64,000 nt of DNA from positions 248,001 to 312,000 of IMG/VR virus record IMGVR_UViG_3300032334_002567; one strand, given 5' to 3'. Both the position numbers and the translations under genes were made by a program. Numbering within the stretch: position 1 is the first letter of the stretch; the number at the start of each line of letters is the position of its first letter. Positions 1-64,000 of this stretch are shown piece after piece. The notes beneath the pieces are model-generated. The model was given only the letters and a program-made list of their open reading frames with translations. It searched no databases and was not told where the DNA came from.

Positions 1-113
1 TGGGTTCATTTTATCCTTTAATTTGGTTATTTATATCTATCAGAGTAAATATCTTTTTAGATTGAAAAGCATAAATAAGAATGAATTATTTATAGATTTG
101 GAGTTTTTAAACT

Positions 114-650
114 ATGCAAAATAAACAAAATATTAATGAAATGTGGCCGTTTTCAACATCAGATCTTTATCATCCTGATGCTATGAAAAAGATTAATCTT
201 AAAGACCTAGAACGTAGAATATACAAATCAATAAATAGCTATAAAGACATGCTTTTAGATGCGTCTAGGAAGCAAGGAGAAACGGACGATAATATCCATC
301 ATGATGTGATTAGGAAGGATCAAGAACATAGAAGCATAGTAAAGTTTATTGCACAACTCTTTGCTCAGGTTTACGATTACGAGAAAGGTTCTACGAAACT
401 AAAGCCAAGTTTTTTTAGCGACACAGTTTTTGAAAAAGTAGCTCGTTACGCAAAGAACAAGCTCGGATATCATGCAGATGAGATCGCAGACCACCTCAGA
501 CAATTAAATCCAGCTTCTTTAGAGGATCTATACAACATTTGGCGTCCAGGTTCTTGGACTGGAATGAGGGAAAATATGAGCTTTTATAAAATGATGCAAA
601 TCATGGAATCGAAATCTGCCCCTCAAGGTAAAAGCATTAGAAAAAAATAA
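114..650 (+). CDS. hypothetical phage protein
   Basis: 178-aa ORF with GGAG RBS upstream; no recognisable motif. Confidence 0.7.
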   Translation: MQNKQNINEMWPFSTSDLYHPDAMKKINLKDLERRIYKSINSYKDMLLDASRKQGETDDNIHHDVIRKDQEHRSIVKFIAQLFAQVYDYEKGSTKLKPSFFSDTVFEKVARYAKNKLGYHADEIADHLRQLNPASLEDLYNIWRPGSWTGMRENMSFYKMMQIMESKSAPQGKSIRKK

Positions 651-742
651 AGTTACTAATATATAAAAATATGTGTTTTTTGCTATTTTGGCAACAATCC
701 ACGCTCTAAAGATCAAGCATCTATTAATGGTTAGTAATTTAT

Positions 743-3700
743 ATGGGAACATTTGCAAACAATAAAGACAATAAAACTACTATCAGAATGTCTGGTGGTA
801 AGTTTTTTATAAAGTACAATAACTCTTTAACACTGGGCGGATATGGATCAACGATAAGCAACTTTAATCTGACCCCTGTTATTAACTACCAAAAATTAAA
901 TTATTCATTAAGCGTTTCTGGTTCTTCTCTCACGTTAACCGATACACAAATAAACCAAATACAAGCACTTAATCCTGACGGATTGCTAATAGAAAGCAAC
1001 CAAAACAGTATAGATCTACAAACCGGACAATCAATCAGTTTTAGTCTATATTACCCAACATCTGCCACAAAATTAAGACAAGGTGGAAGTATAGTTTTAT
1101 CTATTCTATCATCATTGTACTACTCGATGGTGAAGAAAGATGTACAGGATATACCCTCAAAAATAAGCGCCAGTTTAGGAATAGATATTTCCCAATATGT
1201 AGGTAGTCAAAATGACACAACACCGTCAGGAACAGTTGCTGAGACTATTAGTAGACTTCAGGTTTTATCAACAGCTTCCCAATCTAATATTTCAAATTCT
1301 ACATTTACTCATGTTCTAGATAGTATCAGTGAAATAATAGGTTCAGGTGTTTCTGCCGCTACACCCACGCAGTTTTTTAGCAATAACGCATCAGATATTG
1401 TTACGAAGATTCAGAAAAAAGCATTGGGTCTAGCAGATAATCAAAGCGTTCCAAATCCAACGGCATTATCGAACTTGGCTCAGAACATAAATTCTATAGC
1501 TCAAAATCAAGTTGACCAAACCAACGCAGGCAATATTGTTTCTTCTATAGTCTATTCTTCTCAAGTATTACAAAGCATAGCAACTCCACTTACAAATTCT
1601 ATAACTTCACAACAGATAAATTCTGCGGCATCAAGTGTTATATCGAGTTTGACACCAACAGCCACACCAACACTAACTAATACACCGATACCAGCAACAA
1701 ATACACCTACGCCAACTAATACACCCATACCAGCAACAAGCACACCTACACCGACTAACACACCCATACCAGCAACAAGCACACCTACGCCAACTGCCGC
1801 AGTGTCGATTTCATATGCTAACAAGTTTGGTTACGGTAACGGCAGCGTTGATGCAGCGTACTCGGTTAGCGGCACTGGAACGATAACCGCTAGCCTGACA
1901 GGAGGTGGTGACAACTCTGACACTCGGCTCTGGCTTCTGATCGGAAGCTCTGGATCTCTCAGTTACACGGTGACAGCCAACAGCGAGGACGGTTACGACG
2001 GTGGGCGGTTGTACTTGACATCGGCATCACCGGCTGTGCACTCCTTTGGTCAGCATTGGGCTATCCCGTCAATCTCTGGGCTGACGAATGTGTCGGGGGC
2101 TGTTTCTGGTACATCAACTTCTAGTGGCACGATAGCAGTGACCGCCGGTCAATATTTGGTACTGCGGTACACCAAGGATGATAGTTCGGTGCAAGGCACA
2201 GACAGTATCACGGCAACTTTGACGCTCACGGCTGGCACACCTACACCGACTAACACACCGACTAACACACCGACCAACACACCTGTACCACCAACAGCCA
2301 CACCTACACCAACTAACACACCTATACCAGCAACAAATACACCTACACCAACTAGTACGCCGATACCACCAACACCAACACCAACCAACACACCAACCAA
2401 CACACCAACCAACACACCAACAAATACACCTACACCAACTAGTACGCCGATACCACCAACACCAACACCAACCAACACACCAACCAATACACCAACTAAC
2501 ACACCCACACCAACTAACACACCCACACCAACTAGTACGCCGATACCAGCAACAAATACGCCTACACCAACTAATACACCTATACCAGCAACAAATACAC
2601 CTACACCAACACCTACATCTGCACCATCTGGCATTATTCTTAGTACAAACACAACGCCAAGAGCACTAATGGGTGGTGGAGTAAATTATAATCCAACATT
2701 CATAAACAGCGACTACAGAGCATACTATTCTTCTTCAATTGTGAACTACCAAAACACTAGCATACTAAACGGCACACTTCCTCTACAGAATTGGAACAAC
2801 ATAAACAATTACGGATTGAACATAAGTCCATATGTATTCAATTTTATGATTCCTACGGTTTTGACAAAATATAGGTTGTGGAATGGATTTATGGCCAATG
2901 TCTACAGAGAATTCGGAGAAGGTCGTCAATATTCCGACATTGGCAATCAGACGCCCCAAGGCTGGACGATACAGGGAAGTAATGATGATCTGAATTGGAC
3001 AACAATAGACACAAGGACAAGCCAGGCAAGACTGCCATACGCAACAAGCGTTGATCCATCCGTAAGTCCGTATAGTGAATTCACTATCGCATCTCCAGCG
3101 GCATACAAATCCTACAGAATGAACATAACTGATACCGGTAGAGATGCTTACGATTGTGGAAAGGGCGGATGCTCGTATGACACGCAAATAGGAGAAATAC
3201 AGTTATGGGGCTATGAAAGCCCGAGTACAAGTTGTGCATTGCACGGCTACAATACCAATCTTCCATTCGTAAAGTATCTTAACAGTTCGGGTGCCGTTAG
3301 CGACTCCGTGTTTGTAAACGCATTTAGACAGTCCACATCAAGAGGAAACCTTTCCAACACTTGGACTTGGTGGAATACGGGCAAGCCAGTCGGAACAATA
3401 ATAGATACCGGATATATGGGGGTTGATTATCCTATCACGATCACTTCCTACAAGATGTGGACTTCGGGCATCAATAGTTGGAAGTGGTATGGAGCAAACA
3501 CGTTTGGAAGTTGGACCTTGTTTGATACAAGAACAAGTGTGTCATCTGGCTCCAATGTTACCTTTTCTATAAGCTCTCCTACTTCTTACAAATATTACAA
3601 GATAGAACTTACAGGATCTTCTAACCAACCTTGTTATAAGTCTGGGTGTTGGAATGAAGGAAGAGTGAACGACATACAAATAAACGGATATTTAACATAA
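743..3700 (+). CDS. Pro/Thr-repeat virion adhesin/fibre-like protein with C-terminal discoidin (F5/8 type C)-like domains
   Basis: 985 aa; two PTNTP/PTPT repeat blocks; C-terminal domains with [20 protein letters not shown]...IGEIQLWG pattern typical of galactose-binding-like folds. Confidence 0.65.
1653..2625 (+). repeat. two blocks of low-complexity ACACC(A/T)AC repeats encoding Pro-Thr linkers
   Basis: tandem ACACCAACC/ACTAACACA units at about 1653-1795 and 2236-2625. Confidence 0.9.
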
Positions 3701-3709
3701 AGGTGATAT

Positions 3710-5119
3710 ATGCCAACAGCAAGAGCATTGGTCGGAGGAGGCGTAGTTTATGACAATACAAATGTTGATTCAAAATATCAACCATACTACCAGTTCAGAG
3801 CAACAGACAGATATCAGATGTATACAGGTAGAAATAATGGTTATATGTATCACGGAAGTGCGAGCATAATGCCCGCATCAACTCTGTACGACGGCAAACC
3901 CGGAGGGAATTATTACTGTAGCAATTTGTTCTCCGGGATTCTTCCGTACCAGAATCCGAACAACCAATGCTATCTGCTCGACAACCTAGGTCAATTAAAT
4001 AGTCCGAGTATCTCTTACTACATGATGTTCGGATTGCCCGTTACCATAACAAAGTACAGATTGTGGAATGGATTTATAGCCAATGTTAAAGCAAATTTGA
4101 GATGGGCATCGGTAAATGATTTCGGCAATGAAACTCCTCAAGACTGGGCGCTTTATGGCACGAACGACGGATTTTCTTGGAATCTTATTGATTCAAGATC
4201 AAGTCAGGCAAGATTGCCGTATGCGACAGCCAATCATGCAAAAGATAGTTCATACAGCGAATTCACAATATCCAATCCGACTCCGTACAAAACCTACAAA
4301 CTTGCTGTGACCAAAGGGGGGAGAACAGCCACCGATTGTAGAAAAAGCGGTTGTAGTTACGCCATGTATCAACTTGGAGAAATGCAACTTTGGGGATATG
4401 AAAGTCCAGACACCAATTGTTCCATACATGGAATTGATACGATATTCCCAAAAGCTGTATATCCCACAAGCAACGGATCTTTAAGTACAGAATCAGTAAT
4501 AACTTACCAAGGAATTAGTTCCTTTTCAAAGATTTTTACTTTATGTCCATCTTACATTGAAGTTAGATCTGATGCCAAGGATGGCGGGGGTAACGCTTGG
4601 CCAGGAAGAGACTCTCACCCTCAAAGCGAATTCGTAAATGGCTCATGGGTGTCCAAATATTGCATACAATCAATTTATTACTATGGATACGGTGTGCCCA
4701 GCAGAATATCTTATGCGTGGGCGAGATCATATGAAGGATGGGGATTTAATTCTAGTCTAACATATGTTCCTATTGGCACCATATGGGGAACAGGCTACAT
4801 AGACTTTGGAGCGTCCGTAACCATTTCTTCTTACAAAATCAGAGGGGGAGCAGAGTGGTATAATGGAGATATTTCTCCCAATTCTTGGACATTATATGGA
4901 TCCAACGATTTCTCGTCCTGGACCAGCATAAGCAACATATCTTCCAATTCCGCCATGAATTATTTGACATACACAAATTTCACTATATCATCCCCATCAT
5001 CGTACAGGTATTATAAAATGGAAATAAAAGGTGGCAAAGCTCAACAATGCGGAAAAAGCGGATGCACCGCATACACGGCCAGAATTTACGACATGCAGAT
5101 AGTGGGGAAAATATCATGA
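3710..5119 (+). CDS. tandem discoidin-like domain protein, paralogous to the C-terminus of 743..3700
   Basis: shares [35 protein letters not shown] and CxKSGC segments with the upstream gene. Confidence 0.7.
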   Translation: MPTARALVGGGVVYDNTNVDSKYQPYYQFRATDRYQMYTGRNNGYMYHGSASIMPASTLYDGKPGGNYYCSNLFSGILPYQNPNNQCYLLDNLGQLNSPSISYYMMFGLPVTITKYRLWNGFIANVKANLRWASVNDFGNETPQDWALYGTNDGFSWNLIDSRSSQARLPYATANHAKDSSYSEFTISNPTPYKTYKLAVTKGGRTATDCRKSGCSYAMYQLGEMQLWGYESPDTNCSIHGIDTIFPKAVYPTSNGSLSTESVITYQGISSFSKIFTLCPSYIEVRSDAKDGGGNAWPGRDSHPQSEFVNGSWVSKYCIQSIYYYGYGVPSRISYAWARSYEGWGFNSSLTYVPIGTIWGTGYIDFGASVTISSYKIRGGAEWYNGDISPNSWTLYGSNDFSSWTSISNISSNSAMNYLTYTNFTISSPSSYRYYKMEIKGGKAQQCGKSGCTAYTARIYDMQIVGKIS

Positions 5120-5646
5120 GAGGCGTCTGTGCAATATATAACGGTAAGGCTCTCGCCCTCGTCACAAGAAGCGGCAGTCACGCCTTGATGAATTTGATGT
5201 TGCCAGAGGATCATATAAAAACCCATCCAGAACACCTGAAAGAAGAGCTTTGGCACCCAATAATGAATTTGCAAGGTCACGATCTGATTCTAGGACTCCC
5301 AGAATGCGAAGTCTGTTGCATGATAAGAAATCCCGTAGATAGATTTAGAAGTGCTTGTGCGAGAAGAAATAAGACTGTAGAAGAAGGTTTGTTGGAAGAT
5401 GAAGTTCACTTTTGGACTATGGAAAGTATGGGCCTTTTAAATGATAAAATTAAATACTTTCTATTTCCAGAACAAATTAATGAGTGTGCGGATTGGTTAG
5501 GATTACCAACTCCAGTACCAAGACTGAACGAAGAAAAAGACGAAAAAAAGCCATTTCTAAATGAAAAGCAACTTAAATTAGTAATCGAACAATACTATAA
5601 TGATAATGAGTTATATCAAAAATTAAGGGAGAATTATTATGAGTAA
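5116..5646 (+). CDS. sulfotransferase-like protein
   Basis: TRSGS (5'-PSB-like) and RNPVDRFRS (3'-PB-like) motifs; start moved to the ATGA overlap at 5116. Confidence 0.6.
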   Translation: MRGVCAIYNGKALALVTRSGSHALMNLMLPEDHIKTHPEHLKEELWHPIMNLQGHDLILGLPECEVCCMIRNPVDRFRSACARRNKTVEEGLLEDEVHFWTMESMGLLNDKIKYFLFPEQINECADWLGLPTPVPRLNEEKDEKKPFLNEKQLKLVIEQYYNDNELYQKLRENYYE

Positions 5647-6169
5647 AGGTTATATGTGGCATAATGGATCTGTGGGTTTGGCCTTTGTTTCAAGAAGCGG
5701 AACACAAATATTGTTTAAGGAAATTATTTCTAAATACAGCCCAGAATCAACAGCAGATTTCGTTGTATCAGACACAGAATGGAAGCCGCTGTCTAATTTA
5801 GAATCCGTAAAGAACTTGGATTCTTTAAATACTTCTGATTTAGGTTTTGCTGTTATTGTCAGAGATCCAGTTGAAAGATTTAGAAGTTCTTGTGTAAGAT
5901 TAAATTACTCTGTTGAACAAGCTCTAAATGATCTAGAAAATGTTCACTTGATATCACTCAAAAACATGGGTTTATTGGATTCACCCAATGCCAAATGTTT
6001 TCCTTACTCAAACGAAGGTTTAGCTAGTTGTTCTTCGTATTTGGGCTTGGATAGCAGTCCATCAGTCCCAGAAGAAGATGAAAGCAAAAAACCAGTTCTA
6101 ACACAGGAACAGATAGACTTAATTAAATCAGCATATTCATACGACTATGAGGTTTTCAGTAATTTATGA
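5639..6169 (+). CDS. sulfotransferase-like protein (paralog)
   Basis: SRSGT and RDPVERFRS motifs; similar to 5116..5646 and 19711..20223. Confidence 0.6.
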   Translation: MSKGYMWHNGSVGLAFVSRSGTQILFKEIISKYSPESTADFVVSDTEWKPLSNLESVKNLDSLNTSDLGFAVIVRDPVERFRSSCVRLNYSVEQALNDLENVHLISLKNMGLLDSPNAKCFPYSNEGLASCSSYLGLDSSPSVPEEDESKKPVLTQEQIDLIKSAYSYDYEVFSNL

Positions 6170-6666
6170 AAATATTTGGTATAGGATTAACAAGAACTGG
6201 AACTACATCTCTAACTGAAGCATTAAAATTACTTGGCTACTCAGCAGTTCATTGTCCTATGTCATATGAAGAAATAGAAACTCACGAAGTAAGCACAGAT
6301 ACTGCTGTTGCTGCAAGATTTGAGTTTCTAGATCTGCTTTATCCCGGATCCAAGTTTATACTAACGTTCAGAGATTTAGATTCTTGGATAGAAAGTGCAG
6401 CTTTTTTAAGAAGATCAGATAAAGATCCAATTTGGCAACTTGAGACTAGAGCTAAACTTTGGGGTTCGCTTGTTTTTGATAAAGAAAAATTCATTGAGGG
6501 ATATCACAAACACCATTCAAAAGTTCTGCATCACTTTAGAAACAGACCTAATGATTTTTTGATTTTAGACTTAAAAGCAACAGAAAAATTCAAAAAGCTT
6601 TGCAGTTTTCTGGATAAGCCAATTCCAAGTGCCGACTATCCACATCTAAATAAAAGAGGATTATGA
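6166..6666 (+). CDS. sulfotransferase family protein (Sulfotransfer_4-like)
   Basis: IGLTRTGTTSL..AL..LGY, KFILTFRD..SW..S, LC.FL..P.P...YPH.N pattern. Confidence 0.8.
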   Translation: MKIFGIGLTRTGTTSLTEALKLLGYSAVHCPMSYEEIETHEVSTDTAVAARFEFLDLLYPGSKFILTFRDLDSWIESAAFLRRSDKDPIWQLETRAKLWGSLVFDKEKFIEGYHKHHSKVLHHFRNRPNDFLILDLKATEKFKKLCSFLDKPIPSADYPHLNKRGL

Positions 6667-7250
6667 TGGAAAAAGATGAAAATGTAATAGTGATAAGAAA
6701 CTTTGCCTCATCAGAGGAGGTTCAAATTCTAAAAGATTGGCAGGTAAAAGCTGTTGAAGAAGGTCAATTTGTTGATGGAATCACTGGAGATTGGGATAAA
6801 AAAACTTTTACTACAACAAAAACTAGACTCACCAATCGCATGAGTCAGAATATCAACTACCCGGAATTAGTAAAGACTTTACAAGACAAGATTCGTCAAA
6901 CATTTCCAATCCTATCAGAAGCCACAGTAATTACTGGTCACGGTAAAGATGGAGTGGTTGTTAGCATTACATACAATGACGGTGACGTTTATAAACACAA
7001 AGATCCAAGTGTGGGAGAGGGAGTTGTCGGATTGAGATGTAATATTCTTGCTAGTAAGGCAGAAAGTGGTGGAACAATTCATGTTGAAGACAAAACATAT
7101 GATCTAAATGAAGGCGATATGATGTGCTATCTGGTCACAGAACTATATCATAGCGTCGAAGTTTGTCATGGAGACAACCCCAGAACGCTCTTTATGTTTG
7201 GTTTTGTGATTAACGAGGAGTCTTGGAAAAATCATATAAATTCTAAATAA
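6663..7250 (+). CDS. 2OG-Fe(II) oxygenase (prolyl-hydroxylase-like)
   Basis: HKD...GG...H.V......R double-stranded beta-helix signature. Confidence 0.75.
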   Translation: MMEKDENVIVIRNFASSEEVQILKDWQVKAVEEGQFVDGITGDWDKKTFTTTKTRLTNRMSQNINYPELVKTLQDKIRQTFPILSEATVITGHGKDGVVVSITYNDGDVYKHKDPSVGEGVVGLRCNILASKAESGGTIHVEDKTYDLNEGDMMCYLVTELYHSVEVCHGDNPRTLFMFGFVINEESWKNHINSK

Positions 7251-7306
7251 ATTCTAAATAAAATCTCTATATAATTGTTAGGATTTCATTAGGAGGGATT
7301 TTTTAT

Positions 7307-7561
7307 ATGAATTCTATACGATATATAACCAGAATTTTGTTTTTAGCGGTTCTTTTTTCTTGGATAGGTACCAGTGTTTCAATGCACGAACTTGATCTGC
7401 TTATACACAGTCCATTTGAAAAACACATGGCCAAAGATCTTTTTTACGGCTATGAATCTGTGCGAACCTATTATGAACTTTTACCTTACGCCACAGCCTT
7501 TCATTTCTGTATAGGCCTTATAGTTGGAATAATTTCTAAACCGGGCGATTTACAAATTTAA
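7307..7561 (+). CDS. small membrane protein
   Basis: two hydrophobic segments; AGGAGG RBS. Confidence 0.65.
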   Translation: MNSIRYITRILFLAVLFSWIGTSVSMHELDLLIHSPFEKHMAKDLFYGYESVRTYYELLPYATAFHFCIGLIVGIISKPGDLQI

Positions 7562-7581
7562 TTAATGTGCTTAAATAAGTT

Positions 7582-8070
7582 ATGATAAACTTTCAAAATT
7601 GGTTAGAAAACAGAATACTACAAGAGAATTACCAACCAGAATTTGGTGGTACTCTAAAGGTAAAACCTAATCCAACTCAGCTTATAGAAATACAAAACAG
7701 AGTTTTAAGCACCTATCCAGACCTTAAACCTCTTCCACAAGACAAATTACATGTCACTATGTTACATCAAAAGTTAGCAAAGCCATTGGCTACAGCTACC
7801 ATACCTCCACTTAATACCGAACTATCTTTTAACCCCACAGAAGTATATTTGGTAGAAAGAGACGGAAGAAAGTCAGTGTTCGCTGTAGTCAACGAACAAA
7901 AACCTATAAGAGATTATATGATGAATCTAAGCCAAATGCTAAGTGTAGCCATGGAGCCAAATAGAGTATATCACGTTACCGTAGCGAATCTAACAGGAAA
8001 TGTGGCAGACTCAGTAGGACACACAGAAGAATCACCAATAATGAATGGTGCAAATAAAGTCAGTGTGTGA
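7582..8070 (+). CDS. 2H phosphoesterase (Acb1/gp57B-like)
   Basis: two HxT motifs (LHVTM, YHVTV) about 75 aa apart in a 162-aa protein. Confidence 0.7.
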   Translation: MINFQNWLENRILQENYQPEFGGTLKVKPNPTQLIEIQNRVLSTYPDLKPLPQDKLHVTMLHQKLAKPLATATIPPLNTELSFNPTEVYLVERDGRKSVFAVVNEQKPIRDYMMNLSQMLSVAMEPNRVYHVTVANLTGNVADSVGHTEESPIMNGANKVSV

Positions 8071-8156
8071 GCCTTCTTTAGCCGGTAGTTCATATAATGG
8101 TGATAAATATACTATAATAATTGAAGACGCCAATGTATCCCAAATTGGCACGACTT

Positions 8157-8229
8157 GCTGGTGTAGCACAATTGGCGGTGCAGCTGACCTGTAATCAGCA
8201 GGCTGTGGGTTCAAATCCCACCGCCAGCT
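8157..8229 (+). tRNA. tRNA-Thr(UGU)
   Basis: cloverleaf: GCTGGTG/CGCCAGC acceptor, GCTGA-CCTGTAA-TCAGC anticodon arm, GTGGG-TTCAAAT-CCCAC T arm. Confidence 0.92.
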
Positions 8230-8297
8230 TTTAAAATTATCGGATTGTTTTCGAAAAACACAATAGGCTAACTCATGTATATCCAAAGGGGATATAC

Positions 8298-8948
8298 ATG
8301 AATATGTCGCAAGCAGGTAAGTTAGGTGCAATTGCATCTTTAAGCACTCACAATAAAAATAAAGAACTAAGAGTAGAAAAATACGACAACAATCCAAATA
8401 GATGCTTTACATGTGATTCTATTTTAGATTATGAGTCAAGAAGTAAAAAATTCTGCAACAGATCCTGTGCAGCAAAAACAAACAATATTGGGGTTACAAG
8501 AAATAAGAAAAATTTTAGTGAATCTTATTGTCCATCATCTAAAAATAAAAAAATTAAGTTCAAACCAGATTGTTTGAATTGTAGTAAGTCACTTAAAAAA
8601 AATGCATCAAAGTTTTGTTCTCTTATTTGTTTCGCTGATTATCAGTGGAGAACAAAAAAAGAAAAAATTTCTTTAAACAGCAAAGTAGAAGGAATTAACC
8701 AGGCTAAAAGGTATCTAAAAGAAGTAAGGGGAAATTCGTGTGAAATGTGTGGAATAGACACATGGGCAGGAAAGCCAATCCTACTTATTTGCGATCACAT
8801 AGACGGAAATTCAAGTAATTGGGAATTAAAAAACCTAAGACTAATTTGTTCTAATTGTGATGCTACAACACCTTTCTATAAAAATAAAAATAAAGGAAAT
8901 GGAAGATCATATAGGAGAGAAAGATATAAACTAGGTAAAAGTTTTTAA
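8298..8948 (+). CDS. HNH homing endonuclease with N-terminal Zn-binding repeats
   Basis: CxxC...KFCxxxC repeats; CEMCG...DHIDGN..N....NLRLICSNC HNH core. Confidence 0.85.
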   Translation: MNMSQAGKLGAIASLSTHNKNKELRVEKYDNNPNRCFTCDSILDYESRSKKFCNRSCAAKTNNIGVTRNKKNFSESYCPSSKNKKIKFKPDCLNCSKSLKKNASKFCSLICFADYQWRTKKEKISLNSKVEGINQAKRYLKEVRGNSCEMCGIDTWAGKPILLICDHIDGNSSNWELKNLRLICSNCDATTPFYKNKNKGNGRSYRRERYKLGKSF

Positions 8949-9027
8949 ATATACGTCGGCTAAGATATTGAAGGTTTATTGACTATATAATTTGTGATGA
9001 AAATGCACCCTCATAAAACAAATTAAT

Positions 9028-10110
9028 ATGCGAATATACCTCAATAACATAGGCGGCAAAAGACTCGTTAGAAGAGCTAATGATAAGAATTATTTAAAGG
9101 CAGTAGTCGCATACTTTGATAATTTCACAACACAATGGACAGCTTTAGGTCTTACGGGACTCGGTAGCGTTGTATCGAAAGTCACCAAAGCTCAACCCGG
9201 TTACGGTCAATATAGCGGCAACATTGCTGGTTTGGGTGCAAAAGTCATGGTTAATGGAACCATTCACATTAATGGAACTATGTACTCAGACGATGAAATT
9301 AATATTTACAAAAATGAAACCATAGTATACGCAACTGGCAGCAGTAGCGGTACTGATTTTACATTTAATGATGTTACATTTTCTGTAATTTATGGAGACA
9401 CTATAAGATTTGGCATACAGCCTCTGCCAGGCTTTGGTGGTGATTATTATGGCACTACTGGTGGCAGTAATGCACCTCTTAGTATTTGGATAGTACCATC
9501 GGGTCCAACACCAACTCCAACACCTGCACCAACATCAACACCAACTCCAACTCCTGGCCCAACTAATACTCCAACCAATACACCAATACCCCCAACTGAT
9601 ACACCAACACCTGGCCCAACTGATACACCAACACCTGTGCCTCCAACTCCAACTCCTGGCCCAACAAATACTCCCACATTAACACCAACTGCTACGCCAA
9701 CACCTGGCCCAGCACCATTTAATAATTTTAATTCTACTTGGAACGCTGTTGGATTTACTGGTTCTGGATCGTCAGGAGACCCATATACGAGAACTTATGC
9801 TCAATACTCCGGCGATATTGGAGGAGCACAGTTTACTGTTATATCTACCGGTACTCTACGCATAACCGGCTTAGTGGGAGAAGATTTTGGTGTAAATATA
9901 TATAAGCAAACTAACGGCGTTGGATCCTTTACTTCTATCTCTTCGTCCGGCGATAATTGGAGTGGCGGCGGTGGTTACTACATTCTTGACTTAACTCTCA
10001 GCGTTTCGGCTAATGACGTTATTCAACTAGATGATACCGGTAATGGATTTAGTATCTGGGGCGGCGGCTTAGGTCAGCCTGCTGGAGCACTTAACATTTG
10101 GTGGCAGTAG
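9028..10110 (+). CDS. Pro/Thr-linker protein with two related beta-rich domains (virion appendage-like)
   Basis: central PTPTP repeat; both flanking domains share FN/F..W.A.G.TG.GS and YSG.I.G segments. Confidence 0.6.
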
Positions 10111-10145
10111 TCTATTATTTCACAAATAACAAACTCTTTTAGAGT

Positions 10146-10334
10146 ATGCTAAAACCAATAATAGTCATACTTTCTATAACACAGCCATTAACAGCTTCAC
10201 CTAAACCAAAAGAGCCGTATACAATCAAATATAATACTTTATCTCAAGAGCAGCTCATCAAAGAGCAAAACCAAAGTATATTAAAAATGATGTTTAAACA
10301 AATGATAAAAGAAAATAATAAACCTAATCCTTAG
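10146..10334 (+). CDS. hypothetical protein
   Basis: short ORF with hydrophobic N-terminus. Confidence 0.4.
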   Translation: MLKPIIVILSITQPLTASPKPKEPYTIKYNTLSQEQLIKEQNQSILKMMFKQMIKENNKPNP

Positions 10335-10773
10335 GTGCTTGTTTAATCATATTTTTCAACATTACTTCATTTTTTTCTTCAATTACTTTGTTGAAATCTT
10401 TGGTATGATAATTATATTCCCAAGGTCTCCATCTTATTTTTGTGCTAATTATAGTTTTTACCTGTTCATTAGTCTTTATATCAGTATATTTGACTATAGC
10501 CCAATAATACTCTTCTGATTTAACAACATCTTCAAGAATTTGAAAATCTGACGGTTGACCCAACTCAGTCCATACTTTTTGCCTACCCATCATTTTAACA
10601 TAATTTTCTATGTTATCATTGTATTTTATAGGAAAGAATATATGATTAATTGATCTTCTTACAATAACAGCCTTTTCTCCAACATATTCTGAATTGCATA
10701 TGAATCCTATGGCAATTCCCGCAAATAGAAATAACCAATGATAGAAAATTGATCTAATAATAATCCTGTGCAT
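10324..10773 (-). CDS. membrane-anchored hypothetical protein
   Basis: N-terminal hydrophobic helix. Confidence 0.6.
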   Translation of the reverse strand: MHRIIIRSIFYHWLFLFAGIAIGFICNSEYVGEKAVIVRRSINHIFFPIKYNDNIENYVKMMGRQKVWTELGQPSDFQILEDVVKSEEYYWAIVKYTDIKTNEQVKTIISTKIRWRPWEYNYHTKDFNKVIEEKNEVMLKNMIKQAPKD

Positions 10774-10847
10774 AAAAATCCTTATAAAATAGATATTTTA
10801 TGTAGGTCAGACAGACATAATTAAATAGACTCAAAACCCGCTAACCT

Positions 10848-11645
10848 TTAAACTAAAACTTTAAACCCTGCTGGCGGACTAGATATTGAGTTGTTTATTG
10901 ATATTTGACCAAATACCCCATCATAAGCATATGGACAAGCTCCCGGATAAACATCGCCAGTTATGGCTGATATGTCTATTCCACCTGTTGCTGTTTCTGG
11001 GTTTTGATTGTTGTCGCCATTCCAATCTCCACCATCAACTCTAAACCAAATCAAATTATTTACTCTATCAACTGCAACATCTATAACGCTGCCGTCTCTT
11101 TTAAAACTTAAGTCTAAACTAATTATATCATCACCATCAAACCAAACCCTGCCATCATCATAAAAACCAATAGTATTAGTGTCACTACCCAGATAATCAT
11201 TCATATCAGCTTCATGGTTTGATATGCCTACACCGGTATAGCCGTCAGTATTACCATAAACTGTTACCATGCTGAACACTACTTTTTCGCCACTCTTTAT
11301 TGCATAGTTTGTTAAAACTGATGTTTCGGTTTCATCAGCATCAGATGTGAACGAAGCGGTGCAATTATTATTGCTTAATTCTATGAACTCTCCAATATAA
11401 TTTGGATCAAAAGCAAAGGTGACAGCTTCAAATGTTCCAATTCCAAGTATGTCTTGGAACGTTGTGTCATTAAAAGTATCACCATCCTCAACAGCAACAA
11501 TAACCTTTCTATTGCCAGCGTTGTCTACTTCATACATGTTTACTGTGCGTTGTATGCTTTTACCATTCAATATAGATGAATCCAAACTACCTTCTGTAGT
11601 TGGATCAATGAGATCTGGGGTTATTTTAATGTTATAATTTGTCAT
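10848..11645 (-). CDS. SPRY/B30.2-like domain protein
   Basis: LSNNN.TA...GVG........YLG.D....G.Y.DG...VI.VAVD.....IWFR..GG.WN pattern. Confidence 0.7.
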   Translation of the reverse strand: MTNYNIKITPDLIDPTTEGSLDSSILNGKSIQRTVNMYEVDNAGNRKVIVAVEDGDTFNDTTFQDILGIGTFEAVTFAFDPNYIGEFIELSNNNCTASFTSDADETETSVLTNYAIKSGEKVVFSMVTVYGNTDGYTGVGISNHEADMNDYLGSDTNTIGFYDDGRVWFDGDDIISLDLSFKRDGSVIDVAVDRVNNLIWFRVDGGDWNGDNNQNPETATGGIDISAITGDVYPGACPYAYDGVFGQISINNSISSPPAGFKVLV

Positions 11646-11692
11646 ATAATCCTTTAATGTTGCATTTGCAAGGCCTATACAGTTTATATATT

Positions 11693-11878
11693 ATGAACAA
11701 ACCAGATAAAAACAGTAAAAAAATTGAAGAAGTTATAAAGATGTGCCAAGCCGCTATATCAAAACAAATAGATAAAAACAAAAAAGGCGGATTCGGAATA
11801 GATGACTATACAGATGGTCGAATCATAGGCGGTGCCAGCTTAGCTAGAAATATACTAAGACTTCTTAGCACATTATAA
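11693..11878 (+). CDS. hypothetical protein
   Basis: ORF from ATG 11693 after a TATATA box. Confidence 0.5.
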   Translation: MNKPDKNSKKIEEVIKMCQAAISKQIDKNKKGGFGIDDYTDGRIIGGASLARNILRLLSTL

Positions 11879-12110
11879 GAATATCTATGAAGCGTCATTC
11901 CTATTTAAATACCTATCCCAAAAATAAATAAATATAGGAATAAAAAGTTCTATAAATAATATACCACAAATTATTGATAATATCTCATTCATGATTTCTT
12001 CTTTTAAAAAAGCCCCCTTCGGGAACCTAATTATTAATTTGGAGACTTTTACACCAAAAATATCACCACCCCCCCTAAATATAGTAAAATCAATAAATTT
12101 GGAGATATTT

Positions 12111-12869
12111 ATGAAATCATTTTCTGAAATGCTAAAAATATTAGAAGAAAGCAATCTATCATCGGGTCCTGTAAAAGACTTTCTTAAATCTACAAGCCGT
12201 CAAAACGACTATCGATTTTCAAGTCGCCAAGGCTTGCGACCTGCCGCCGATGTGAGACGCAGAGCAGCAAGATTTGCTGGACTTCCTACAGAGAAAAAAG
12301 ATGATAAATCACTACAAATAAAGAGCAGCTTTGAAAGATTAAGACATCATCTCACTACAGTTGGCGGCGATCTTAAAAAAGAACTTTCTAAAGCCAGAGT
12401 AAAGGGCATGTATCCAGACCTTTTTCCAAGTGAAAACGATATTTTTGCCGGGTTCACCCCAGAACAAATCAGAATGCTACAAACAGCGATAAAAAATAGT
12501 TACAGTTTTGGTGGTTCAAGAGGAATGGGGTCATCCCCTTTAAATAGAGAAATTGATAGCAAGGTAGGTTTGATAAAATTTAAAAGAGCTGCTGCTAGGG
12601 TTCCTTTTGAAGTTCGTCTTCAAAAAGCCGCAGAGGAAAGTGGCACGTTTGTTAGTGTAGACATGGATGAAGATGAATTAAAACAATATGACATAAGGGA
12701 TTACGATGGTCAAGAAATTATAATGCCAAAAGATTTAGATCCAAGCTCGCCAAAATATAAAGATACAATAATTCTATTGAAGAAAAAAGGATTTTTGGGA
12801 CCGGATGCTAAAGAACTAAGCTCTCATAGAACGATAAAATGGCTTAAACAAAACGGATATTGGCAGTAA
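12111..12869 (+). CDS. hypothetical protein with N-terminus resembling a T4 capsid-targeting sequence
   Basis: GGAG RBS before ATG 12111; MKSFSEMLKILEE resembles T4 internal-protein MKTYQEFIAE. Confidence 0.6.
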   Translation: MKSFSEMLKILEESNLSSGPVKDFLKSTSRQNDYRFSSRQGLRPAADVRRRAARFAGLPTEKKDDKSLQIKSSFERLRHHLTTVGGDLKKELSKARVKGMYPDLFPSENDIFAGFTPEQIRMLQTAIKNSYSFGGSRGMGSSPLNREIDSKVGLIKFKRAAARVPFEVRLQKAAEESGTFVSVDMDEDELKQYDIRDYDGQEIIMPKDLDPSSPKYKDTIILLKKKGFLGPDAKELSSHRTIKWLKQNGYWQ

Positions 12870-13065
12870 GATTTTACTTCATGTCCCGCCAACCACCACT
12901 AGTATCCTGAACATTTATAGCATCAGGAGATATTTCCTTATCTCCAACATACTTCCAAGCTCTAGGCTTCGCCCTACCCTCCGCAGTCCTTTTCATAATA
13001 GACCTTACATACTTTCAAGAAAACTCTGAAATGATAAGTCGCTCATAGTTTTATATACGAACTTA

Positions 13066-13911
13066 TTATCTTTTGTTCTTTCTTGTTGATCTGTATTTAT
13101 TGTTTTTTGCTATGATGCTATATGGCTTTTTCTCAATTTTCTCAATTTTTTCTATAGTTTTTGCTTTTTTATTCTTAACTTTATCTATAGTCGTTATTTT
13201 CTTATATTCCTCTGCGTTTATTAATACCTTATCATTTAAACCATTCTTCAATAGGTTTTTCATAAAGTCTTGTCTATAAATTTCAGATCTACCGCACAAA
13301 TGAACAAACAGAGCATCCTGTATAGGGTAGAAACGTTCTAAACAATTTAGGACATATGGTTTGTGTATAATAATTCTATCTAAATTATTAGGTATAATTT
13401 TCTCAACCATCACCCTTTGCTCATATGGGAATATTCTCCACATTTTATCATTGCGTAGATCCCAGATATCTGACTCAATTTTAATTGCTGCCTTGCTTAC
13501 AAATTTGACTCCTGTATTAACTTTGTTTTCTGTTTTTATTTTATATTTGAAGTCCCACACAGAAGGATAATCTTTTTCTGGCTTTTCATAAAACAAATGA
13601 TATAGTATATTATTATCTGATAAATCAATCGTTTCTTCTATTCTAAGGTTCATGCGATTCGCAAAGATGTCAGTATCAAGCCATACAAACCATTTCGCAT
13701 TAGGAAATCTTAGTGATGCTCTTTTTAGTATTTCACACCTTCTATAGTGTAATTGATGAACCTCTTTTTCAATCGGTTCTAACTCATCATAATAAAAATC
13801 ATAATCGTTTAAAGAGCAATAATGATCAATGGTTTTACGAGTGTTAACTGCAAACTCCACATCAAGCGGCCAATGACCACTAACTAATACAATATCACCT
13901 TTTTTATACAT
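13066..13911 (-). CDS. glycosyltransferase, GT34 (GMA12/MNN10)-like
   Basis: YC..NDY.F, WFVWLDTD (DxD), NTGV, YEQ, FVHLCG. Confidence 0.8.
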   Translation of the reverse strand: MYKKGDIVLVSGHWPLDVEFAVNTRKTIDHYCSLNDYDFYYDELEPIEKEVHQLHYRRCEILKRASLRFPNAKWFVWLDTDIFANRMNLRIEETIDLSDNNILYHLFYEKPEKDYPSVWDFKYKIKTENKVNTGVKFVSKAAIKIESDIWDLRNDKMWRIFPYEQRVMVEKIIPNNLDRIIIHKPYVLNCLERFYPIQDALFVHLCGRSEIYRQDFMKNLLKNGLNDKVLINAEEYKKITTIDKVKNKKAKTIEKIEKIEKKPYSIIAKNNKYRSTRKNKR

Positions 13912-14225
13912 AAAATCCTTGATATGTGATAAATTATATTTTATATATGAACTTTAGACTATTTATCTCTTGATGGCATTTGTGACTTGGCCCGTACCAC
14001 ACATACAAAAAATCAAAGATTATATACAGGATAGATAGTTCAACAATCCAAAGCACTATAAACCGGACCATCATTATTTGTCATAAATTCTCCTAATAAT
14101 GGATATCTATCACATCAATATAAAGAAATATTTTGTGTAACAGTTTTTAAATCAATTGGTGAAGCACTATTAAATATATTGTATAAAAAAAGACGGGGGC
14201 ATATATAAGTCAAAAGAGGTATATC

Positions 14226-14285
14226 ATGACATATAATAACAATGATGGGCCGGTTTATGCTAATTTTCATGAAATAATTAAATGA
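14226..14285 (+). pseudogene. truncated DGPIY-leader cassette remnant
   Basis: MTYNNNDGPVY then stop; preceded by the same GGGGCATATATAAGTCAAAAGAGGTATATC block as 17737 and 18762. Confidence 0.65.
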
Positions 14286-15175
14286 AATTTAAAATAATAC
14301 TCAAAACAAAAAATGAAGATAACCTAATAGACATTTGGATAAAATACTACTCCAAAATGGTAGGCAAAGAAAATCTAATCATATTTGATAACAATAGTAC
14401 CAGCCAAAAAGTTTTAGATGTTTACAAACAACACTCAATAGAACCAATAGCTATTGAAAATCCAAATTCAATTAATTTTTTTCATAGACATGCAAATTTT
14501 TATGAAAACATATTTTCTAATTGTGATGCTTTTGCTATTTTAGATACAGATGAATTTTTGTGTGTTTATGAAGATGGTGTATTCAGAGCAGATAAAGTTT
14601 TAGACACAATACAAAACTCTGAAGCTCAAGTTCTTGGTTCTATTTGGCTAGACCAAATGCATCTAAGCGACAGTATTGAATACTTTTTACCAAATAAAAA
14701 CTGGAAAATTGATCACAATAAAAAATATGGTAAATCTATATTTAAAACATCTTATACAGAAATTAAAAATTATATTTATGGACATAATATATGTTGCAAA
14801 GATGCAGATACAAATACCAATTTAATTTTATTGCATCTAGATAGAACAAACCCTGAAATTAGAATTAAAAATTGCATTGACCTAAGTATAATAGAAAGTA
14901 ATAATCATCAGAAGAAAGAATTGTTTGATGAACTTCAAAACATTAAGCTGACAGGCAAAGCAAGTAATTGGTTTCTAGATAGCAATTTTCCTGATAATTT
15001 TATGACAGGGGTTCATAAATTAAGAGAAATACAAGAATATTATCGAGATAGATATTCTTATTTAAAAAAACGCTATGGAACAAGCGAAGAATATATCAGA
15101 ACAAATGTAATCAATCATTATATTTACGGAGAACAACATAAGCAAGAGATTTTTTATAGAGACAAATTTTTTTAA
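14282..15175 (+). CDS. glycosyltransferase family 2-like (Glyco_tranf_2_4)
   Basis: KNE...I..WI.YY, FDNNST, LDTDEF, GKSIF, GHN. Confidence 0.8.
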   Translation: MKFKIILKTKNEDNLIDIWIKYYSKMVGKENLIIFDNNSTSQKVLDVYKQHSIEPIAIENPNSINFFHRHANFYENIFSNCDAFAILDTDEFLCVYEDGVFRADKVLDTIQNSEAQVLGSIWLDQMHLSDSIEYFLPNKNWKIDHNKKYGKSIFKTSYTEIKNYIYGHNICCKDADTNTNLILLHLDRTNPEIRIKNCIDLSIIESNNHQKKELFDELQNIKLTGKASNWFLDSNFPDNFMTGVHKLREIQEYYRDRYSYLKKRYGTSEEYIRTNVINHYIYGEQHKQEIFYRDKFF

Positions 15176-15199
15176 GAGAAATAATGAGCCATATAAATA

Positions 15200-15421
15200 A
15201 TGAGCCACATATTAGATTTAAAATTTAAATACCACTTAATCATCAATGTTGATAAACAGCTGATTTTTGATGGACCAGATCCTGAAAGACCTTGGTTTTC
15301 TTCTATTGCAATGAATATTAAATTGGTTGATGAAGAAAATAAAGAAATTTTTTTAGACCAACAACAAAAAGATGAAATAATATCTACTCTTTCAAAAATA
15401 GGAAGCATAAATGGAAATTGA
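15200..15421 (+). CDS. hypothetical protein
   Basis: 73-aa ORF overlapping the next gene. Confidence 0.5.
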   Translation: MSHILDLKFKYHLIINVDKQLIFDGPDPERPWFSSIAMNIKLVDEENKEIFLDQQQKDEIISTLSKIGSINGN

Positions 15422-17630
15422 AGTAGAAAACGATTTTAACGAAGAATTCTATGAATTAGTCTTACCTGAGGTACAGGACTATTACAAAGGTTCCCAATTA
15501 TCGAAACGAGAAAGATACTACCATCATTATTTGAATTACGGACAGCATCTTTACAAGAATTGCACGGAAGCAGAGAAAAAACTGTTTGGAGACATTGAAG
15601 TAAAAGATAACTTCAATGAAGATCTTCACGAGAAGAGGCATCCGGAAGTTAAAGAATATATGATCTATATGGGCGATTGGGTAGCACAATTGTCTAAAAG
15701 AAAAAGATACTACCACCATTACTTTAACTATTGTGTGCCTGGTTGCGATACTTCTTCATTGAAAGAAATTAAAGAATATACACAAAATATAAGAAAAAAA
15801 TTGATCGAGAACCAAGAACTATACGAAAAACATAAAGGATCAATTGTTCTTGTTAATCATGTTTCTAATCCTTATGGAGCCACACATTATCTATTAAGCT
15901 TATTCAAGTTGCTTAAAAAAGAAGGAGTTAAAGTCTGTTTATTAGATGAAATAGTAAATGAGAAACTTTACTCAAAATATCAAATAGATACAAAAGATGT
16001 GATTTCATACGAACAAGATCTATTATTCCTCTGTTATATCTACGAAAAAATCAAACCCAAGGTTTTTTACTTAAACTCGATAAGAGGCATATTTGTAGAT
16101 TTCATCAATTTGAAAAATCCGAATGTGATTACACACAGTCATGAAATAGCAGATGTATACGGACGATATGACTTGTTACCGACTTATGTCGTATCCAAAA
16201 GAATCCAAAAGGAATTTGAAGACCAATGTAACCATAAACCAAAAATTCAACCCCCAATATTTTTAGATGAAACTCTTGAACTCATAGACAAAGAGTTTAA
16301 CAAGAAATTACCGAAAGTTTCAAATAGCAAAGGCGACATGGATCTTTCCAAAATAACTATCGGAATGTGCGGCCAGACCGAGACTAGAAAAAACCCAGAG
16401 CTTTTTGAAGCAGTCTCAAAATTATACCCGCAATACAATTTTTTATGGATAGGCGGAGAAAAAGGACACTTCACAGACAGCCATAATCTGTACCATGTTC
16501 CTGTAGTGCAGTTCCCTTTTGTCTACTATAAGCTAATAGACTATTTTATTCTATTTTCTCAGGAAGACCCTTGTCCATATGTGGTATTAGAAAATTTGTA
16601 TGTCAATAATAAAGTAATTACATTCAAAGATAACATATATACCGACCATAAGTGCGAACAAACAAAAGACATATATTTTGAATTTGATGGAAAAGTATCA
16701 CTTGAAAATTTGTGTAAGGTTATAGACCATCAAGTTATTGAAAAAACAAATAGAAAAGGAAATGGTAAAAAATACGTAATAGACAATTTTACTTCAATAA
16801 ATATAAATTGTCTAATTGAAGACATGGAATATTTTATGGTATGTCACGATCAAGAAATAATAATCAAACACATATCTGATAATAACCACAACAATTTTCA
16901 TTATATGTTTGTTGGAAATAAAAATTCAGATAAACTTAATAATACAGATAATAAAATTACGATCTGCCATGAACTGCCTAAGAATTTGGAACAATATCCT
17001 AATTTATGTAGTTTTACCGCATGGTATGCTATTTCTAAAAATTATTTTTCAAAGAATAAAAAAATATGCTTATTAGAGTATGATGTCAACTTATCTGATC
17101 AATTTTATGCATATCATGAAAAAGAAGTATGTAATCATATAGATGATCAAACAGTGGTTGCTTATTTCTATACTTTAACAGATCATTATGTATTTTATAA
17201 AAGCACTCCATATCTTGAAATAGCCTTAAAAAAGATCTATGATATAGATCTTAATAGTTTTGTTCAAAAATTTAAGAGCCAATATCCTTTATGGCCAAAC
17301 ACAACCAATATGTGTATGAGCAAAAATACATTAGATAAATTTGTAGACTGGTTTTTGCCTATGACCGATCTCTTTAAAGAAGATCCATTGGGATCTTATG
17401 TTCATGAAAGGGCGTTTTTTATTTTTTGTGTAATAAATAATATCGAGATTAAATATGTCAAAAGTCCAATATTATCACATAATCAACAGGCATCTCACCA
17501 AAACTTCGATGTTTACGGCAAAGTATTGAATATGTATAAAACTACAGTCTTAAACCAAGATATGATCTCTGATTATGACGAGATTTATGAGGAAGCATAC
17601 CGAATTAGCCTAATTAATTGTTCAAAATAA
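15411..17630 (+). CDS. multidomain glycosyltransferase (GT-B-like plus a second GT-like domain)
   Basis: N-terminal FNE..Y....PEV..RYYHHY repeats; H.S.PYGA, RKNPELF, S.EDPCP.V.LE GT4-like motifs; C-terminal LEYD...HER domain. Confidence 0.75.
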   Translation: MEIEVENDFNEEFYELVLPEVQDYYKGSQLSKRERYYHHYLNYGQHLYKNCTEAEKKLFGDIEVKDNFNEDLHEKRHPEVKEYMIYMGDWVAQLSKRKRYYHHYFNYCVPGCDTSSLKEIKEYTQNIRKKLIENQELYEKHKGSIVLVNHVSNPYGATHYLLSLFKLLKKEGVKVCLLDEIVNEKLYSKYQIDTKDVISYEQDLLFLCYIYEKIKPKVFYLNSIRGIFVDFINLKNPNVITHSHEIADVYGRYDLLPTYVVSKRIQKEFEDQCNHKPKIQPPIFLDETLELIDKEFNKKLPKVSNSKGDMDLSKITIGMCGQTETRKNPELFEAVSKLYPQYNFLWIGGEKGHFTDSHNLYHVPVVQFPFVYYKLIDYFILFSQEDPCPYVVLENLYVNNKVITFKDNIYTDHKCEQTKDIYFEFDGKVSLENLCKVIDHQVIEKTNRKGNGKKYVIDNFTSININCLIEDMEYFMVCHDQEIIIKHISDNNHNNFHYMFVGNKNSDKLNNTDNKITICHELPKNLEQYPNLCSFTAWYAISKNYFSKNKKICLLEYDVNLSDQFYAYHEKEVCNHIDDQTVVAYFYTLTDHYVFYKSTPYLEIALKKIYDIDLNSFVQKFKSQYPLWPNTTNMCMSKNTLDKFVDWFLPMTDLFKEDPLGSYVHERAFFIFCVINNIEIKYVKSPILSHNQQASHQNFDVYGKVLNMYKTTVLNQDMISDYDEIYEEAYRISLINCSK

Positions 17631-17736
17631 TGTTATCTTCCAATAATGGATATCTATCACATCAATATAAATGTGTAACAGTTCTTTAATGATATAAAAA
17701 AGGATGGGGGCATATATAAGTCAAAAGAGGTATATC

Positions 17737-17844
17737 ATGACATATAATAACGAAGATTGGCCGATTTATAGTGTTTTGAATGGTAAACCAGGTTATGTTT
17801 ATGACTATTTTGGTAATTGCAATGCTCAGGGATATCCAATATGA
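17737..17844 (+). pseudogene. short DGPIY-leader cassette (35 aa)
   Basis: MTYNNEDWPIYSVLNGKP leader with the conserved upstream block; body truncated. Confidence 0.65.
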
Positions 17845-17996
17845 ATGAAGCTGCCAAATGGCTGGGCCTGCCCACGCCGCTGCCGCATGAGGACGCCACC
17901 AACGAAGCCGACAAGCCGACTTTGACGCCAGAGCAGGAGGCCCGCGTGCGTGAGATTTACGCCGACGATATCTCGCTCTGGGAAAATCTTCAATAA
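17841..17996 (+). pseudogene. C-terminal fragment of a sulfotransferase-like paralog
   Basis: AKWLGLPTPLPH...KPTLT.EQ...REIY.DD..LWE matches the C-termini of 5116 and 19711; locally high GC. Confidence 0.7.
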
Positions 17997-18044
17997 TATA
18001 TAAAACTTAAAAATATAATTCTAAATAAAAAGAAGTAAAAACCT

Positions 18045-18617
18045 TTAAAAATTACCGCAAGTCTCATACATCGCTTCGTGGTGTTGATAATTATCTCCAT
18101 TATAAAATAAGTGAAACAAGGTTCCTATGCATGTAGAAGATAAAGTTGATGAGTTATTATTATAAAATGAAATTAATGTTGATTTTGTTTCTTCACAATT
18201 AATACCATTAGGCCAAACTAATGGATTTGGTGTTGAAACACTAGAAGATATGGTAGTAAATGTAAGAGGGCTATAATCTTCTGTCGTATCTGCACTAACG
18301 CCAACTTTAACGGTTCTTGTTTTAAAATTAACATATCCAAGATGATCATAATCTGGAGTATAAAGAGTTAATGCTTTATGTTCAACTATCTCAAACACAA
18401 ATGCCCAGCCAGGAGATGAACTCAAACTTGGTCCCCACGCTGCTTGAACAACTGCTGCATAAGCACCAATTGTAATGTCTCCACAAGTTAAAGGATTGTT
18501 ATACTCCCATGCCGTTCCATAATAAGTATCTTGCTGATTCCATCTAAATTCGTAGTTTTGAGGGTCCGCAGGAGACCACTTCCCACTCAACATACTATAA
18601 ATTGGTCCATCACTCAT
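18045..18617 (-). CDS. DGPIY-leader family protein (inverted copy)
   Basis: starts MSDGPIYSMLSGK. Confidence 0.75.
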   Translation of the reverse strand: MSDGPIYSMLSGKWSPADPQNYEFRWNQQDTYYGTAWEYNNPLTCGDITIGAYAAVVQAAWGPSLSSSPGWAFVFEIVEHKALTLYTPDYDHLGYVNFKTRTVKVGVSADTTEDYSPLTFTTISSSVSTPNPLVWPNGINCEETKSTLISFYNNNSSTLSSTCIGTLFHLFYNGDNYQHHEAMYETCGNF

Positions 18618-18761
18618 AACTCCCCCTTTTTAACTATGTATGATATTACAATATTAAAATTGTCCTGATATATGTCGAATTTATTTTCAAATTGTAACTT
18701 ATATAAAAGTTTTTGATGATATAAAAGATAGGGGGCATATATAAGTCAAAAGAGGTATATC

Positions 18762-19700
18762 ATGACATATAATAATGATGGTCCAATTTATAGTGTTTTA
18801 AGTGGAAAACCTCTTTTGTTCTCTGGTTTTGAGAAATACTCAATCAACAGAGGCGGCAGTATTGGGACTATTCAATACCCCGCAACTTGGTCAAGCACCA
18901 GCAATTCTTTTACTTTCACAGCCAATCCCAATAGGTCGCTTGACGTTGTTTTTACTCTCAGCGGAACCTCTTCCCTGACCGCCACTGTGCCTGCTCCCAG
19001 CTATTCCAACAGTTATTATAGACCTCGCATTCGCTCTTATAGTAACAACGGCGGGGATTTAGACAAAGACGGGTGGTACAACTACGGCAACTGGCCGTCA
19101 CTTCCTACTAGTCTGAATGCTGGTTCCTACTGGGTCGATGCTCCGGTTACTGGTGACGGCGGTTATCCCACTGCGCATACAATCACCCTCCAGTTTGCCA
19201 ACTCTGTGCTTACCAGTGCGAAACCGCGTGATATTTACACAGACTACACCCAATCCACACCAGCAGCGCAAGTTAGTGTAAGCGGTCTGGTGACATCGTT
19301 TACGGTTGCCCCCAACGCACAGCCTGGAAAGGTGTTCTTTACTGTACCGGCGGGTTCCGCGCGATCAGTGACTTTTGCCGACACTAGAGTTGCCTATACC
19401 CATCCGATCTCCACGCACTATATCGCAATCAGCAATGTCAATAGAATCTACGATCTCGACGAAAATCGGGGCATAATTCGCTCTGTTGTCAACTATTCAA
19501 ACTCTGGTTGGTATCTTGATGGCACCGGCACTTATTCATCGCCCTATACAGGAAATTCTAACACTATCAATAGTTCTGATTACTTCAAAACTAAGACTAT
19601 GACTCTCAATCCCGGCGATTACATAGTTGATCTGCGGGCTGGCTACGACAGCACCGGATACCCCGGCACCGGATACACCGGGACAATCACAATCACATGA
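18762..19700 (+). CDS. DGPIY-leader family protein, beta-rich body
   Basis: starts MTYNNDGPIYSVLSGKP; S/T/G/Y-rich body. Confidence 0.8.
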   Translation: MTYNNDGPIYSVLSGKPLLFSGFEKYSINRGGSIGTIQYPATWSSTSNSFTFTANPNRSLDVVFTLSGTSSLTATVPAPSYSNSYYRPRIRSYSNNGGDLDKDGWYNYGNWPSLPTSLNAGSYWVDAPVTGDGGYPTAHTITLQFANSVLTSAKPRDIYTDYTQSTPAAQVSVSGLVTSFTVAPNAQPGKVFFTVPAGSARSVTFADTRVAYTHPISTHYIAISNVNRIYDLDENRGIIRSVVNYSNSGWYLDGTGTYSSPYTGNSNTINSSDYFKTKTMTLNPGDYIVDLRAGYDSTGYPGTGYTGTITIT

Positions 19701-19710
19701 GGTGCAGCCA

Positions 19711-20223
19711 ATGAGAGGCGCAAAAATCACACTACCAAATGGGAAAAAGTTTGCTCTGGTACCTCGTAGCGGAAGCTACAGTATCATATGGCAAGCTTTA
19801 CCGACATCTCTAAGAAATCCAGTTGGAGAAAGATGGCATCCTATTAATGCTACTACTCACACTATAGGCTCACCATTAAATAGCGACGATATTTCTGGCT
19901 TATGTTGTTTAGTTAGAGATCCTATTGAAAGATTTAAATCAGCTTGTGCTAGACAACAAAAAACTGTAGAAGAAGGGCTTAACCTAATCGAAACTGATGT
20001 CCACTTTTGGACACTGAAATCTATGGGACTACTGACTGATGGAATAACCCACTTTCGCTTTCCTGATCAAATAGATGATTGTGCGCAATGGTTGGGGTTA
20101 GAGACTCCTGTGCCAATATTGAATAACGAACCTGAAGAAGGCAAGCCAGTTCTAACCGAAGACCAGAAGATTCTTATTCGTGAAGCATACTCTTCTGATG
20201 TAACTTTGTGGGAATCTTTATAA
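19711..20223 (+). CDS. sulfotransferase-like protein (paralog)
   Basis: PRSGS, RDPIERFKSACAR, VHFWTL; start moved to ATG 19711 after GAGG. Confidence 0.65.
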   Translation: MRGAKITLPNGKKFALVPRSGSYSIIWQALPTSLRNPVGERWHPINATTHTIGSPLNSDDISGLCCLVRDPIERFKSACARQQKTVEEGLNLIETDVHFWTLKSMGLLTDGITHFRFPDQIDDCAQWLGLETPVPILNNEPEEGKPVLTEDQKILIREAYSSDVTLWESL

Positions 20224-20239
20224 AAAGGAAAAAATTATT

Positions 20240-20584
20240 ATGGTATATGATACTGATGGGCCGATTTATAGCATGTTAACAGGGAAACCTGACCCATTCT
20301 GTTATTTTTGTGACAGTAACCAGGACGGACCTTATGCAACATGCGGACAAGGACCGCCAAACGGATACTTTAACGGATTTCTTACCAGTGCTGAACGAGA
20401 TAGTTGGTGTTATAGCCCGGTATTTAGAACCTATTGCAACCCTGAAATGGGATGTAGAGATTGCTGTTACTATGGGGACTGCATTGGGAACGCACATTCT
20501 TGCAGTTCTCGCGAAGCACTAGGATATACAGTTTACACGAATGACAACTGCAATGGCGTTGGATGGGGCCAGCCTTGTTCATGA
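20240..20584 (+). CDS. DGPIY-leader family protein, Cys-rich
   Basis: MVYDTDGPIYSMLTGKP followed by many Cys. Confidence 0.75.
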   Translation: MVYDTDGPIYSMLTGKPDPFCYFCDSNQDGPYATCGQGPPNGYFNGFLTSAERDSWCYSPVFRTYCNPEMGCRDCCYYGDCIGNAHSCSSREALGYTVYTNDNCNGVGWGQPCS

Positions 20585-20612
20585 GTTCAACAGTCATTTA
20601 AGGGGTTTAATT

Positions 20613-20987
20613 ATGGTATATGATGATAATGGGCCGATTTATAGCATGTTAAATGGTAAGCCTTGCTCAACAGACTTTTATAGCACAAATTTAAGAGATC
20701 CTGGTTGTCCATGTAGGTGTCTTTGGTTAGTAGGCTATGAAGCAACATACGTGAACAATGCCACAAGTTGTCCACCAGGAGGTTATGTTAATAATGGTTC
20801 TTTGGGTGAAGATAATTATTACAGTTGCTATGTGGTGGCAGACTGCAATTGCAGTAGTCCTTCGTTTTCAGCACCAGGATCAATTTTCACTCAACTTGAT
20901 CCAATGATAGGTGCTTGCAATGGTACTTACGGTATGCAGTGTGGAGTTTGCATTGAAGGACAATGCGCTTATGCAAGCATAGAGTAG
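20613..20987 (+). CDS. DGPIY-leader family protein, Cys-rich
   Basis: MVYDDNGPIYSMLNGKP from ATG 20613. Confidence 0.75.
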   Translation: MVYDDNGPIYSMLNGKPCSTDFYSTNLRDPGCPCRCLWLVGYEATYVNNATSCPPGGYVNNGSLGEDNYYSCYVVADCNCSSPSFSAPGSIFTQLDPMIGACNGTYGMQCGVCIEGQCAYASIE

Positions 20988-21029
20988 ACATCCTATTGGA
21001 ATAAAAATATAAATTAAAAGAGGTATATC

Positions 21030-21563
21030 ATGACATATAATAACGAAGATGGGCCGATTTATAGCATGTTGAGTGGAAAATGTAGTAGTGGATTTGTTTT
21101 ATCCAATTTCCCAGTGCCTAATTGCAACCTAGAAAGTTATCTCTTTAGTTATCAGAATTGCTACGAAGCAGTAAGTGGCTCGGGAGCAAGCGTCACTCAG
21201 AACGGTGACGGAGACATGTTTGACTATGGAAGTCCAAATGGAACCTACAATTTTAGTCCAGATGCTTTCGGGCAAGGAATTGATGGAAGCGAATCCGGCT
21301 ATTTACGCACAGGAAATAATGGCTACTTATTTATGCACAATAAAGATTATTCCTGTAGTGAAGACGGATATACTGGAGAGTTTTGGGTTTTCTTTAAACC
21401 AGGTTGTGATAGTTGGATTATAGCTACAGCACCAGGAACAAGAGGAAACTTCCCTACAACTGGTTGGACATTAACTCAAAAAGCTTTGGGCGTATATAGA
21501 GGTTGCGAAGGATGTGGTGCTAATGATCCAACATCTTTTAATTTGACTTTTAATTGTCTGTAA
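21030..21563 (+). CDS. DGPIY-leader family protein
   Basis: MTYNNEDGPIYSMLSGKC. Confidence 0.75.
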   Translation: MTYNNEDGPIYSMLSGKCSSGFVLSNFPVPNCNLESYLFSYQNCYEAVSGSGASVTQNGDGDMFDYGSPNGTYNFSPDAFGQGIDGSESGYLRTGNNGYLFMHNKDYSCSEDGYTGEFWVFFKPGCDSWIIATAPGTRGNFPTTGWTLTQKALGVYRGCEGCGANDPTSFNLTFNCL

Positions 21564-22421
21564 AGATAAAATACATATAATAACAATGATGGGCCGGATT
21601 ACCTCCTGTTAGCATGGTGACTTCTATGGTTAAGATAAGGCCTATTAATTTTGTGAAGCAATATTAAATATATTGTACAAAAAAGACGTTATTAATTTTG
21701 TGAAGCATTATTAATAATGTCTATTATAAGCTAATCATATGAGATATCCACCGTTTTGTGTAGCTTTTCACATATGATCTGGGAGATGTTTAGAGAGAAT
21801 TTTTAAGCAGTATTTGTGAAGTTAATAAATAGAAAAAACCCGCCCATATATAGTTAACGCAACTAGTATATGGGCAGGGTCCTCTAACAAATAAACAAAA
21901 TACATTTAACAAACAAATTTGTGTAACATAAGGAACAGACGAGCATTTTAACATGAAGATTCATAAGGTTATTAACTTGTGTAGACATTTTATGATTATT
22001 GGGTGTGTAACCCACAATATTGATAAGTAAAGTGGTAGTTTGGGATCATAACCCACAATAAGACTATTTTTCGTATGTTATCAAAAATAAGCTATAATTT
22101 GAATAAAATAGTATTATTGTGAAATATGGGCCAGGTAGTGATGAATGGTTGGGCCTAGCCAGCCTTTGTTTGAACGCTTGTTCACCTCCCAGTTGCTGGG
22201 AGGATTCCATCCTTGAGCCCTTAATTCATCAAATTATATAAGCATCTATTGATGTTATTTTTATATTCTTTTGGTCTTTGGAATCTTTTCACAACCTTTT
22301 TGTGCACCTTTAATTGAATATAAATGGGAGTGAAAAGATTCCAACTTTACCGAGCGGGAAAGTTTGGAACATTGAGGCAGGGTTTCACCCTTAAATGTCC
22401 CGAGCGGGAAGTTTTGACCTA

Positions 22422-22534
22422 CCGGATCTGGGTAGGGACTTTGAAAAGTTCTTCTTTCTCAGTTCCGGATCTGGGTAGCGACTTTGAAAAGTTCTTCTTT
22501 CTCAGTTCCGGATCTGGGTAGCGACTTTGAAAAG
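22422..22534. repeat. 43-bp tandem direct repeat (about 2.6 copies)
   Basis: CCGGATCTGGGTAGSGACTTTGAAAAGTTCTTCTTTCTCAGTT at 22422, 22465 and partial at 22508. Confidence 0.9.
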
Positions 22535-22785
22535 GTTGTGTTCTTAATTTAAAATTAGCGGCAATAACTTTTTGGCACGCATCTGCAGCTCCGGATCTGA
22601 AAAAGATACGAATTGGAGATAACCTAAGTGTCAGGTTCTTTAAGGGTTGAGATTTTGAGGTTCTTTTGCTATGTGAATTGACCCCTCTTGACAGCGACCC
22701 CCTTTTGAGTGATGGTGTGTTGCGGTATTGGAGCCGCACATCATTTTTAGCAGTTTTACTTCTAGGATTCCCATGACAAGAAAAG

Positions 22786-23196
22786 GTGATAACTGTGAAA
22801 TCTCTTATGACGCAGGGCGAAGTAGAAGCCCAGATTGGCTCGACCGTCTTAAAATTCTATGCTGATATGTTTAGTCGTGGTCCTCATCATATTCAGGTGG
22901 ATGTGTATCGGTCATCTGCTGTGGTAATTACACAGAATAATTTCAATAAGTCTGAAAAGCAGATGATGGAACTTAGTCCACAGATGTTTAGGGATATGAG
23001 ATTTCGAATTATTGATTCAAATAGAGCTATTTTGAATGCTTTTATTGAGGCGGCTACTGGTGTGGTTGTGAATTGTTTTCATCATGATGTATCTGTCCTG
23101 ACAGGTGAAGAGGCGTTTATTTTTTCGTTGAAAGGTTCGCCGTCATATAGGCTGAATCATAATAATGGCAAAAGCCATACTAAATGCTTTGCCTGA
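22786..23196 (+). CDS. DUF2294 (MpsC-like) family protein
   Basis: TQGEVEA.I.....KF......RGP..I.V......E......L...IE..TGV.V...HHD.S..TGEE.FIFSL pattern. Confidence 0.8.
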   Translation: MITVKSLMTQGEVEAQIGSTVLKFYADMFSRGPHHIQVDVYRSSAVVITQNNFNKSEKQMMELSPQMFRDMRFRIIDSNRAILNAFIEAATGVVVNCFHHDVSVLTGEEAFIFSLKGSPSYRLNHNNGKSHTKCFA

Positions 23197-24065
23197 TTTA
23201 ACACTTTTTGAGTTAAAGGGTCCGGAAGGTCCACATGGAAAAGTTGAATGGTCCTAAAGGTCCGAAAGGGCCGAAGGGTCCAAAAGGACTTTTCTTGTCT
23301 AATTTTAAATTTGTGTACTGCCCGGATCATCTTTTATACGTTCAGCGCATATCTATATGTCAAAGAAACATGATCTAGGTACATGAAAGATCATGTTTTT
23401 TCGGATAAGTGAGTAAACCGGGTTGCTAAAAAATGAACACTTAAGTGCTTACTGGCATTAGACTTGTGAATATTCTTGCAATGCTGTAAGAATCTGTAAC
23501 CTCCTTATTTTATTGGGGTTATGGCTTGCAAAAATCATGAAGCAATTCCCAGATCTGTTCGTAGTCCTTTATTTGGTTTTTCCCGTTCGGGAATATCGGC
23601 TCTTAAGGGCTTATTTTTTCCCGTTCGGGAGTATTTTGTGAAGTTCTTTTGGACAACCTTGGGTCAGGGCTCTGAGAAAAGATGTTCTTTGGGACAAATT
23701 GTGGACGTGACCATAAGAGATAAAATGAAAACGCCCCCTTGCAATCATCAGTAAGAGTTGAGTTTTGACTGATTATTGGTCTTTTTGATTAAAATTGGTT
23801 TGAAAATTGTGGATTATCAGTAATTATCAGTTGAAACGGAGGTTGTGCAGGCTGAAAAGATGGATTTTAAGACCAACGGACTATGTGCCCATAAGAAAAG
23901 ATGGTGGTTTTTTCCTTTGATTGGTTATTTCCCGAGAAAAGAAGGTTTTTTGGGTCTTGACAGAGTTGGTCAAGGGGTGTGAAAGTTGATTTGTACCCAA
24001 TGGGGGCAATTTATTTGTACCCTAAGGAGATAGGGTATCGAGTAATTTAAAATTAGGGAGGGTTT

Positions 24066-24308
24066 ATGGATGATTCTGAGGCGGTTCGTCGTGCAATGGT
24101 GGAAGAGATCAATAGTTCGCCGGGGGATAGGGCTGAGTTGGAGGCTAGGTATGGGCAGGTGTGGGATACTTCGGAGCTTGGTCGTGATTTTGAGGTGGTG
24201 AGTTTTGCTGCTCCGTTGGTGATTGCTAGGAATAAGGCTACCGGAGAGGTTGGTTCATTGTTTTTCCAGCACATGCCCCGGTTTTATTGGGGATGGAAGG
24301 CTGACTAA
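24066..24308 (+). CDS. hypothetical phage protein
   Basis: GGAGG RBS; WDT.EL..DFEV..F.AP.V......G..GSL.FQH.PRFY. Confidence 0.75.
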   Translation: MDDSEAVRRAMVEEINSSPGDRAELEARYGQVWDTSELGRDFEVVSFAAPLVIARNKATGEVGSLFFQHMPRFYWGWKAD

Positions 24309-24325
24309 TTCCAAATTATACGAAA

Positions 24326-24353
24326 TTGACATTTTGATTGTACCCTATAGACT
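24326..24353 (+). promoter_or_regulatory. sigma70-type promoter with TTGTACCCTA inside the spacer
   Basis: TTGACA-16 bp-TAGACT upstream of the ruvB-like gene and array 1. Confidence 0.65.
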
Positions 24354-24379
24354 TGTTTCGTATAAAAGCAGGAGGTTCT

Positions 24380-25465
24380 ATGATTCCACAGGGTGAGTTG
24401 ATTTTCTGGGGGCCGAAGCATGAGGACAATCTTCCTATGCCTAGTAGGGAGGATAGGTTGAAGCGGGTGGACTCTGGCAATCCTTCTAGTCCGTTTAGCC
24501 GGTTCGTTGGTAATGAGCGGGCTGTTCGGAAGATGCAGGCTGCTGTGTATAGTGCGTTGGGCCGTCCGAATCATATCCAGCGTGATTTGGCGTTTGCCAT
24601 CTTTGGGCCTGCGTCTAGTGGCAAGACTACTTTGGCTCGGCTTTATGCTGATTCTGTAGAGTTGCCGTTGGTGGAGGTTAGTCCCAAGAGTATTCGGACT
24701 ACGGATGATCTTTTGGAGTTCATTCGTGCGACTTTGCTGGAGACAGAGGTTCCGTTGGTGGATTGTGGTACGGATCAGTTTGTGTTGCCTCCGATGGTGG
24801 TGTTTATTGACGAGGTTCATGCACTGAGTCGTTCGGTGGTGGATGGTCTGTTGAAGGCTACGGAATATAAGGATGCCATTCTTGTGACGGACGGTGGTTC
24901 AACCGTTGACTGTCATAACGTGACATGGATGATTGCGACAACGGATGAGGGTCGGTTGTTTGATGCGTTCCGTACTCGTTTTAGCCCGATTATGTTGCAG
25001 TATTTGACTAAGGCCGAAGTGGCGAAGATTGTTAGCATGGCTCATAAGGATTTGCCTTCTGAGGTGTGTATGTTGGTGGCTCACTATAACAGTCGGATTC
25101 CCCGTAAGGCTTTGGAGTTTGCTAGGTACATGAAGATGGTTCGTGATATGCACCCTGAGATGACTTGGGAGGACGTTGCCCGTCAGGTTGCTGGTGATGA
25201 GGGGATTGACGAGTATGGGATGCAGGAGCTTCATTTGAAGGTCTTGCGGGCTTTGGGTCAGGGGCCGGTTGCTCGTAATCGTATAAGTTTGGTTGTGGGC
25301 AGGAAGATTGAGGAAGTGGAGCGGTACATCATGCCGTGGCTGTTGAGTGAGACAGAGGATCAGCCTGCGATGGTTACTGTGTCGAGCAAGGGCTATGTGA
25401 TTACTAGGGCTGGGCTTGACGAATTGGAGAAACGTGGTATAAGCTATGTGGCTGAAGCTGCGTGA
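24380..25465 (+). CDS. ruvB: RuvB-like Holliday junction branch migration AAA+ ATPase
   Basis: F..FVGN, GPASSGKTTLA (Walker A), FIDEVHAL (Walker B), ATT..G.L..AFRTRF, PR.A, GID..G...GP...E.Y..P.L C-terminal winged helix; AGGAGG RBS before ATG 24380. Confidence 0.8.
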   Translation: MIPQGELIFWGPKHEDNLPMPSREDRLKRVDSGNPSSPFSRFVGNERAVRKMQAAVYSALGRPNHIQRDLAFAIFGPASSGKTTLARLYADSVELPLVEVSPKSIRTTDDLLEFIRATLLETEVPLVDCGTDQFVLPPMVVFIDEVHALSRSVVDGLLKATEYKDAILVTDGGSTVDCHNVTWMIATTDEGRLFDAFRTRFSPIMLQYLTKAEVAKIVSMAHKDLPSEVCMLVAHYNSRIPRKALEFARYMKMVRDMHPEMTWEDVARQVAGDEGIDEYGMQELHLKVLRALGQGPVARNRISLVVGRKIEEVERYIMPWLLSETEDQPAMVTVSSKGYVITRAGLDELEKRGISYVAEAA

Positions 25466-26198
25466 ACCAATAAGTTCGATTTTGCACACTGAAGAAGTGA
25501 ACCACTTCCATAGATTTAGCAAGTTCTGTGAGTGAACCACTATAGGGAATTTTACACAAAGCCGTAGTGAACCTTGGATGATGATTTTATATTCGCACTG
25601 AGTGAACCATTAGAAGAGATTTTACATGCCCCACGAGTGAACCATTGAAGCCGATTTTACATGATGAAATAGTGAACCACGGTTTAGGATTTTACATTTT
25701 GACAGAGTGAACCAGCCTCGAAGATTTTACACTGAAGTTGAGTGAACCAGGGACCGGGATTTTACATGGGATCCACAGTGAACCAAGTGGTACGATCTTA
25801 CAGTCAAGAAGAGTGAACCATCAAAAGCAATTTTATAGCGACGTTGAGTGAACCAGACTTTCGGATTTTACATCACGACCGAGTGAACCATATCCGCTGA
25901 TTTAAATAACGGAAAAGAGTGAATCACGCAATACGATTTTTAACACAACGCCCGAGTGAACCAAGAAAACGGATTTCAACATAATCCGATAGTGAACCAT
26001 TGGGCATTTTTTTGCAATGAGAGCGAGTGAACCAAATAGATCGATTTTACATACCGTGCGAGTGAACCAGGGGAGAAGATTTTATAGGTTTGGAGAGTGA
26101 ACCGTGTAGATCGATTTAGCATACAGTTCGAGTGAACCAATTCTTCAGATTTTACATGATGAGTAAGTGAACCATAAATTTGATTTAGCATAAAGGAA
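25460..26198 (+). ncRNA. TIGR-like dual-repeat guide RNA array 1 (about 21 units of 35 nt)
   Basis: alternating (G)AGTGAACCA and GATTTTACA repeats separated by unique 8-nt spacers; edge repeats at 25460, 25495, 25530 ... 26130, 26165. Confidence 0.88.
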
Positions 26199-26209
26199 TT
26201 GTACCCTAT

Positions 26210-26539
26210 ATGGATGCTCGGGTAGCTTTGCATACCATGATGTTGGCACTTGGGCGTGAAGGAGCGACTCCGATGGTCAGGATGGAGTCTGGGTACAGTA
26301 TCAAGAACAACAAGTTCCTAAAAAGATTAAAGAAAAAGTTTAAGAGGCACGGGCCGTGCAGGGTTCCAGAATATGAAGATTATTTTCTTCTAAGTTCGGA
26401 ACCTTATTTTGTTTATAAATATGCGGAGATTATTGGTGCAAACAAAATGCCTGAGCCTTTGCATCGAAAGATGTTAAGTTTTGCTATTATGAATCCGAAT
26501 AATTATTATGTGAAGCGTTATTTAAGTCAAAGGAGTTGA
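26210..26539 (+). CDS. phage helical-repeat family protein
   Basis: C-terminal YA......MPE.LHRKML......NNYYVK.Y shared with paralogs. Confidence 0.6.
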   Translation: MDARVALHTMMLALGREGATPMVRMESGYSIKNNKFLKRLKKKFKRHGPCRVPEYEDYFLLSSEPYFVYKYAEIIGANKMPEPLHRKMLSFAIMNPNNYYVKRYLSQRS

Positions 26540-26543
26540 GAAG

Positions 26544-27377
26544 ATGCCTTACCAGCAAAGATTTTTGGTTTTGGATGGCAGCGAAACTTTTAATTATAAT
26601 AGGGCTTCTTCTGATGTTAAGAGTAAACAACCAGCGGCTAAGTTTTGTCCCATTCTTCTGAGTGTTCCAGATAATATCTTCTCAAATTGTAAAAACATTG
26701 AGGATCGTCTTGAAGATTGGGTGAAGAAGGTTTACGCCCAAAAGAATGAATTGCAGCTTTGGTCTGGACATATGTTGGTTGTAATGACAGAGGAGCAGTG
26801 TAGTTCTAATCATCAGATGAATCTTGTATTTAATAGTTATAATTGGAATAATGTTTTACCTTCTTGGCTGAATGTTCCTACTGATGCTACTACAGCAATT
26901 ACATTTGTTAAGGATGTTGGCGTTAATCTTCCTGAGTTTGAGCCTGTAATTAGTCAAGAATCAAAGACAAGTTACGAGTACGCTATTATCTTGAGGAAGA
27001 GATTTGAGATGGGAGAACCGGCTATTGCTAAGGATGCTGGTTTGAGTTGTCGTTATGCTAAGGAAATTATTGGTGGTAGGTTTTTGCTTGGAGAGCCTAC
27101 TATTGCCCAGCATGAACGTGCTGCTGACTTGTATGCTGAGAAGATCAGGGAGTGGCGTTTGTGGGGAGAGTTCAGTCATGAAACCCTGATGACGAGTCCG
27201 GTTTGGATGTATCATTATGCCAAGGATTTTTGTGGAGGTCGTTTGCCTGAGAATCTCCATAATCGGATGTTGATGATGAGTGTGATGGAACCGAATAATT
27301 ATTGGGTGAAGCGGTATAGTGCCAAGAAGTATCAGAAGAAGAAGCGGGCGCCAAAAGCTAATTTAGAAAATGCTTGA
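26544..27377 (+). CDS. phage helical-repeat family protein
   Basis: YA..I...RF..GEP.IA repeats; GRLPENLHNRML...NYWVK. Confidence 0.75.
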   Translation: MPYQQRFLVLDGSETFNYNRASSDVKSKQPAAKFCPILLSVPDNIFSNCKNIEDRLEDWVKKVYAQKNELQLWSGHMLVVMTEEQCSSNHQMNLVFNSYNWNNVLPSWLNVPTDATTAITFVKDVGVNLPEFEPVISQESKTSYEYAIILRKRFEMGEPAIAKDAGLSCRYAKEIIGGRFLLGEPTIAQHERAADLYAEKIREWRLWGEFSHETLMTSPVWMYHYAKDFCGGRLPENLHNRMLMMSVMEPNNYWVKRYSAKKYQKKKRAPKANLENA

Positions 27378-27401
27378 CAAGTCTATTATCTGTGGTATAA
27401 T
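27374..27401 (+). promoter_or_regulatory. strong sigma70-type promoter of array 2
   Basis: TTGACA-16 bp-TATAAT with extended TGn. Confidence 0.85.
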
Positions 27402-27407
27402 GGTTTT

Positions 27408-27555
27408 AACCAAGGTAGTCGATTTTTTAAGTTCAAATAGTGAACCATATTGCCGGATTTTATATCAGGCTGAAGTGAACCATAGCAAAGGATTTTGCAT
27501 CGGCTGAAGAGTGAACCATCGCCCAGTGATTTCAACAAGATCAACAAGTGAATCA
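27408..27555 (+). ncRNA. TIGR-like array 2 (about 4 units)
   Basis: AACCA-aggtagtc-GATTTTTTA-agttcaaa-TAGTGAACCA-tattgccg-GATTTTATA-tcaggctg-AAGTGAACCA-tagcaaag-GATTTTGCA-tcggctgaa-GAGTGAACCA-tcgcccagt-GATTTCAACA-agatcaac-AAGTGAATCA. Confidence 0.85.
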
Positions 27556-28085
27556 TGAATCTGAAGTTTGGCATTAAACCGAGTGACGACGATTGGACGG
27601 CAGAAAAAGAGCTTTCTTATAAAGCTGCTAAGGCTGCTTTTCAAAAGTTTTTTAATGGTGAAAAATTAAGTCGTGAATTAGAGAAGATTATTGCGTCAGA
27701 CGCTACTTGGAGCTGTCAGTATGCTGCTGCATTAAAGGATAGGTTTATACTGGGCGAACCTATTATTGCTTCTAAAGCGAGAACAGCAGGTTGGTATGCT
27801 CGTCATATTATCCGGGGTCCGTGGCCTGAAGGCGAGTCTGGAATATCCCAAAGTGCATATTTCGTATGTGCATATATTTGTGATGTTTTAAACGGGAGCA
27901 GGGTATCTGATTTAATTCACAGAAATATGTTGGCTTTGCTTATAGAAAACCCATCAGATTATTGGGTGCTTGAATATATGCACTATAGAGAATGGCTTGA
28001 TGGTCACGTTGCAGAGCCTAGTTGGGTTCGTCAGGGAAATTGGAATTATGGCGGGGTTACGCAAGAATATTTAAATTCGAATTAG
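27555..28085 (+). CDS. phage helical-repeat family protein
   Basis: YA..L..RF.LGEP.IA, YA..II.GPWPEGE, IHRNML...DYWV. Confidence 0.75.
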   Translation: MNLKFGIKPSDDDWTAEKELSYKAAKAAFQKFFNGEKLSRELEKIIASDATWSCQYAAALKDRFILGEPIIASKARTAGWYARHIIRGPWPEGESGISQSAYFVCAYICDVLNGSRVSDLIHRNMLALLIENPSDYWVLEYMHYREWLDGHVAEPSWVRQGNWNYGGVTQEYLNSN

Positions 28086-28130
28086 GGCAAATGAATTGTA
28101 CCCTATGAAGTTATCGAAAGGAGATTTCTG

Positions 28131-28850
28131 ATGGACATTCTCACTGATAATTGGGTTCAAGTATTCCCTAATATGCTGCATTATGCTTCTAGGACTGGTG
28201 GGCGGGTTCCTGAATTTGAGCCGCTGTTTATTCAGGATGCTGATGCTGCTTCTAGCTATGCAGCTGGATCTATTCATGGGCGTTGGCCAGAAGCAGAAGA
28301 AATTATAGCTACTAATTCTGGTGCTGCTCTTAATTATGCCCGTAAAGTAATTGCGGGTAAGTGGGAACCCGGAGAGGCTGCTATTGCTACTAATCCTAAA
28401 GATAGCTACTGGTATGCCACTTATGTTCTCAAAGGCAGCTTCCCAGAAGGCGAAGCGGAAATTGCTAAACATCCTGACCTTAGTTTTGATTATGCAAGAA
28501 ATGTGATTTATGGTCGGTTTATTGCTGGTGAAGCTGAGATTGGCAAGTTAGAAGTCACTGGCTTTAATCCCAAGATGGCTTTAGATTATATGAATCTTTG
28601 GGTGAAGGGTAATTGGTCGGGTTGGACTGAAGATCAGATTCGTGTGTGTCCTTGTTGGCTGTATAACTATGCCAAGCAGCATTGTAAGGGTAGGCTTCCA
28701 GATAATCTTCATAATGCTATGCTGACATTTGGCATGACAATTAATGAGAATTATTGGGTGAAGAAGTATTTTAAGGCTGCGAAGTACCAGAAGAAGATTA
28801 AGCGGCGCAATCCACCGGAGATGGCTGCTCCTATTGTTATCCCTGATTAA
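28131..28850 (+). CDS. phage helical-repeat family protein
   Basis: four ~23-aa YA..V..G.W.E.E..IA repeats; GRLPDNLHNAML...NYWVK. Confidence 0.8.
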   Translation: MDILTDNWVQVFPNMLHYASRTGGRVPEFEPLFIQDADAASSYAAGSIHGRWPEAEEIIATNSGAALNYARKVIAGKWEPGEAAIATNPKDSYWYATYVLKGSFPEGEAEIAKHPDLSFDYARNVIYGRFIAGEAEIGKLEVTGFNPKMALDYMNLWVKGNWSGWTEDQIRVCPCWLYNYAKQHCKGRLPDNLHNAMLTFGMTINENYWVKKYFKAAKYQKKIKRRNPPEMAAPIVIPD

Positions 28851-28860
28851 GGAGTATTTT

Positions 28861-29046
28861 ATGAATCTATCCCCTCGGCAGTCTTTAGTTCTTAAGGCAA
28901 TTTTGGTTTATGTGGACAAAGATTTGAGTAATATCAATGATTTCTTCACCCAGTTTGACGGGGCATTTGTAGTTAATGGTGAAGACACTCAGCCCATTGA
29001 AGAATCTGAGATTATTGAGCTTTGGAGTTTAGCGGGTGGAAACTGA
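28861..29046 (+). CDS. hypothetical protein
   Basis: AAGGAG RBS before ATG 28861. Confidence 0.6.
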   Translation: MNLSPRQSLVLKAILVYVDKDLSNINDFFTQFDGAFVVNGEDTQPIEESEIIELWSLAGGN

Positions 29047-29539
29047 AAAAGTTATTTTTGATAATGACGAACATTCTATAACGGTTAAACCCGTTACGTT
29101 AATTTTCAATAATACTTATGGGGAGAGTGTATATCCTGAACGGGTAATGATTGATTCAAATATGACTTTGGATCATTTTAAAACCCTAAAGGAGATTGAT
29201 CCTTATACGGCTGCTTTTTTTAAATTTGTTGTGGATGATTATCCTCATCCTGTGATGAAGAGTTTTCTTGAGAAGTCGGCAATTGGATGTCGTCATTTAA
29301 TTGGATTGTTTTCTTTGAGCTTGGAGCTGCTGAGTCAACAGAAAAAGTTCGGTTGGAAGTATCCAGAGGCTAATCTTCATCCTAGACAACAGTTAAATTT
29401 AGCAGATGCTTTGATTGTTTTTGGGCAACCAGAGCGATTTGTTAAATTGGTGAAATATGTGCAAGCTGGGTTCTTTGACCAGTATCAAATGTGTGCAAAA
29501 GAATCTTGGCGTGATGAAGCGTTCAGGGTGATGTCTTGA
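29036..29539 (+). CDS. hypothetical protein
   Basis: 167-aa ORF, GGAG RBS. Confidence 0.65.
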   Translation: METEKVIFDNDEHSITVKPVTLIFNNTYGESVYPERVMIDSNMTLDHFKTLKEIDPYTAAFFKFVVDDYPHPVMKSFLEKSAIGCRHLIGLFSLSLELLSQQKKFGWKYPEANLHPRQQLNLADALIVFGQPERFVKLVKYVQAGFFDQYQMCAKESWRDEAFRVMS

Positions 29540-29563
29540 CATTAGTGTTTTCTGTGGTATACT
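29536..29563 (+). promoter_or_regulatory. sigma70-type promoter of the putative sRNA
   Basis: TTGACA-16 bp-TATACT with extended TGn. Confidence 0.8.
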
Positions 29564-29569
29564 GATCGG

Positions 29570-29766
29570 GCCGATCAAAACTTACCGTGCTTGTGCTGCT
29601 ATGGCATCCAGCAGAAACGGTGACTCAGCGGAAGGTAGTCGGCTGATCTGCCCGTAAGACTCCGGGCAGTTAGCTAAACGTCCGCAGTTCATAACACATT
29701 CACCCTCCGTCCTTTCTAATGTGTGTATGAATAGGTCTGCCTCCTCAAAAGAGGCAGACTTTTTTT
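29570..29766 (+). ncRNA. putative ~200-nt structured small RNA
   Basis: lies between a promoter and an intrinsic terminator, no convincing ORF; helices ACCGT/ACGGT, CTGCT/AGCAG, GCGGA/TCCGC, CTGCCCG/CGGGCAG, TTCATAACACATT/AATGTGTGTATGAA. Confidence 0.7.
29735..29766 (+). terminator. intrinsic terminator
   Basis: GTCTGCCTC-ctcaaaa-GAGGCAGAC followed by T7. Confidence 0.85.
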
Positions 29767-29809
29767 GTACCCTATAGTTTTGTGTTCTCAACTTTTTAGG
29801 AGCTAAACC

Positions 29810-29965
29810 ATGGCTAAGGATGATAAGCCCCAGTTCGATCCTGATAGTGATGATGAGTATGACTATCTCAAGGAGAATTGGGAACCGGGTGATGAGCCTA
29901 TGAATGATCGTCAGCGTCGTGAAAATGAACAGTTGGATGAAGAGTACCGTCGTAACAAGTTTTAA
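29810..29965 (+). CDS. small acidic protein (51 aa)
   Basis: AGGAG RBS; MAKDDKPQFDPDSDDEYDYLKENWEPGDEPMNDRQRRENEQLDEEYRRNKF; below the ORF-track cutoff. Confidence 0.65.
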   Translation: MAKDDKPQFDPDSDDEYDYLKENWEPGDEPMNDRQRRENEQLDEEYRRNKF

Positions 29966-29986
29966 TTTTACAAAAGGAGTTTAACT

Positions 29987-30898
29987 ATGGGTAAGGCTAA
30001 GAAGGCGACTTTAAGTGAAGATGCAATTGAAGTTTTGAGTGGTCTTGGGGAGATTACTCGACTTGATAAAGATTTGAAAAAGCTAATTCGAACTTTGAAT
30101 CGTGATGAGGTTCGGTGCATTGTGAACTATTATTACAATGTGCAGGAGAACCGGATGAGGTCTTCTAAGCAGATTGATGCTGCCAGTAAGGCTGGTACTC
30201 CGCATGATCTGATGGTTTATCTGAATGCCCAAACTCAAGTTTTGGAAAATCAGATTGCTAAGGCTATGGATGAGTGGACTGAGGGGCATCCTGTAGCTAA
30301 GGCTTTGAAGGACAATGTTTATGGTATTGGCCCGATTATTTCAGCGGGTCTGGTTGCTCATTTTGATATTCGTCGGGCTGCTACTGCTGGTGCATTCTGG
30401 CGATATGCTGGTCTTGACCCCACATCTGAGTGGAACAAGGGTGAGAAGCGGCCTTGGAATGCAGCTTTGAAAACTTTGTGTTGGAAGGTCGGCCAGAGTT
30501 TCATGAAGTTCTCTAATGCTACTGATAAAGATACCGGGGCAGCTAAGTGCTTTTACGGTGATCTTTATCGTCAGAAGAAGGCTGAATTGGTTGCTAAGAA
30601 TCAGGGTGGTGGATTTAAGGGTCTGGCGGATAGTGTGTTGAAGGCTAAGAAGTTTCGTGATGTCGCAACTAAAGCAAAATATGAATCAGGGATGCTTCCT
30701 GATGGTCATATTGATGCTATGGCTCGTCGCTGGGCTGTGAAGCTGTTTCTGAGTAATCTGCATGAACTTTGGTGTGCAGCAGAGGGAATTCCGTGTCCTC
30801 GGCCTTATTCGATGGCGATTCAGGGCCATGCTCATTACATCATGCAGCCTGAACTGGCTGATTTGATTAATGTTTGGAAGAATGAAGCTAGGATTTAA
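29987..30898 (+). CDS. TasA-like Nop-domain RNA-binding protein (IS110/IS116 C-terminal fold, no nuclease domain)
   Basis: coiled-coil then YGIGPIISAGLVAHFDI.R..T.GAFWRYAGLDP...G.K..WN..LK..C, Y..LY...K, H....A.R.AVKLFL..L...W; no DEDD RuvC or HNH; dual-repeat arrays nearby. Confidence 0.82.
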   Translation: MGKAKKATLSEDAIEVLSGLGEITRLDKDLKKLIRTLNRDEVRCIVNYYYNVQENRMRSSKQIDAASKAGTPHDLMVYLNAQTQVLENQIAKAMDEWTEGHPVAKALKDNVYGIGPIISAGLVAHFDIRRAATAGAFWRYAGLDPTSEWNKGEKRPWNAALKTLCWKVGQSFMKFSNATDKDTGAAKCFYGDLYRQKKAELVAKNQGGGFKGLADSVLKAKKFRDVATKAKYESGMLPDGHIDAMARRWAVKLFLSNLHELWCAAEGIPCPRPYSMAIQGHAHYIMQPELADLINVWKNEARI

Positions 30899-31116
30899 TG
30901 AATAAAGAAAACGTCAAGTTGCTCCAATGCTTGATTGATAAAGTTGTTCTTGAGCAGGAATGTATCGAGCAGAGAATTAAGAATGGTACTGTCGAGGAAT
31001 CTGCCACAAATGATGAAGTTGTGGCTTTAGCAAAAGGTTTAATTGCTGATATTACACGGGTCAAAAGAATCATACATATGCTAGAAGATGTCAAAAGTAT
31101 GTGTAGATTAACTTAG
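30898..31116 (+). CDS. hypothetical protein translationally coupled to the TasA-like gene
   Basis: TAATG overlap. Confidence 0.6.
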   Translation: MNKENVKLLQCLIDKVVLEQECIEQRIKNGTVEESATNDEVVALAKGLIADITRVKRIIHMLEDVKSMCRLT

Positions 31117-31118
31117 AT

Positions 31119-31213
31119 TTGACGTAAGTTCTTTTGAATAAAGAACTTACGTCAACAGACTTTTTGCCATTTGACGTAAGTGCAGTCTAACAAACGACTT
31201 ACGTCAAATGGCT
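31119..31213. repeat. two tandem inverted repeats with TTGACGTAAGT/ACTTACGTCAA arms
   Basis: TTGACGTAAGTTCTTT-tgaat-AAAGAACTTACGTCAA and GCCATTTGACGTAAGT...ACTTACGTCAAATGGC. Confidence 0.85.
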
Positions 31214-31397
31214 GAAGTTTTGTGTTCGAGGTGATTTGTCATTGTTTTTTTACACCCAGGGCGATGGTATTTGTCATTGTTTTATGAACCCAATAATTTT
31301 TGGGTCGGTCTAATTTTAAAATAGATTGTGGTATACTTAGGGTCACATAAAAAAATTGTACCCTATGAATTTGTTGTCTACTTAAAAGGGAAAAAAG

Positions 31398-31577
31398 ATG
31401 GGACGTAGAACGCTAATTTTAACTTTGCTGGCTGTTGCTTTGGGAAGCACCGCAGTTTTTGCGGCGAATAAGGTCTATAAATACCGCTGCCCTAAGTGCA
31501 AGTTAATTCAAGAATATGAAATTCCCGGTTCAAAGAAATGTCCGAATGACGGACGAATGATGATTCGTGTAAATTAA
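31398..31577 (+). CDS. small exported Zn-ribbon-like protein (59 aa)
   Basis: signal-peptide-like N-terminus, CPKC and CPND motifs. Confidence 0.6.
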   Translation: MGRRTLILTLLAVALGSTAVFAANKVYKYRCPKCKLIQEYEIPGSKKCPNDGRMMIRVN

Positions 31578-31588
31578 GGGGCTTAATC

Positions 31589-31777
31589 ATGGAGGACAGT
31601 ATGGACGCTTCTCCTTTGTGGAGACTTCGGATTCCTGAATCTGAAATCAAAGAAATTATTGCTAAACATCTCAAGGAAGAAAAAGGATATTTCGTATATC
31701 CTGAGATGATTGATATTGTTCCTTTAACTAATTCAAAATATGAAATTTTAGTCAAAGCCGCCACCAAGATCGACTAA
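31589..31777 (+). CDS. hypothetical protein
   Basis: short ORF ending before a motif copy. Confidence 0.5.
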   Translation: MEDSMDASPLWRLRIPESEIKEIIAKHLKEEKGYFVYPEMIDIVPLTNSKYEILVKAATKID

Positions 31778-31829
31778 TTTTAAAATATCCATAAAAGAAT
31801 TGTACCCTATAGGTGCAAGGAGAACCCAC

Positions 31830-33173
31830 ATGCCAAGAGCGAAAAAGGTTACGAAGAACGAGCAAGAGATTGTTGATGCTGTCAAGCAGACTCTTGCATC
31901 TTTTAGTGTTTCAGAAGCGGAATACGTCGAGTTCAAGAAAGATATTGAGAACATTGGCTACCGCTATAGCTTGGAGTTCCCTTTTTGGGGAGTGCTGTCG
32001 GAGCGGTGTTCTTTTAGTCTGACTAAGCATCTTGTGCCGACTGCCGGTATTACCAAGACGGGCCATATTATTTTTAATGTGGACTTTGTGAAGGAACTGC
32101 GTGAGAAGCACGGCAAGCTGTATCATAAGAAGATGCTGTTTCTGATTGCACATGAGATTGCCCACTTTGCTTTTGAACACGCCGAGCGGCAGGGTCAGCG
32201 TGATGCCAAAATCTTCAATATTGCTGCTGACTATGCAATCAACCTGCTGTTGCACTACCAGTTCAATGGTAATAGCGATTACTTTATCGAAGGTGGTATG
32301 CTTGATACTTCGTATGACGGCATGAGTGCCGAGCAGATTTACGAACTTATCAAGGATAATTATAAAGGTCGTGGCCGAAGTGATGGTGGTGACGGTGGCG
32401 ACGGTATTGGTAACGATCTTCGTCCTGATCTTACGGAAGAAGATATTGCCAATGGTTCTGCTTCGGTTCGTGAGCGTCGGATTCCTCTTCCTGATCTTCG
32501 TGGGAAGAGTCCCGAGCAAGCGAGGAAGGAACTTGCAGACTGGATTGGTCGTGGAACGCAAGAGGCTTTTGCTGTTGCAAAGTCACAGGGCAAGTTGCCA
32601 TCTGATCTTGAGCGGGCTATTGCCAAGTTGCTCAAGCCACAGATTGACTGGCTGCGGGCTTTGAAGCAGAAGTTGCGTTTCGGTGTTAGCAGGACAGAGA
32701 AGCGGGACGTTACTTGGTCTGTACCTAACCGTCGTTTTCTTGGTGCTGATTTTATTATGCCAAGCAACGTCGGCCCGGATAAGCCCAAGATTGTTTATGC
32801 TATTGACACTAGCGGTAGCATGAGCGAAAGTGATTTGTCACAGGCTGTTAGTGAGTTGGAAGAAATCCGTGTCAAGTACGGTGCTAAGGTTTATATGCTT
32901 GATTGTGACGCTGATGTTCAATCAAGCCGTTGGATCGAACCGCATGAGCCGCTTCCTAAGTTGAAGGGTGGTGGTGGAACTGATTTTGTTCCAGTGTTCA
33001 ACCATCTGATTGAGAAGCGTATCAGGCCGGATTACTGCTGCTTCTTTACTGACGGTTATGGGAACTTCGGTGACGAAAAGCCACCGTTTGAAGTTCTCTG
33101 GGTCATGACGAGTCAGGTTGACCCGCCGTTTGGAGAAGTAGTCAGGGTGAATGTCCCGTATGAGGGGCAATAA
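31830..33173 (+). CDS. DUF2201-type metallopeptidase plus vWA domain protein
   Basis: HEIAH, NIAADYAIN, DTSGSM (MIDAS), GGGGTDF, FTDGYG. Confidence 0.88.
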   Translation: MPRAKKVTKNEQEIVDAVKQTLASFSVSEAEYVEFKKDIENIGYRYSLEFPFWGVLSERCSFSLTKHLVPTAGITKTGHIIFNVDFVKELREKHGKLYHKKMLFLIAHEIAHFAFEHAERQGQRDAKIFNIAADYAINLLLHYQFNGNSDYFIEGGMLDTSYDGMSAEQIYELIKDNYKGRGRSDGGDGGDGIGNDLRPDLTEEDIANGSASVRERRIPLPDLRGKSPEQARKELADWIGRGTQEAFAVAKSQGKLPSDLERAIAKLLKPQIDWLRALKQKLRFGVSRTEKRDVTWSVPNRRFLGADFIMPSNVGPDKPKIVYAIDTSGSMSESDLSQAVSELEEIRVKYGAKVYMLDCDADVQSSRWIEPHEPLPKLKGGGGTDFVPVFNHLIEKRIRPDYCCFFTDGYGNFGDEKPPFEVLWVMTSQVDPPFGEVVRVNVPYEGQ

Positions 33174-33209
33174 AAATTGTACCCTAAAGGTTTGTGAAGG
33201 AGATACCTT

Positions 33210-33596
33210 ATGGCTAAGAAAACTGCTAAGAAGAAGAAACCTGATCTCAGGGAGCTTTATATGCAGGCTTTCAGGGATAAGAAAAGACTTCCAGAGGATC
33301 AAGAAAAGTTGATGGCTAGTGATCCTGAGTTCGCTTATATGTATGCCAAGTATCTTCGTAAGCCTGCGGGCCTACCGAATAATGGTGCTTGGAGTGAAGA
33401 AGAGGAAACCATCTTCTTCAAAAGTCCTAAATGGGCTTATATGTATAGCCTGTTCGTCAGGAAGTCTGACGCTATATGCCGATATATGATGGCTAATGCC
33501 ATTGTTGATGTTGAAGATGATTGGACTAAGCGTTTCTTTGACTTTCACACGGGAGTTGATAAAATCCGTGAAGAGTTAGAGAAAGTCGGAAAATAA
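33210..33596 (+). CDS. phage helical-repeat family protein
   Basis: P..AYMYA repeats; C-terminal D.WTKRF resembling paralogs. Confidence 0.6.
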   Translation: MAKKTAKKKKPDLRELYMQAFRDKKRLPEDQEKLMASDPEFAYMYAKYLRKPAGLPNNGAWSEEEETIFFKSPKWAYMYSLFVRKSDAICRYMMANAIVDVEDDWTKRFFDFHTGVDKIREELEKVGK

Positions 33597-33652
33597 TTGT
33601 ACCCTATAAGTTTGTTCTCGGGGTTTGATTTTTAAACTAAGGAGTTGATTAA

Positions 33653-34732
33653 ATGGCTGAAAAGCTCTTGAGCAGTGCTAATGTCATCACCGGCAGTCTG
33701 GTGAATGAGATTCGTAAGTGCCGGTCTGTTAAGACGAGCAAGGGGAATGGTATCCCCATGTTTATTTATGGTTCGCCTGGTGTGGGCAAGTCAGAGCAGG
33801 TTCATCAGGCTTGTGAGGCCGATGAAACCATGATCGACCTGCGGCTGAATACTCTTGATTCTATTGACCTTCGTGGTCTGCCTGTGGTGAAGAAGGACGA
33901 TAAGGGCAACCCGACTCAGGTGGAGTGGGTTCGTCCTGAGTTTATCCCGTGGAATGGCAAGGGCATTTTGTTCCTTGACGAGATGAACACGGCTGCACCG
34001 TCTGTGCAGAATCCTGCCCTTCAACTGGTGCTTGACCGTAAGGTTGGTTCGCATCATCTTGGGCCGGATTGGTACATCGTTGCGGCTGGCAACAAGGCTG
34101 ATGATCGGGCGCATACCCATCCTCTGTCTGCTGCTCTGCGTCAGCGGTTTGCCATCTATCACTATGAGCCGGATAAGGATACTTGGAGCAACTGGGCGGT
34201 CAAGAACAACATTCACCCGAACGTCATCGGGTTTATTAGTTTCAAGCCCGACCTGTTGATCCAGCCGCCTCTGGATGATGAGGGTGCTAACCCGAGTCCC
34301 CGTAGCTGGTATTACGTTTCGCAGCGGCTTTATGCCGACCAGTGCGAAACCAGTGATATTCGTGCGATGGTGGGTAGTGCTGCTAACGAGTTCATGGCTT
34401 ATCAGGCTGTCTGTGCCAAGATTCCGAACATTTCGGAAATTATCAATGGTAAGACTACGTTCAAGGAAGATAACAAGAACGTAACCATGAGCTATGCTGT
34501 CAGCACGGCGTTGTCGATTCATCTGCTTCGGTCAAAGTATACGACCGAGCATGTGAATAACTGCTTCAAGGGTGCTATCAACAACATGGCCGGTGAGCCG
34601 AGCATGGTGTTTATGCGGCAGTGCTTGATTCAGGGTGATGAGAAGATGAAGGCCGTCATCATCTCTTGCGACGAAGGCAAGAAGTGGTTCGACAAGCACG
34701 GCGAACATCTCCAGAAGGCTGTCAACTTCTAA
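33653..34732 (+). CDS. MoxR-like AAA+ ATPase
   Basis: GSPGVGKS, DLRGLP, LFLDEMN, AAGN, L.AALRQRF, PSPRSW. Confidence 0.9.
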   Translation: MAEKLLSSANVITGSLVNEIRKCRSVKTSKGNGIPMFIYGSPGVGKSEQVHQACEADETMIDLRLNTLDSIDLRGLPVVKKDDKGNPTQVEWVRPEFIPWNGKGILFLDEMNTAAPSVQNPALQLVLDRKVGSHHLGPDWYIVAAGNKADDRAHTHPLSAALRQRFAIYHYEPDKDTWSNWAVKNNIHPNVIGFISFKPDLLIQPPLDDEGANPSPRSWYYVSQRLYADQCETSDIRAMVGSAANEFMAYQAVCAKIPNISEIINGKTTFKEDNKNVTMSYAVSTALSIHLLRSKYTTEHVNNCFKGAINNMAGEPSMVFMRQCLIQGDEKMKAVIISCDEGKKWFDKHGEHLQKAVNF

Positions 34733-34747
34733 TAGCCCCCGAGAACC

Positions 34748-34791
34748 ACCGGCCCCAGATGAATAGTCTGGGGCCGGTGATGGGCTTTTCT
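34748..34791 (+). terminator. GC-rich hairpin/terminator; near-duplicate at 55398
   Basis: CACCGGCCCCAGA-tgaatag-TCTGGGGCCGGTG then GGGCTTTTCT. Confidence 0.6.
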
Positions 34792-34806
34792 AACAAGGGA
34801 CATATA

Positions 34807-35043
34807 ATGAAAAATAATATAACTTTTCCTGCGTTGATTACCGCCAACGATTATCATGAGTTTGATTACATTGCTAATGCCTTGAGGCAGTTCAAGGTGA
34901 AGTGTAGGTTCAAAGAAGTTGGGTTTGCTGACAGGGGCTACATGGCTGTTTTTTATGACACCAAAATGAGTGACCCCAAAGTTGTGAAACTGGTTTCTTT
35001 GGCTGAAAAGAAAGTAAAGGAGTTCGATAGCTTTTATGTCTAA
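34807..35043 (+). CDS. hypothetical protein
   Basis: AAGGGA RBS before ATG 34807. Confidence 0.6.
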   Translation: MKNNITFPALITANDYHEFDYIANALRQFKVKCRFKEVGFADRGYMAVFYDTKMSDPKVVKLVSLAEKKVKEFDSFYV

Positions 35044-35311
35044 GAAAAAACCCAAAAAGAAGAAGGTAAAAGTTTGGACTCCCGAGGAGCAGATGGCTGA
35101 TCTGAGGGAAAGGTATGGTCACGATTCTAACTGGGTGGAATTAAACCTGCCGTTGACACATCACGAAGTCACAAGTTACTTCGGCCCAGAGTGTAAAGAA
35201 TACGAACCTACTTGTGGCTGTTGCCGAGCTTGGGTTGAATGGCATACCAAAAGTCAAAAGGTAACTGTTACACTAGAGAGACATCAAATTATCAAAGCAC
35301 TTTTGGAGTAA
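35036..35311 (+). CDS. hypothetical protein
   Basis: FG..C.EY...C.CC.AW Cys motif. Confidence 0.65.
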   Translation: MSKKKPKKKKVKVWTPEEQMADLRERYGHDSNWVELNLPLTHHEVTSYFGPECKEYEPTCGCCRAWVEWHTKSQKVTVTLERHQIIKALLE

Positions 35312-35318
35312 GGCAATA

Positions 35319-35789
35319 ATGGCTAAGAAGAAGTCTAAAAAGAAGATTGCTAGAGATCCAAATTATTGCATTGTCTGTGGTTCATCAGAAGGTGATGATG
35401 ATGTTCCCGGTACAAAAGTCGAGGTTAGGAAAGGACTTAATTTCGGAGATAATGAACCTGTTTACATCTGTAAACCTTGTGACGGATTCTTTCAGCCAGT
35501 ATCAGACTACACTAACAAGCAGATTGTTGAACTCTATAAAAATGAACCCGTTTTAAGACTTTATACAAGGGCAATGCGTTTGGCATCTCTTTCTTCTATG
35601 CGTGCTCCTGAGTGTATTCTTACAAATGAGGTTATGCAAAGCGTCAGAAGTCTTGTCCATCATATGAATGCTTATGAAGATATTAAAAGAGCTCTATTTG
35701 AAACCAATGTGCCAATTTTTTCTGACACGCAGTTGGTAGATTTAATTGTTGCAGCAGAACTTGCTTTGGGTAAAAAGAAAAGAACATGA
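35319..35789 (+). CDS. Zn-finger hypothetical protein
   Basis: CIVC...ICKPC. Confidence 0.65.
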   Translation: MAKKKSKKKIARDPNYCIVCGSSEGDDDVPGTKVEVRKGLNFGDNEPVYICKPCDGFFQPVSDYTNKQIVELYKNEPVLRLYTRAMRLASLSSMRAPECILTNEVMQSVRSLVHHMNAYEDIKRALFETNVPIFSDTQLVDLIVAAELALGKKKRT

Positions 35790-35798
35790 GGATTCTTC

Positions 35799-36122
35799 AT
35801 GGTATTTCTGGGGGCCGAGTACGATATTGTGTATATGGATGATAGCAAGGTATATTTGATTGACTTGAATTTGGGCGCCAAATCAATAACAAATGATGCC
35901 GAGCGGGTTTATGAGGAGATTCAAAAGAAATTCCCCGGCAAAAGACTCATATACAGAGATAGCATGGGGCAATGGGATGAAATTGTTTTATTAGAGCAGT
36001 ATTTATATGACCAATCCACGTCACCAGAGCATTGGCTATGTCATCAATCTATAGACTTCAAACCTTATAAGGGAGAAATCCCAGACGTATCAGGAAGAGT
36101 TAAAAACCATGAAGAATCCTGA
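35799..36122 (+). CDS. hypothetical phage protein
   Basis: DL..G..SITNDAE.V.......R.IYRDS.G.WDEI. Confidence 0.7.
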   Translation: MVFLGAEYDIVYMDDSKVYLIDLNLGAKSITNDAERVYEEIQKKFPGKRLIYRDSMGQWDEIVLLEQYLYDQSTSPEHWLCHQSIDFKPYKGEIPDVSGRVKNHEES

Positions 36123-36534
36123 AGACTATGTATTTCTTAAAATTAGTGAGGAATATGGATTTCAAAGTTGGTATGCTTTTCTTACCAATGAGGAGTTTGA
36201 AGAAGCAAAAAGGCGCTGGCAGACAATAAAAGGTTTGAATTGTCTGGTTCCAGTGCAATTTATTTTCCCCCAAGCCAAAATGTATGACAGAGGGGTAGAA
36301 CGCTGGAATCTACGTTTTACGGACGAGAGATTTCAGCCTGAAGATTATGAATTCGAAAACATTTGGGGCCAAATAGCAATAGTTTGTGCCCATGTCCACC
36401 AGTCAGATGACAGCTACCTTGATTGTGTGGAATATGAAATTCCTGAATCTGATTATTTCGAAATGGACGGAAAAATATATTCCGATAGTGATATTACGAC
36501 GATTAGAGATGGCATTTTAAAAAATCTAGAATAA
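36109..36534 (+). CDS. hypothetical protein
   Basis: 141-aa ORF in the operon. Confidence 0.65.
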   Translation: MKNPEDYVFLKISEEYGFQSWYAFLTNEEFEEAKRRWQTIKGLNCLVPVQFIFPQAKMYDRGVERWNLRFTDERFQPEDYEFENIWGQIAIVCAHVHQSDDSYLDCVEYEIPESDYFEMDGKIYSDSDITTIRDGILKNLE

Positions 36535-36552
36535 TGCTATAATGATTTGTAT

Positions 36553-36624
36553 GCCCCGTTAGTCTAGAAGTTAGGACGCGGCCCTTTCAAGGCCGAGACG
36601 CCGGAGCGTTACCGGCACGGGGTA
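36553..36624 (+). tRNA. tRNA-Glu(UUC), atypical T-loop
   Basis: GCCCCGT/ACGGGGT acceptor, CGGCC-CTTTCAA-GGCCG anticodon arm, GCCGG-AGCGTTA-CCGGC T arm; TGCTATAAT upstream. Confidence 0.8.
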
Positions 36625-36839
36625 TTTTGAGTATTTAGAACATTTTTTTCATGGCTTAAATTGGGGTTCAATTTGGAATTAGATTATGAATTCATTGTCA
36701 AATTCCTGATGAATGTGAAAGAGAATCGTAGAGTATTCCCGTTGAATAAGGCATTTGAAGAAACAGCGAAAGTTTTTAAAATGACTCCTGAAGAGGCGGA
36801 GAGAAAATACGTTGAATTGAAAGATTTGCTTTAGGTCAC

Positions 36840-36910
36840 TCCGGGATGGTGAAACGGTATCACAAAGGATTTTGGTTCCTTTTTTCTACGTTCGAATCGT
36901 AGTCCCGGAA
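36840..36910 (+). tRNA. tRNA-Gln(UUG)
   Basis: TCCGGGA/TCCCGGA acceptor, AAGGA-TTTTGGT-TCCTT, CTACG-TTCGAAT-CGTAG. Confidence 0.9.
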
Positions 36911-36979
36911 TTTAAAATTAGAATTATGCTTATTAATTGTACCCTAGAGCTATGTGCTAAAAGCTAAGGAGAAACTATT

Positions 36980-37555
36980 GTGGACGACGACGTAATTGTG
37001 AAATTCAATGTTGAACCAATTGGAAATAATGATCACTACAACGAAATCCGAGCCCACATATTCCTTTCTGATGAAGATTGCATAAGGACTAAAATTGGAT
37101 TTGCCGAACTTGTGCAGTTTAATTTTTCAAACGCACTCAACGAAAATCATGGATGGATCAGTCTGATTGACGAGGTGGATGATGATATTTTAGCCCTATT
37201 CGAACCGCTAGTAGCCACGCAAAAAGAATTTACAGATGAATTTATAGACATTCTTGTTGATGAACTAGAGGACCCAAAGTCTGTAATTGCAATCCAAAGA
37301 CTCTTCATCAAGAAAGAATACAGAGGGAGAAGGCTTCTCAAACACATACTGAGGGCGATCAGAAAGTTCAACTATTGCCCAATAGCCTTGTCTCCCGTGC
37401 CTTTGCAACACGCCACAGGAGATTCAAATAAGAAACTGATGGGTTGTGAAGGAAAAAAGAAAGAAACCAAAAGAGATTTCAAGAAACTTATTAATTATTA
37501 TGAGAAAAATGGATTTAAGAGAGTAGGAAAATCCAAAACTTGGGTTTTGATATGA
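36980..37555 (+). CDS. GNAT-like acetyltransferase
   Basis: I.RLFIKKEYRGRRL (motif A-like) and LINYYEKNGFK (motif B). Confidence 0.7.
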   Translation: MDDDVIVKFNVEPIGNNDHYNEIRAHIFLSDEDCIRTKIGFAELVQFNFSNALNENHGWISLIDEVDDDILALFEPLVATQKEFTDEFIDILVDELEDPKSVIAIQRLFIKKEYRGRRLLKHILRAIRKFNYCPIALSPVPLQHATGDSNKKLMGCEGKKKETKRDFKKLINYYEKNGFKRVGKSKTWVLI

Positions 37556-37593
37556 TAGAGAATATGCGTTTTTAAAATCAGGAGTTCTAAATT

Positions 37594-37782
37594 GTGAAGT
37601 ATAAATTGAAGGGTTTTTGTGAAACTTGCTCCCAGAACACATGGGTCAGAAGCGACAGTATGCAGGGAGTAGTCTGTAAGAATTGTGACGAGCCAGTTCT
37701 AAAGTTCAAAAACCAAAAGACCGAATATCAGGTAGAAACTTATTCTCAGGAACTTTATCCAAAAAGACGTAGGGCCGTATAA
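37594..37782 (+). CDS. Zn-ribbon small protein
   Basis: CETC...CKNC; AGGAG RBS. Confidence 0.6.
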   Translation: MKYKLKGFCETCSQNTWVRSDSMQGVVCKNCDEPVLKFKNQKTEYQVETYSQELYPKRRRAV

Positions 37783-37892
37783 TGACTTATGTTTTTTGGA
37801 TAATTGCTTTTTTATGTATGGGACTTATTTGGTACATTAAAAGTAATGAGTAAATGATTTGAACAGTTCTTGATACAAGGAGGTATCAAGCC

Positions 37893-38123
37893 ATGAAAAC
37901 CAATAAAGGCAAAGGAGTTGCTTCTGTGGTTGGATTTGTGACTGCGTTGTTGACGTTTTTTGCAGTTGTGCTTCAGGGAGTTCAGCAATATCAAAAAGAA
38001 CATCCTGTGGTAGAACAAAAGCAAGTTCAGAGTATTCAACAACCTTATTACTGGTATGATCAAAGAACAAACCAGTGGTTCTGCTGTGCTAATAATCAGG
38101 TTTATGTTTGGAGACAAAGATGA
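37893..38123 (+). CDS. small membrane-anchored protein
   Basis: AGGAGG RBS; one TM segment. Confidence 0.65.
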   Translation: MKTNKGKGVASVVGFVTALLTFFAVVLQGVQQYQKEHPVVEQKQVQSIQQPYYWYDQRTNQWFCCANNQVYVWRQR

Positions 38124-38725
38124 TTTCAACGGATGAATTTGAAAAAGCTGTAGCAGGAAAGTTCTCCCAGATTTGTGAAAGTGGGTTCAAGGACTTTGAA
38201 CCTGTATACGACAAGGTTTGTGAAAGTTTCGGCACTAGCCTTATTGGGCTTGGAGCTGATCCAACCACTTATCAATTTGTTGTGAATGATAACAATATCA
38301 GCTATTACGCAGAGATTTTCATTACTGAAGTAGCTCACAACTTATTGAACATCTTTAGAAAGTTTCACGAGAATCAGCACAATGAAATTGTTTGTGAAAC
38401 AGATCTAGAAATCTTTTTGCTTGGTATGGTTCTGGGCAACACTATTGATAAAGAAGGTCAGGTCGGAGCAGGACTTCCCAGAATTATGAGGAGCAATGAG
38501 ATTTTTAATACTGGTTTAGAATACATCAGCAGAGAACAAGTTCAAAGTTTGATTAGACATAAGGCTCAAGGAACTCTCACTAAAGAAAATATCCTTGAGA
38601 TTTGGAATGAAACATTTCAAATTATGTTTGATGGTCTTTTGAGTAGATGTTCTGCCAAAGGTGAGCTAGAATGTGCTTTTGATGACGAGAAAAATAAGTT
38701 TGTTCACTGGATTGACCCAAAATAA
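38120..38725 (+). CDS. hypothetical protein
   Basis: ATGA overlap; stop lies within the TTGTACCCT element flank. Confidence 0.7.
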   Translation: MISTDEFEKAVAGKFSQICESGFKDFEPVYDKVCESFGTSLIGLGADPTTYQFVVNDNNISYYAEIFITEVAHNLLNIFRKFHENQHNEIVCETDLEIFLLGMVLGNTIDKEGQVGAGLPRIMRSNEIFNTGLEYISREQVQSLIRHKAQGTLTKENILEIWNETFQIMFDGLLSRCSAKGELECAFDDEKNKFVHWIDPK

Positions 38726-38757
38726 TTGTACCCTAATCGTTTAAGGAGAATCGAAAA

Positions 38758-39054
38758 ATGAACATTCCTGCTCAGTCTCTTATTCATTATGTTCGTGAAA
38801 AGAATGGCACCCCCCGTGGTGTTCTGGTTGCTGTGAAGATGGATTCATCGGAATTTGGGGCGTTGGGTCAGGGGCGTTTTATTGGTTGGTCTTATTGCCG
38901 TAAGACTGACCGCTTTACCAAGGAAAGAGCAATTGATATTGCTGTTGGACGGGCTATGGCTGGTACGTCTCTTGATGATGGTCAAATGCCCCATCAGTTA
39001 AGCCGACACTTGCCCGTTTTTATTGAACGGTGCAGGAAGTATTATAAAGTTTGA
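38758..39054 (+). CDS. hypothetical phage protein
   Basis: GWS.C.K.D.F.K.....IA.GRA motif common in phage small proteins. Confidence 0.7.
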   Translation: MNIPAQSLIHYVREKNGTPRGVLVAVKMDSSEFGALGQGRFIGWSYCRKTDRFTKERAIDIAVGRAMAGTSLDDGQMPHQLSRHLPVFIERCRKYYKV

Positions 39055-39119
39055 TTTAGCAGACGGTAGCCCAGATAAGAACCGATATATCGGACGTTAA
39101 CCCAGATAAGGACTCATAT

Positions 39120-39458
39120 ATGAAGGTTAAAGTTTACTTTAATTTGAGGAAGAAGTGCTTCAGTGTTCAGCATAAAGGTCTGGTAGTTGCTCATACTGAT
39201 AAAATTGGCCTTAGAGATGTTGTTTTTCGTGTTAGTGAGGCAGGAAGACAGCGTGTTTTGAGGGAAAAGCGTAAGAATGTTCATGCTTATGTGATCGGCT
39301 TTATTGACAAATTTAAACCCCTCAAGGGCTCTGAAATCACCTATAATCCCTATAAATGGGCTAATTTTGTTAAAAAGAGAGGAAAAAAGCCTGTATTTGA
39401 GGCTCGTTTTGCACAATTGACATGTGAAAACGAAAAAGGTAAGATCATCGCTCTATAA
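39120..39458 (+). CDS. hypothetical phage protein
   Basis: VYFNL.K..FSV...F.VSEAGRQRVLREKRKNVHA.V.G...YNPYK. Confidence 0.8.
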   Translation: MKVKVYFNLRKKCFSVQHKGLVVAHTDKIGLRDVVFRVSEAGRQRVLREKRKNVHAYVIGFIDKFKPLKGSEITYNPYKWANFVKKRGKKPVFEARFAQLTCENEKGKIIAL

Positions 39459-39660
39459 TAGTTGTACCCTAGCCATTTGAAAGGAATCTTATGGGGCCAC
39501 AAATCGGTGCTATCGTTCTGACTGATCCTGCTAACCACTCGCATATCAATAGCGATGCGTTTGTTGCTATGGTTAAAGAGCAAAAATACTTAGTTGGCTC
39601 TGTTCAAACGAACGATCAGGGTGTGAAATACATCCCGATTCATAAGGCTGGCTAAGGTGA

Positions 39661-39732
39661 GGCCCCATAGTTTAACGGATAAAATAAGGGATTTCTAATC
39701 CCTTGATAGTGGTTCGATTCCACTTGGGGCTA
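39661..39732 (+). tRNA. tRNA-Arg(UCU)
   Basis: GGCCCCA/TGGGGCT acceptor, AGGGA-TTTCTAA-TCCCT, AGTGG-TTCGATT-CCACT. Confidence 0.9.
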
Positions 39733-39784
39733 GTATTTTATTTGTACCCTAAGACTTCGGTTCGATAACTTTGGAGATTTTATA

Positions 39785-40135
39785 ATGGGTTACAGCGGCC
39801 TAGAAACGTGGGCGTACAGCGATAATGCTGCCGAGTTGCGGCAGATAATTGAAGAAGCCCGTGAGAAGAGAAAGCCATTAGATAAGGTTTTCTATGGCAA
39901 GGTTGTGAAGCAAAGAGACAATGAGTGGAATACTGAAGGTTGTGTGAATTTGGCTCTTTTGTTAGAAGACGGTTTTATAACTGTCAAAGATCTGGGTAAA
40001 AAAAATACTCAGGAAGTTTTGTATCGGCTGGGTGAGCTTCTAGAAAATCCTGATAATGATAAGTATCACGATAAGGCATATCTTAGAATGGTTCATTCTG
40101 TAACAAGTATGATCGCTAAAAAAGGAACCAAATGA
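39785..40135 (+). CDS. hypothetical protein
   Basis: GGAG RBS after a motif copy. Confidence 0.7.
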   Translation: MGYSGLETWAYSDNAAELRQIIEEAREKRKPLDKVFYGKVVKQRDNEWNTEGCVNLALLLEDGFITVKDLGKKNTQEVLYRLGELLENPDNDKYHDKAYLRMVHSVTSMIAKKGTK

Positions 40136-40390
40136 GTCTTTTTGAAAAACATCACGCTTCTATTCAGAAAAGCAATAACGAACCTATCAATCCTCCTTTA
40201 AACAAGAACCACATCTTAGCCAGAGGTGTTCCAACTAGAGGTATTCCGCCACTAAAGGAGCTGAAGCAATTACTTAAAAATAGGAAGAGAATTCGGTAGC
40301 TAATTTAAAATTTGAATAATTGCATTGTATTTTAATTGTACCCTAGCGGTTTGTCGTCAATAACATTCCCTTCCTTTGATGGGTAAACAA

Positions 40391-40609
40391 ATGACCAAGA
40401 CTAAGACCACTATGGCGGACGAGAACTGTGAGTTTCATGATGAAGTCGGTTTCTTTTGGCATCGGAACTACAACAGCGTGGCTAACGTGACTCTTTTGGC
40501 CGATGGCACTCTGGTGTTTAGCGGCTCTAACTACAATCTGGAAATCCAGAACATCGGTACGGATCAGGAGAAGGTGGTTGTAAAGAATGCTGCTGATCTG
40601 GTTCTGTAA
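40391..40609 (+). CDS. hypothetical protein
   Basis: ORF after a motif copy, followed by a GC-rich hairpin at 40616-40672. Confidence 0.6.
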   Translation: MTKTKTTMADENCEFHDEVGFFWHRNYNSVANVTLLADGTLVFSGSNYNLEIQNIGTDQEKVVVKNAADLVL

Positions 40610-40775
40610 ACGTGTGCTAGGGGCGGCAAGGCTCTACGGCCAAAAGCTGCGAAACTGCTAGCCGCCCCTAGCCGCTAATTCAAATTTTGAATAATAGCAA
40701 TCAAAATAATTGTACCCTAAACAGGTACGACGTTCTTCGATAAACTTGTTTTTCTAACCTTTCTAGGAGTTTCTC

Positions 40776-41924
40776 ATGGCTCGGACGAAGTCTGCCGAAG
40801 CGGTGTTGATTGAGGCTTGCTTGGCTGCTGGCACTGCTCACAACTACCGTATGTTTCAAAGGACGAACGAGTATCAGCTTTATACTGACAACAATCCCGG
40901 CAAGGATATCAGCCAGCCGTTCTTCAATAGCGTGAAGAATCGTTGGGTTCGTAACCGTCCCGGCACTACTGTTACCGCCGCCCCGGCTGTTGGTTCGGCT
41001 GTGGCTGTGGATGCTCCTTCTGTCCCGTCTCTCCCCCCTGCATTCGCTTTTGAGCCTGCGACTTGGACATACGATGCGGAGGCCATTGATATGATTCCTA
41101 CGTTGGATAAGCACTTCGTTATTACCGAAGAGAACAAGGCACTCGTTGACCTTGTTCAGAAGCGTAGCAAGGTTAGCAACGTCAACGTGCGGCTTGTCGG
41201 CCCCGCTGGCTGCGGCAAGACCAGCTTCGCTATGCAGTACGCAGCTAACCGTAAGCTGCCTGCGATGGTGATGGACTGTGCCAACGTGCGTGAGCCGCGA
41301 GACTGGTTCGGCTACCGTAAGTTCGGTGCCGATACCAAGGACATTGTGTGGCATGAAAGTATGTTCATCAAGATGATCGAAACGGCTGGAAGCGTTGTTG
41401 TGCTGGACGAGTTGAATCGTGTCAGTCCGATGGTTGTGAATACGCTGATCCCGCTGCTCGACCATCGTCGGTCAACGTATCTGGAAGAGGCTGGGCGCCG
41501 GATCACGGTGGCAGAGGGCGTTACCTTCTGGGCTGCGTTGAATGAAGGCAACCAATTCACCGGAACTATCGCTCTGGACGAGGCTCTTAGCGACCGCTTC
41601 GGCCTTGTCGTGGAGTGCAAGTTTCTTGAGTCCAAGACCGAAAGCCATGTTCTTCGCCAGAAGACCGGCCTCGACCTTGATAGCTGCAAGAAGTTGGTAG
41701 ACGTTGCCAACCAAGTGCGGGCTAAGTCGCAGTCGGACAGCGTGGATGCCTTTAGCAAGCCTATCAGCACCCGTATGCTGGAAGAGGCTGCGATGGCAAT
41801 GAGCATCGGTGGTACTAAGACCATGCACTACACGCTGCTGAACCACTTCAGTGCGGACGGTGGTGTGACTAGCCAGCGAGACGGCCTGCGGAAGCTGCTG
41901 GTTGGCAAGTTCGGGGAGATTTGA
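40776..41924 (+). CDS. CobS/CbbQ/NirQ-like AAA+ ATPase
   Basis: GPAGCGKTS, VLDELNR, ALNEG..FTGT..LD.AL.DRF, ISTR. Confidence 0.88.
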   Translation: MARTKSAEAVLIEACLAAGTAHNYRMFQRTNEYQLYTDNNPGKDISQPFFNSVKNRWVRNRPGTTVTAAPAVGSAVAVDAPSVPSLPPAFAFEPATWTYDAEAIDMIPTLDKHFVITEENKALVDLVQKRSKVSNVNVRLVGPAGCGKTSFAMQYAANRKLPAMVMDCANVREPRDWFGYRKFGADTKDIVWHESMFIKMIETAGSVVVLDELNRVSPMVVNTLIPLLDHRRSTYLEEAGRRITVAEGVTFWAALNEGNQFTGTIALDEALSDRFGLVVECKFLESKTESHVLRQKTGLDLDSCKKLVDVANQVRAKSQSDSVDAFSKPISTRMLEEAAMAMSIGGTKTMHYTLLNHFSADGGVTSQRDGLRKLLVGKFGEI

Positions 41925-41931
41925 TCGACGC

Positions 41932-41968
41932 TGCCTGCCGGGGGAGACTAATAACCCCCGGCAGGCAG
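41932..41968. terminator. GC-rich hairpin between the AAA and vWA genes
   Basis: TGCCTGCCGGGGG...CCCCCGGCAGGCA. Confidence 0.55.
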
Positions 41969-42051
41969 GCTAATTTTAAATAATTGTCCTCTAATTTTAT
42001 TGTACCCTAACAAACTACAGTTCAACGGCACTCACTCTCAGGAGACGAACG

Positions 42052-44259
42052 ATGAAGGCTGAATGGTTCAAGCGGTGGGACGATAAGGCCGAGGATGATG
42101 TTGAAATCATCGAGGTTGATTCTTCTACTGGCTACTTCGGTCAGGAGGAGGAAGAGGAGACGGACAATCGGTCTGGCTGGTGGAGCCAGTTCCACGGTGG
42201 CGGCAAGTCCCGGTCTTATACCCCCGTCAAGAGTACCAGTGCGTACCTTCGGTCTCATTCGGGTTCTCAGGACAATGGTCGCCGTGCTGATCGTAACGAA
42301 GACCTTCTGGAGGTTATCAAGGAGGTCAGCAAGACGATCAATCTCACCATCAATAGCGATGGTGGCAAGGATGAGAAGAATCTCAGTGTCCGGTATAGCG
42401 ACGGGTGCGTTGTGAATGACCTGTCCTCACCGATTCTGTATGTCTCTCCCAAGGTTCTCATGGACGATAGCGGTGTTGTTCACGACAAGTCCAGCGATGC
42501 TTACTATGCTGGGCTTGATGCCTTGAACGGTCAGGCCATGCTGTGCAGCTTCATGCGAAAGAGCGTTGGCCGTAGGGCTAACTATCAGTACCAGTCTTGT
42601 GACAACTGGGCTGTTCGTAATCTTTACATGACCGATCTTCAGAGTACGGCTGGCAATGAGATTTATTCTGATTGGCCCGGCTTTCGCTCCTATGTCGATT
42701 CCCAGCAGAAGGTTTTCAACCAGAGCAGGGAAGCGATCATGGGTGCGTTCGCTAGCCCCGATCAGAACATTGACAACTTTGTCAATCTGATTTGTCACAA
42801 CCGTCTGTCTCAGGATCGTATTGACTATCACGATTACTTCCAGACAGAGATTGCCGACCGGCTTGATGCAGCGGATTGTCTTCTCAATGAGACGATGGAC
42901 ACGCCGTGCGAGAATGACGAGCGGTTCCAGCGGTCTAGCGATCTGTACAATCAGATTCAGCAGCTTCTTGATCTGACTCAGCCGCCCCCGCAGCAGCAGC
43001 CGCAGGACGGTGATGACGAGCAGGATGATGATCAGCAGCAGGACGGCCAGCCGCAGGGCAGCAAGGGCCAGAATGACGATGACAGCGATTCCGATGGTCA
43101 GGATGGGGATGCTGATGGGGATGCTGATGGTGACGGTCAGGATGCTGACGGTGATGGTGATAGTGACTCTGATAGCGATGCCGATGGTGGCAATAGTAAC
43201 AACCCCGGTAAGGGTCGTAGCACTCCCGGCAACGGGAAGGGCAAGCCCAAGACCGACATTCAGAGCATCGACACCAACTCCAACAGCCCGAAGAATCGGG
43301 AGTTCACTGGTGACAATAGTTACAATGAGACTACTGTCGCTGGTGACTATGCTGCTAGTCACATTGACCCCAGCCAGCAGTTGAGGGAGCGGGAGCAGCA
43401 TCAGCCGGATGCACTCCGGTCGATTCAAGATAAGCAGCTTGAAGGTGCGACTTACACTCGCATCGTGCCGCCAGTGAATCCCGAAACGAGGGAGCGGTAC
43501 AAGCGAGTTGTTAGTGCTAATCGTGGAGCGATCAGTCGTGTAAAGAACTGCTTCGACTTCCATAACACTGACTTCGCTCTGTCAAGCTATGGTTTGACGG
43601 TTGGCGGTCTTGACGAGCAGAGCCTTCATAAGGTTCAGTTCGGTGAGACAGAGCGGCTGTACGAGCGTAAGGATATCCTTTCGAAGAAGAAGTGGCTGGT
43701 GACGCTGCTTATCGACCAGAGCGGTTCGATGGCAGGCCGGAAGATGGAACAGGCTAGGGAGTTGGCGATCATCTTCTCCGAAGCTTTGAAGTCTCTCCGT
43801 GACACTGACTTCAGCGTGTACGGTTTCTCTACGGGTGGTAACACTAGGATTAACACCTATTGTTACAAAGACACCCAGACGAAGAAACTGGAAGCGTTGA
43901 GCGAGGCGTGTGAACACCAGAACACGGGTCTTGGGTTCCATATCGCTCATGTTGGGGATAAGATGCTCAAGCAGTATCCCAACCATGAGAATCGGATTCT
44001 GTTTGTGATTACTGACGGTGAACCTAACATGACTCCCACTCCGACAATGAATGGGTATCAGCATACGGCTCACTGTTGTAATCTCTTGCGGAAGCGTGGT
44101 ATCAACGTGTACGGCATCGGCATTGCCAATGCGTTCGGTGATCCCACTGGTCAGCAGTTGTTCGGCAACGGTAACTACACCGTGTTGAACGATGTTCGGT
44201 CTACGCTGAACGTGCTTACCAATCGGTTGCGGAACTTCTTCAAGAAGATGAAGAGGTAG
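42052..44259 (+). CDS. CobT-like vWA domain protein
   Basis: acidic D/G/Q linker; IDQSGSM (MIDAS), VITDGEP, GIGI. Confidence 0.85.
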   Translation: MKAEWFKRWDDKAEDDVEIIEVDSSTGYFGQEEEEETDNRSGWWSQFHGGGKSRSYTPVKSTSAYLRSHSGSQDNGRRADRNEDLLEVIKEVSKTINLTINSDGGKDEKNLSVRYSDGCVVNDLSSPILYVSPKVLMDDSGVVHDKSSDAYYAGLDALNGQAMLCSFMRKSVGRRANYQYQSCDNWAVRNLYMTDLQSTAGNEIYSDWPGFRSYVDSQQKVFNQSREAIMGAFASPDQNIDNFVNLICHNRLSQDRIDYHDYFQTEIADRLDAADCLLNETMDTPCENDERFQRSSDLYNQIQQLLDLTQPPPQQQPQDGDDEQDDDQQQDGQPQGSKGQNDDDSDSDGQDGDADGDADGDGQDADGDGDSDSDSDADGGNSNNPGKGRSTPGNGKGKPKTDIQSIDTNSNSPKNREFTGDNSYNETTVAGDYAASHIDPSQQLREREQHQPDALRSIQDKQLEGATYTRIVPPVNPETRERYKRVVSANRGAISRVKNCFDFHNTDFALSSYGLTVGGLDEQSLHKVQFGETERLYERKDILSKKKWLVTLLIDQSGSMAGRKMEQARELAIIFSEALKSLRDTDFSVYGFSTGGNTRINTYCYKDTQTKKLEALSEACEHQNTGLGFHIAHVGDKMLKQYPNHENRILFVITDGEPNMTPTPTMNGYQHTAHCCNLLRKRGINVYGIGIANAFGDPTGQQLFGNGNYTVLNDVRSTLNVLTNRLRNFFKKMKR

Positions 44260-44281
44260 ACTTGGTAAGATGGGCAAGACC

Positions 44282-44309
44282 TTTACAAAGTCTTGTTCTG
44301 TGTTATGAT
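44282..44309 (+). promoter_or_regulatory. sigma70-type promoter
   Basis: TTTACA-16 bp-TATGAT with extended TG. Confidence 0.55.
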
Positions 44310-44356
44310 GTTCGTCGGTTTTGTTTTCGGTTGTACCCTACTAGGAAAGGAATCTT

Positions 44357-44737
44357 ATGAGGACGTTTGTTATTGTCGCTGTTGCTGTTGTGATCGGTGG
44401 TCTTTGCCAGCAGGATGCTCATGCTTGGCCCCGATATCGCAACAGTAATAGCAATTACACTACGCAGTCTTCTTCGACACCGAAGGTGACTTCGTACACC
44501 AACAGCTACGGTGCTAATGATACTAGCTCCGCCCAAGGCGTGGCTGAGATCATGGCTCGTACTGGTCGTGTTGGCCACTGGGGTGGCAACCGTGGTTACG
44601 AGGGTTGTGGTTCTGGCTCTTCGCAGGAAGCTGCCTACAGGAACTGCTGCTTTTCAAACAGCGGTATGACTACGGTCGATGTTGGTTATGCCCAAGGTAG
44701 CAATGGTCAGTGGTATTGTTGCCGTCGATATCGATAG
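44357..44737 (+). CDS. secreted Cys/Gly-rich protein of a type I associate with Planctomycetota
   Basis: signal peptide; AQGVAE.MA..G..GH.GG..GYEG.G.GSS...A..NCCF......D.G.A.G..G.WY.C.RY. Confidence 0.7.
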   Translation: MRTFVIVAVAVVIGGLCQQDAHAWPRYRNSNSNYTTQSSSTPKVTSYTNSYGANDTSSAQGVAEIMARTGRVGHWGGNRGYEGCGSGSSQEAAYRNCCFSNSGMTTVDVGYAQGSNGQWYCCRRYR

Positions 44738-44792
44738 TCAGTTCAGGATTAATCCCGTCAGGATGACTGCATCTAATAACAAGGAGAACATA

Positions 44793-45383
44793 ATGTCCGA
44801 CAATAATTATAATGAAGTATACGTGGCTGTTCGAATCAAGGGCAGTCATCCTGACGGGGATCCCGACAAGTCGATTGAGGTGGTGGAGGTTGTCAAGGGA
44901 CATCGGCTCAGCAAGAGTTATGCAAAACTTCTTGCAAGCCCAACGTTTGCTATGAACATTGGTATCAATGACGTAGTGGAACTTGGACCTGCTGACCCAG
45001 ATTTCTTGGATGAGAATCCTGACTTCTCCAGCAATTTATATGATCCAGACGAGATGAAACAGAAGGCAGCTCAGGGTCTGCTCTTTGAAGCGAAGAAGGT
45101 TATCACCCACGGCACGTATAAAATCGGCGTTCGTTTCGTCACAGCAAAAGATGAAGACGTAGGGATGATTTCTGATCATTTCAATAAGAACAATGCAATT
45201 TTTGAAATGTGTATGCCAAGTGTTGGCACGGTCAGCTTCACCAGAGAGACTCCTTTTTCGTCAGCGGTAGAGACTTTACAGGCCGCACCATATGTGGTAA
45301 CCTGTGCCGTCTGTTTTGATCCCAGTTGTTTTCCAGAAATTGGATTCAGCGAGGATCTAATTCCAAAAAATGATGAAGACTGA
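44793..45383 (+). CDS. hypothetical protein
   Basis: AAGGAG RBS before ATG 44793. Confidence 0.65.
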   Translation: MSDNNYNEVYVAVRIKGSHPDGDPDKSIEVVEVVKGHRLSKSYAKLLASPTFAMNIGINDVVELGPADPDFLDENPDFSSNLYDPDEMKQKAAQGLLFEAKKVITHGTYKIGVRFVTAKDEDVGMISDHFNKNNAIFEMCMPSVGTVSFTRETPFSSAVETLQAAPYVVTCAVCFDPSCFPEIGFSEDLIPKNDED

Positions 45384-45388
45384 TCACT

Positions 45389-45606
45389 TCCGCTGCGAAA
45401 GCAGCCACCTTGCCTGAGGTGCCCTTTCCGCAGGGAATCAGGCCGTCGTGTTCATGAGGCGTACCCTTTCCGTCGTCGGGGTGCATGAACTCACTTTGAT
45501 ATTGCATGTGCTGTTTGGACTCGACAGTAAATATCATGGTCAACCCGTACCAGTGTCACTGTGGACTCATACCCCACGGTGTGTCCGTGCGACTCGGATG
45601 ACGGGC
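45389..45606 (+). ncRNA. candidate multi-hairpin structured RNA upstream of tRNA-Lys
   Basis: five consecutive helices including GCTGC-GAAA-GCAGC, GCCTGA/TCAGGC, GTTCATG/CATGAAC, TGATATT/AATATCA, CCCGT/ACGGG. Confidence 0.5.
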
Positions 45607-45638
45607 ATAAATGGATTTATGGGACTGATACTGCAAAA

Positions 45639-45907
45639 GGAAGCGTAGCTCAGTTGGTAGAGCATCGGACTTCAAATAGGAGTGCTTATCGGGAAACTGA
45701 TAAAGTAGAACTGCTCAAATTCGGTGAACGCTTAACTGCCAATACCGAGCCAAGCCTAGAAATAGGAAGGTGTAGAGACTTGACGGGCAGCACCTAAAGT
45801 TGAAAAACAATGGTGAAGGTAAAGTCCAGACCACAAACAGAAATGGTAACGAAAGTTATAGTGGTAAGTTAATCCGTTGGTCCTGGGTTCGAGTCCCAGC
45901 GCTTCCA
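45639..45907 (+). tRNA. tRNA-Lys(UUU) interrupted by a group I intron (exons 45639-45672 and 45869-45907)
   Basis: GGAAGCG/CGCTTCC acceptor; spliced loop CT-TTT-AA; T arm CTGGG-TTCGAGT-CCCAG. Confidence 0.85.
45673..45868 (+). ncRNA. self-splicing group I intron (IC3-like), 196 nt, no ORF
   Basis: P1 ACTTC/GGAGT with U.G at the 5' splice site; CAAATTCGGTGAA, ATACCGAGCCAAG, GTGTAGAGACTTGACGG and AAGGTAAAGTCC core elements; terminal G. Confidence 0.85.
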
Positions 45908-45939
45908 TTGTTATTGTTTTCAAGGACGTAAGGACAACA

Positions 45940-46116
45940 ATGAAAAAGAAAAAGCCAAGCTATAAGAAATTGAAGAAGGCGTTTTTGGCGGTTGTAAACA
46001 ATACGAATCTTGATAGTGAAAAATGTGCTGAGTATTCTTTCGTGCTTAAGATCTGGGAGCGTTTGAAGAAAGAACAAAAGAAGAAGCAGGACAACGAACC
46101 GCTTTTACCTGTGTGA
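45940..46116 (+). CDS. small basic hypothetical protein
   Basis: AAGGA RBS before ATG 45940. Confidence 0.5.
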   Translation: MKKKKPSYKKLKKAFLAVVNNTNLDSEKCAEYSFVLKIWERLKKEQKKKQDNEPLLPV

Positions 46117-46123
46117 TTAGGTT

Positions 46124-46208
46124 GCCGAAGTGGCGAAATTGGCGAAACGCAAGGGACTTAAAATCCCTCACATTAGAAACACTGCGGGTTCGAATCCCGC
46201 CTTCGGCA
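46124..46208 (+). tRNA. tRNA-Leu(UAA)
   Basis: GCCGAAG/CTTCGGC acceptor, AGGGA-CTTAAAA-TCCCT, long variable arm. Confidence 0.92.
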
Positions 46209-46246
46209 CTGGTTTGATTTTTATAACTTGTGAATAAGGAGATAAC

Positions 46247-46516
46247 ATGAAGTATGCTATTGCGTTCTTGACTATGTTTGGCGCTTTTAATGTTTGCAAT
46301 TATGTGAACGCTGATCAGATTCAAATCAATGACGATGAGATCAATAAGATTCTTAAGGCTAAAGAGATTGTTCGGGGGATGGTAAACTTTCCCGATACCC
46401 TTGTGTTCCATGAGTTCTATACCAAGGTCAGCGGAAACACTGTGACGCTTAAGTTTACCGCTAAGAATGCTTTTGGTGTGCCAGAGACGCATATCAAAGA
46501 TATTAAAGTCAATTGA
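46247..46516 (+). CDS. small exported protein
   Basis: signal-like N-terminus; P.T..F...V...F.AKNAFG motif. Confidence 0.65.
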   Translation: MKYAIAFLTMFGAFNVCNYVNADQIQINDDEINKILKAKEIVRGMVNFPDTLVFHEFYTKVSGNTVTLKFTAKNAFGVPETHIKDIKVN

Positions 46517-46668
46517 TATTAAATCCGGCCTACCGCAGATAGCATTCACTGTTCGCTCGGTGAGTACGTCCCGGCAGGCCGGATTTCTCTTAATTTAGAA
46601 TTAGGGTGCATAAAATAATTGTACCCTATAATTCTAGCGGTCTCTCTAAACTTTACCCGGAGTATCCT

Positions 46669-46968
46669 GTGAAACTTCTAACTAAAGAACTGCGGAACAA
46701 GCTGCCTCCCCTCTATGCTAATGATGGAAAGGGTGAGGACGCTGTGGCAATCGTCAAGTTTTTCGATGCTTTTGGAAGCTGGACTTGGTGGGCTTCTGAG
46801 TTTGATGGTGATGACACATTCTTCGGGGTTGTTGAGGGACACGAACGAGAGTTCGGCTATTTCAGCTTGAGTGAGTTGGAAAGTTTGAAGATTGGTGGGG
46901 GGTGCCCACGAATCGAAAGAGATTTATATTTTGTCCCCAAGCCTTTGAAGGAATGTAAAAATGAGTAA
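46669..46968 (+). CDS. DUF2958 family protein
   Basis: LP.LY.......A.VKFF...SWTW.ASE.D....FFG.V.G.E.E.GYFSL.EL...IERDLYF.P. Confidence 0.8.
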   Translation: MKLLTKELRNKLPPLYANDGKGEDAVAIVKFFDAFGSWTWWASEFDGDDTFFGVVEGHEREFGYFSLSELESLKIGGGCPRIERDLYFVPKPLKECKNE

Positions 46969-47434
46969 CCTTGTATTGTACCCTTATTATCTTGATGAGT
47001 ATCAGCTTTATTGCTTCGATGATGAACGAACAAACTTGAAGGAAGAGCTTTTTGTTGAAACGATTACAGCAATGATTCATAAGTTGCTAGATTTGAAGGG
47101 GGTAAAGAATCCCCGAGAAGGATTTGAACTAACATTTAGCACAAGTCCTATGAGTGATGCTGACGCTACTTTGACTTGGGTAAGAAGTAACAACCCAACA
47201 GTCAAGCCAGATACTCCCCGAAGTGGAGAAGCAGGCAATTTCTACGCTGTAGAATTAGAAGGTCAGTATATGGAAGGTTGGCTGTGTCCTGCTCTTGCTA
47301 AGTATATGAATGGATATGCACCTTCTAAGATTTATGTGAAGGTTGATAATCTTCCCAAGGGTGTCAATCCGATTTGGGACATTTCTGAGTCTGATAGTCC
47401 TACCGCTTATGTTGGGCCTTACGCTAAGGAGTAA
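46961..47434 (+). CDS. DUF6717-like protein
   Basis: PY......FDD....L.EE.FV...F.L.FS..P...G..Y......GWLCPAL.KY...AP..IYV. Confidence 0.7.
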   Translation: MSNLVLYPYYLDEYQLYCFDDERTNLKEELFVETITAMIHKLLDLKGVKNPREGFELTFSTSPMSDADATLTWVRSNNPTVKPDTPRSGEAGNFYAVELEGQYMEGWLCPALAKYMNGYAPSKIYVKVDNLPKGVNPIWDISESDSPTAYVGPYAKE

Positions 47435-47439
47435 ATGTG

Positions 47440-47688
47440 ATGGAAACTGTTTCGCAGACAGAGAAAAGATGGACTGATGTTGCTAAGAGTCAATTTCTAA
47501 ATAAGAAGATTGTTGCCGTCAGGTATCTTTCTCAAAAAGAAGCAGATTCATTAGGGTGGTACCATCGTCCAATTGTTTTGCAGTTGGACGATGGTAACCT
47601 CATTTTCCCCAGCAGAGATGATGAGGGAAATGATGGTGGTTCACTTTTTACGAATGATGATAAACAACCAGTAATCCCTGTTATTTAA
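47440..47688 (+). CDS. hypothetical phage protein
   Basis: VRY....E....GW..RP....LDDG....PS.DDEGNDGG.LF. Confidence 0.7.
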   Translation: METVSQTEKRWTDVAKSQFLNKKIVAVRYLSQKEADSLGWYHRPIVLQLDDGNLIFPSRDDEGNDGGSLFTNDDKQPVIPVI

Positions 47689-47700
47689 GAAGAGGAAACT

Positions 47701-48204
47701 ATGGGAACAAGATCAATGCACGTTTTCCCTTCAGCTACGAAGGGCAAGTGGATTACTCAGTATTTTCAGTTTGATGGTTCTCCTGCTTATCAGCTTGAGA
47801 AGTTTCTTAGAGATAGTCAGTGCTTTCTAAGAAATCTGACGCTGATTATTGCTTCTGAAAAGAAGATGTCTCCAGATAATGTGCAATTGTTTACAGATTA
47901 TCTTCGTAAGTATTATGCTTGGCGCAGTTTTGATACCCATCATTCAATTGGTAATTCTTGTGAAGTCGATTCTTATGCACTAAAAGACTTTCAAGATCAG
48001 TGGTGTGAATGGGCCTATGAATGGGACAATAACGCTAATCTGAAGATTACCCGTCTTGAGGGTGATTACCCAGCAGTTATTTGTCCTTTGACTGATCTAA
48101 CAAAGTTCCAGTTAGATGGCCCTACAGGCTGGTTTGACGAGTCCAACTTTAAAAAGATGCCTGAAATCATTATGGAAGAGTTTGATGCTCTTTCGGAAAT
48201 CTAG
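47701..48204 (+). CDS. hypothetical phage protein
   Basis: MGTRS....Y.Q.DG.P ... EWAY pattern. Confidence 0.7.
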   Translation: MGTRSMHVFPSATKGKWITQYFQFDGSPAYQLEKFLRDSQCFLRNLTLIIASEKKMSPDNVQLFTDYLRKYYAWRSFDTHHSIGNSCEVDSYALKDFQDQWCEWAYEWDNNANLKITRLEGDYPAVICPLTDLTKFQLDGPTGWFDESNFKKMPEIIMEEFDALSEI

Positions 48205-48290
48205 CTAATTTGGATAAAATAGATGATTTAGACCCTGTAAAATAATTGTACCCTAAGAAAAAAGTTTGTGATCTAAAAAAGGGACAAATA

Positions 48291-48764
48291 ATGCCGAAAA
48301 CAAAAGTAGACAAGCTAAAGGGTGATGACGGCAAGGCTCTTTCAAAGCTCCCTAATGCTACTAGGGCTTTTATTCTTGATCTATTTGAAAAGAATGGATT
48401 CAAGGAAGTCACTATTAGCTTTAGTGGAGAAGGTGATGACGGTCAAATTGATGACCTTGACGTTCATGGTGGTGTAAGGGAATCTTTGCAGGATTTGATC
48501 ACAGTTCCCGATGAAGTCCTCAATGAGCTTGAGAAGTGGCCTTTGTCGCATGACGGGTATAAGATAAATCCACTGGTGAGCATCAGTGATTTTCTTGAGC
48601 AAGTCAGTGGTTTTTGGATCAACTACTGTGGAGTTGATTGGGTGAATGGTGAGGGCGGAACAGGATACATCAGGTATTCTGTTGATAAAAAAGGTTTGAA
48701 AGTTCGTATGGAGGTTTCGGAATGGGAGCGGGTTGAAGGATATACCCAAGCTGGTGATCTCTAA
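48291..48764 (+). CDS. DUF6878-like protein
   Basis: V.I.FSG.GDDGQI ... W.N.EGG.G. Confidence 0.65.
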   Translation: MPKTKVDKLKGDDGKALSKLPNATRAFILDLFEKNGFKEVTISFSGEGDDGQIDDLDVHGGVRESLQDLITVPDEVLNELEKWPLSHDGYKINPLVSISDFLEQVSGFWINYCGVDWVNGEGGTGYIRYSVDKKGLKVRMEVSEWERVEGYTQAGDL

Positions 48765-48836
48765 AATAATTGTACCCTATTGAACCGTTGGCACTGTGCT
48801 AACGGTTGAGTTTTTTGATACCTTGGAGAGATAAAT

Positions 48837-49115
48837 ATGGCTCGTACTAAGAACGACGGTCGGAAGAACAATGCTCGTCCCGAAAAGACCTATAAGTATA
48901 ATTCTGCTACTGAGGCAGCTATTGTGAAGGTTCTTCGTGAGCATGGTCTTACGGGTGGTTATAACTGGATTCGTAAGAACAAGCTGGTTGGTGTTCGTCG
49001 CTGCGGCGAGTTGGAGGGTCAGGAAGAGCGTGTTGAACTGTCGCTCCCTGCTCTGCAACAGCTTGCCAAGCGACACCGTGTCAAGTTTGCTCGCGGCCCA
49101 CGCAAGGCTGCTTGA
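48837..49115 (+). CDS. small basic DNA-binding-like protein
   Basis: paralog of 49859..50107 (YKY...AI..VLR.HGLTGG...LSLPAL.QLA...V.F..G.RKAA). Confidence 0.75.
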   Translation: MARTKNDGRKNNARPEKTYKYNSATEAAIVKVLREHGLTGGYNWIRKNKLVGVRRCGELEGQEERVELSLPALQQLAKRHRVKFARGPRKAA

Positions 49116-49130
49116 GCCAACTGACACGTT

Positions 49131-49180
49131 TAGCCAGCCGGAGGAACCCCGCCACACATTCCTCCGGCTGGCTATTTTTA
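49131..49180 (+). terminator. intrinsic terminator
   Basis: TAGCCAGCCGGAGGAA/TTCCTCCGGCTGGCTA followed by a T-tract. Confidence 0.8.
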
Positions 49181-49212
49181 TTTGTACCCTAAAGAATCAA
49201 GGAGATAACCAA

Positions 49213-49791
49213 ATGATTGAACTTCCTGTTGGTTCTAGCGTCAAGGGTTTTGCAAAGCTCGGTCTGCAAAAGAAAGAGAATTGGGTTAGAGGAACTTATC
49301 TCGGCAACAACAAGGTCGAGTTCTGGACAGGCGCAGTATTGACCCTTGAGGATCGCAATATCAAGGAATACAGGCGACTCAAATCAAATAGCACTGAGCA
49401 GGCCGATTTTATCAATAGTTCTTGGGAAGCACTCAAGAATAATGTGCAGCAAGCTGTCTCTGCTTTTTTCCCTGATGTCAGCGTTCAGTTCGATGAGGAT
49501 GAACACATCATTTACGCTCTGGATAACTGCCTTTCTATCTGTCCTGCGATTGTAGAAAAGAATACTTTTTGCTCTATCATTGAGATTCCCACATGGCAGG
49601 TTTGTGAAGAAGTTTATTATTCTTCTACCCAGTGGGAGCCCAGTGGTTCTGATCTTTGTGAAGTGGCAGATTCCCCGAATCCCATTTCAGCAGCAAAGTT
49701 GTTTGTTGACAGGATTTGGTCATATAAGACCGATGGTTTTTGGCAGAATAAGTATGATGATGCTTATGCTAAAGATTTCTGCGAAGACTAA
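49213..49791 (+). CDS. hypothetical protein
   Basis: AAGGAG RBS before ATG 49213. Confidence 0.7.
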   Translation: MIELPVGSSVKGFAKLGLQKKENWVRGTYLGNNKVEFWTGAVLTLEDRNIKEYRRLKSNSTEQADFINSSWEALKNNVQQAVSAFFPDVSVQFDEDEHIIYALDNCLSICPAIVEKNTFCSIIEIPTWQVCEEVYYSSTQWEPSGSDLCEVADSPNPISAAKLFVDRIWSYKTDGFWQNKYDDAYAKDFCED

Positions 49792-49858
49792 AATAATTGT
49801 ACCCTAGAAGTTTGTGGCTCGTTGTAACCTTGTCTAAATCCTAAAAGGAGGAATTAGA

Positions 49859-50107
49859 ATGGCGAAGAAGAAGGATGGTCGTGGGCGTCCGGCTGGGACG
49901 TTCAAGTACGCTGGTAAGACCAGTCGTGCGATTGCTTCTGTTCTGCGGAAGCATGGTCTGACGGGTGGCGCCACGGTGCTTGCAAAGAGCGGCGTGGTGG
50001 TTGGTGGCAAGAAGGTCAAGGTGAGCCTGAGCCTTCCGGCTCTTGGTCAGCTTGCCACCCGTGAGGGTGTGACGTTTTCGGCAGGTCGGCCTCGCAAGGC
50101 GGCTTGA
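49859..50107 (+). CDS. small basic protein with AT-hook-like GRP motifs
   Basis: GRGRPAG and GRPRK; AGGAGG RBS. Confidence 0.75.
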   Translation: MAKKKDGRGRPAGTFKYAGKTSRAIASVLRKHGLTGGATVLAKSGVVVGGKKVKVSLSLPALGQLATREGVTFSAGRPRKAA

Positions 50108-50200
50108 TTTTGTGGTAGCGGGGCGAGCAATATCGCCGCCCCTGCTACCATAAAAATTGTACCCTAGAAAGCTGTCCTAATCCTAAATTGGAGCAATTCG

Positions 50201-50623
50201 ATGGCTAATCCTTACCACCATGCACTTTCTAGCGTCAAGAAGTGGGGCGGCACCACCACTGATTATCAAGCCATTCACGATTGGTTTGATGAATCCAAGA
50301 TGATGTATGCTAATTTTCGGCATCGTGCTTTGCGGCATCATGCCGAGGGCATTTTTATGTGTGAAAAGTTTTTTGGTCACACCATCACCAATAGCGATGG
50401 ACGTGTAATTCCTGTTCGTTGGGTTGGAGAACAGCACGTCAAAGAAGATTGCGGTTTTATTCCGTCTATTCAAGATTGGTTCCAGCATATCCAGCCGCAG
50501 CGTTGGATGGGCGAACCTCCGGTCAAGCTGGAGAAGGAACTGGATAAGATGGAGAACGCAGATAACGCTAGTTGGTCAGAGCATTTGGATAAGAAGTTTG
50601 GCAACAGTCCAGAGCGACTTTGA
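50201..50623 (+). CDS. DUF6915-like protein
   Basis: P.HHA.SS.K.WGG...DY..IH.WFD.SK...RHRALRHH.EGIF...GEQHV.ED.G.IP...DW. Confidence 0.8.
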   Translation: MANPYHHALSSVKKWGGTTTDYQAIHDWFDESKMMYANFRHRALRHHAEGIFMCEKFFGHTITNSDGRVIPVRWVGEQHVKEDCGFIPSIQDWFQHIQPQRWMGEPPVKLEKELDKMENADNASWSEHLDKKFGNSPERL

Positions 50624-50657
50624 TAAGATAGGTAGTTTAGGTAAAATAATTGTACCC

Positions 50658-50685
50658 TAGACAACTACCTTTATCGTGGTATACT
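50658..50685 (+). promoter_or_regulatory. sigma70-type promoter between two TTGTACCCTA copies
   Basis: TAGACA-16 bp-TATACT with extended TG. Confidence 0.6.
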
Positions 50686-50753
50686 AGGCACCGGGGCCAA
50701 TTCTAAATTGTACCCTATGAATACGTTGATCTCACTAAACGAAAGGTTCCTTT

Positions 50754-51023
50754 ATGAAGATTACTGCACGGGACGTTGCTGAACATCTTGGTTGCGATTA
50801 TGTTGTAGCATCCGGCCTTCTAACTGTTCTTGTTGAAAAGGGTATCGTCAAACACGCTGAGAATCGTAAGCACTCTAGTGGTAAGGGAAAGCCGACTCGG
50901 GTTTTTGAAGTTGACCGTGTTATTCAAATTGAATTAGCACCAGCACCACCCGCTGTTGCTACTGAAACGACCGAAACACCGGCAGTTGATTCTGTGGCTG
51001 AACCCGCTGCGGAAGCTGCCTGA
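50754..51023 (+). CDS. winged-HTH DNA-binding protein
   Basis: TA.DVAEHLG......S..L..LVEKG.V.......GKP..VF. Confidence 0.7.
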   Translation: MKITARDVAEHLGCDYVVASGLLTVLVEKGIVKHAENRKHSSGKGKPTRVFEVDRVIQIELAPAPPAVATETTETPAVDSVAEPAAEAA

Positions 51024-51031
51024 CAATAATT

Positions 51032-51209
51032 AGACCATTTCTAGCGGTGCGTGATTGAATGCAAGGAGCGACAGCTGCGCAAACCTTGTGGCAGTCCTAA
51101 ACGTGAATCTGTCTCCGGGGATCTGAGATTCCCGTCACGGGTTCGTTGGGTAAAAAAGATGCTTTATGGGTGTCTGGCCGATTTTATCCAACCACCGCTA
51201 GAATGGTCT
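51032..51209 (+). ncRNA. candidate ~180-nt multi-branch structured RNA
   Basis: closing stem AGACCATT(T)CTAGCGGTG/CACCGCTAGAATGGTCT enclosing three hairpins. Confidence 0.6.
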
Positions 51210-51265
51210 CTCGATTTTATTTGTACCCTATAAAGTTGTAATAAATAACTCCCAAGGAATAAAAA

Positions 51266-52402
51266 ATGGCTGCTACGGCTACTGTGGTTGATTCCGCTAG
51301 TCTTTATTTCCGTGAGGGTACGAGCGATAAGGTTTATCATGCTACCCTTGAGGACGCTGGTTCCGGTTATGTCGTGAACTTCTCTTATGGTCGCCGGGGA
51401 AGCACTCTCAAGACTGGTTCCAAGACGGCCCGCCCTGTTTCTATGGCAGAGGCTAGGAAGGTCTTTGATCGGCTTGTTGCCGAAAAGACTGGCAAGGGCT
51501 ACCAGTATATGACTTCTTCTAGTCACGGTACTCCCGGTGGAGTTGCTGCCTCTAATCGTCATATCCCCACCGTTGTGCAGACCGCTCCTGCTGTTAGCCA
51601 GTGCGTTCTTCTCAACCCCATCAACCCGGATCACATTGAAACCTATTTGCGGGGAGATGAGTGGGTTGCCCAGCCCAAGTTGGACGGCGTTCGCTTTATG
51701 CTTCGTAATGAAAGCGGAGGCATCACAGCTATCAACCGCAAGGGTGGATCAGTGGCAGTTCCCAATGAAATTATTGAATGTATCGAAGCTGCGAGTTCCT
51801 ACTACGAGGAAGGTCTGCCTGACTTCTTTATCGACGGCGAGTTGATCGGTAGCACCTACTACGTTTTCGATATTCTTGAGCATGAAGGCGACAAGATTAC
51901 CGGACTGAATGTGGTGAACCGAATGGAGATTCTTCGGACTCTGTTCGATGATCTGGAATCGGACAATTTGAAGCTGGTGGATATTGTCGAAGGTAGGGAA
52001 AATAAGACGAAGCTCTATGTGCAGCTTCAAAGAGATAAGAAGGAAGGGGTTGTTTTCAAGTATAGGGAAGCGGCTTATACGACTGGTCGCCCTGCCAGCG
52101 GTGGCAACTACATGAAGCACAAGTTTTATGACACCGCTAGTTGCATCGTTTCAATGACGAATGGAACCAAGCGTAGTGTTGCTTTGAAGGTTCTTGAAAA
52201 AGGCATGAATGTTGCGATTGGGAACGTCACCATTCCGGCGAACCACCCGATCCCAAGTATGGGCGATATTGTGGAAATCAAGTATCTCTATGCCTATAAG
52301 AACGGCTCTCTTTACCAGCCGATCTATTTGGGAAAGAGAACTGATCTGACTTATTCGGACTGCAAGTACGATCAACTCAAGTTCAAGTCAGAAGATGACT
52401 GA
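51266..52402 (+). CDS. WGR-domain ATP-dependent DNA ligase
   Basis: N-terminal SDKVY...YGRRG...KGY WGR domain; QPKLDGVR (motif I), IDGEL, YVFDIL, EGVVFK, K.KF and C-terminal OB fold. Confidence 0.88.
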   Translation: MAATATVVDSASLYFREGTSDKVYHATLEDAGSGYVVNFSYGRRGSTLKTGSKTARPVSMAEARKVFDRLVAEKTGKGYQYMTSSSHGTPGGVAASNRHIPTVVQTAPAVSQCVLLNPINPDHIETYLRGDEWVAQPKLDGVRFMLRNESGGITAINRKGGSVAVPNEIIECIEAASSYYEEGLPDFFIDGELIGSTYYVFDILEHEGDKITGLNVVNRMEILRTLFDDLESDNLKLVDIVEGRENKTKLYVQLQRDKKEGVVFKYREAAYTTGRPASGGNYMKHKFYDTASCIVSMTNGTKRSVALKVLEKGMNVAIGNVTIPANHPIPSMGDIVEIKYLYAYKNGSLYQPIYLGKRTDLTYSDCKYDQLKFKSEDD

Positions 52403-52711
52403 AAATAATTGTACCCTAATTTCAACATGGAGGGTCACTATGGCCGACGCTGAAAACAAGTACGAAGATTACGCTGAGTTCACTGACAAGCCAGAGTACG
52501 CTTGGAGCAATTTGCCTAAGATTGAACTTACCCCTGTGTCTAAAAAGAGAGAGGTGGTTGTTGAGTCGTGACGTAATCCCGTTCCCAACATGGGAACCAA
52601 TGATTATTCGTGGCCCGTGGTTCCCGAAGCCAGATTTGAAGATTTTTTCTGAGCCTGAGGAACAGAATTGTACCCTACAAGATCAGTCTAATTCCTAACT
52701 TGGAGATAACG

Positions 52712-53317
52712 ATGGACGCTGCAACTTTTGACAAGCTGACTCGGGGTGACGAATACCAGACTTTCTTTGCTCTTATGGAGTCTCTTGGCTATAAAAAGGT
52801 TCATGTGAACTACAGTGGTGGTGGTGATAGTGGTGGTACTGACAGTATTGACTTTTTGCCAGTTCCTAAAGACAAAAACAAGGACGAGAAGTACGATATT
52901 CAGCGACGTATTTCAGAGCATTTTGAGGAGTTTCTTTCCAATCCCATCTACAGCCGTCACGGCAGCTTTGCAGACGGTGGTGGCTATAGCGTCGATGGCG
53001 TGGTTGTTTGGGACATTCCCAACAAAGCAGTGACCATTGAAGGCACTGAGCATAATTGGGGATACAACGACAGCGAGGAAGATGATGAAGAGGAAGTTTG
53101 TGAAGATACGGGGTTTGAAGAGCCTGTCTATTCTTTTGACGAAGGCAGTCCCGATCATGCTCGTAGCTTTGAAGTTCTTTGCTTTTATGTTCGTAATATC
53201 TTGAAGAAGAAGTTGCCCGAGGTTCTCCATAATCGGGTTCTTGCCGCTATCATTGAGGGCGATGAGAGTGCTAAGGATTACGTTGCTTTCTTGGAAGAAC
53301 AGAAGGAGAAGGTGTAA
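52712..53317 (+). CDS. DUF6878-like domain fused to the helical-repeat family C-terminal motif
   Basis: YSGGGDSG; C-terminal KKLPEVLHNRVLA......AKDY. Confidence 0.65.
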   Translation: MDAATFDKLTRGDEYQTFFALMESLGYKKVHVNYSGGGDSGGTDSIDFLPVPKDKNKDEKYDIQRRISEHFEEFLSNPIYSRHGSFADGGGYSVDGVVVWDIPNKAVTIEGTEHNWGYNDSEEDDEEEVCEDTGFEEPVYSFDEGSPDHARSFEVLCFYVRNILKKKLPEVLHNRVLAAIIEGDESAKDYVAFLEEQKEKV

Positions 53318-53667
53318 TGGGATTTCTTACTACTCTGACTTTTTATAACGACGGAGTTCATCTTCTTACGGAACACGCAGAGGACTTTTCCAAGCGTGTG
53401 CATGAAGTTGCAACAAGTTTCAATCACACCCCGGTAGAGATTCCATTGGGGAGTTTTGCTAATTTTGCAAAAGTCCAACGGAGCCGCCATGCAGATGACA
53501 ACACGGTTTATGTCCATTGTGGCAATACCGTTTGTGAAATGAATTGCAATTCAGAAGAAACGAAACGGATTATGAAACAAAATCCTGCTTTCTTTGCTAA
53601 AATGCTGGAAGAAATGAAAAAGCAGGTCGAGATTTTGGAAGGAATGAAGAATGGAAATGTTCGATAG
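53317..53667 (+). CDS. hypothetical protein
   Basis: MGF.TT...YND...HADD..VY...GN. Confidence 0.7.
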   Translation: MGFLTTLTFYNDGVHLLTEHAEDFSKRVHEVATSFNHTPVEIPLGSFANFAKVQRSRHADDNTVYVHCGNTVCEMNCNSEETKRIMKQNPAFFAKMLEEMKKQVEILEGMKNGNVR

Positions 53668-53839
53668 AGCGTTATCGCAGATTATCCTAAAGCAACGAGG
53701 CCAAAATCAAAAATTGGTCACTGAGCTATTGGATAAGATTTCTGAGGAGAGCAAAGAACGTCTTCATCGTATTATTCAAGACTTAGAATCAGATTTGGCA
53801 GTTGCAAAAAGAAAAGCAAGATTGCCTTGGATTCGATAG
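53651..53839 (+). CDS. hypothetical protein
   Basis: overlapping ORF in the operon. Confidence 0.55.
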   Translation: MEMFDRALSQIILKQRGQNQKLVTELLDKISEESKERLHRIIQDLESDLAVAKRKARLPWIR

Positions 53840-53907
53840 ATTTACAAAAAGTGAATTTTTTTGTAAGATAGCCCGGCGAGGCTAAAAAACAGTTGAAAGG
53901 AACTCAA

Positions 53908-54252
53908 ATGAAGAACTCTACAGTTTGCTGGGTTTTGGTTGTTTTTGCTATTTTTCAATTTGCTATTTTTCAAAATTACGAAATCAATCGACTTCATCAA
54001 GAAATCCGTTTGGCACAGCAAGCAAAGCAAATTGACTCCGACCAGATTCGTGATTTGATGTATACTTTGACTAATTCCAAAATGGAACAAGAGTCCATTG
54101 GAAATCGTCAATTTGTCGCTGGCGTTGTTGAAGCTGTGACGAAGCCTGACCATTATTCTGAGATATGGCACAACGGCTACGACCGAGGAACAGCGATTCA
54201 GCAATATGCTGATTCTTTAGATAAAAAGGTCACGCTAACCGGCAATAAATAA
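53908..54252 (+). CDS. membrane-anchored hypothetical protein
   Basis: N-terminal TM segment, coiled coil. Confidence 0.65.
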   Translation: MKNSTVCWVLVVFAIFQFAIFQNYEINRLHQEIRLAQQAKQIDSDQIRDLMYTLTNSKMEQESIGNRQFVAGVVEAVTKPDHYSEIWHNGYDRGTAIQQYADSLDKKVTLTGNK

Positions 54253-54327
54253 TTTTGGCCGCAATTTTGGCCGCTTATTTTTTGTACCCTATAAGGTTGT
54301 TCTTCTAACTTATACAAGGAATAAATC

Positions 54328-54804
54328 ATGATTCGTGAGCAGTGCCAGATCGGTATGACCGTTTCTTTTGGCCGGGAAAATGGCCAGACTACAACTGGTA
54401 TTATTGAGAAGCTAAATCCCAAGAGTGCCAAGGTTCGTTCTAATGAATCCCGTGGCCGTGCTACCGCTGGAACCATTTGGCGTGTTCCTTATAGCCTTCT
54501 TTCTCCCGCTGGTACGACCGTAGTCCCCCAACCAGCAGCAATTCCCCAAATTACCTATCACCCTTTTCAAGACTATGTTGAGCAGTGTGTTCTGGAAGGT
54601 ATCAACGCTTGTTATAACGCCCTTAGTCCAGAGAACCTGACTTGCGATGGTGAGGCTCCCCTTCATATGGTCAATGCCCGACGCAGTAAGTTGCAACGTC
54701 AACTCCGAGGTCTTTTTCAGGCATTTGGACGAGAAGTTGATGAAATGGAAGCCTTCAACTGGATTCAGCAAAAAGAGGCACAACAGAAAGTGGAAAGAAC
54801 GTAA
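54328..54804 (+). CDS. hypothetical protein with SH3/Tudor-like N-terminus
   Basis: G..V.F......G.I.K.N.K.A.V.....W.VPYSLL. Confidence 0.7.
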   Translation: MIREQCQIGMTVSFGRENGQTTTGIIEKLNPKSAKVRSNESRGRATAGTIWRVPYSLLSPAGTTVVPQPAAIPQITYHPFQDYVEQCVLEGINACYNALSPENLTCDGEAPLHMVNARRSKLQRQLRGLFQAFGREVDEMEAFNWIQQKEAQQKVERT

Positions 54805-54810
54805 AACAAA

Positions 54811-55386
54811 ATGACCCTAATTCCCATGATAAAGGACAATATAATGTTTACCTTTGAAAATGCAGTTCTCTCCAGTAACTCAGTCAAAGAAGAGGGAGTT
54901 TTGATTGTCCCTAATGGCATTAAAGGCTTACACCCTCTTTTTGTTCCAAAAGATAGAGCTGTTCCGTTTTTCCTAAAGCCCAACGAAGGGTATGTTCTTG
55001 AAGATTACTTTAATAGAGATAGTGATGAACTTCATAACATTTTTACAAAATCTTCTAATCTCTTAAGCCTTTGGACAGAGTTAGAGGAGGCAGAGATAGT
55101 TGGTAATGAGTGTTCTATTTGGACTGTTTTAGACATTAATTCTAATATCATTTTAGAAGTGTCTCAAATAAATGGTTATTATGATAATATGCTAGAAGTT
55201 CGTGTCGGAAATGAATCTGCTTTTCACACTTTGATTGCGATTGCTTATGAGCATAACTTTGTTCTTAGCAAAGTTATGTATAATAAATACATTGAGATTA
55301 CTAAAACAGATCTTTTTGAAGAACTAAAGAATCTTGGCGATGATGGCACATACACAGCAAAAGTCGATAAGGCTTTGAATGAATAG
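54811..55386 (+). CDS. hypothetical protein
   Basis: 191-aa ORF. Confidence 0.65.
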   Translation: MTLIPMIKDNIMFTFENAVLSSNSVKEEGVLIVPNGIKGLHPLFVPKDRAVPFFLKPNEGYVLEDYFNRDSDELHNIFTKSSNLLSLWTELEEAEIVGNECSIWTVLDINSNIILEVSQINGYYDNMLEVRVGNESAFHTLIAIAYEHNFVLSKVMYNKYIEITKTDLFEELKNLGDDGTYTAKVDKALNE

Positions 55387-55492
55387 GCGTCAATAATCAC
55401 CGGCTCTAGATGAATAGTCTGGAGCCGGTGAAGGGCTTTTCTATCCAAACTTCTAATTAAAAATTGTACCCTAAGAGACTAAGGAGCAAACA

Positions 55493-56413
55493 ATGAAATA
55501 TGGTTTGTGTTGCATTAGTCTCGACCTTCAAGAAGTTGAAACCCCTCTAAAGTTTCAAAAGATAACTTATAAGCGTTTCTCTCAATTGCCCCGAGAAGAA
55601 GCTCTTTCTATTCTTGGAGACAGAATCCACAACAACTTGATTGTGACAAATGAAACAATCAAGTATTGCTCTAAGAATGATCTTTGCTACAGGCTTTCTA
55701 GCGATCTCTTTCCGCTAATTACTTATGACACGGCAGGTGTGGATCTTACCGACTTGCCGAACCACGATGATATTCAAGATGCTTTTGATGCAATTGAAAA
55801 CACTATCATCGAAACTAAAGTTAGAATTAGCTGTCACCCGAGTGAATTCAATGTTTTGGCTTCCAGGAACCAGGTAGCTGTCAATAAAACTATTGACGAA
55901 TTGAACTTCTACTCATCTTTTATGGACAGAATTGGATGTCCAGCCAATTACGATTCCCCAATGAATCTCCACATTCACAATAAAGAAGGTGAATATAGCG
56001 AGATTATTGGCCGGTTTTTAGATAATTTTTCTAAGCTCGATGACAATTGCAAAGCTCGATTGGTTATTGAGAACGATGACAAATTAGGATGTTGGTCTGT
56101 GAAAGAACTCGTCGAGGAATTTCATTCAAAGACGAATATCCCAATTACATTCGATTATCTCCATCATAAATGTCATCCAAATGGATTGTCTGAAAGTGAA
56201 GCTTTTTTGCTCTGCTATGACACATGGAAAGACTATAAACCACTTTTTCATTACAGCGAGAGCAGAATCGGCAACAACCCGAGGGCTCATGCAGATTATG
56301 CAGAAAATGTTTTTGAAGTTTATAAAGAGGTGGACGTAGATTTTGAATTGAAAATGAAGGATAAGGCTATTTCAAAATATAAAGAAGCCTACCCTAAAAA
56401 CATTGTACCCTAA
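55493..56413 (+). CDS. uvsE: UV damage endonuclease UvsE/UVDE
   Basis: GLCCIS, YRLSSDLFP, R.S.HP.EFNVLAS, LVIENDDK, PITFDYLHH, PLFHYSE, RAHADY, E.KMKD.A. Confidence 0.92.
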   Translation: MKYGLCCISLDLQEVETPLKFQKITYKRFSQLPREEALSILGDRIHNNLIVTNETIKYCSKNDLCYRLSSDLFPLITYDTAGVDLTDLPNHDDIQDAFDAIENTIIETKVRISCHPSEFNVLASRNQVAVNKTIDELNFYSSFMDRIGCPANYDSPMNLHIHNKEGEYSEIIGRFLDNFSKLDDNCKARLVIENDDKLGCWSVKELVEEFHSKTNIPITFDYLHHKCHPNGLSESEAFLLCYDTWKDYKPLFHYSESRIGNNPRAHADYAENVFEVYKEVDVDFELKMKDKAISKYKEAYPKNIVP

Positions 56414-56419
56414 AAGACC

Positions 56420-56662
56420 ATGTTCAAAATTGAAGATTTATGGATTGATTTGTCCCGTGCAAAAGATACGCAGGCACGGGGACTGAGCATGGGGAATCCT
56501 CCCTCTGGCAAAGATTTGGGTTTTAGTTGTGGAATAGGCAAGAATGTTGGTGGATTTTATCACTTAGATGTTTTTGATAGCAGAAAGACATTAGTTCTTT
56601 CGCTATGTCTGACCAAAGATGAGCTTATAAACCTTGTGATCGACGCAGAAAATACCATTTGA
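56420..56662 (+). CDS. hypothetical protein
   Basis: 80-aa ORF. Confidence 0.55.
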   Translation: MFKIEDLWIDLSRAKDTQARGLSMGNPPSGKDLGFSCGIGKNVGGFYHLDVFDSRKTLVLSLCLTKDELINLVIDAENTI

Positions 56663-56669
56663 GGACATA

Positions 56670-57440
56670 ATGGCTAAAACACCTACAAAGAATTATACGA
56701 ATCTTGATGTTCGAGTGAAAGTCTATAATAAGTGCAAAAAAGCTGAGAGACTTATTCTTCATGGTATCCCTTGGCCCCGTTATGCCGCTGATCGGGCTTA
56801 TCAATATGCTCGTTTTGTATTAAAGCATCGGTGGACAGCGGGCGAGAGGGTTATTCTCAAGTGCCCCCGGTCTGCCTATCTTTATGCTCGTCACGTTATT
56901 GGTGGTCGCTGGGAGAAGGCAGAGAAAATTATTGCTACTTCTTCTTATGCTTCTTATCAATATGCAAAGTATGTGTTGAAGGGTCGATTTCTTCGTGCAG
57001 AAAAGTATGCAAAGCAAACAAGAGCTGGCTGGATTGAATATGATGCCTCTAGGTATGCTTTCTATTATGCTAGAGACATTATCAAGGGACGTTGGAAAGA
57101 GGGTGAGAAACATATAGCCGCAGGTGGCGAAGTTGCTTGTCTTTATGCTAAGAACTTTCTGAAAGCACGGTTCAAAATTGCTGAGGACTGCATTATTCAT
57201 AGTGCCGAAAGTGCTGCTGAATATGCTATCTTCGTTTTAGGTAAGCGATGGAAGAATGCAGAAGATAGAATTCTTCGCAATGAGAGAGCTTTGACTAAGT
57301 ATATGGATTTCTTGAAAGGCGAAGATAAGATTGAGATGCACAACAAGATTCTGGCGGAGGTTATAAAGTATCCGAGTAGTTATAGTGCTGCTAAGCAATG
57401 GGTACAGAGTCATCCTGATTTTTCTAGGGACGCTTGTTGA
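56670..57440 (+). CDS. phage helical-repeat family protein
   Basis: six or more AY.YA..V...RW..AE..I repeats; MHNKIL. Confidence 0.8.
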   Translation: MAKTPTKNYTNLDVRVKVYNKCKKAERLILHGIPWPRYAADRAYQYARFVLKHRWTAGERVILKCPRSAYLYARHVIGGRWEKAEKIIATSSYASYQYAKYVLKGRFLRAEKYAKQTRAGWIEYDASRYAFYYARDIIKGRWKEGEKHIAAGGEVACLYAKNFLKARFKIAEDCIIHSAESAAEYAIFVLGKRWKNAEDRILRNERALTKYMDFLKGEDKIEMHNKILAEVIKYPSSYSAAKQWVQSHPDFSRDAC

Positions 57441-57452
57441 AAGGAATCAAAC

Positions 57453-57638
57453 ATGAAGTTTGCTGCCCTGTATAGATTTGCTTTGGAAAGAGGTTATACT
57501 ATCCACAAGACCAAAGCTTATGTAGAATGGATTCGAAATATAGATGGCACCAAAGGAATGTGTGAAACGTTGCAGGAGGCATATGATGAAATCCACCACG
57601 ATTACGAAGTCCGAAGAAACAAATTCCTTCAAGTATGA
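57453..57638 (+). CDS. hypothetical protein
   Basis: AAGGA RBS. Confidence 0.55.
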   Translation: MKFAALYRFALERGYTIHKTKAYVEWIRNIDGTKGMCETLQEAYDEIHHDYEVRRNKFLQV

Positions 57639-57814
57639 GGTTGGAGATTTTGTAATTCTGAAAATTGGCGATAAAAGATTTATCAATTGCCAGATTTTAG
57701 AAAGAATAAAAAAAGAAAAGAAATCGTATTACCGGGTTGATTGGACGCTATCAGGTCATCAGCAAATTCTAAATTCAGTTTTTGTTTGTGAAACAGCTAT
57801 AAAGGAGATCATTA

Positions 57815-58240
57815 ATGGAATATAGATACAATGATGGAGGACGAAAAGATACTGGATATAAAGGCAAAACTGGTGATTGCGTTACTCGATCCATTGCTAT
57901 TGCTACAGGGCTGCCCTATCAGCAGGTATACGACGACTTGAATGTTATTGCTGAAAGTGAGCGACCACGAGGAGAGAAAAAGCGTTCAAATGCTAGAACT
58001 GGTGTTCACAAACAAACTATAAAGAAGTATCTTGAGAGTCTTGGTTGGACATGGACACCCACCATGCACGTTGGTTCTGGCTGCAAAGTCCATCTTTGTG
58101 CAGATGAATTGCCGTCTGGTATTCTAATTGTTTCTGTGAGCAAGCATCTTACCGCTGTAATTTATGGTGTTATTCACGACACCCATGATTGCTCTAGGGA
58201 CGGCAAAAGATGTGTGTACGGATACTGGACTAAATCCTAA
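57815..58240 (+). CDS. hypothetical phage protein
   Basis: NDGGR..GYKG..GDCV.RSIAIA...Y..VY..L...H..AV..G.I.DT.D....RCVYGYW. Confidence 0.8.
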   Translation: MEYRYNDGGRKDTGYKGKTGDCVTRSIAIATGLPYQQVYDDLNVIAESERPRGEKKRSNARTGVHKQTIKKYLESLGWTWTPTMHVGSGCKVHLCADELPSGILIVSVSKHLTAVIYGVIHDTHDCSRDGKRCVYGYWTKS

Positions 58241-58260
58241 TTTTGAAAAAGGAACAATAT

Positions 58261-58476
58261 ATGGAACCACACTATCAGCCTGAAGATGATTTGCTATTGG
58301 TTCAAGAGGAAATGACAACGCCAATAAAATACATGGCAGTTTGTCAAAATGAAGGAAAGAACTTTCCTCTGACATATATTGTTGTTGATGCTACTTGTGA
58401 AGCAGATGCAATTCAGAATATTTTAGAAATGCACCCGAGCTTGAAGGTTCTAAAAGCGTATCCTTCAAAGGGGTAA
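58261..58476 (+). CDS. hypothetical protein
   Basis: AAGGA RBS before ATG 58261. Confidence 0.55.
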   Translation: MEPHYQPEDDLLLVQEEMTTPIKYMAVCQNEGKNFPLTYIVVDATCEADAIQNILEMHPSLKVLKAYPSKG

Positions 58477-58555
58477 TTAGGCAATATAGGCAATTTGTCT
58501 CTCTAAATAAATTGTACCCTAAAAGTGTGTTGGATCTAAACCCCGGAGCTATAAA

Positions 58556-58765
58556 ATGTCGAATCATACGAAGGATGCAGTGTTCATGCACACAAACACG
58601 GCTATGCAGGCCGCTGTGATCATGATGCAGCTTCCCAGCTTTTCTGAGCTTTCCGATGAGGAAAAGACTAAGCTGATGATGACGATTGCCATAAAGAGCA
58701 CGGATCGTATTATGGCTGTCATTGACCACGATGCCCGTGAAATTCCAGAGCCAAGTCTAAATTAG
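58556..58765 (+). CDS. hypothetical protein
   Basis: GGAG RBS after a motif copy. Confidence 0.6.
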   Translation: MSNHTKDAVFMHTNTAMQAAVIMMQLPSFSELSDEEKTKLMMTIAIKSTDRIMAVIDHDAREIPEPSLN

Positions 58766-58851
58766 TCATGAGAAGGCTCTACCCGTTTACGGACGAAAAC
58801 TTACGTCCAGTTGATATTTATAAACCCCTACTATCTTGTTGGAGAACTAAA

Positions 58852-59244
58852 ATGGGTCTTGATATGTTTGTCTATTCCGTTCCCGAAAGTCTTGTTGCCG
58901 ACAAAGGTGACACCGATGTTGTTCTTGAACTAGCTAGGGAAGTAAAGGAAGACGTTCACTATTGGCGCAAGCACCATGACCTTCATGGATGGATGGAAAA
59001 TCTGTATCGTGAGAAGGGTGGAGTCGCCCAATCTTTCAATTGCACCAATGTTCGATTGACCGAGGAAGACCTCGACAATTTGAAGAAAGACCTTCTTGAA
59101 CAACATCTGCCTAAAACAGAGGGATTCTTTTTTGGGAATAATCCTCCTGATGACGAAACCCTTGTTGATGATCTAGAGTTTATTGTGAAGGCAAGAGATG
59201 CTATAAAGAGCGGGAAGGCTGTTTTCTACGATAGTTGGTGGTAA
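58852..59244 (+). CDS. hypothetical phage protein
   Basis: MGLDM...YWRKH..LHGWM......FNC..V.LT.EDL..L...LP.TEGFFFG...FYDSWW. Confidence 0.8.
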   Translation: MGLDMFVYSVPESLVADKGDTDVVLELAREVKEDVHYWRKHHDLHGWMENLYREKGGVAQSFNCTNVRLTEEDLDNLKKDLLEQHLPKTEGFFFGNNPPDDETLVDDLEFIVKARDAIKSGKAVFYDSWW

Positions 59245-59473
59245 AGGAATAAATGGTGGAACTAAAAAAAGTTCAGTCTTGGGTAGAAGAATTCCCACCC
59301 CATTGGGATCTCTTTATTGACAAAACTGGTCGATTTCTAATCATTTCCAGTCCTGGCGGAACAACAATTTCTACATTGGAAATATCTGGAAATATAGAGA
59401 GATTTGATATTGGAACTTTGAAAGATAATTGTACCCTATCAGATTGCAAATTATAACTTTACCGGAGATACCA

Positions 59474-59710
59474 ATGAGCGGCTACAACGGATGGAAAAAT
59501 TGGGAAACTTGGAACGTAGTTCTCTGGATTGACAACGATGAGGGACTTTATAGCCTTCGCAAAGAGTGCGGAAACAATTATAATCGCTTCGTTTCAACCC
59601 TTGAAGAAATCTCTGAGGGTGAAATACGATACCGCACTCCAGACGGCGTGAGCTGGAATGATAGCGGAATCGACGTAGAAGAAATCAATAGCCACTGGGA
59701 GGATGAATAA
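59474..59710 (+). CDS. hypothetical phage protein
   Basis: YNGW.N.ETWNV.LWI.NDEGLY...TPDGV.W. Confidence 0.75.
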   Translation: MSGYNGWKNWETWNVVLWIDNDEGLYSLRKECGNNYNRFVSTLEEISEGEIRYRTPDGVSWNDSGIDVEEINSHWEDE

Positions 59711-59712
59711 GG

Positions 59713-59973
59713 ATGCACTCTCTGAAAGAAACACTTTGCAAAACACTGGATGACATCTTTTGCGACGTTTGTGGCGGATCTTGCAAAAAGATGATTGACG
59801 ATGAAGCATTCAACATCGAAAGTGCTTGTTTATCCGCAAATTGGGGATACGGCTCGCAACTTGATGGCGAAATGTATAGAATTGATATTTGTGAAGGTTG
59901 TTTTCAAAAGACCATTGGCTTTCTAAACAACAATCGAACTGTTGCGAACCCTTTAGCACCGCTAAACAACTAA
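59713..59973 (+). CDS. Zn-finger hypothetical protein
   Basis: CDVCG...WGYGS..DG.....DICE.C. Confidence 0.7.
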   Translation: MHSLKETLCKTLDDIFCDVCGGSCKKMIDDEAFNIESACLSANWGYGSQLDGEMYRIDICEGCFQKTIGFLNNNRTVANPLAPLNN

Positions 59974-60112
59974 AAGATAGCTTTAGGGTACAATTTGTGA
60001 ATGATTTCTTTGGAATCCTTGTAGTCGGTATTTGTGCAGTTATCGGTCAGGTTATCGGTCAGATCATCGTTAGAAGATAATTGTACCCTAAATCTAAAAC
60101 TAAGGAGCTAAT

Positions 60113-60322
60113 ATGGAAATCAAGATTTTTATTGGCGACATCGATGAGTTTTATAGTGATGCAAAAGAGGGAAACCGTCGCTGGGCGGTCTGGTCTAATT
60201 ATGGTGATAGTGGCAAGTTAGTAGAAAAACTTCTTGGCCGCTTTGAAACAGAAGAAGAAGCAGTTCAGTTTGCCAACGAATACGATCCTGGTGAGGGAAA
60301 GACTAAAGTAATTGTACCCTAA
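60113..60322 (+). CDS. hypothetical protein
   Basis: AAGGAG RBS; C-terminus (IVP) encoded by the motif. Confidence 0.65.
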   Translation: MEIKIFIGDIDEFYSDAKEGNRRWAVWSNYGDSGKLVEKLLGRFETEEEAVQFANEYDPGEGKTKVIVP

Positions 60323-60347
60323 ATCTATACCACTACAGGGGAAATAA

Positions 60348-61040
60348 ATGGAACGCCTTTACCACGGTACGTCTTCTAAGAATCTCAATAAAATCCTCGA
60401 AAACGGAATCCAGCCCCGAGGAAAGCGAAAAAGCAACTGGAAAGAATATCCCAGTCGCTCAGACATGGTTTATCTGACCAATGCTTATGCTCCCTTTTTT
60501 GCAGTTCAGAGCTGCAAGAAAAATGAAAAAGCATTGGTTCTGGAACTTGATAGAGATTCTCTGGATGCCAGCAATGTTTATCCTGATGAAGATTTCATTG
60601 CTCAAGCAATCGCCCAACAAACAAATGGCTCAATCGAAGATGTGCATGAGGCAGTTCGTGAGAATCTGGAAGATTACCAGCACCACACAGATGATAGCTT
60701 GGGTGGTCTGGGTAATGCTTGCTACAAGGGAACGGTTCCCCAGAATGCAATTACTCGTTATTGTTTGATTGATATAAAAGAGCGGCCTGATCTTGGAATG
60801 ACCGTCCTTGACCCTTCAATTAGCCTCTTAAACTATAAGTTTTGTGGAAGTCGGTATCGTTCGATTATAGCTTGGCTATTTGGTGATAGAGCCGATTTTG
60901 AAATTAGTATTGGGTCAAACGATACTTGGTTTCAAATGATGGAAACACAACAGCCCGGATATACTGAAAACATTAAAACGTTTTTCACAAATCGAGCTGG
61001 TATCGAGGTTGTCGAATCTAAAATAATTGTACCCTGCTAA
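60348..61040 (+). CDS. ADP-ribosyltransferase-fold (Tpt1/KptA-like) protein
   Basis: LYHGTS..NL..IL..GI.P ... VYLT ... VLE.D ... Y.G.VP..AI. Confidence 0.6.
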   Translation: MERLYHGTSSKNLNKILENGIQPRGKRKSNWKEYPSRSDMVYLTNAYAPFFAVQSCKKNEKALVLELDRDSLDASNVYPDEDFIAQAIAQQTNGSIEDVHEAVRENLEDYQHHTDDSLGGLGNACYKGTVPQNAITRYCLIDIKERPDLGMTVLDPSISLLNYKFCGSRYRSIIAWLFGDRADFEISIGSNDTWFQMMETQQPGYTENIKTFFTNRAGIEVVESKIIVPC

Positions 61041-61056
61041 GGTAAGGAGAAACCGA

Positions 61057-61452
61057 ATGACTTTCAATCTCAATGAGTATTTTGCTAATCCGGCTAATTT
61101 CACTAAGCATGGCAGTAGCTTTGTCATGTTCAAGCGGATTTTTTGTGCCGATGGTCTGACTTTTTCTGCTCAAGTTAGGGAGAGTGCTTACTGCACTCCC
61201 CGGCAAGACAATGGCCCATGGACTGCCGTGGAAGTCGGCTTTCCCAGTGAGAAGGTCGATGAGTTTATGCAGTACGCAGAGAATGCCGATGACCCCACTG
61301 GCACTGTGTATGGTTGGGTTCCGGTCGAGGTTGTGGAGCAAGTTGTTGAGAAGCATGGTGGTCTTATGCTCCAAGAGAGTAAGGAAGCAAAAATCACTGA
61401 ACTCAACAAGCAAATCAAAGAGCTTCAGAGTAAAGTCAAAGAGCTGTCTTGA
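61057..61452 (+). CDS. hypothetical phage protein
   Basis: I.CADG..FS.Q.....YC.PR...GP...VEVGFPS...YAE....PT.TVYG.VP. Confidence 0.75.
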   Translation: MTFNLNEYFANPANFTKHGSSFVMFKRIFCADGLTFSAQVRESAYCTPRQDNGPWTAVEVGFPSEKVDEFMQYAENADDPTGTVYGWVPVEVVEQVVEKHGGLMLQESKEAKITELNKQIKELQSKVKELS

Positions 61453-61496
61453 TTTGTACCCTATGTTTTTGTGAATAACCCCCTTTGGAGATAATC

Positions 61497-61736
61497 ATGA
61501 AAGCTATTGTTGCCGGACAGACTAGCCGGGGAAACGATTACTATAAGTTTGAAATGAGCGAGCAAGAGTTTGTTGCTTGCGACAATGACAATGAAGGCTT
61601 GTGCGTCTTTTGCGGCGAGCCAGCTTATGATGTTGAACCCGATGCTCGTAAGTATGCTTGCGAAAGCTGTGAGAAGAACGGTGTTTACGGTACGCAGGAA
61701 CTCTTGATGATGGGATACATCAAGTTCACTGAATAG
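61497..61736 (+). CDS. Zn-finger hypothetical protein
   Basis: G.C..CG.....VEPDARKY.CE.C....VYG. Confidence 0.75.
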   Translation: MKAIVAGQTSRGNDYYKFEMSEQEFVACDNDNEGLCVFCGEPAYDVEPDARKYACESCEKNGVYGTQELLMMGYIKFTE

Positions 61737-61917
61737 CCAGTTGTAGGTCGGCCCATATGGTAAGGGTCACGGCAAGGGTTGAATTATATGGGAAAACAAA
61801 AGGTTTGCTGAAATAAAATGGGCTAAGCCCGGCGACACTCCCGCCCCGTGACTACCCGCAACTGCTAAATATAAATTGTACCCTAAAAGTTTGTTCGATC
61901 CCCAAAGGAGATAAGCA

Positions 61918-62226
61918 ATGACTTGCTACATCATTGACGAAAACAACGAGCTTGGCCTTGGCGATGATGTTGAAATCGGTGTTGAAGTGAATTACACCGC
62001 CAACAGTGCTTCCGGCCCTAGCTGGAATGAATGGAGCGGTGGAGATCCGGGTTCCTCGGCTTTCCTCGACATTCATGGTTGGTCTGTCGATTCGATCACG
62101 GTCGGAAAGACTCTGGTTGATTATGACACTCTGCCTGAGGAAACTAAGAAAAAGATCGACGGTTTTATCGATAGCAGCTTCGATGACATCGAAGCTCAAA
62201 TCTGGGCTTCAGTGAGCGATGGGTGA
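61918..62226 (+). CDS. acidic hypothetical protein
   Basis: AAGGAG RBS after a motif copy. Confidence 0.65.
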   Translation: MTCYIIDENNELGLGDDVEIGVEVNYTANSASGPSWNEWSGGDPGSSAFLDIHGWSVDSITVGKTLVDYDTLPEETKKKIDGFIDSSFDDIEAQIWASVSDG

Positions 62227-62232
62227 AGGGGC

Positions 62233-62260
62233 TTGACAAACTAATTGTACCCTGTAAAAT
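62233..62260 (+). promoter_or_regulatory. sigma70-type promoter with TTGTACCCT inside the spacer
   Basis: TTGACA-16 bp-TAAAAT. Confidence 0.65.
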
Positions 62261-62285
62261 GGAAGCAACACCCCCCGGAGATCCA

Positions 62286-62558
62286 ATGATGACAAGCGTT
62301 TATGCGAAGATTACTGGTCGTGGCGAGTTTCCAATGGATATGCTGCGGTATGACAGTTGCAGCCCTGCTACTGAGTCCGACAGCTATTTGATTGCTCGCA
62401 CCTTTCATGACTTTGATAGGTGGGAGATTTTTGTGAAGTGCCGCCCGCTGGAGAAGAGGCGTTCTCCTTGGACGGTTGGCAGGTGGGAGAGCTTCGGTTG
62501 CAAGATCGAAGAAATTGACTATCATCCGCCACTTACCCGCAACACACAGCTTGCCTAA
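62286..62558 (+). CDS. hypothetical phage protein
   Basis: G.G.FP.DMLRYD.C.P...T..RW.SFG. Confidence 0.7.
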   Translation: MMTSVYAKITGRGEFPMDMLRYDSCSPATESDSYLIARTFHDFDRWEIFVKCRPLEKRRSPWTVGRWESFGCKIEEIDYHPPLTRNTQLA

Positions 62559-62564
62559 GCTGTT

Positions 62565-62647
62565 GCCGAAGTGGTGAAATTGGCATACACGCCAGACTCA
62601 AAATCTGGTGCCCAAAAGGCGTGTGGGTTCGACCCCCACCTTCGGCA
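62565..62647 (+). tRNA. tRNA-Leu(CAA)
   Basis: GCCGAAG/CTTCGGC acceptor, CCAGA-CTCAAAA-TCTGG, long variable arm. Confidence 0.92.
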
Positions 62648-62777
62648 TATTTAAATTGTACCCTAACAAAACGTTCCGATGGTGCCAACGCATTCGCTAG
62701 GTGTTGGGCTTGGGTAAATGGTTGCCTTCTCAACCAGCCAACGGAACACTGATCTTAACCCCAACGGAGATAACCAA

Positions 62778-63035
62778 ATGGATAACTATGTTCATTTTGA
62801 TGGTGAGTACGCTGATATTCCTGAGCTTACCCAAGGTGCTATCTTGCGGTATGTGCTTCAAAAGATTCCCCCCGGCAGTTTTCTGACGGCGGTTCTTTGC
62901 AATGACCTCTATAACGCAACGGGTAGGGCAGATGCAAATAATCTGGTAGCTCTGCCTCTTATCGTGCGATGGTTTGCTAACAAGTGTCCGCATCTTTACG
63001 GTGCAGATAATATGTACAAGTACCTCGGCACCTAA
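62778..63035 (+). CDS. hypothetical phage protein
   Basis: RY....IPPGSFL.AVL.NDL..A..RAD..N. Confidence 0.75.
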   Translation: MDNYVHFDGEYADIPELTQGAILRYVLQKIPPGSFLTAVLCNDLYNATGRADANNLVALPLIVRWFANKCPHLYGADNMYKYLGT

Positions 63036-63088
63036 ATAAAAATTGTACCCTATAAAGTTGTCCTTCTAACCCCCAACGGAGCTAACTT

Positions 63089-63400
63089 ATGCGTTATGCT
63101 GATTCCCGCTGTGAGATGATCGAAACTTACCAGCCTGATCACACCTACACCTTTGTCGGCCCGTGCATCGTGACCGGCAAGGAGCAGCGTGTCACGGTCA
63201 AAGCTCCCGACCTTTTCAAGTATCGGACGGGAGCATATGTTCAGGACGCTTTCCCCTACCTTGATGCCGCTGATCGTGAGTTTCTCATGACCGGCATGAG
63301 TGCAGAAGGTTGGCTTTTGACCTTCGGTGACGGTGCGGAAGACGATGAAGATTATGAAGATGATTGGGATGATGATGGAGAGCTTGGGGATCGGGATTGA
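63089..63400 (+). CDS. hypothetical phage protein
   Basis: G...QDAFP.L.A..REFL.TG....W...FG with acidic tail. Confidence 0.75.
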   Translation: MRYADSRCEMIETYQPDHTYTFVGPCIVTGKEQRVTVKAPDLFKYRTGAYVQDAFPYLDAADREFLMTGMSAEGWLLTFGDGAEDDEDYEDDWDDDGELGDRD

Positions 63401-63440
63401 TTTGTACCCTAACTCTAACTCTACTCCCAAAGGATTATCT

Positions 63441-63902
63441 ATGACAGTTCACGATAAGATGTGCACACCTAGTGGCTTACAGGAATTGGCAAAAGAATGG
63501 TGGGACTGTCTTGTCTCTGATGAGCTAGCTTTGAGCCTAAGTACAGCTTATATAAAAGCAACTGAAGGATTCGAACCTGAAGCGGGCTCGTTCTCTGTTC
63601 CTTGTCTATGCTCCTCCGGCACAGGCCAGATTGTTTGGTTGAAAAACAGAATCAATGATTTGAATCTATTGCCCGTAGGCGAAGCACGAATGCACGACGA
63701 TATCCCAGCTGTTACAACAGCTGTATTGCATGTAGGTTTTTTGTCTGTGTTCGAAACAGAAGAAATGGTTTGCCGATTACGCAACGAGCCTCTACGTCAA
63801 AATTGTGAAAACCCAGCAAGGTCGAAGATGTTTGCGACAGCTCAAAAGCAGGATGTGGCTCCGATAGATCGTACTGCGTCAATCGTTTCTAGATCAAATT
63901 GA
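63441..63902 (+). CDS. hypothetical protein
   Basis: AAGGA RBS after a motif copy; ATG 63441. Confidence 0.55.
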   Translation: MTVHDKMCTPSGLQELAKEWWDCLVSDELALSLSTAYIKATEGFEPEAGSFSVPCLCSSGTGQIVWLKNRINDLNLLPVGEARMHDDIPAVTTAVLHVGFLSVFETEEMVCRLRNEPLRQNCENPARSKMFATAQKQDVAPIDRTASIVSRSN

Positions 63903-64000
63903 TTTGGGAGTATCAAATGTCAATGAAAGTTTCTGAACTATCTGATTGGATCAAAACTCTTGAAAAAGATGATGTAGTCTGGATAGATGAGGGTGGACTA

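What the first reader, a model, noticed from the sequence alone, without database searches (positions are those of the whole stretch)
45639..45907. Phage tRNA-Lys(UUU) split by a compact group I intron in the anticodon
Seen: removing 45673-45868 restores a 7-nt CUUUUAA loop. P1 places a U.G pair at the splice site, the intron ends in G, and the core resembles IC3 tRNA introns. Established: classic bacterial tRNA group I introns occur in Leu(UAA), fMet, Ile(CAU) and Arg(CCU), and tRNA-Lys(UUU) is the target of the anticodon nuclease PrrC. Inference: an unusual host tRNA for such an intron, while the neighbouring Leu(UAA) is intron-free. The unspliced precursor might be a nuclease-resistant reservoir.
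Basis: partly seen in the sequence, partly recalled or inferred. Interest (0 to 1): 0.7.

Follow-up and report, generated by a model that had tools for sequence, protein, structure and literature searches.

The report
Self-splicing intron inside phage lysine tRNA
A giant freshwater phage carries a lysine tRNA gene interrupted in its anticodon by a small, well-conserved self-splicing (group I) intron; it is an ordinary kind of intron in a place the literature I could search does not list, yet the same arrangement turns up in more than 100 bacterial species and at least 16 other phage contigs.

Summary
Window 45639-45907 (+) is a tRNA-Lys(UUU) gene split between anticodon nucleotides 34 and 35 by a 196-nt intron with no ORF (45673-45868).

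- **Spliced product:** removing the intron gives a 73-nt tRNA-Lys(ttt) by ARAGORN.
- **Intron identity:** it passes Rfam Intron_gpI (52 bits, cut-off 50, E 2e-12).
- **Structure:** every core helix, including the P3/P7 pseudoknot, is backed by compensatory changes across 133 related tRNA-borne introns.
- **Relatives:** it aligns end to end with bacterial tRNA-Arg(CCU) and tRNA-Leu(UAA) introns, so it is Azoarcus/Anabaena-type (IC3-like).

"Unusual host tRNA" holds only against the literature. A strict pattern found the same Lys(UUU) intron in 101 tRNA genes: about 86 in bacterial genomes and 15 in phage contigs, not counting this phage or L114. Four bacterial genomes checked had no intron-free tRNA-Lys(UUU) gene.

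In phage contigs this intron lineage also sits in Leu(UAA), Arg(UCU), Lys(CUU), Asn, Pro and Met tRNAs and in capsid genes. Its 3-nt 3'-exon guide changes to match each host.

No RNA evidence of splicing was obtained. The "nuclease-resistant reservoir" idea is untested.

Verdict: a new member of a known kind.

The parts
45639..45672 (+). 5' exon of tRNA-Lys(UUU): acceptor 5' strand, D arm, anticodon stem 5' strand, and C32 U33 U34
   Evidence: ARAGORN on the spliced sequence. The D arm UAGCUCAGUUGGUAGAGCA is shared with many Lys(UUU) genes.
45669..45683 (+). P1. Exon ACUU (45669-45672) pairs with the internal guide GAGU (45680-45683), with U34.G at the 5' splice site. C45673-G45679 extends the helix.
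   Evidence: Read from the sequence. The three splice-site-proximal pairs (CUU with GAG) form in 128-131 of 133 related introns; the fourth pair, A.U, forms in 18 of 133. The 5' splice site after U was imposed by my search, so its constancy is not evidence.
45677..45679 (+). P10 guide UAG, which pairs with the first three 3'-exon bases UUA (45869-45871)
   Evidence: The guide tracks the host. It is UAG with UUA (Lys UUU) or CUA (Arg UCU), UUU with AAA (Leu UAA), and AUUA with UAAU (Lys CUU). It is paired in 112-130 of 133.
45673..45868 (+). Group I intron, 196 nt, no ORF, ending in omega-G 45868
   Evidence: Rfam RF00028, 52 bits, E 2e-12. Full-length alignment to bacterial tRNA-Arg(CCU) and tRNA-Leu(UAA) introns. 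Pre-tRNA fold z-score -2.98.
45686..45703 (+). P2 hairpin, 7 bp, with GAAA loop L2 (45693-45696)
   Evidence: RNAalifold predicts it, with compensatory changes. 113-129 of 133 paired, with up to 6 pair types per position.
45711..45716 (+). P3 5' strand CUGCUC, pairing with 45785-45790 GGGCAG
   Evidence: 132-133 of 133 paired at all six positions, with up to 5 pair types per position. 0 broken among 29.
45720..45749 (+). P4 (45720-45725 with 45744-45749) enclosing P5 (45729-45740)
   Evidence: The innermost P4 pair covaries (GC 101, UA 16, UG 13, CG 3). The P5 pair 58/67 is CG 95, GC 29, UA 7.
45750..45770 (+). P6/P6a with a GAAA loop
   Evidence: Most of this segment was fixed by my search pattern, so only positions 85/92 and 86/91 are informative. 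Both covary.
45777..45781 (+). P7 5' strand GACUU, pairing with 45822-45826 AAGUC (pseudoknot with P3; guanosine-binding helix)
   Evidence: All five pairs form in 133 of 133. The fifth pair covaries: GC 75, AU 28, UA 24, CG 6.
45785..45790 (+). P3 3' strand GGGCAG
   Evidence: See the P3 5' strand.
45792..45814 (+). P8, with an internal loop CCUAAAG/CAAUGG that resembles the 11-nt GAAA-tetraloop receptor, plus a GAAA-capped tip
   Evidence: The family consensus is CCUAAG...UAUGG. The P8 base pairs covary. The tertiary contact with L2 is inferred.
45822..45826 (+). P7 3' strand AAGUC, preceded by J8/7 GAAGGUA
45831..45864 (+). P9 (CCAC/GUGG) enclosing two GAAA-capped hairpins, P9a and P9b
   Evidence: P9b has 132-133 of 133 paired, with 3-6 pair types.
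45869..45907 (+). 3' exon: U35 U36 A37 A38, anticodon stem 3' strand, variable loop, T arm, acceptor 3' strand and discriminator A73
   Evidence: RNAalifold also pairs the two exon flanks as the anticodon stem.
46124..46209 (+). Neighbouring intron-free tRNA-Leu(UAA). Its 5' anticodon half GGGACUU would fit the same P1 guide.

Best explanation
This is a working phage tRNA-Lys(UUU) gene carrying an Azoarcus/Anabaena-type (IC3-like) self-splicing group I intron between U34 and U35.

**Proposed mechanism (inferred from the anatomy and from established group I chemistry)**
1. The gene is transcribed as a 269-nt precursor.
2. The tRNA body folds, and the anticodon stem holds the two exons together.
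3. The intron folds into its P3-P9 core. The guide GAGU pairs with exon ACUU to form P1.
4. Free guanosine bound at P7 attacks after U34, the U of the U.G pair.
5. The guide UAG pairs with the 3'-exon bases UUA to form P10, and omega-G 45868 enters the G site.
6. The 3'-OH of U34 attacks after G45868. This joins the exons into a 73-nt tRNA, which host enzymes then trim, give a CCA end and modify.

**Role of the tRNA.** It reads AAA, the phage's preferred lysine codon.

**Nature of the intron.** It is most likely a tolerated selfish element. It has no homing endonuclease. It belongs to a lineage that moves between tRNA anticodon loops that share ...CUU or ...CU at the 5' side, and also into phage protein genes, by small changes in its guide.
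For: **The exons make a normal tRNA**
- Spliced, they give a canonical tRNA-Lys(ttt) with A73.

**It is a group I intron**
- Rfam group I match over the cut-off, E 2e-12.
- RNAalifold on 29 tRNA-borne relatives recovers P2-P9 and the exon anticodon stem. 32 of 44 pairs show compensatory change.
- Across 133 unique relatives P3 is paired in 132-133 of 133 at all six positions. The variable P7 pair is always paired, with 4 pair types. P9b, P5 and P2 also covary.
- It aligns over its full length with bacterial tRNA-Arg(CCU) introns (68-69% identity) and tRNA-Leu(UAA) introns (74-75%).

**Selection has kept both tRNA and intron intact**
- A diverged relative phage, L120 (neighbouring proteins 34-36% identical), has the orthologous intron-bearing tRNA-Lys. 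It shows compensatory changes in P2, P3, P4 and P9b, and a different acceptor stem.
- Four bacterial genomes with the same Lys(UUU) intron have no uninterrupted tRNA-Lys(UUU) by a pattern whose CUU version finds their tRNA-Lys(CUU). The family should therefore splice in vivo.
- The phage uses AAA for 67% of Lys codons in its long ORFs. Eight of its 10 other tRNAs have U34 and read A-ending codons.

**The guide matches the exons**
- The P10 guide matches each host's 3' exon.
Against: - There is no direct evidence of splicing. No RNA run held this phage's tRNA region, and the one metatranscriptome with an exact match covers only 45400-45549.
- The Rfam score is only 2 bits above the cut-off.
- P5 in this copy has a C-C mismatch at position 57/68. 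P8 departs from the consensus receptor (CCUAAAG/CAAUGG rather than CCUAAG/UAUGG).
- P1 is short (4 bp) and P10 is only 3 bp, one of them a wobble pair. This is normal for the family.
- The IC3 label rests on architecture and on homology to unnamed bacterial tRNA introns. I could not retrieve a named reference IC3 sequence with the tools.
Confidence: 0.85

Rival explanations
1. Dead relic. The intron no longer splices and the tRNA-Lys gene is a pseudogene that the phage carries without use.
For: No RNA evidence of the spliced form. The Rfam score is marginal at 52 against 50. There is a C-C mismatch in P5 and an off-consensus P8 receptor.
Against: All catalytic-core helices are intact. An orthologue in the diverged phage L120 shows compensatory rather than random substitutions in both intron and tRNA stems. 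This is the phage's only tRNA-Lys, and AAA is its preferred Lys codon.
Confidence: 0.07
2. One reading: besides being spliced, the intron-bearing precursor serves as a pool that anticodon nucleases of the PrrC type cannot cut, and it releases fresh tRNA-Lys during infection.
For: PrrC targets tRNA-Lys(UUU), and phages counter tRNA-cleaving defences in several ways (PMC10264068). The precursor has no normal anticodon loop (read from the sequence). The phage encodes a T4 Rnl1-type RNA ligase (60 bits) and an AAA_33 kinase, which hints that tRNA damage matters to it.
Against: Nothing here tests it. The same intron sits in the tRNA-Lys(UUU) gene of many bacteria, where a phage counter-defence makes no sense. 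In phages the lineage is equally at home in Leu, Arg, Asn, Pro and Met tRNAs and in capsid genes, which is the pattern of a selfish element. Group I splicing is normally fast and co-transcriptional, so a standing pool is not expected (general knowledge).
Confidence: 0.06
3. A different junction, giving another anticodon or another tRNA identity.
For: ARAGORN with generic introns proposes tRNA-Val(aac) with other boundaries. The run of U's around the junction leaves some formal ambiguity.
Against: Only 45672|45869 puts a U.G pair at the end of P1, ends the intron in G and gives a 7-nt loop. 101 homologous genes have the same ...GACUU|...G|UUAAUC... junction. The conserved 3' end AGUGGUAAG| aligns across the family.
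Confidence: 0.02
4. Not a phage feature: a bacterial fragment mis-binned as viral, or a chimeric assembly.
For: The anticodon arm is identical to that of Microbacterium and Nesterenkonia tRNA-Lys(UUU) genes. CheckV rates the record only 79% complete.
Against: The tool labels it a 381-kb IMG/VR virus record. The locus is identical over 12.9 kb in a second viral contig. It lies in one 5.3-kb contig at even depth of about 125x. Genome GC is 36.5% with 10 further scattered tRNAs, unlike the high-GC bacterial carriers. I did not check phage hallmark genes myself.
Confidence: 0.03

Closest known systems
[quoted passage not shown]
   Same: Same insertion point, between nucleotides 34 and 35 of the anticodon. 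Same 5' exon end GGACUU and the same P1 guide GAGU. Same compact ORF-less architecture. 74-75% identity over the full length to bacterial tRNA-Leu(UAA) introns found here. The nearest single relative is a phage Leu(UAA) intron at 85%.
   Different: The host tRNA is Lys(UUU). The P10 guide is UAG (for UUA) rather than UUU (for AAA). The genome is a phage.
Alphaproteobacterial tRNA-Arg(CCU) intron and Azoarcus tRNA-Ile(CAU) intron (Reinhold-Hurek & Shub 1992, as cited in PMC4033280 and PMC3984707)
   Same: Same core. It aligns end to end at 68-69% identity with tRNA-Arg(CCU) introns recovered here. It has a GAAA L2, a P8 receptor-like loop, GAAA-capped P9 hairpins, a short P1 and a conserved ...GUGGUAxG 3' end. 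From memory only, the Azoarcus ribozyme shares strings such as CCGAGCCAAGC and GGUGUAGAGACUAGACGG. I could not verify this with the tools.
   Different: Those introns lie after nucleotide 36 (Arg CCU) or elsewhere in the loop, in other tRNAs, in cellular genomes.
Phage group I introns in protein genes (T4 td/nrdB/sunY, Twort, SPO1; subgroup IA2)
   Same: Self-splicing introns in phage genomes. The same IC3-like lineage as here also splits the capsid gene of marine podovirus KT997847, twice.
   Different: The classical phage introns are IA2, often carry homing endonuclease genes and sit in protein genes. A 2014 review states that no phage tRNA gene with an intron was then known. This one is IC3-like, has no ORF and sits in a tRNA.
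T4 Stp/PrrC/Rnl1-Pnkp conflict over tRNA-Lys(UUU)
   Same: The same tRNA species is involved. The phage encodes an Rnl1-family ligase.
   Different: No link between the intron and nuclease evasion was shown. No PrrC or host is known.

Membership tests
Group I intron (Rfam RF00028) | Covariance-model score at or above the curated gathering score | tested here: met
   52.0 bits against 50, E 2.2e-12. A marginal pass.
Group I intron (Rfam RF00028) | P3-P7 pseudoknot and P4-P6 domain, supported by covariation | tested here: met
   P3 is paired in 132-133 of 133 at all six positions, with up to 5 pair types. P7 is paired in 133 of 133 and one pair shows 4 types. P4, P5 and P6a covary.
Group I intron (Rfam RF00028) | U.G wobble at the 5' splice site in P1, and a terminal guanosine (omega-G) | tested here: met
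   U45672.G45680 and G45868. In the relatives these two features were imposed by my search, so only the window's own sequence counts.
Group I intron (Rfam RF00028) | Guanosine-dependent self-splicing | not testable with these tools
   This needs an in vitro assay. RNA runs gave no spliced or excised form.
IC3-type tRNA anticodon-loop introns | Sits in a tRNA anticodon loop, with the exons held together by the anticodon stem | tested here: met
   Junction between nucleotides 34 and 35. RNAalifold pairs the exon flanks.
IC3-type tRNA anticodon-loop introns | Compact core without P5abc, P2.1 or P7.1/P7.2, and no ORF | tested here: met
   All 196 nt are accounted for by P1-P9. No ORF fits inside.
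IC3-type tRNA anticodon-loop introns | GNRA loops L2 and L9, with a receptor in P8 and a docking site in P5 | tested here: inconclusive
   The motifs are present: L2 GAAA, a GAAA loop in P9b, and P8 CCUAAAG/CAAUGG against a family consensus of CCUAAG/UAUGG. The tertiary contacts cannot be tested. The window's receptor is off consensus.
IC3-type tRNA anticodon-loop introns | Homology to accepted members (tRNA-Leu UAA and tRNA-Arg CCU introns) | tested here: met
   Full-length alignment at 68-75% identity to such introns recovered from bacterial genomes.
tRNA-Lys(UUU) | Cloverleaf with anticodon UUU, a 7-nt loop and discriminator A73 | tested here: met
   ARAGORN on the spliced sequence: 73 nt.
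tRNA-Lys(UUU) | Charged with lysine and used in translation | not testable with these tools
   Only indirect support: AAA is 67% of Lys codons in long ORFs, and this is the phage's sole tRNA-Lys.
Anticodon-nuclease counter-measure | The precursor resists PrrC-type cleavage and accumulates during infection | not tested
   No host, no nuclease and no RNA data are available. Rnl1-like ligase presence is only context.

The most novel reading that the evidence does not exclude
Phages harbour a promiscuous, ORF-less, IC3-type intron lineage that the searchable literature does not describe. It has colonised at least seven tRNA isoacceptors (Leu UAA, Lys UUU, Lys CUU, Arg UCU, Asn GUU, Pro UGG, Met/Ile CAU) and also capsid genes. 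It appears to retarget through changes of a few nucleotides in its P1/P10 guide, which would be natural reverse-splicing-type transposition. Its Lys(UUU) form is also fixed in many Actinomycetota, Gemmatimonadota and Alphaproteobacteria; in the four such genomes checked, no uninterrupted tRNA-Lys(UUU) gene was found. This would overturn the textbook statement that phage introns avoid tRNA genes.
Probability: 0.45. Interest if true: 0.65.

Novelty: new member of a known kind. Interest (0 to 1): 0.5.

Why it matters
- **It extends the known host list.** Bacterial-type tRNA group I introns are listed for Leu, fMet, Ile and Arg; this adds lysine tRNAs.
- **It contradicts a review statement.** The 2014 review says phage introns occur only in protein genes.
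- **It exposes an annotation gap.** Standard tRNA finders miss such genes. ARAGORN missed this one, and the tRNAscan-SE 2.0 paper says that tool was not designed to detect group I introns. Phage and bacterial tRNA inventories, and the codon-usage or defence arguments built on them, are therefore incomplete. Genomes that seem to lack tRNA-Lys(UUU) may simply have it interrupted.
- **It offers a natural experiment.** One intron lineage is spread over many tRNA species with matching guide changes, which shows how ORF-less ribozymes change targets.
- **It is testable at the bench.** The Lys(UUU) form occurs in cultured Microbacterium and Nesterenkonia strains.
- **The tRNA is contested.** tRNA-Lys(UUU) is the target of PrrC-type nucleases, so whether the intron affects that conflict is a fair open question.

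Tried and rejected
- **RNA evidence.** Two run searches and two read-laying runs gave no spliced junction from this phage. Metatranscriptome X10 holds only 45400-45549 exactly, plus an unspliced precursor-like contig from a different intron-bearing tRNA. Many 'joints' in DNA runs are intron-less tRNA-Lys genes of other organisms with different anticodon stems. One 5.7x contig in the source run has exactly the 45672->45869 junction, but only 27 nt on one side, so I do not count it as an intron-less allele.
- **Empty-site comparison.** The neighbouring 234-aa protein found only the same phage.
- **Named IC3 reference.** Searching papers for Azoarcus-like core strings found nothing relevant. I therefore used unnamed bacterial Arg(CCU) and Leu(UAA) introns instead.
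- **Tree of 85 introns.** The window's intron is unresolved inside a loosely supported viral cluster (85/99). I do not claim a specific donor tRNA. AT-rich versus GC-rich composition may also pull viral and bacterial rows apart.
- **Window ORF 51266-52402.** It first looked like an Rnl2-type RNA ligase but is better read as an ATP-dependent DNA ligase with a WGR domain.
- **Nearby genes and signals.** No homing endonuclease lies near the intron. Promoter and terminator scans were uninformative.
- **Upstream gap 45384-45638.** Its fold is not significant (z -0.96) and Rfam finds nothing there.
- **Literature.** Nine full-text searches and several papers gave no report of a tRNA-Lys group I intron or of any phage tRNA intron. 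Subscription journals are not covered.

Full report
**1. What is there**

The window is bases 248001-312000 of a 381,443-bp IMG/VR virus record. It is linear and CheckV rates it 79% complete. GC is 36.5%. Sequencing runs that hold it are lake and freshwater metagenomes.

- At 45639-45672 lies the 5' half of a tRNA (GGAAGCG UA GCUC AGUUGGUA GAGC A UCGGA CUU).
- At 45869-45907 lies the 3' half (UUAA UCCGU UGGUC CUGGG UUCGAGU CCCAG CGCUUCC A).
- Joined, ARAGORN calls a 73-nt tRNA-Lys(ttt) with a 7-nt loop CUUUUAA and discriminator A.
- The unspliced gene is invisible to ARAGORN and to the Rfam tRNA model.
- It is the only tRNA-Lys in the record. The record has 10 other tRNAs, and 8 of them have U34.
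- In the phage's long ORFs AAA makes up 67% of lysine codons, so a UUU-anticodon tRNA fits the set.

**2. The insert is a group I intron**

Rfam RF00028 matches 45662-45849 at 52.0 bits (cut-off 50), E 2e-12. It is the only such match in the 381 kb.

By hand the 196 nt fold as follows (window coordinates are given under parts):
- P1: ACUU/GAGU, with U.G at the splice site
- P2: 7 bp, GAAA loop
- P3: CUGCUC/GGGCAG
- P4: UUCGGU/ACCGAG
- P5: a short helix
- P6/P6a: GAAA loop
- P7: GACUU/AAGUC, pseudoknotted with P3
- P8: an internal loop like the 11-nt GAAA receptor
- P9: CCAC/GUGG, enclosing two GAAA hairpins
- Four nucleotides follow P9, and the intron ends in G45868.

The whole precursor folds better than shuffles (z -2.98), and the minimum-energy fold recovers the tRNA arms and most intron hairpins.

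**3. Relatives and covariation**

I spliced every U...G candidate pair and ran ARAGORN on the products. 35 loci proved to be tRNA genes:
- Leu(UAA): 15
- Arg(UCU): 9
- Lys(UUU): this phage's second contig L100, plus L114
- Lys(CUU): 2
- Met/Ile(CAU): 4
- Asn(GUU): 1
- Pro(UGG): 1

The rest sit at recurrent sites in protein genes. Among them are the two introns that split the capsid gene of marine podovirus KT997847 (78 and 77 bits).

*RNAalifold on 29 unique tRNA-borne introns.* It independently predicts P2, P3, P4, P5, P6/6a, P8, P9, P9b and the pairing of the exon flanks. 32 of 44 pairs show compensatory change.

*133 unique introns.*
- All six P3 positions are paired in 132-133 of 133, with up to five pair types.
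- The one variable P7 pair is paired in all 133 (GC 75, AU 28, UA 24, CG 6), which supports the pseudoknot.
- P9b, P9a, P5, P6a, P8 and P2 also covary.
- Caveats: parts of P4, P6 and P7 were fixed by my search patterns and say nothing. U at -1 and the terminal G were imposed by the splice search.

**4. Where the lineage belongs**

I sampled 151 genomes of one alphaproteobacterial family. 20 of them carry group I introns:
- tRNA-Arg(CCU): about 9, the classical alphaproteobacterial case
- tRNA-Leu(UAA): about 9
- tRNA-Lys(CUU): 2
- tRNA-Lys(UUU): 1

The window's intron aligns over its whole length with these Arg(CCU) introns (68-69% identity) and Leu(UAA) introns (74-75%). Together with the architecture, this places it with the Azoarcus/Anabaena-type (IC3) tRNA introns. 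I could not compare a named reference sequence.

**5. Lysine is not a rare host in the data**

I combined the core with a 3' end ...G|UUAAU into one pattern. It hit 19 viral loci and 101 loci from species-representative bacterial genomes.

- 101 of the 118 new loci are tRNA-Lys(UUU) genes with the intron between nucleotides 34 and 35. About 86 are bacterial and 15 are viral.
- Bacterial carriers include many Microbacterium species, Nesterenkonia, Tsukamurella, Prauserella, Frankiaceae, Actinomyces oricola, Gemmatimonadales, and Pseudolabrys and other Rhizobiales.
- Four of these genomes have no uninterrupted tRNA-Lys(UUU) by a generic anticodon-arm pattern. The same pattern with CUU finds their tRNA-Lys(CUU). 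The interrupted gene is thus probably their only reader of AAA and must be spliced.
- One MAG has introns in both its Lys(UUU) and its Lys(CUU) gene.

**6. Evidence for function in the phage lineage**

- Contig L100/L242 is the same phage, 100% identical over 12.9 kb, so it is not independent support.
- L120 is a diverged relative. Its neighbouring proteins are 34-36% identical to this phage's. It has the orthologous interrupted tRNA-Lys, with compensatory substitutions in P2, P3, P4 and P9b and a different acceptor stem. That is what selection on both the ribozyme and the tRNA would produce.

**7. Guide sequences and movement**

The 5' exon end GACUU is shared by Lys(UUU) and Leu(UAA), and so is the P1 guide GAG(U). 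The three bases 5' of the guide differ with the host:
- UAG, pairing with UUA, in Lys(UUU)
- UUU, pairing with AAA, in Leu(UAA)
- UAG, pairing with CUA, in Arg(UCU)
- AUUA, pairing with UAAU, in Lys(CUU)

On a tree of 85 introns the viral copies form one loosely supported cluster (85/99) in which host tRNAs are intermingled. Lys(UUU) needs at least 6 label changes there, and well-supported branches force at least 2. The window's nearest relative is a Leu(UAA) intron at 85% identity, but its position is unresolved.

I infer repeated switches of host tRNA. I do not claim a particular donor. No homing endonuclease lies in or near the intron. The intron-free tRNA-Leu(UAA) 217 nt downstream would match P1 but not the UAG guide.

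**8. The nuclease idea**

PrrC cuts tRNA-Lys(UUU), and phage tRNAs are thought to counter such nucleases (PMC10264068). This phage encodes a T4 Rnl1-family RNA ligase (60 bits) and an AAA_33 kinase elsewhere in the genome.

That is context, not evidence for a reservoir role. The presence of the same intron in bacterial chromosomes and in many other tRNAs argues that it is primarily a tolerated mobile ribozyme.

**9. Literature**

- The 2014 review of bacterial group I introns states that all phage introns known then were in protein genes, despite many phage tRNA genes (PMC3984707).
- Reviews and the tRNAscan-SE 2.0 paper list only Leu, fMet, Ile2 and Arg hosts.
- Nine full-text searches found no report of a tRNA-Lys group I intron or of a phage tRNA intron. 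Subscription journals are not covered.

**10. Verdict**

The structural reading is right. The claim of rarity is true of the literature but not of the sequence data. The functional speculation is untested.

This is a new member of a known kind. Its modest wider interest is that it points to an unlisted and apparently common class of interrupted tRNA genes in phages and bacteria.

Noticed in passing
window 45400-45549 (within the 255-nt non-coding gap 45384-45638 upstream of the tRNA): A freshwater metatranscriptome (run X10) holds a 152-nt contig identical to this stretch, and nothing else from 42500-48400. The stretch is 51-55% GC in a 36.5% GC genome. Rfam finds nothing there and the fold is not significant (z -0.96). 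It may be an abundant leader or small RNA.
   Followed up: partly
L002 (KT997847.1) 2946-3126 and 3655-3835: The capsid gene of the deep-sea podovirus Chosvirus KM23C739 is annotated as separate 'capsid protein' pieces. Two unannotated group I introns of the same lineage lie there, one between the two pieces and one at the end of the second (78 and 77 bits). One shares a nearly identical P4-P7 core with the window's intron.
   Followed up: partly
genome 218217-218744 (L267 1366-2370) and 227462-227860 (L268); outside the window: The phage encodes a T4 Rnl1-family RNA ligase (PF09511, 60 bits) and an AAA_33 kinase. Together these could form a tRNA repair pair.
   Followed up: partly
window 51266-52402 (+): A 378-aa ATP-dependent DNA ligase with an N-terminal WGR domain. 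It also gives a weak RNA-ligase match.
   Followed up: partly
window 40776-44259 (+): A MoxR/CbbQ-type AAA+ ATPase followed by a 735-aa protein with a von Willebrand A domain, just upstream of the tRNA region.
   Followed up: no
L244 and L245 (a Rhizobiaceae MAG, handle G005): One bacterial genome has group I introns in both its tRNA-Lys(UUU) gene and its tRNA-Lys(CUU) gene. In the latter the intron lies after nucleotide 35.
   Followed up: partly
L004, L015, L095 (viral contigs): The intron-bearing tRNAs with anticodon UAA are only 73-75 nt when spliced. They lack the long variable arm expected of bacterial tRNA-Leu, so their amino-acid identity is unclear.
   Followed up: no
window 45672/45869, in DNA run X1: The probable source metagenome has a 5.7x contig with exactly the intron-less junction, against about 125x for the intron-bearing form. 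Only 27 nt fit on one side. It could be an intron-less allele or another organism's tRNA-Lys.
   Followed up: no
L003-L118 (viral contigs): Most protein-gene copies of this intron lineage sit at a few recurrent sites, for example ...GAUUUUAACACGGU|AAACACUUUGCC... and ...GGAAACUUCGGU|AAACCAUAUUGCCG.... This suggests a few favoured phage genes as targets. The genes were not identified.
   Followed up: no
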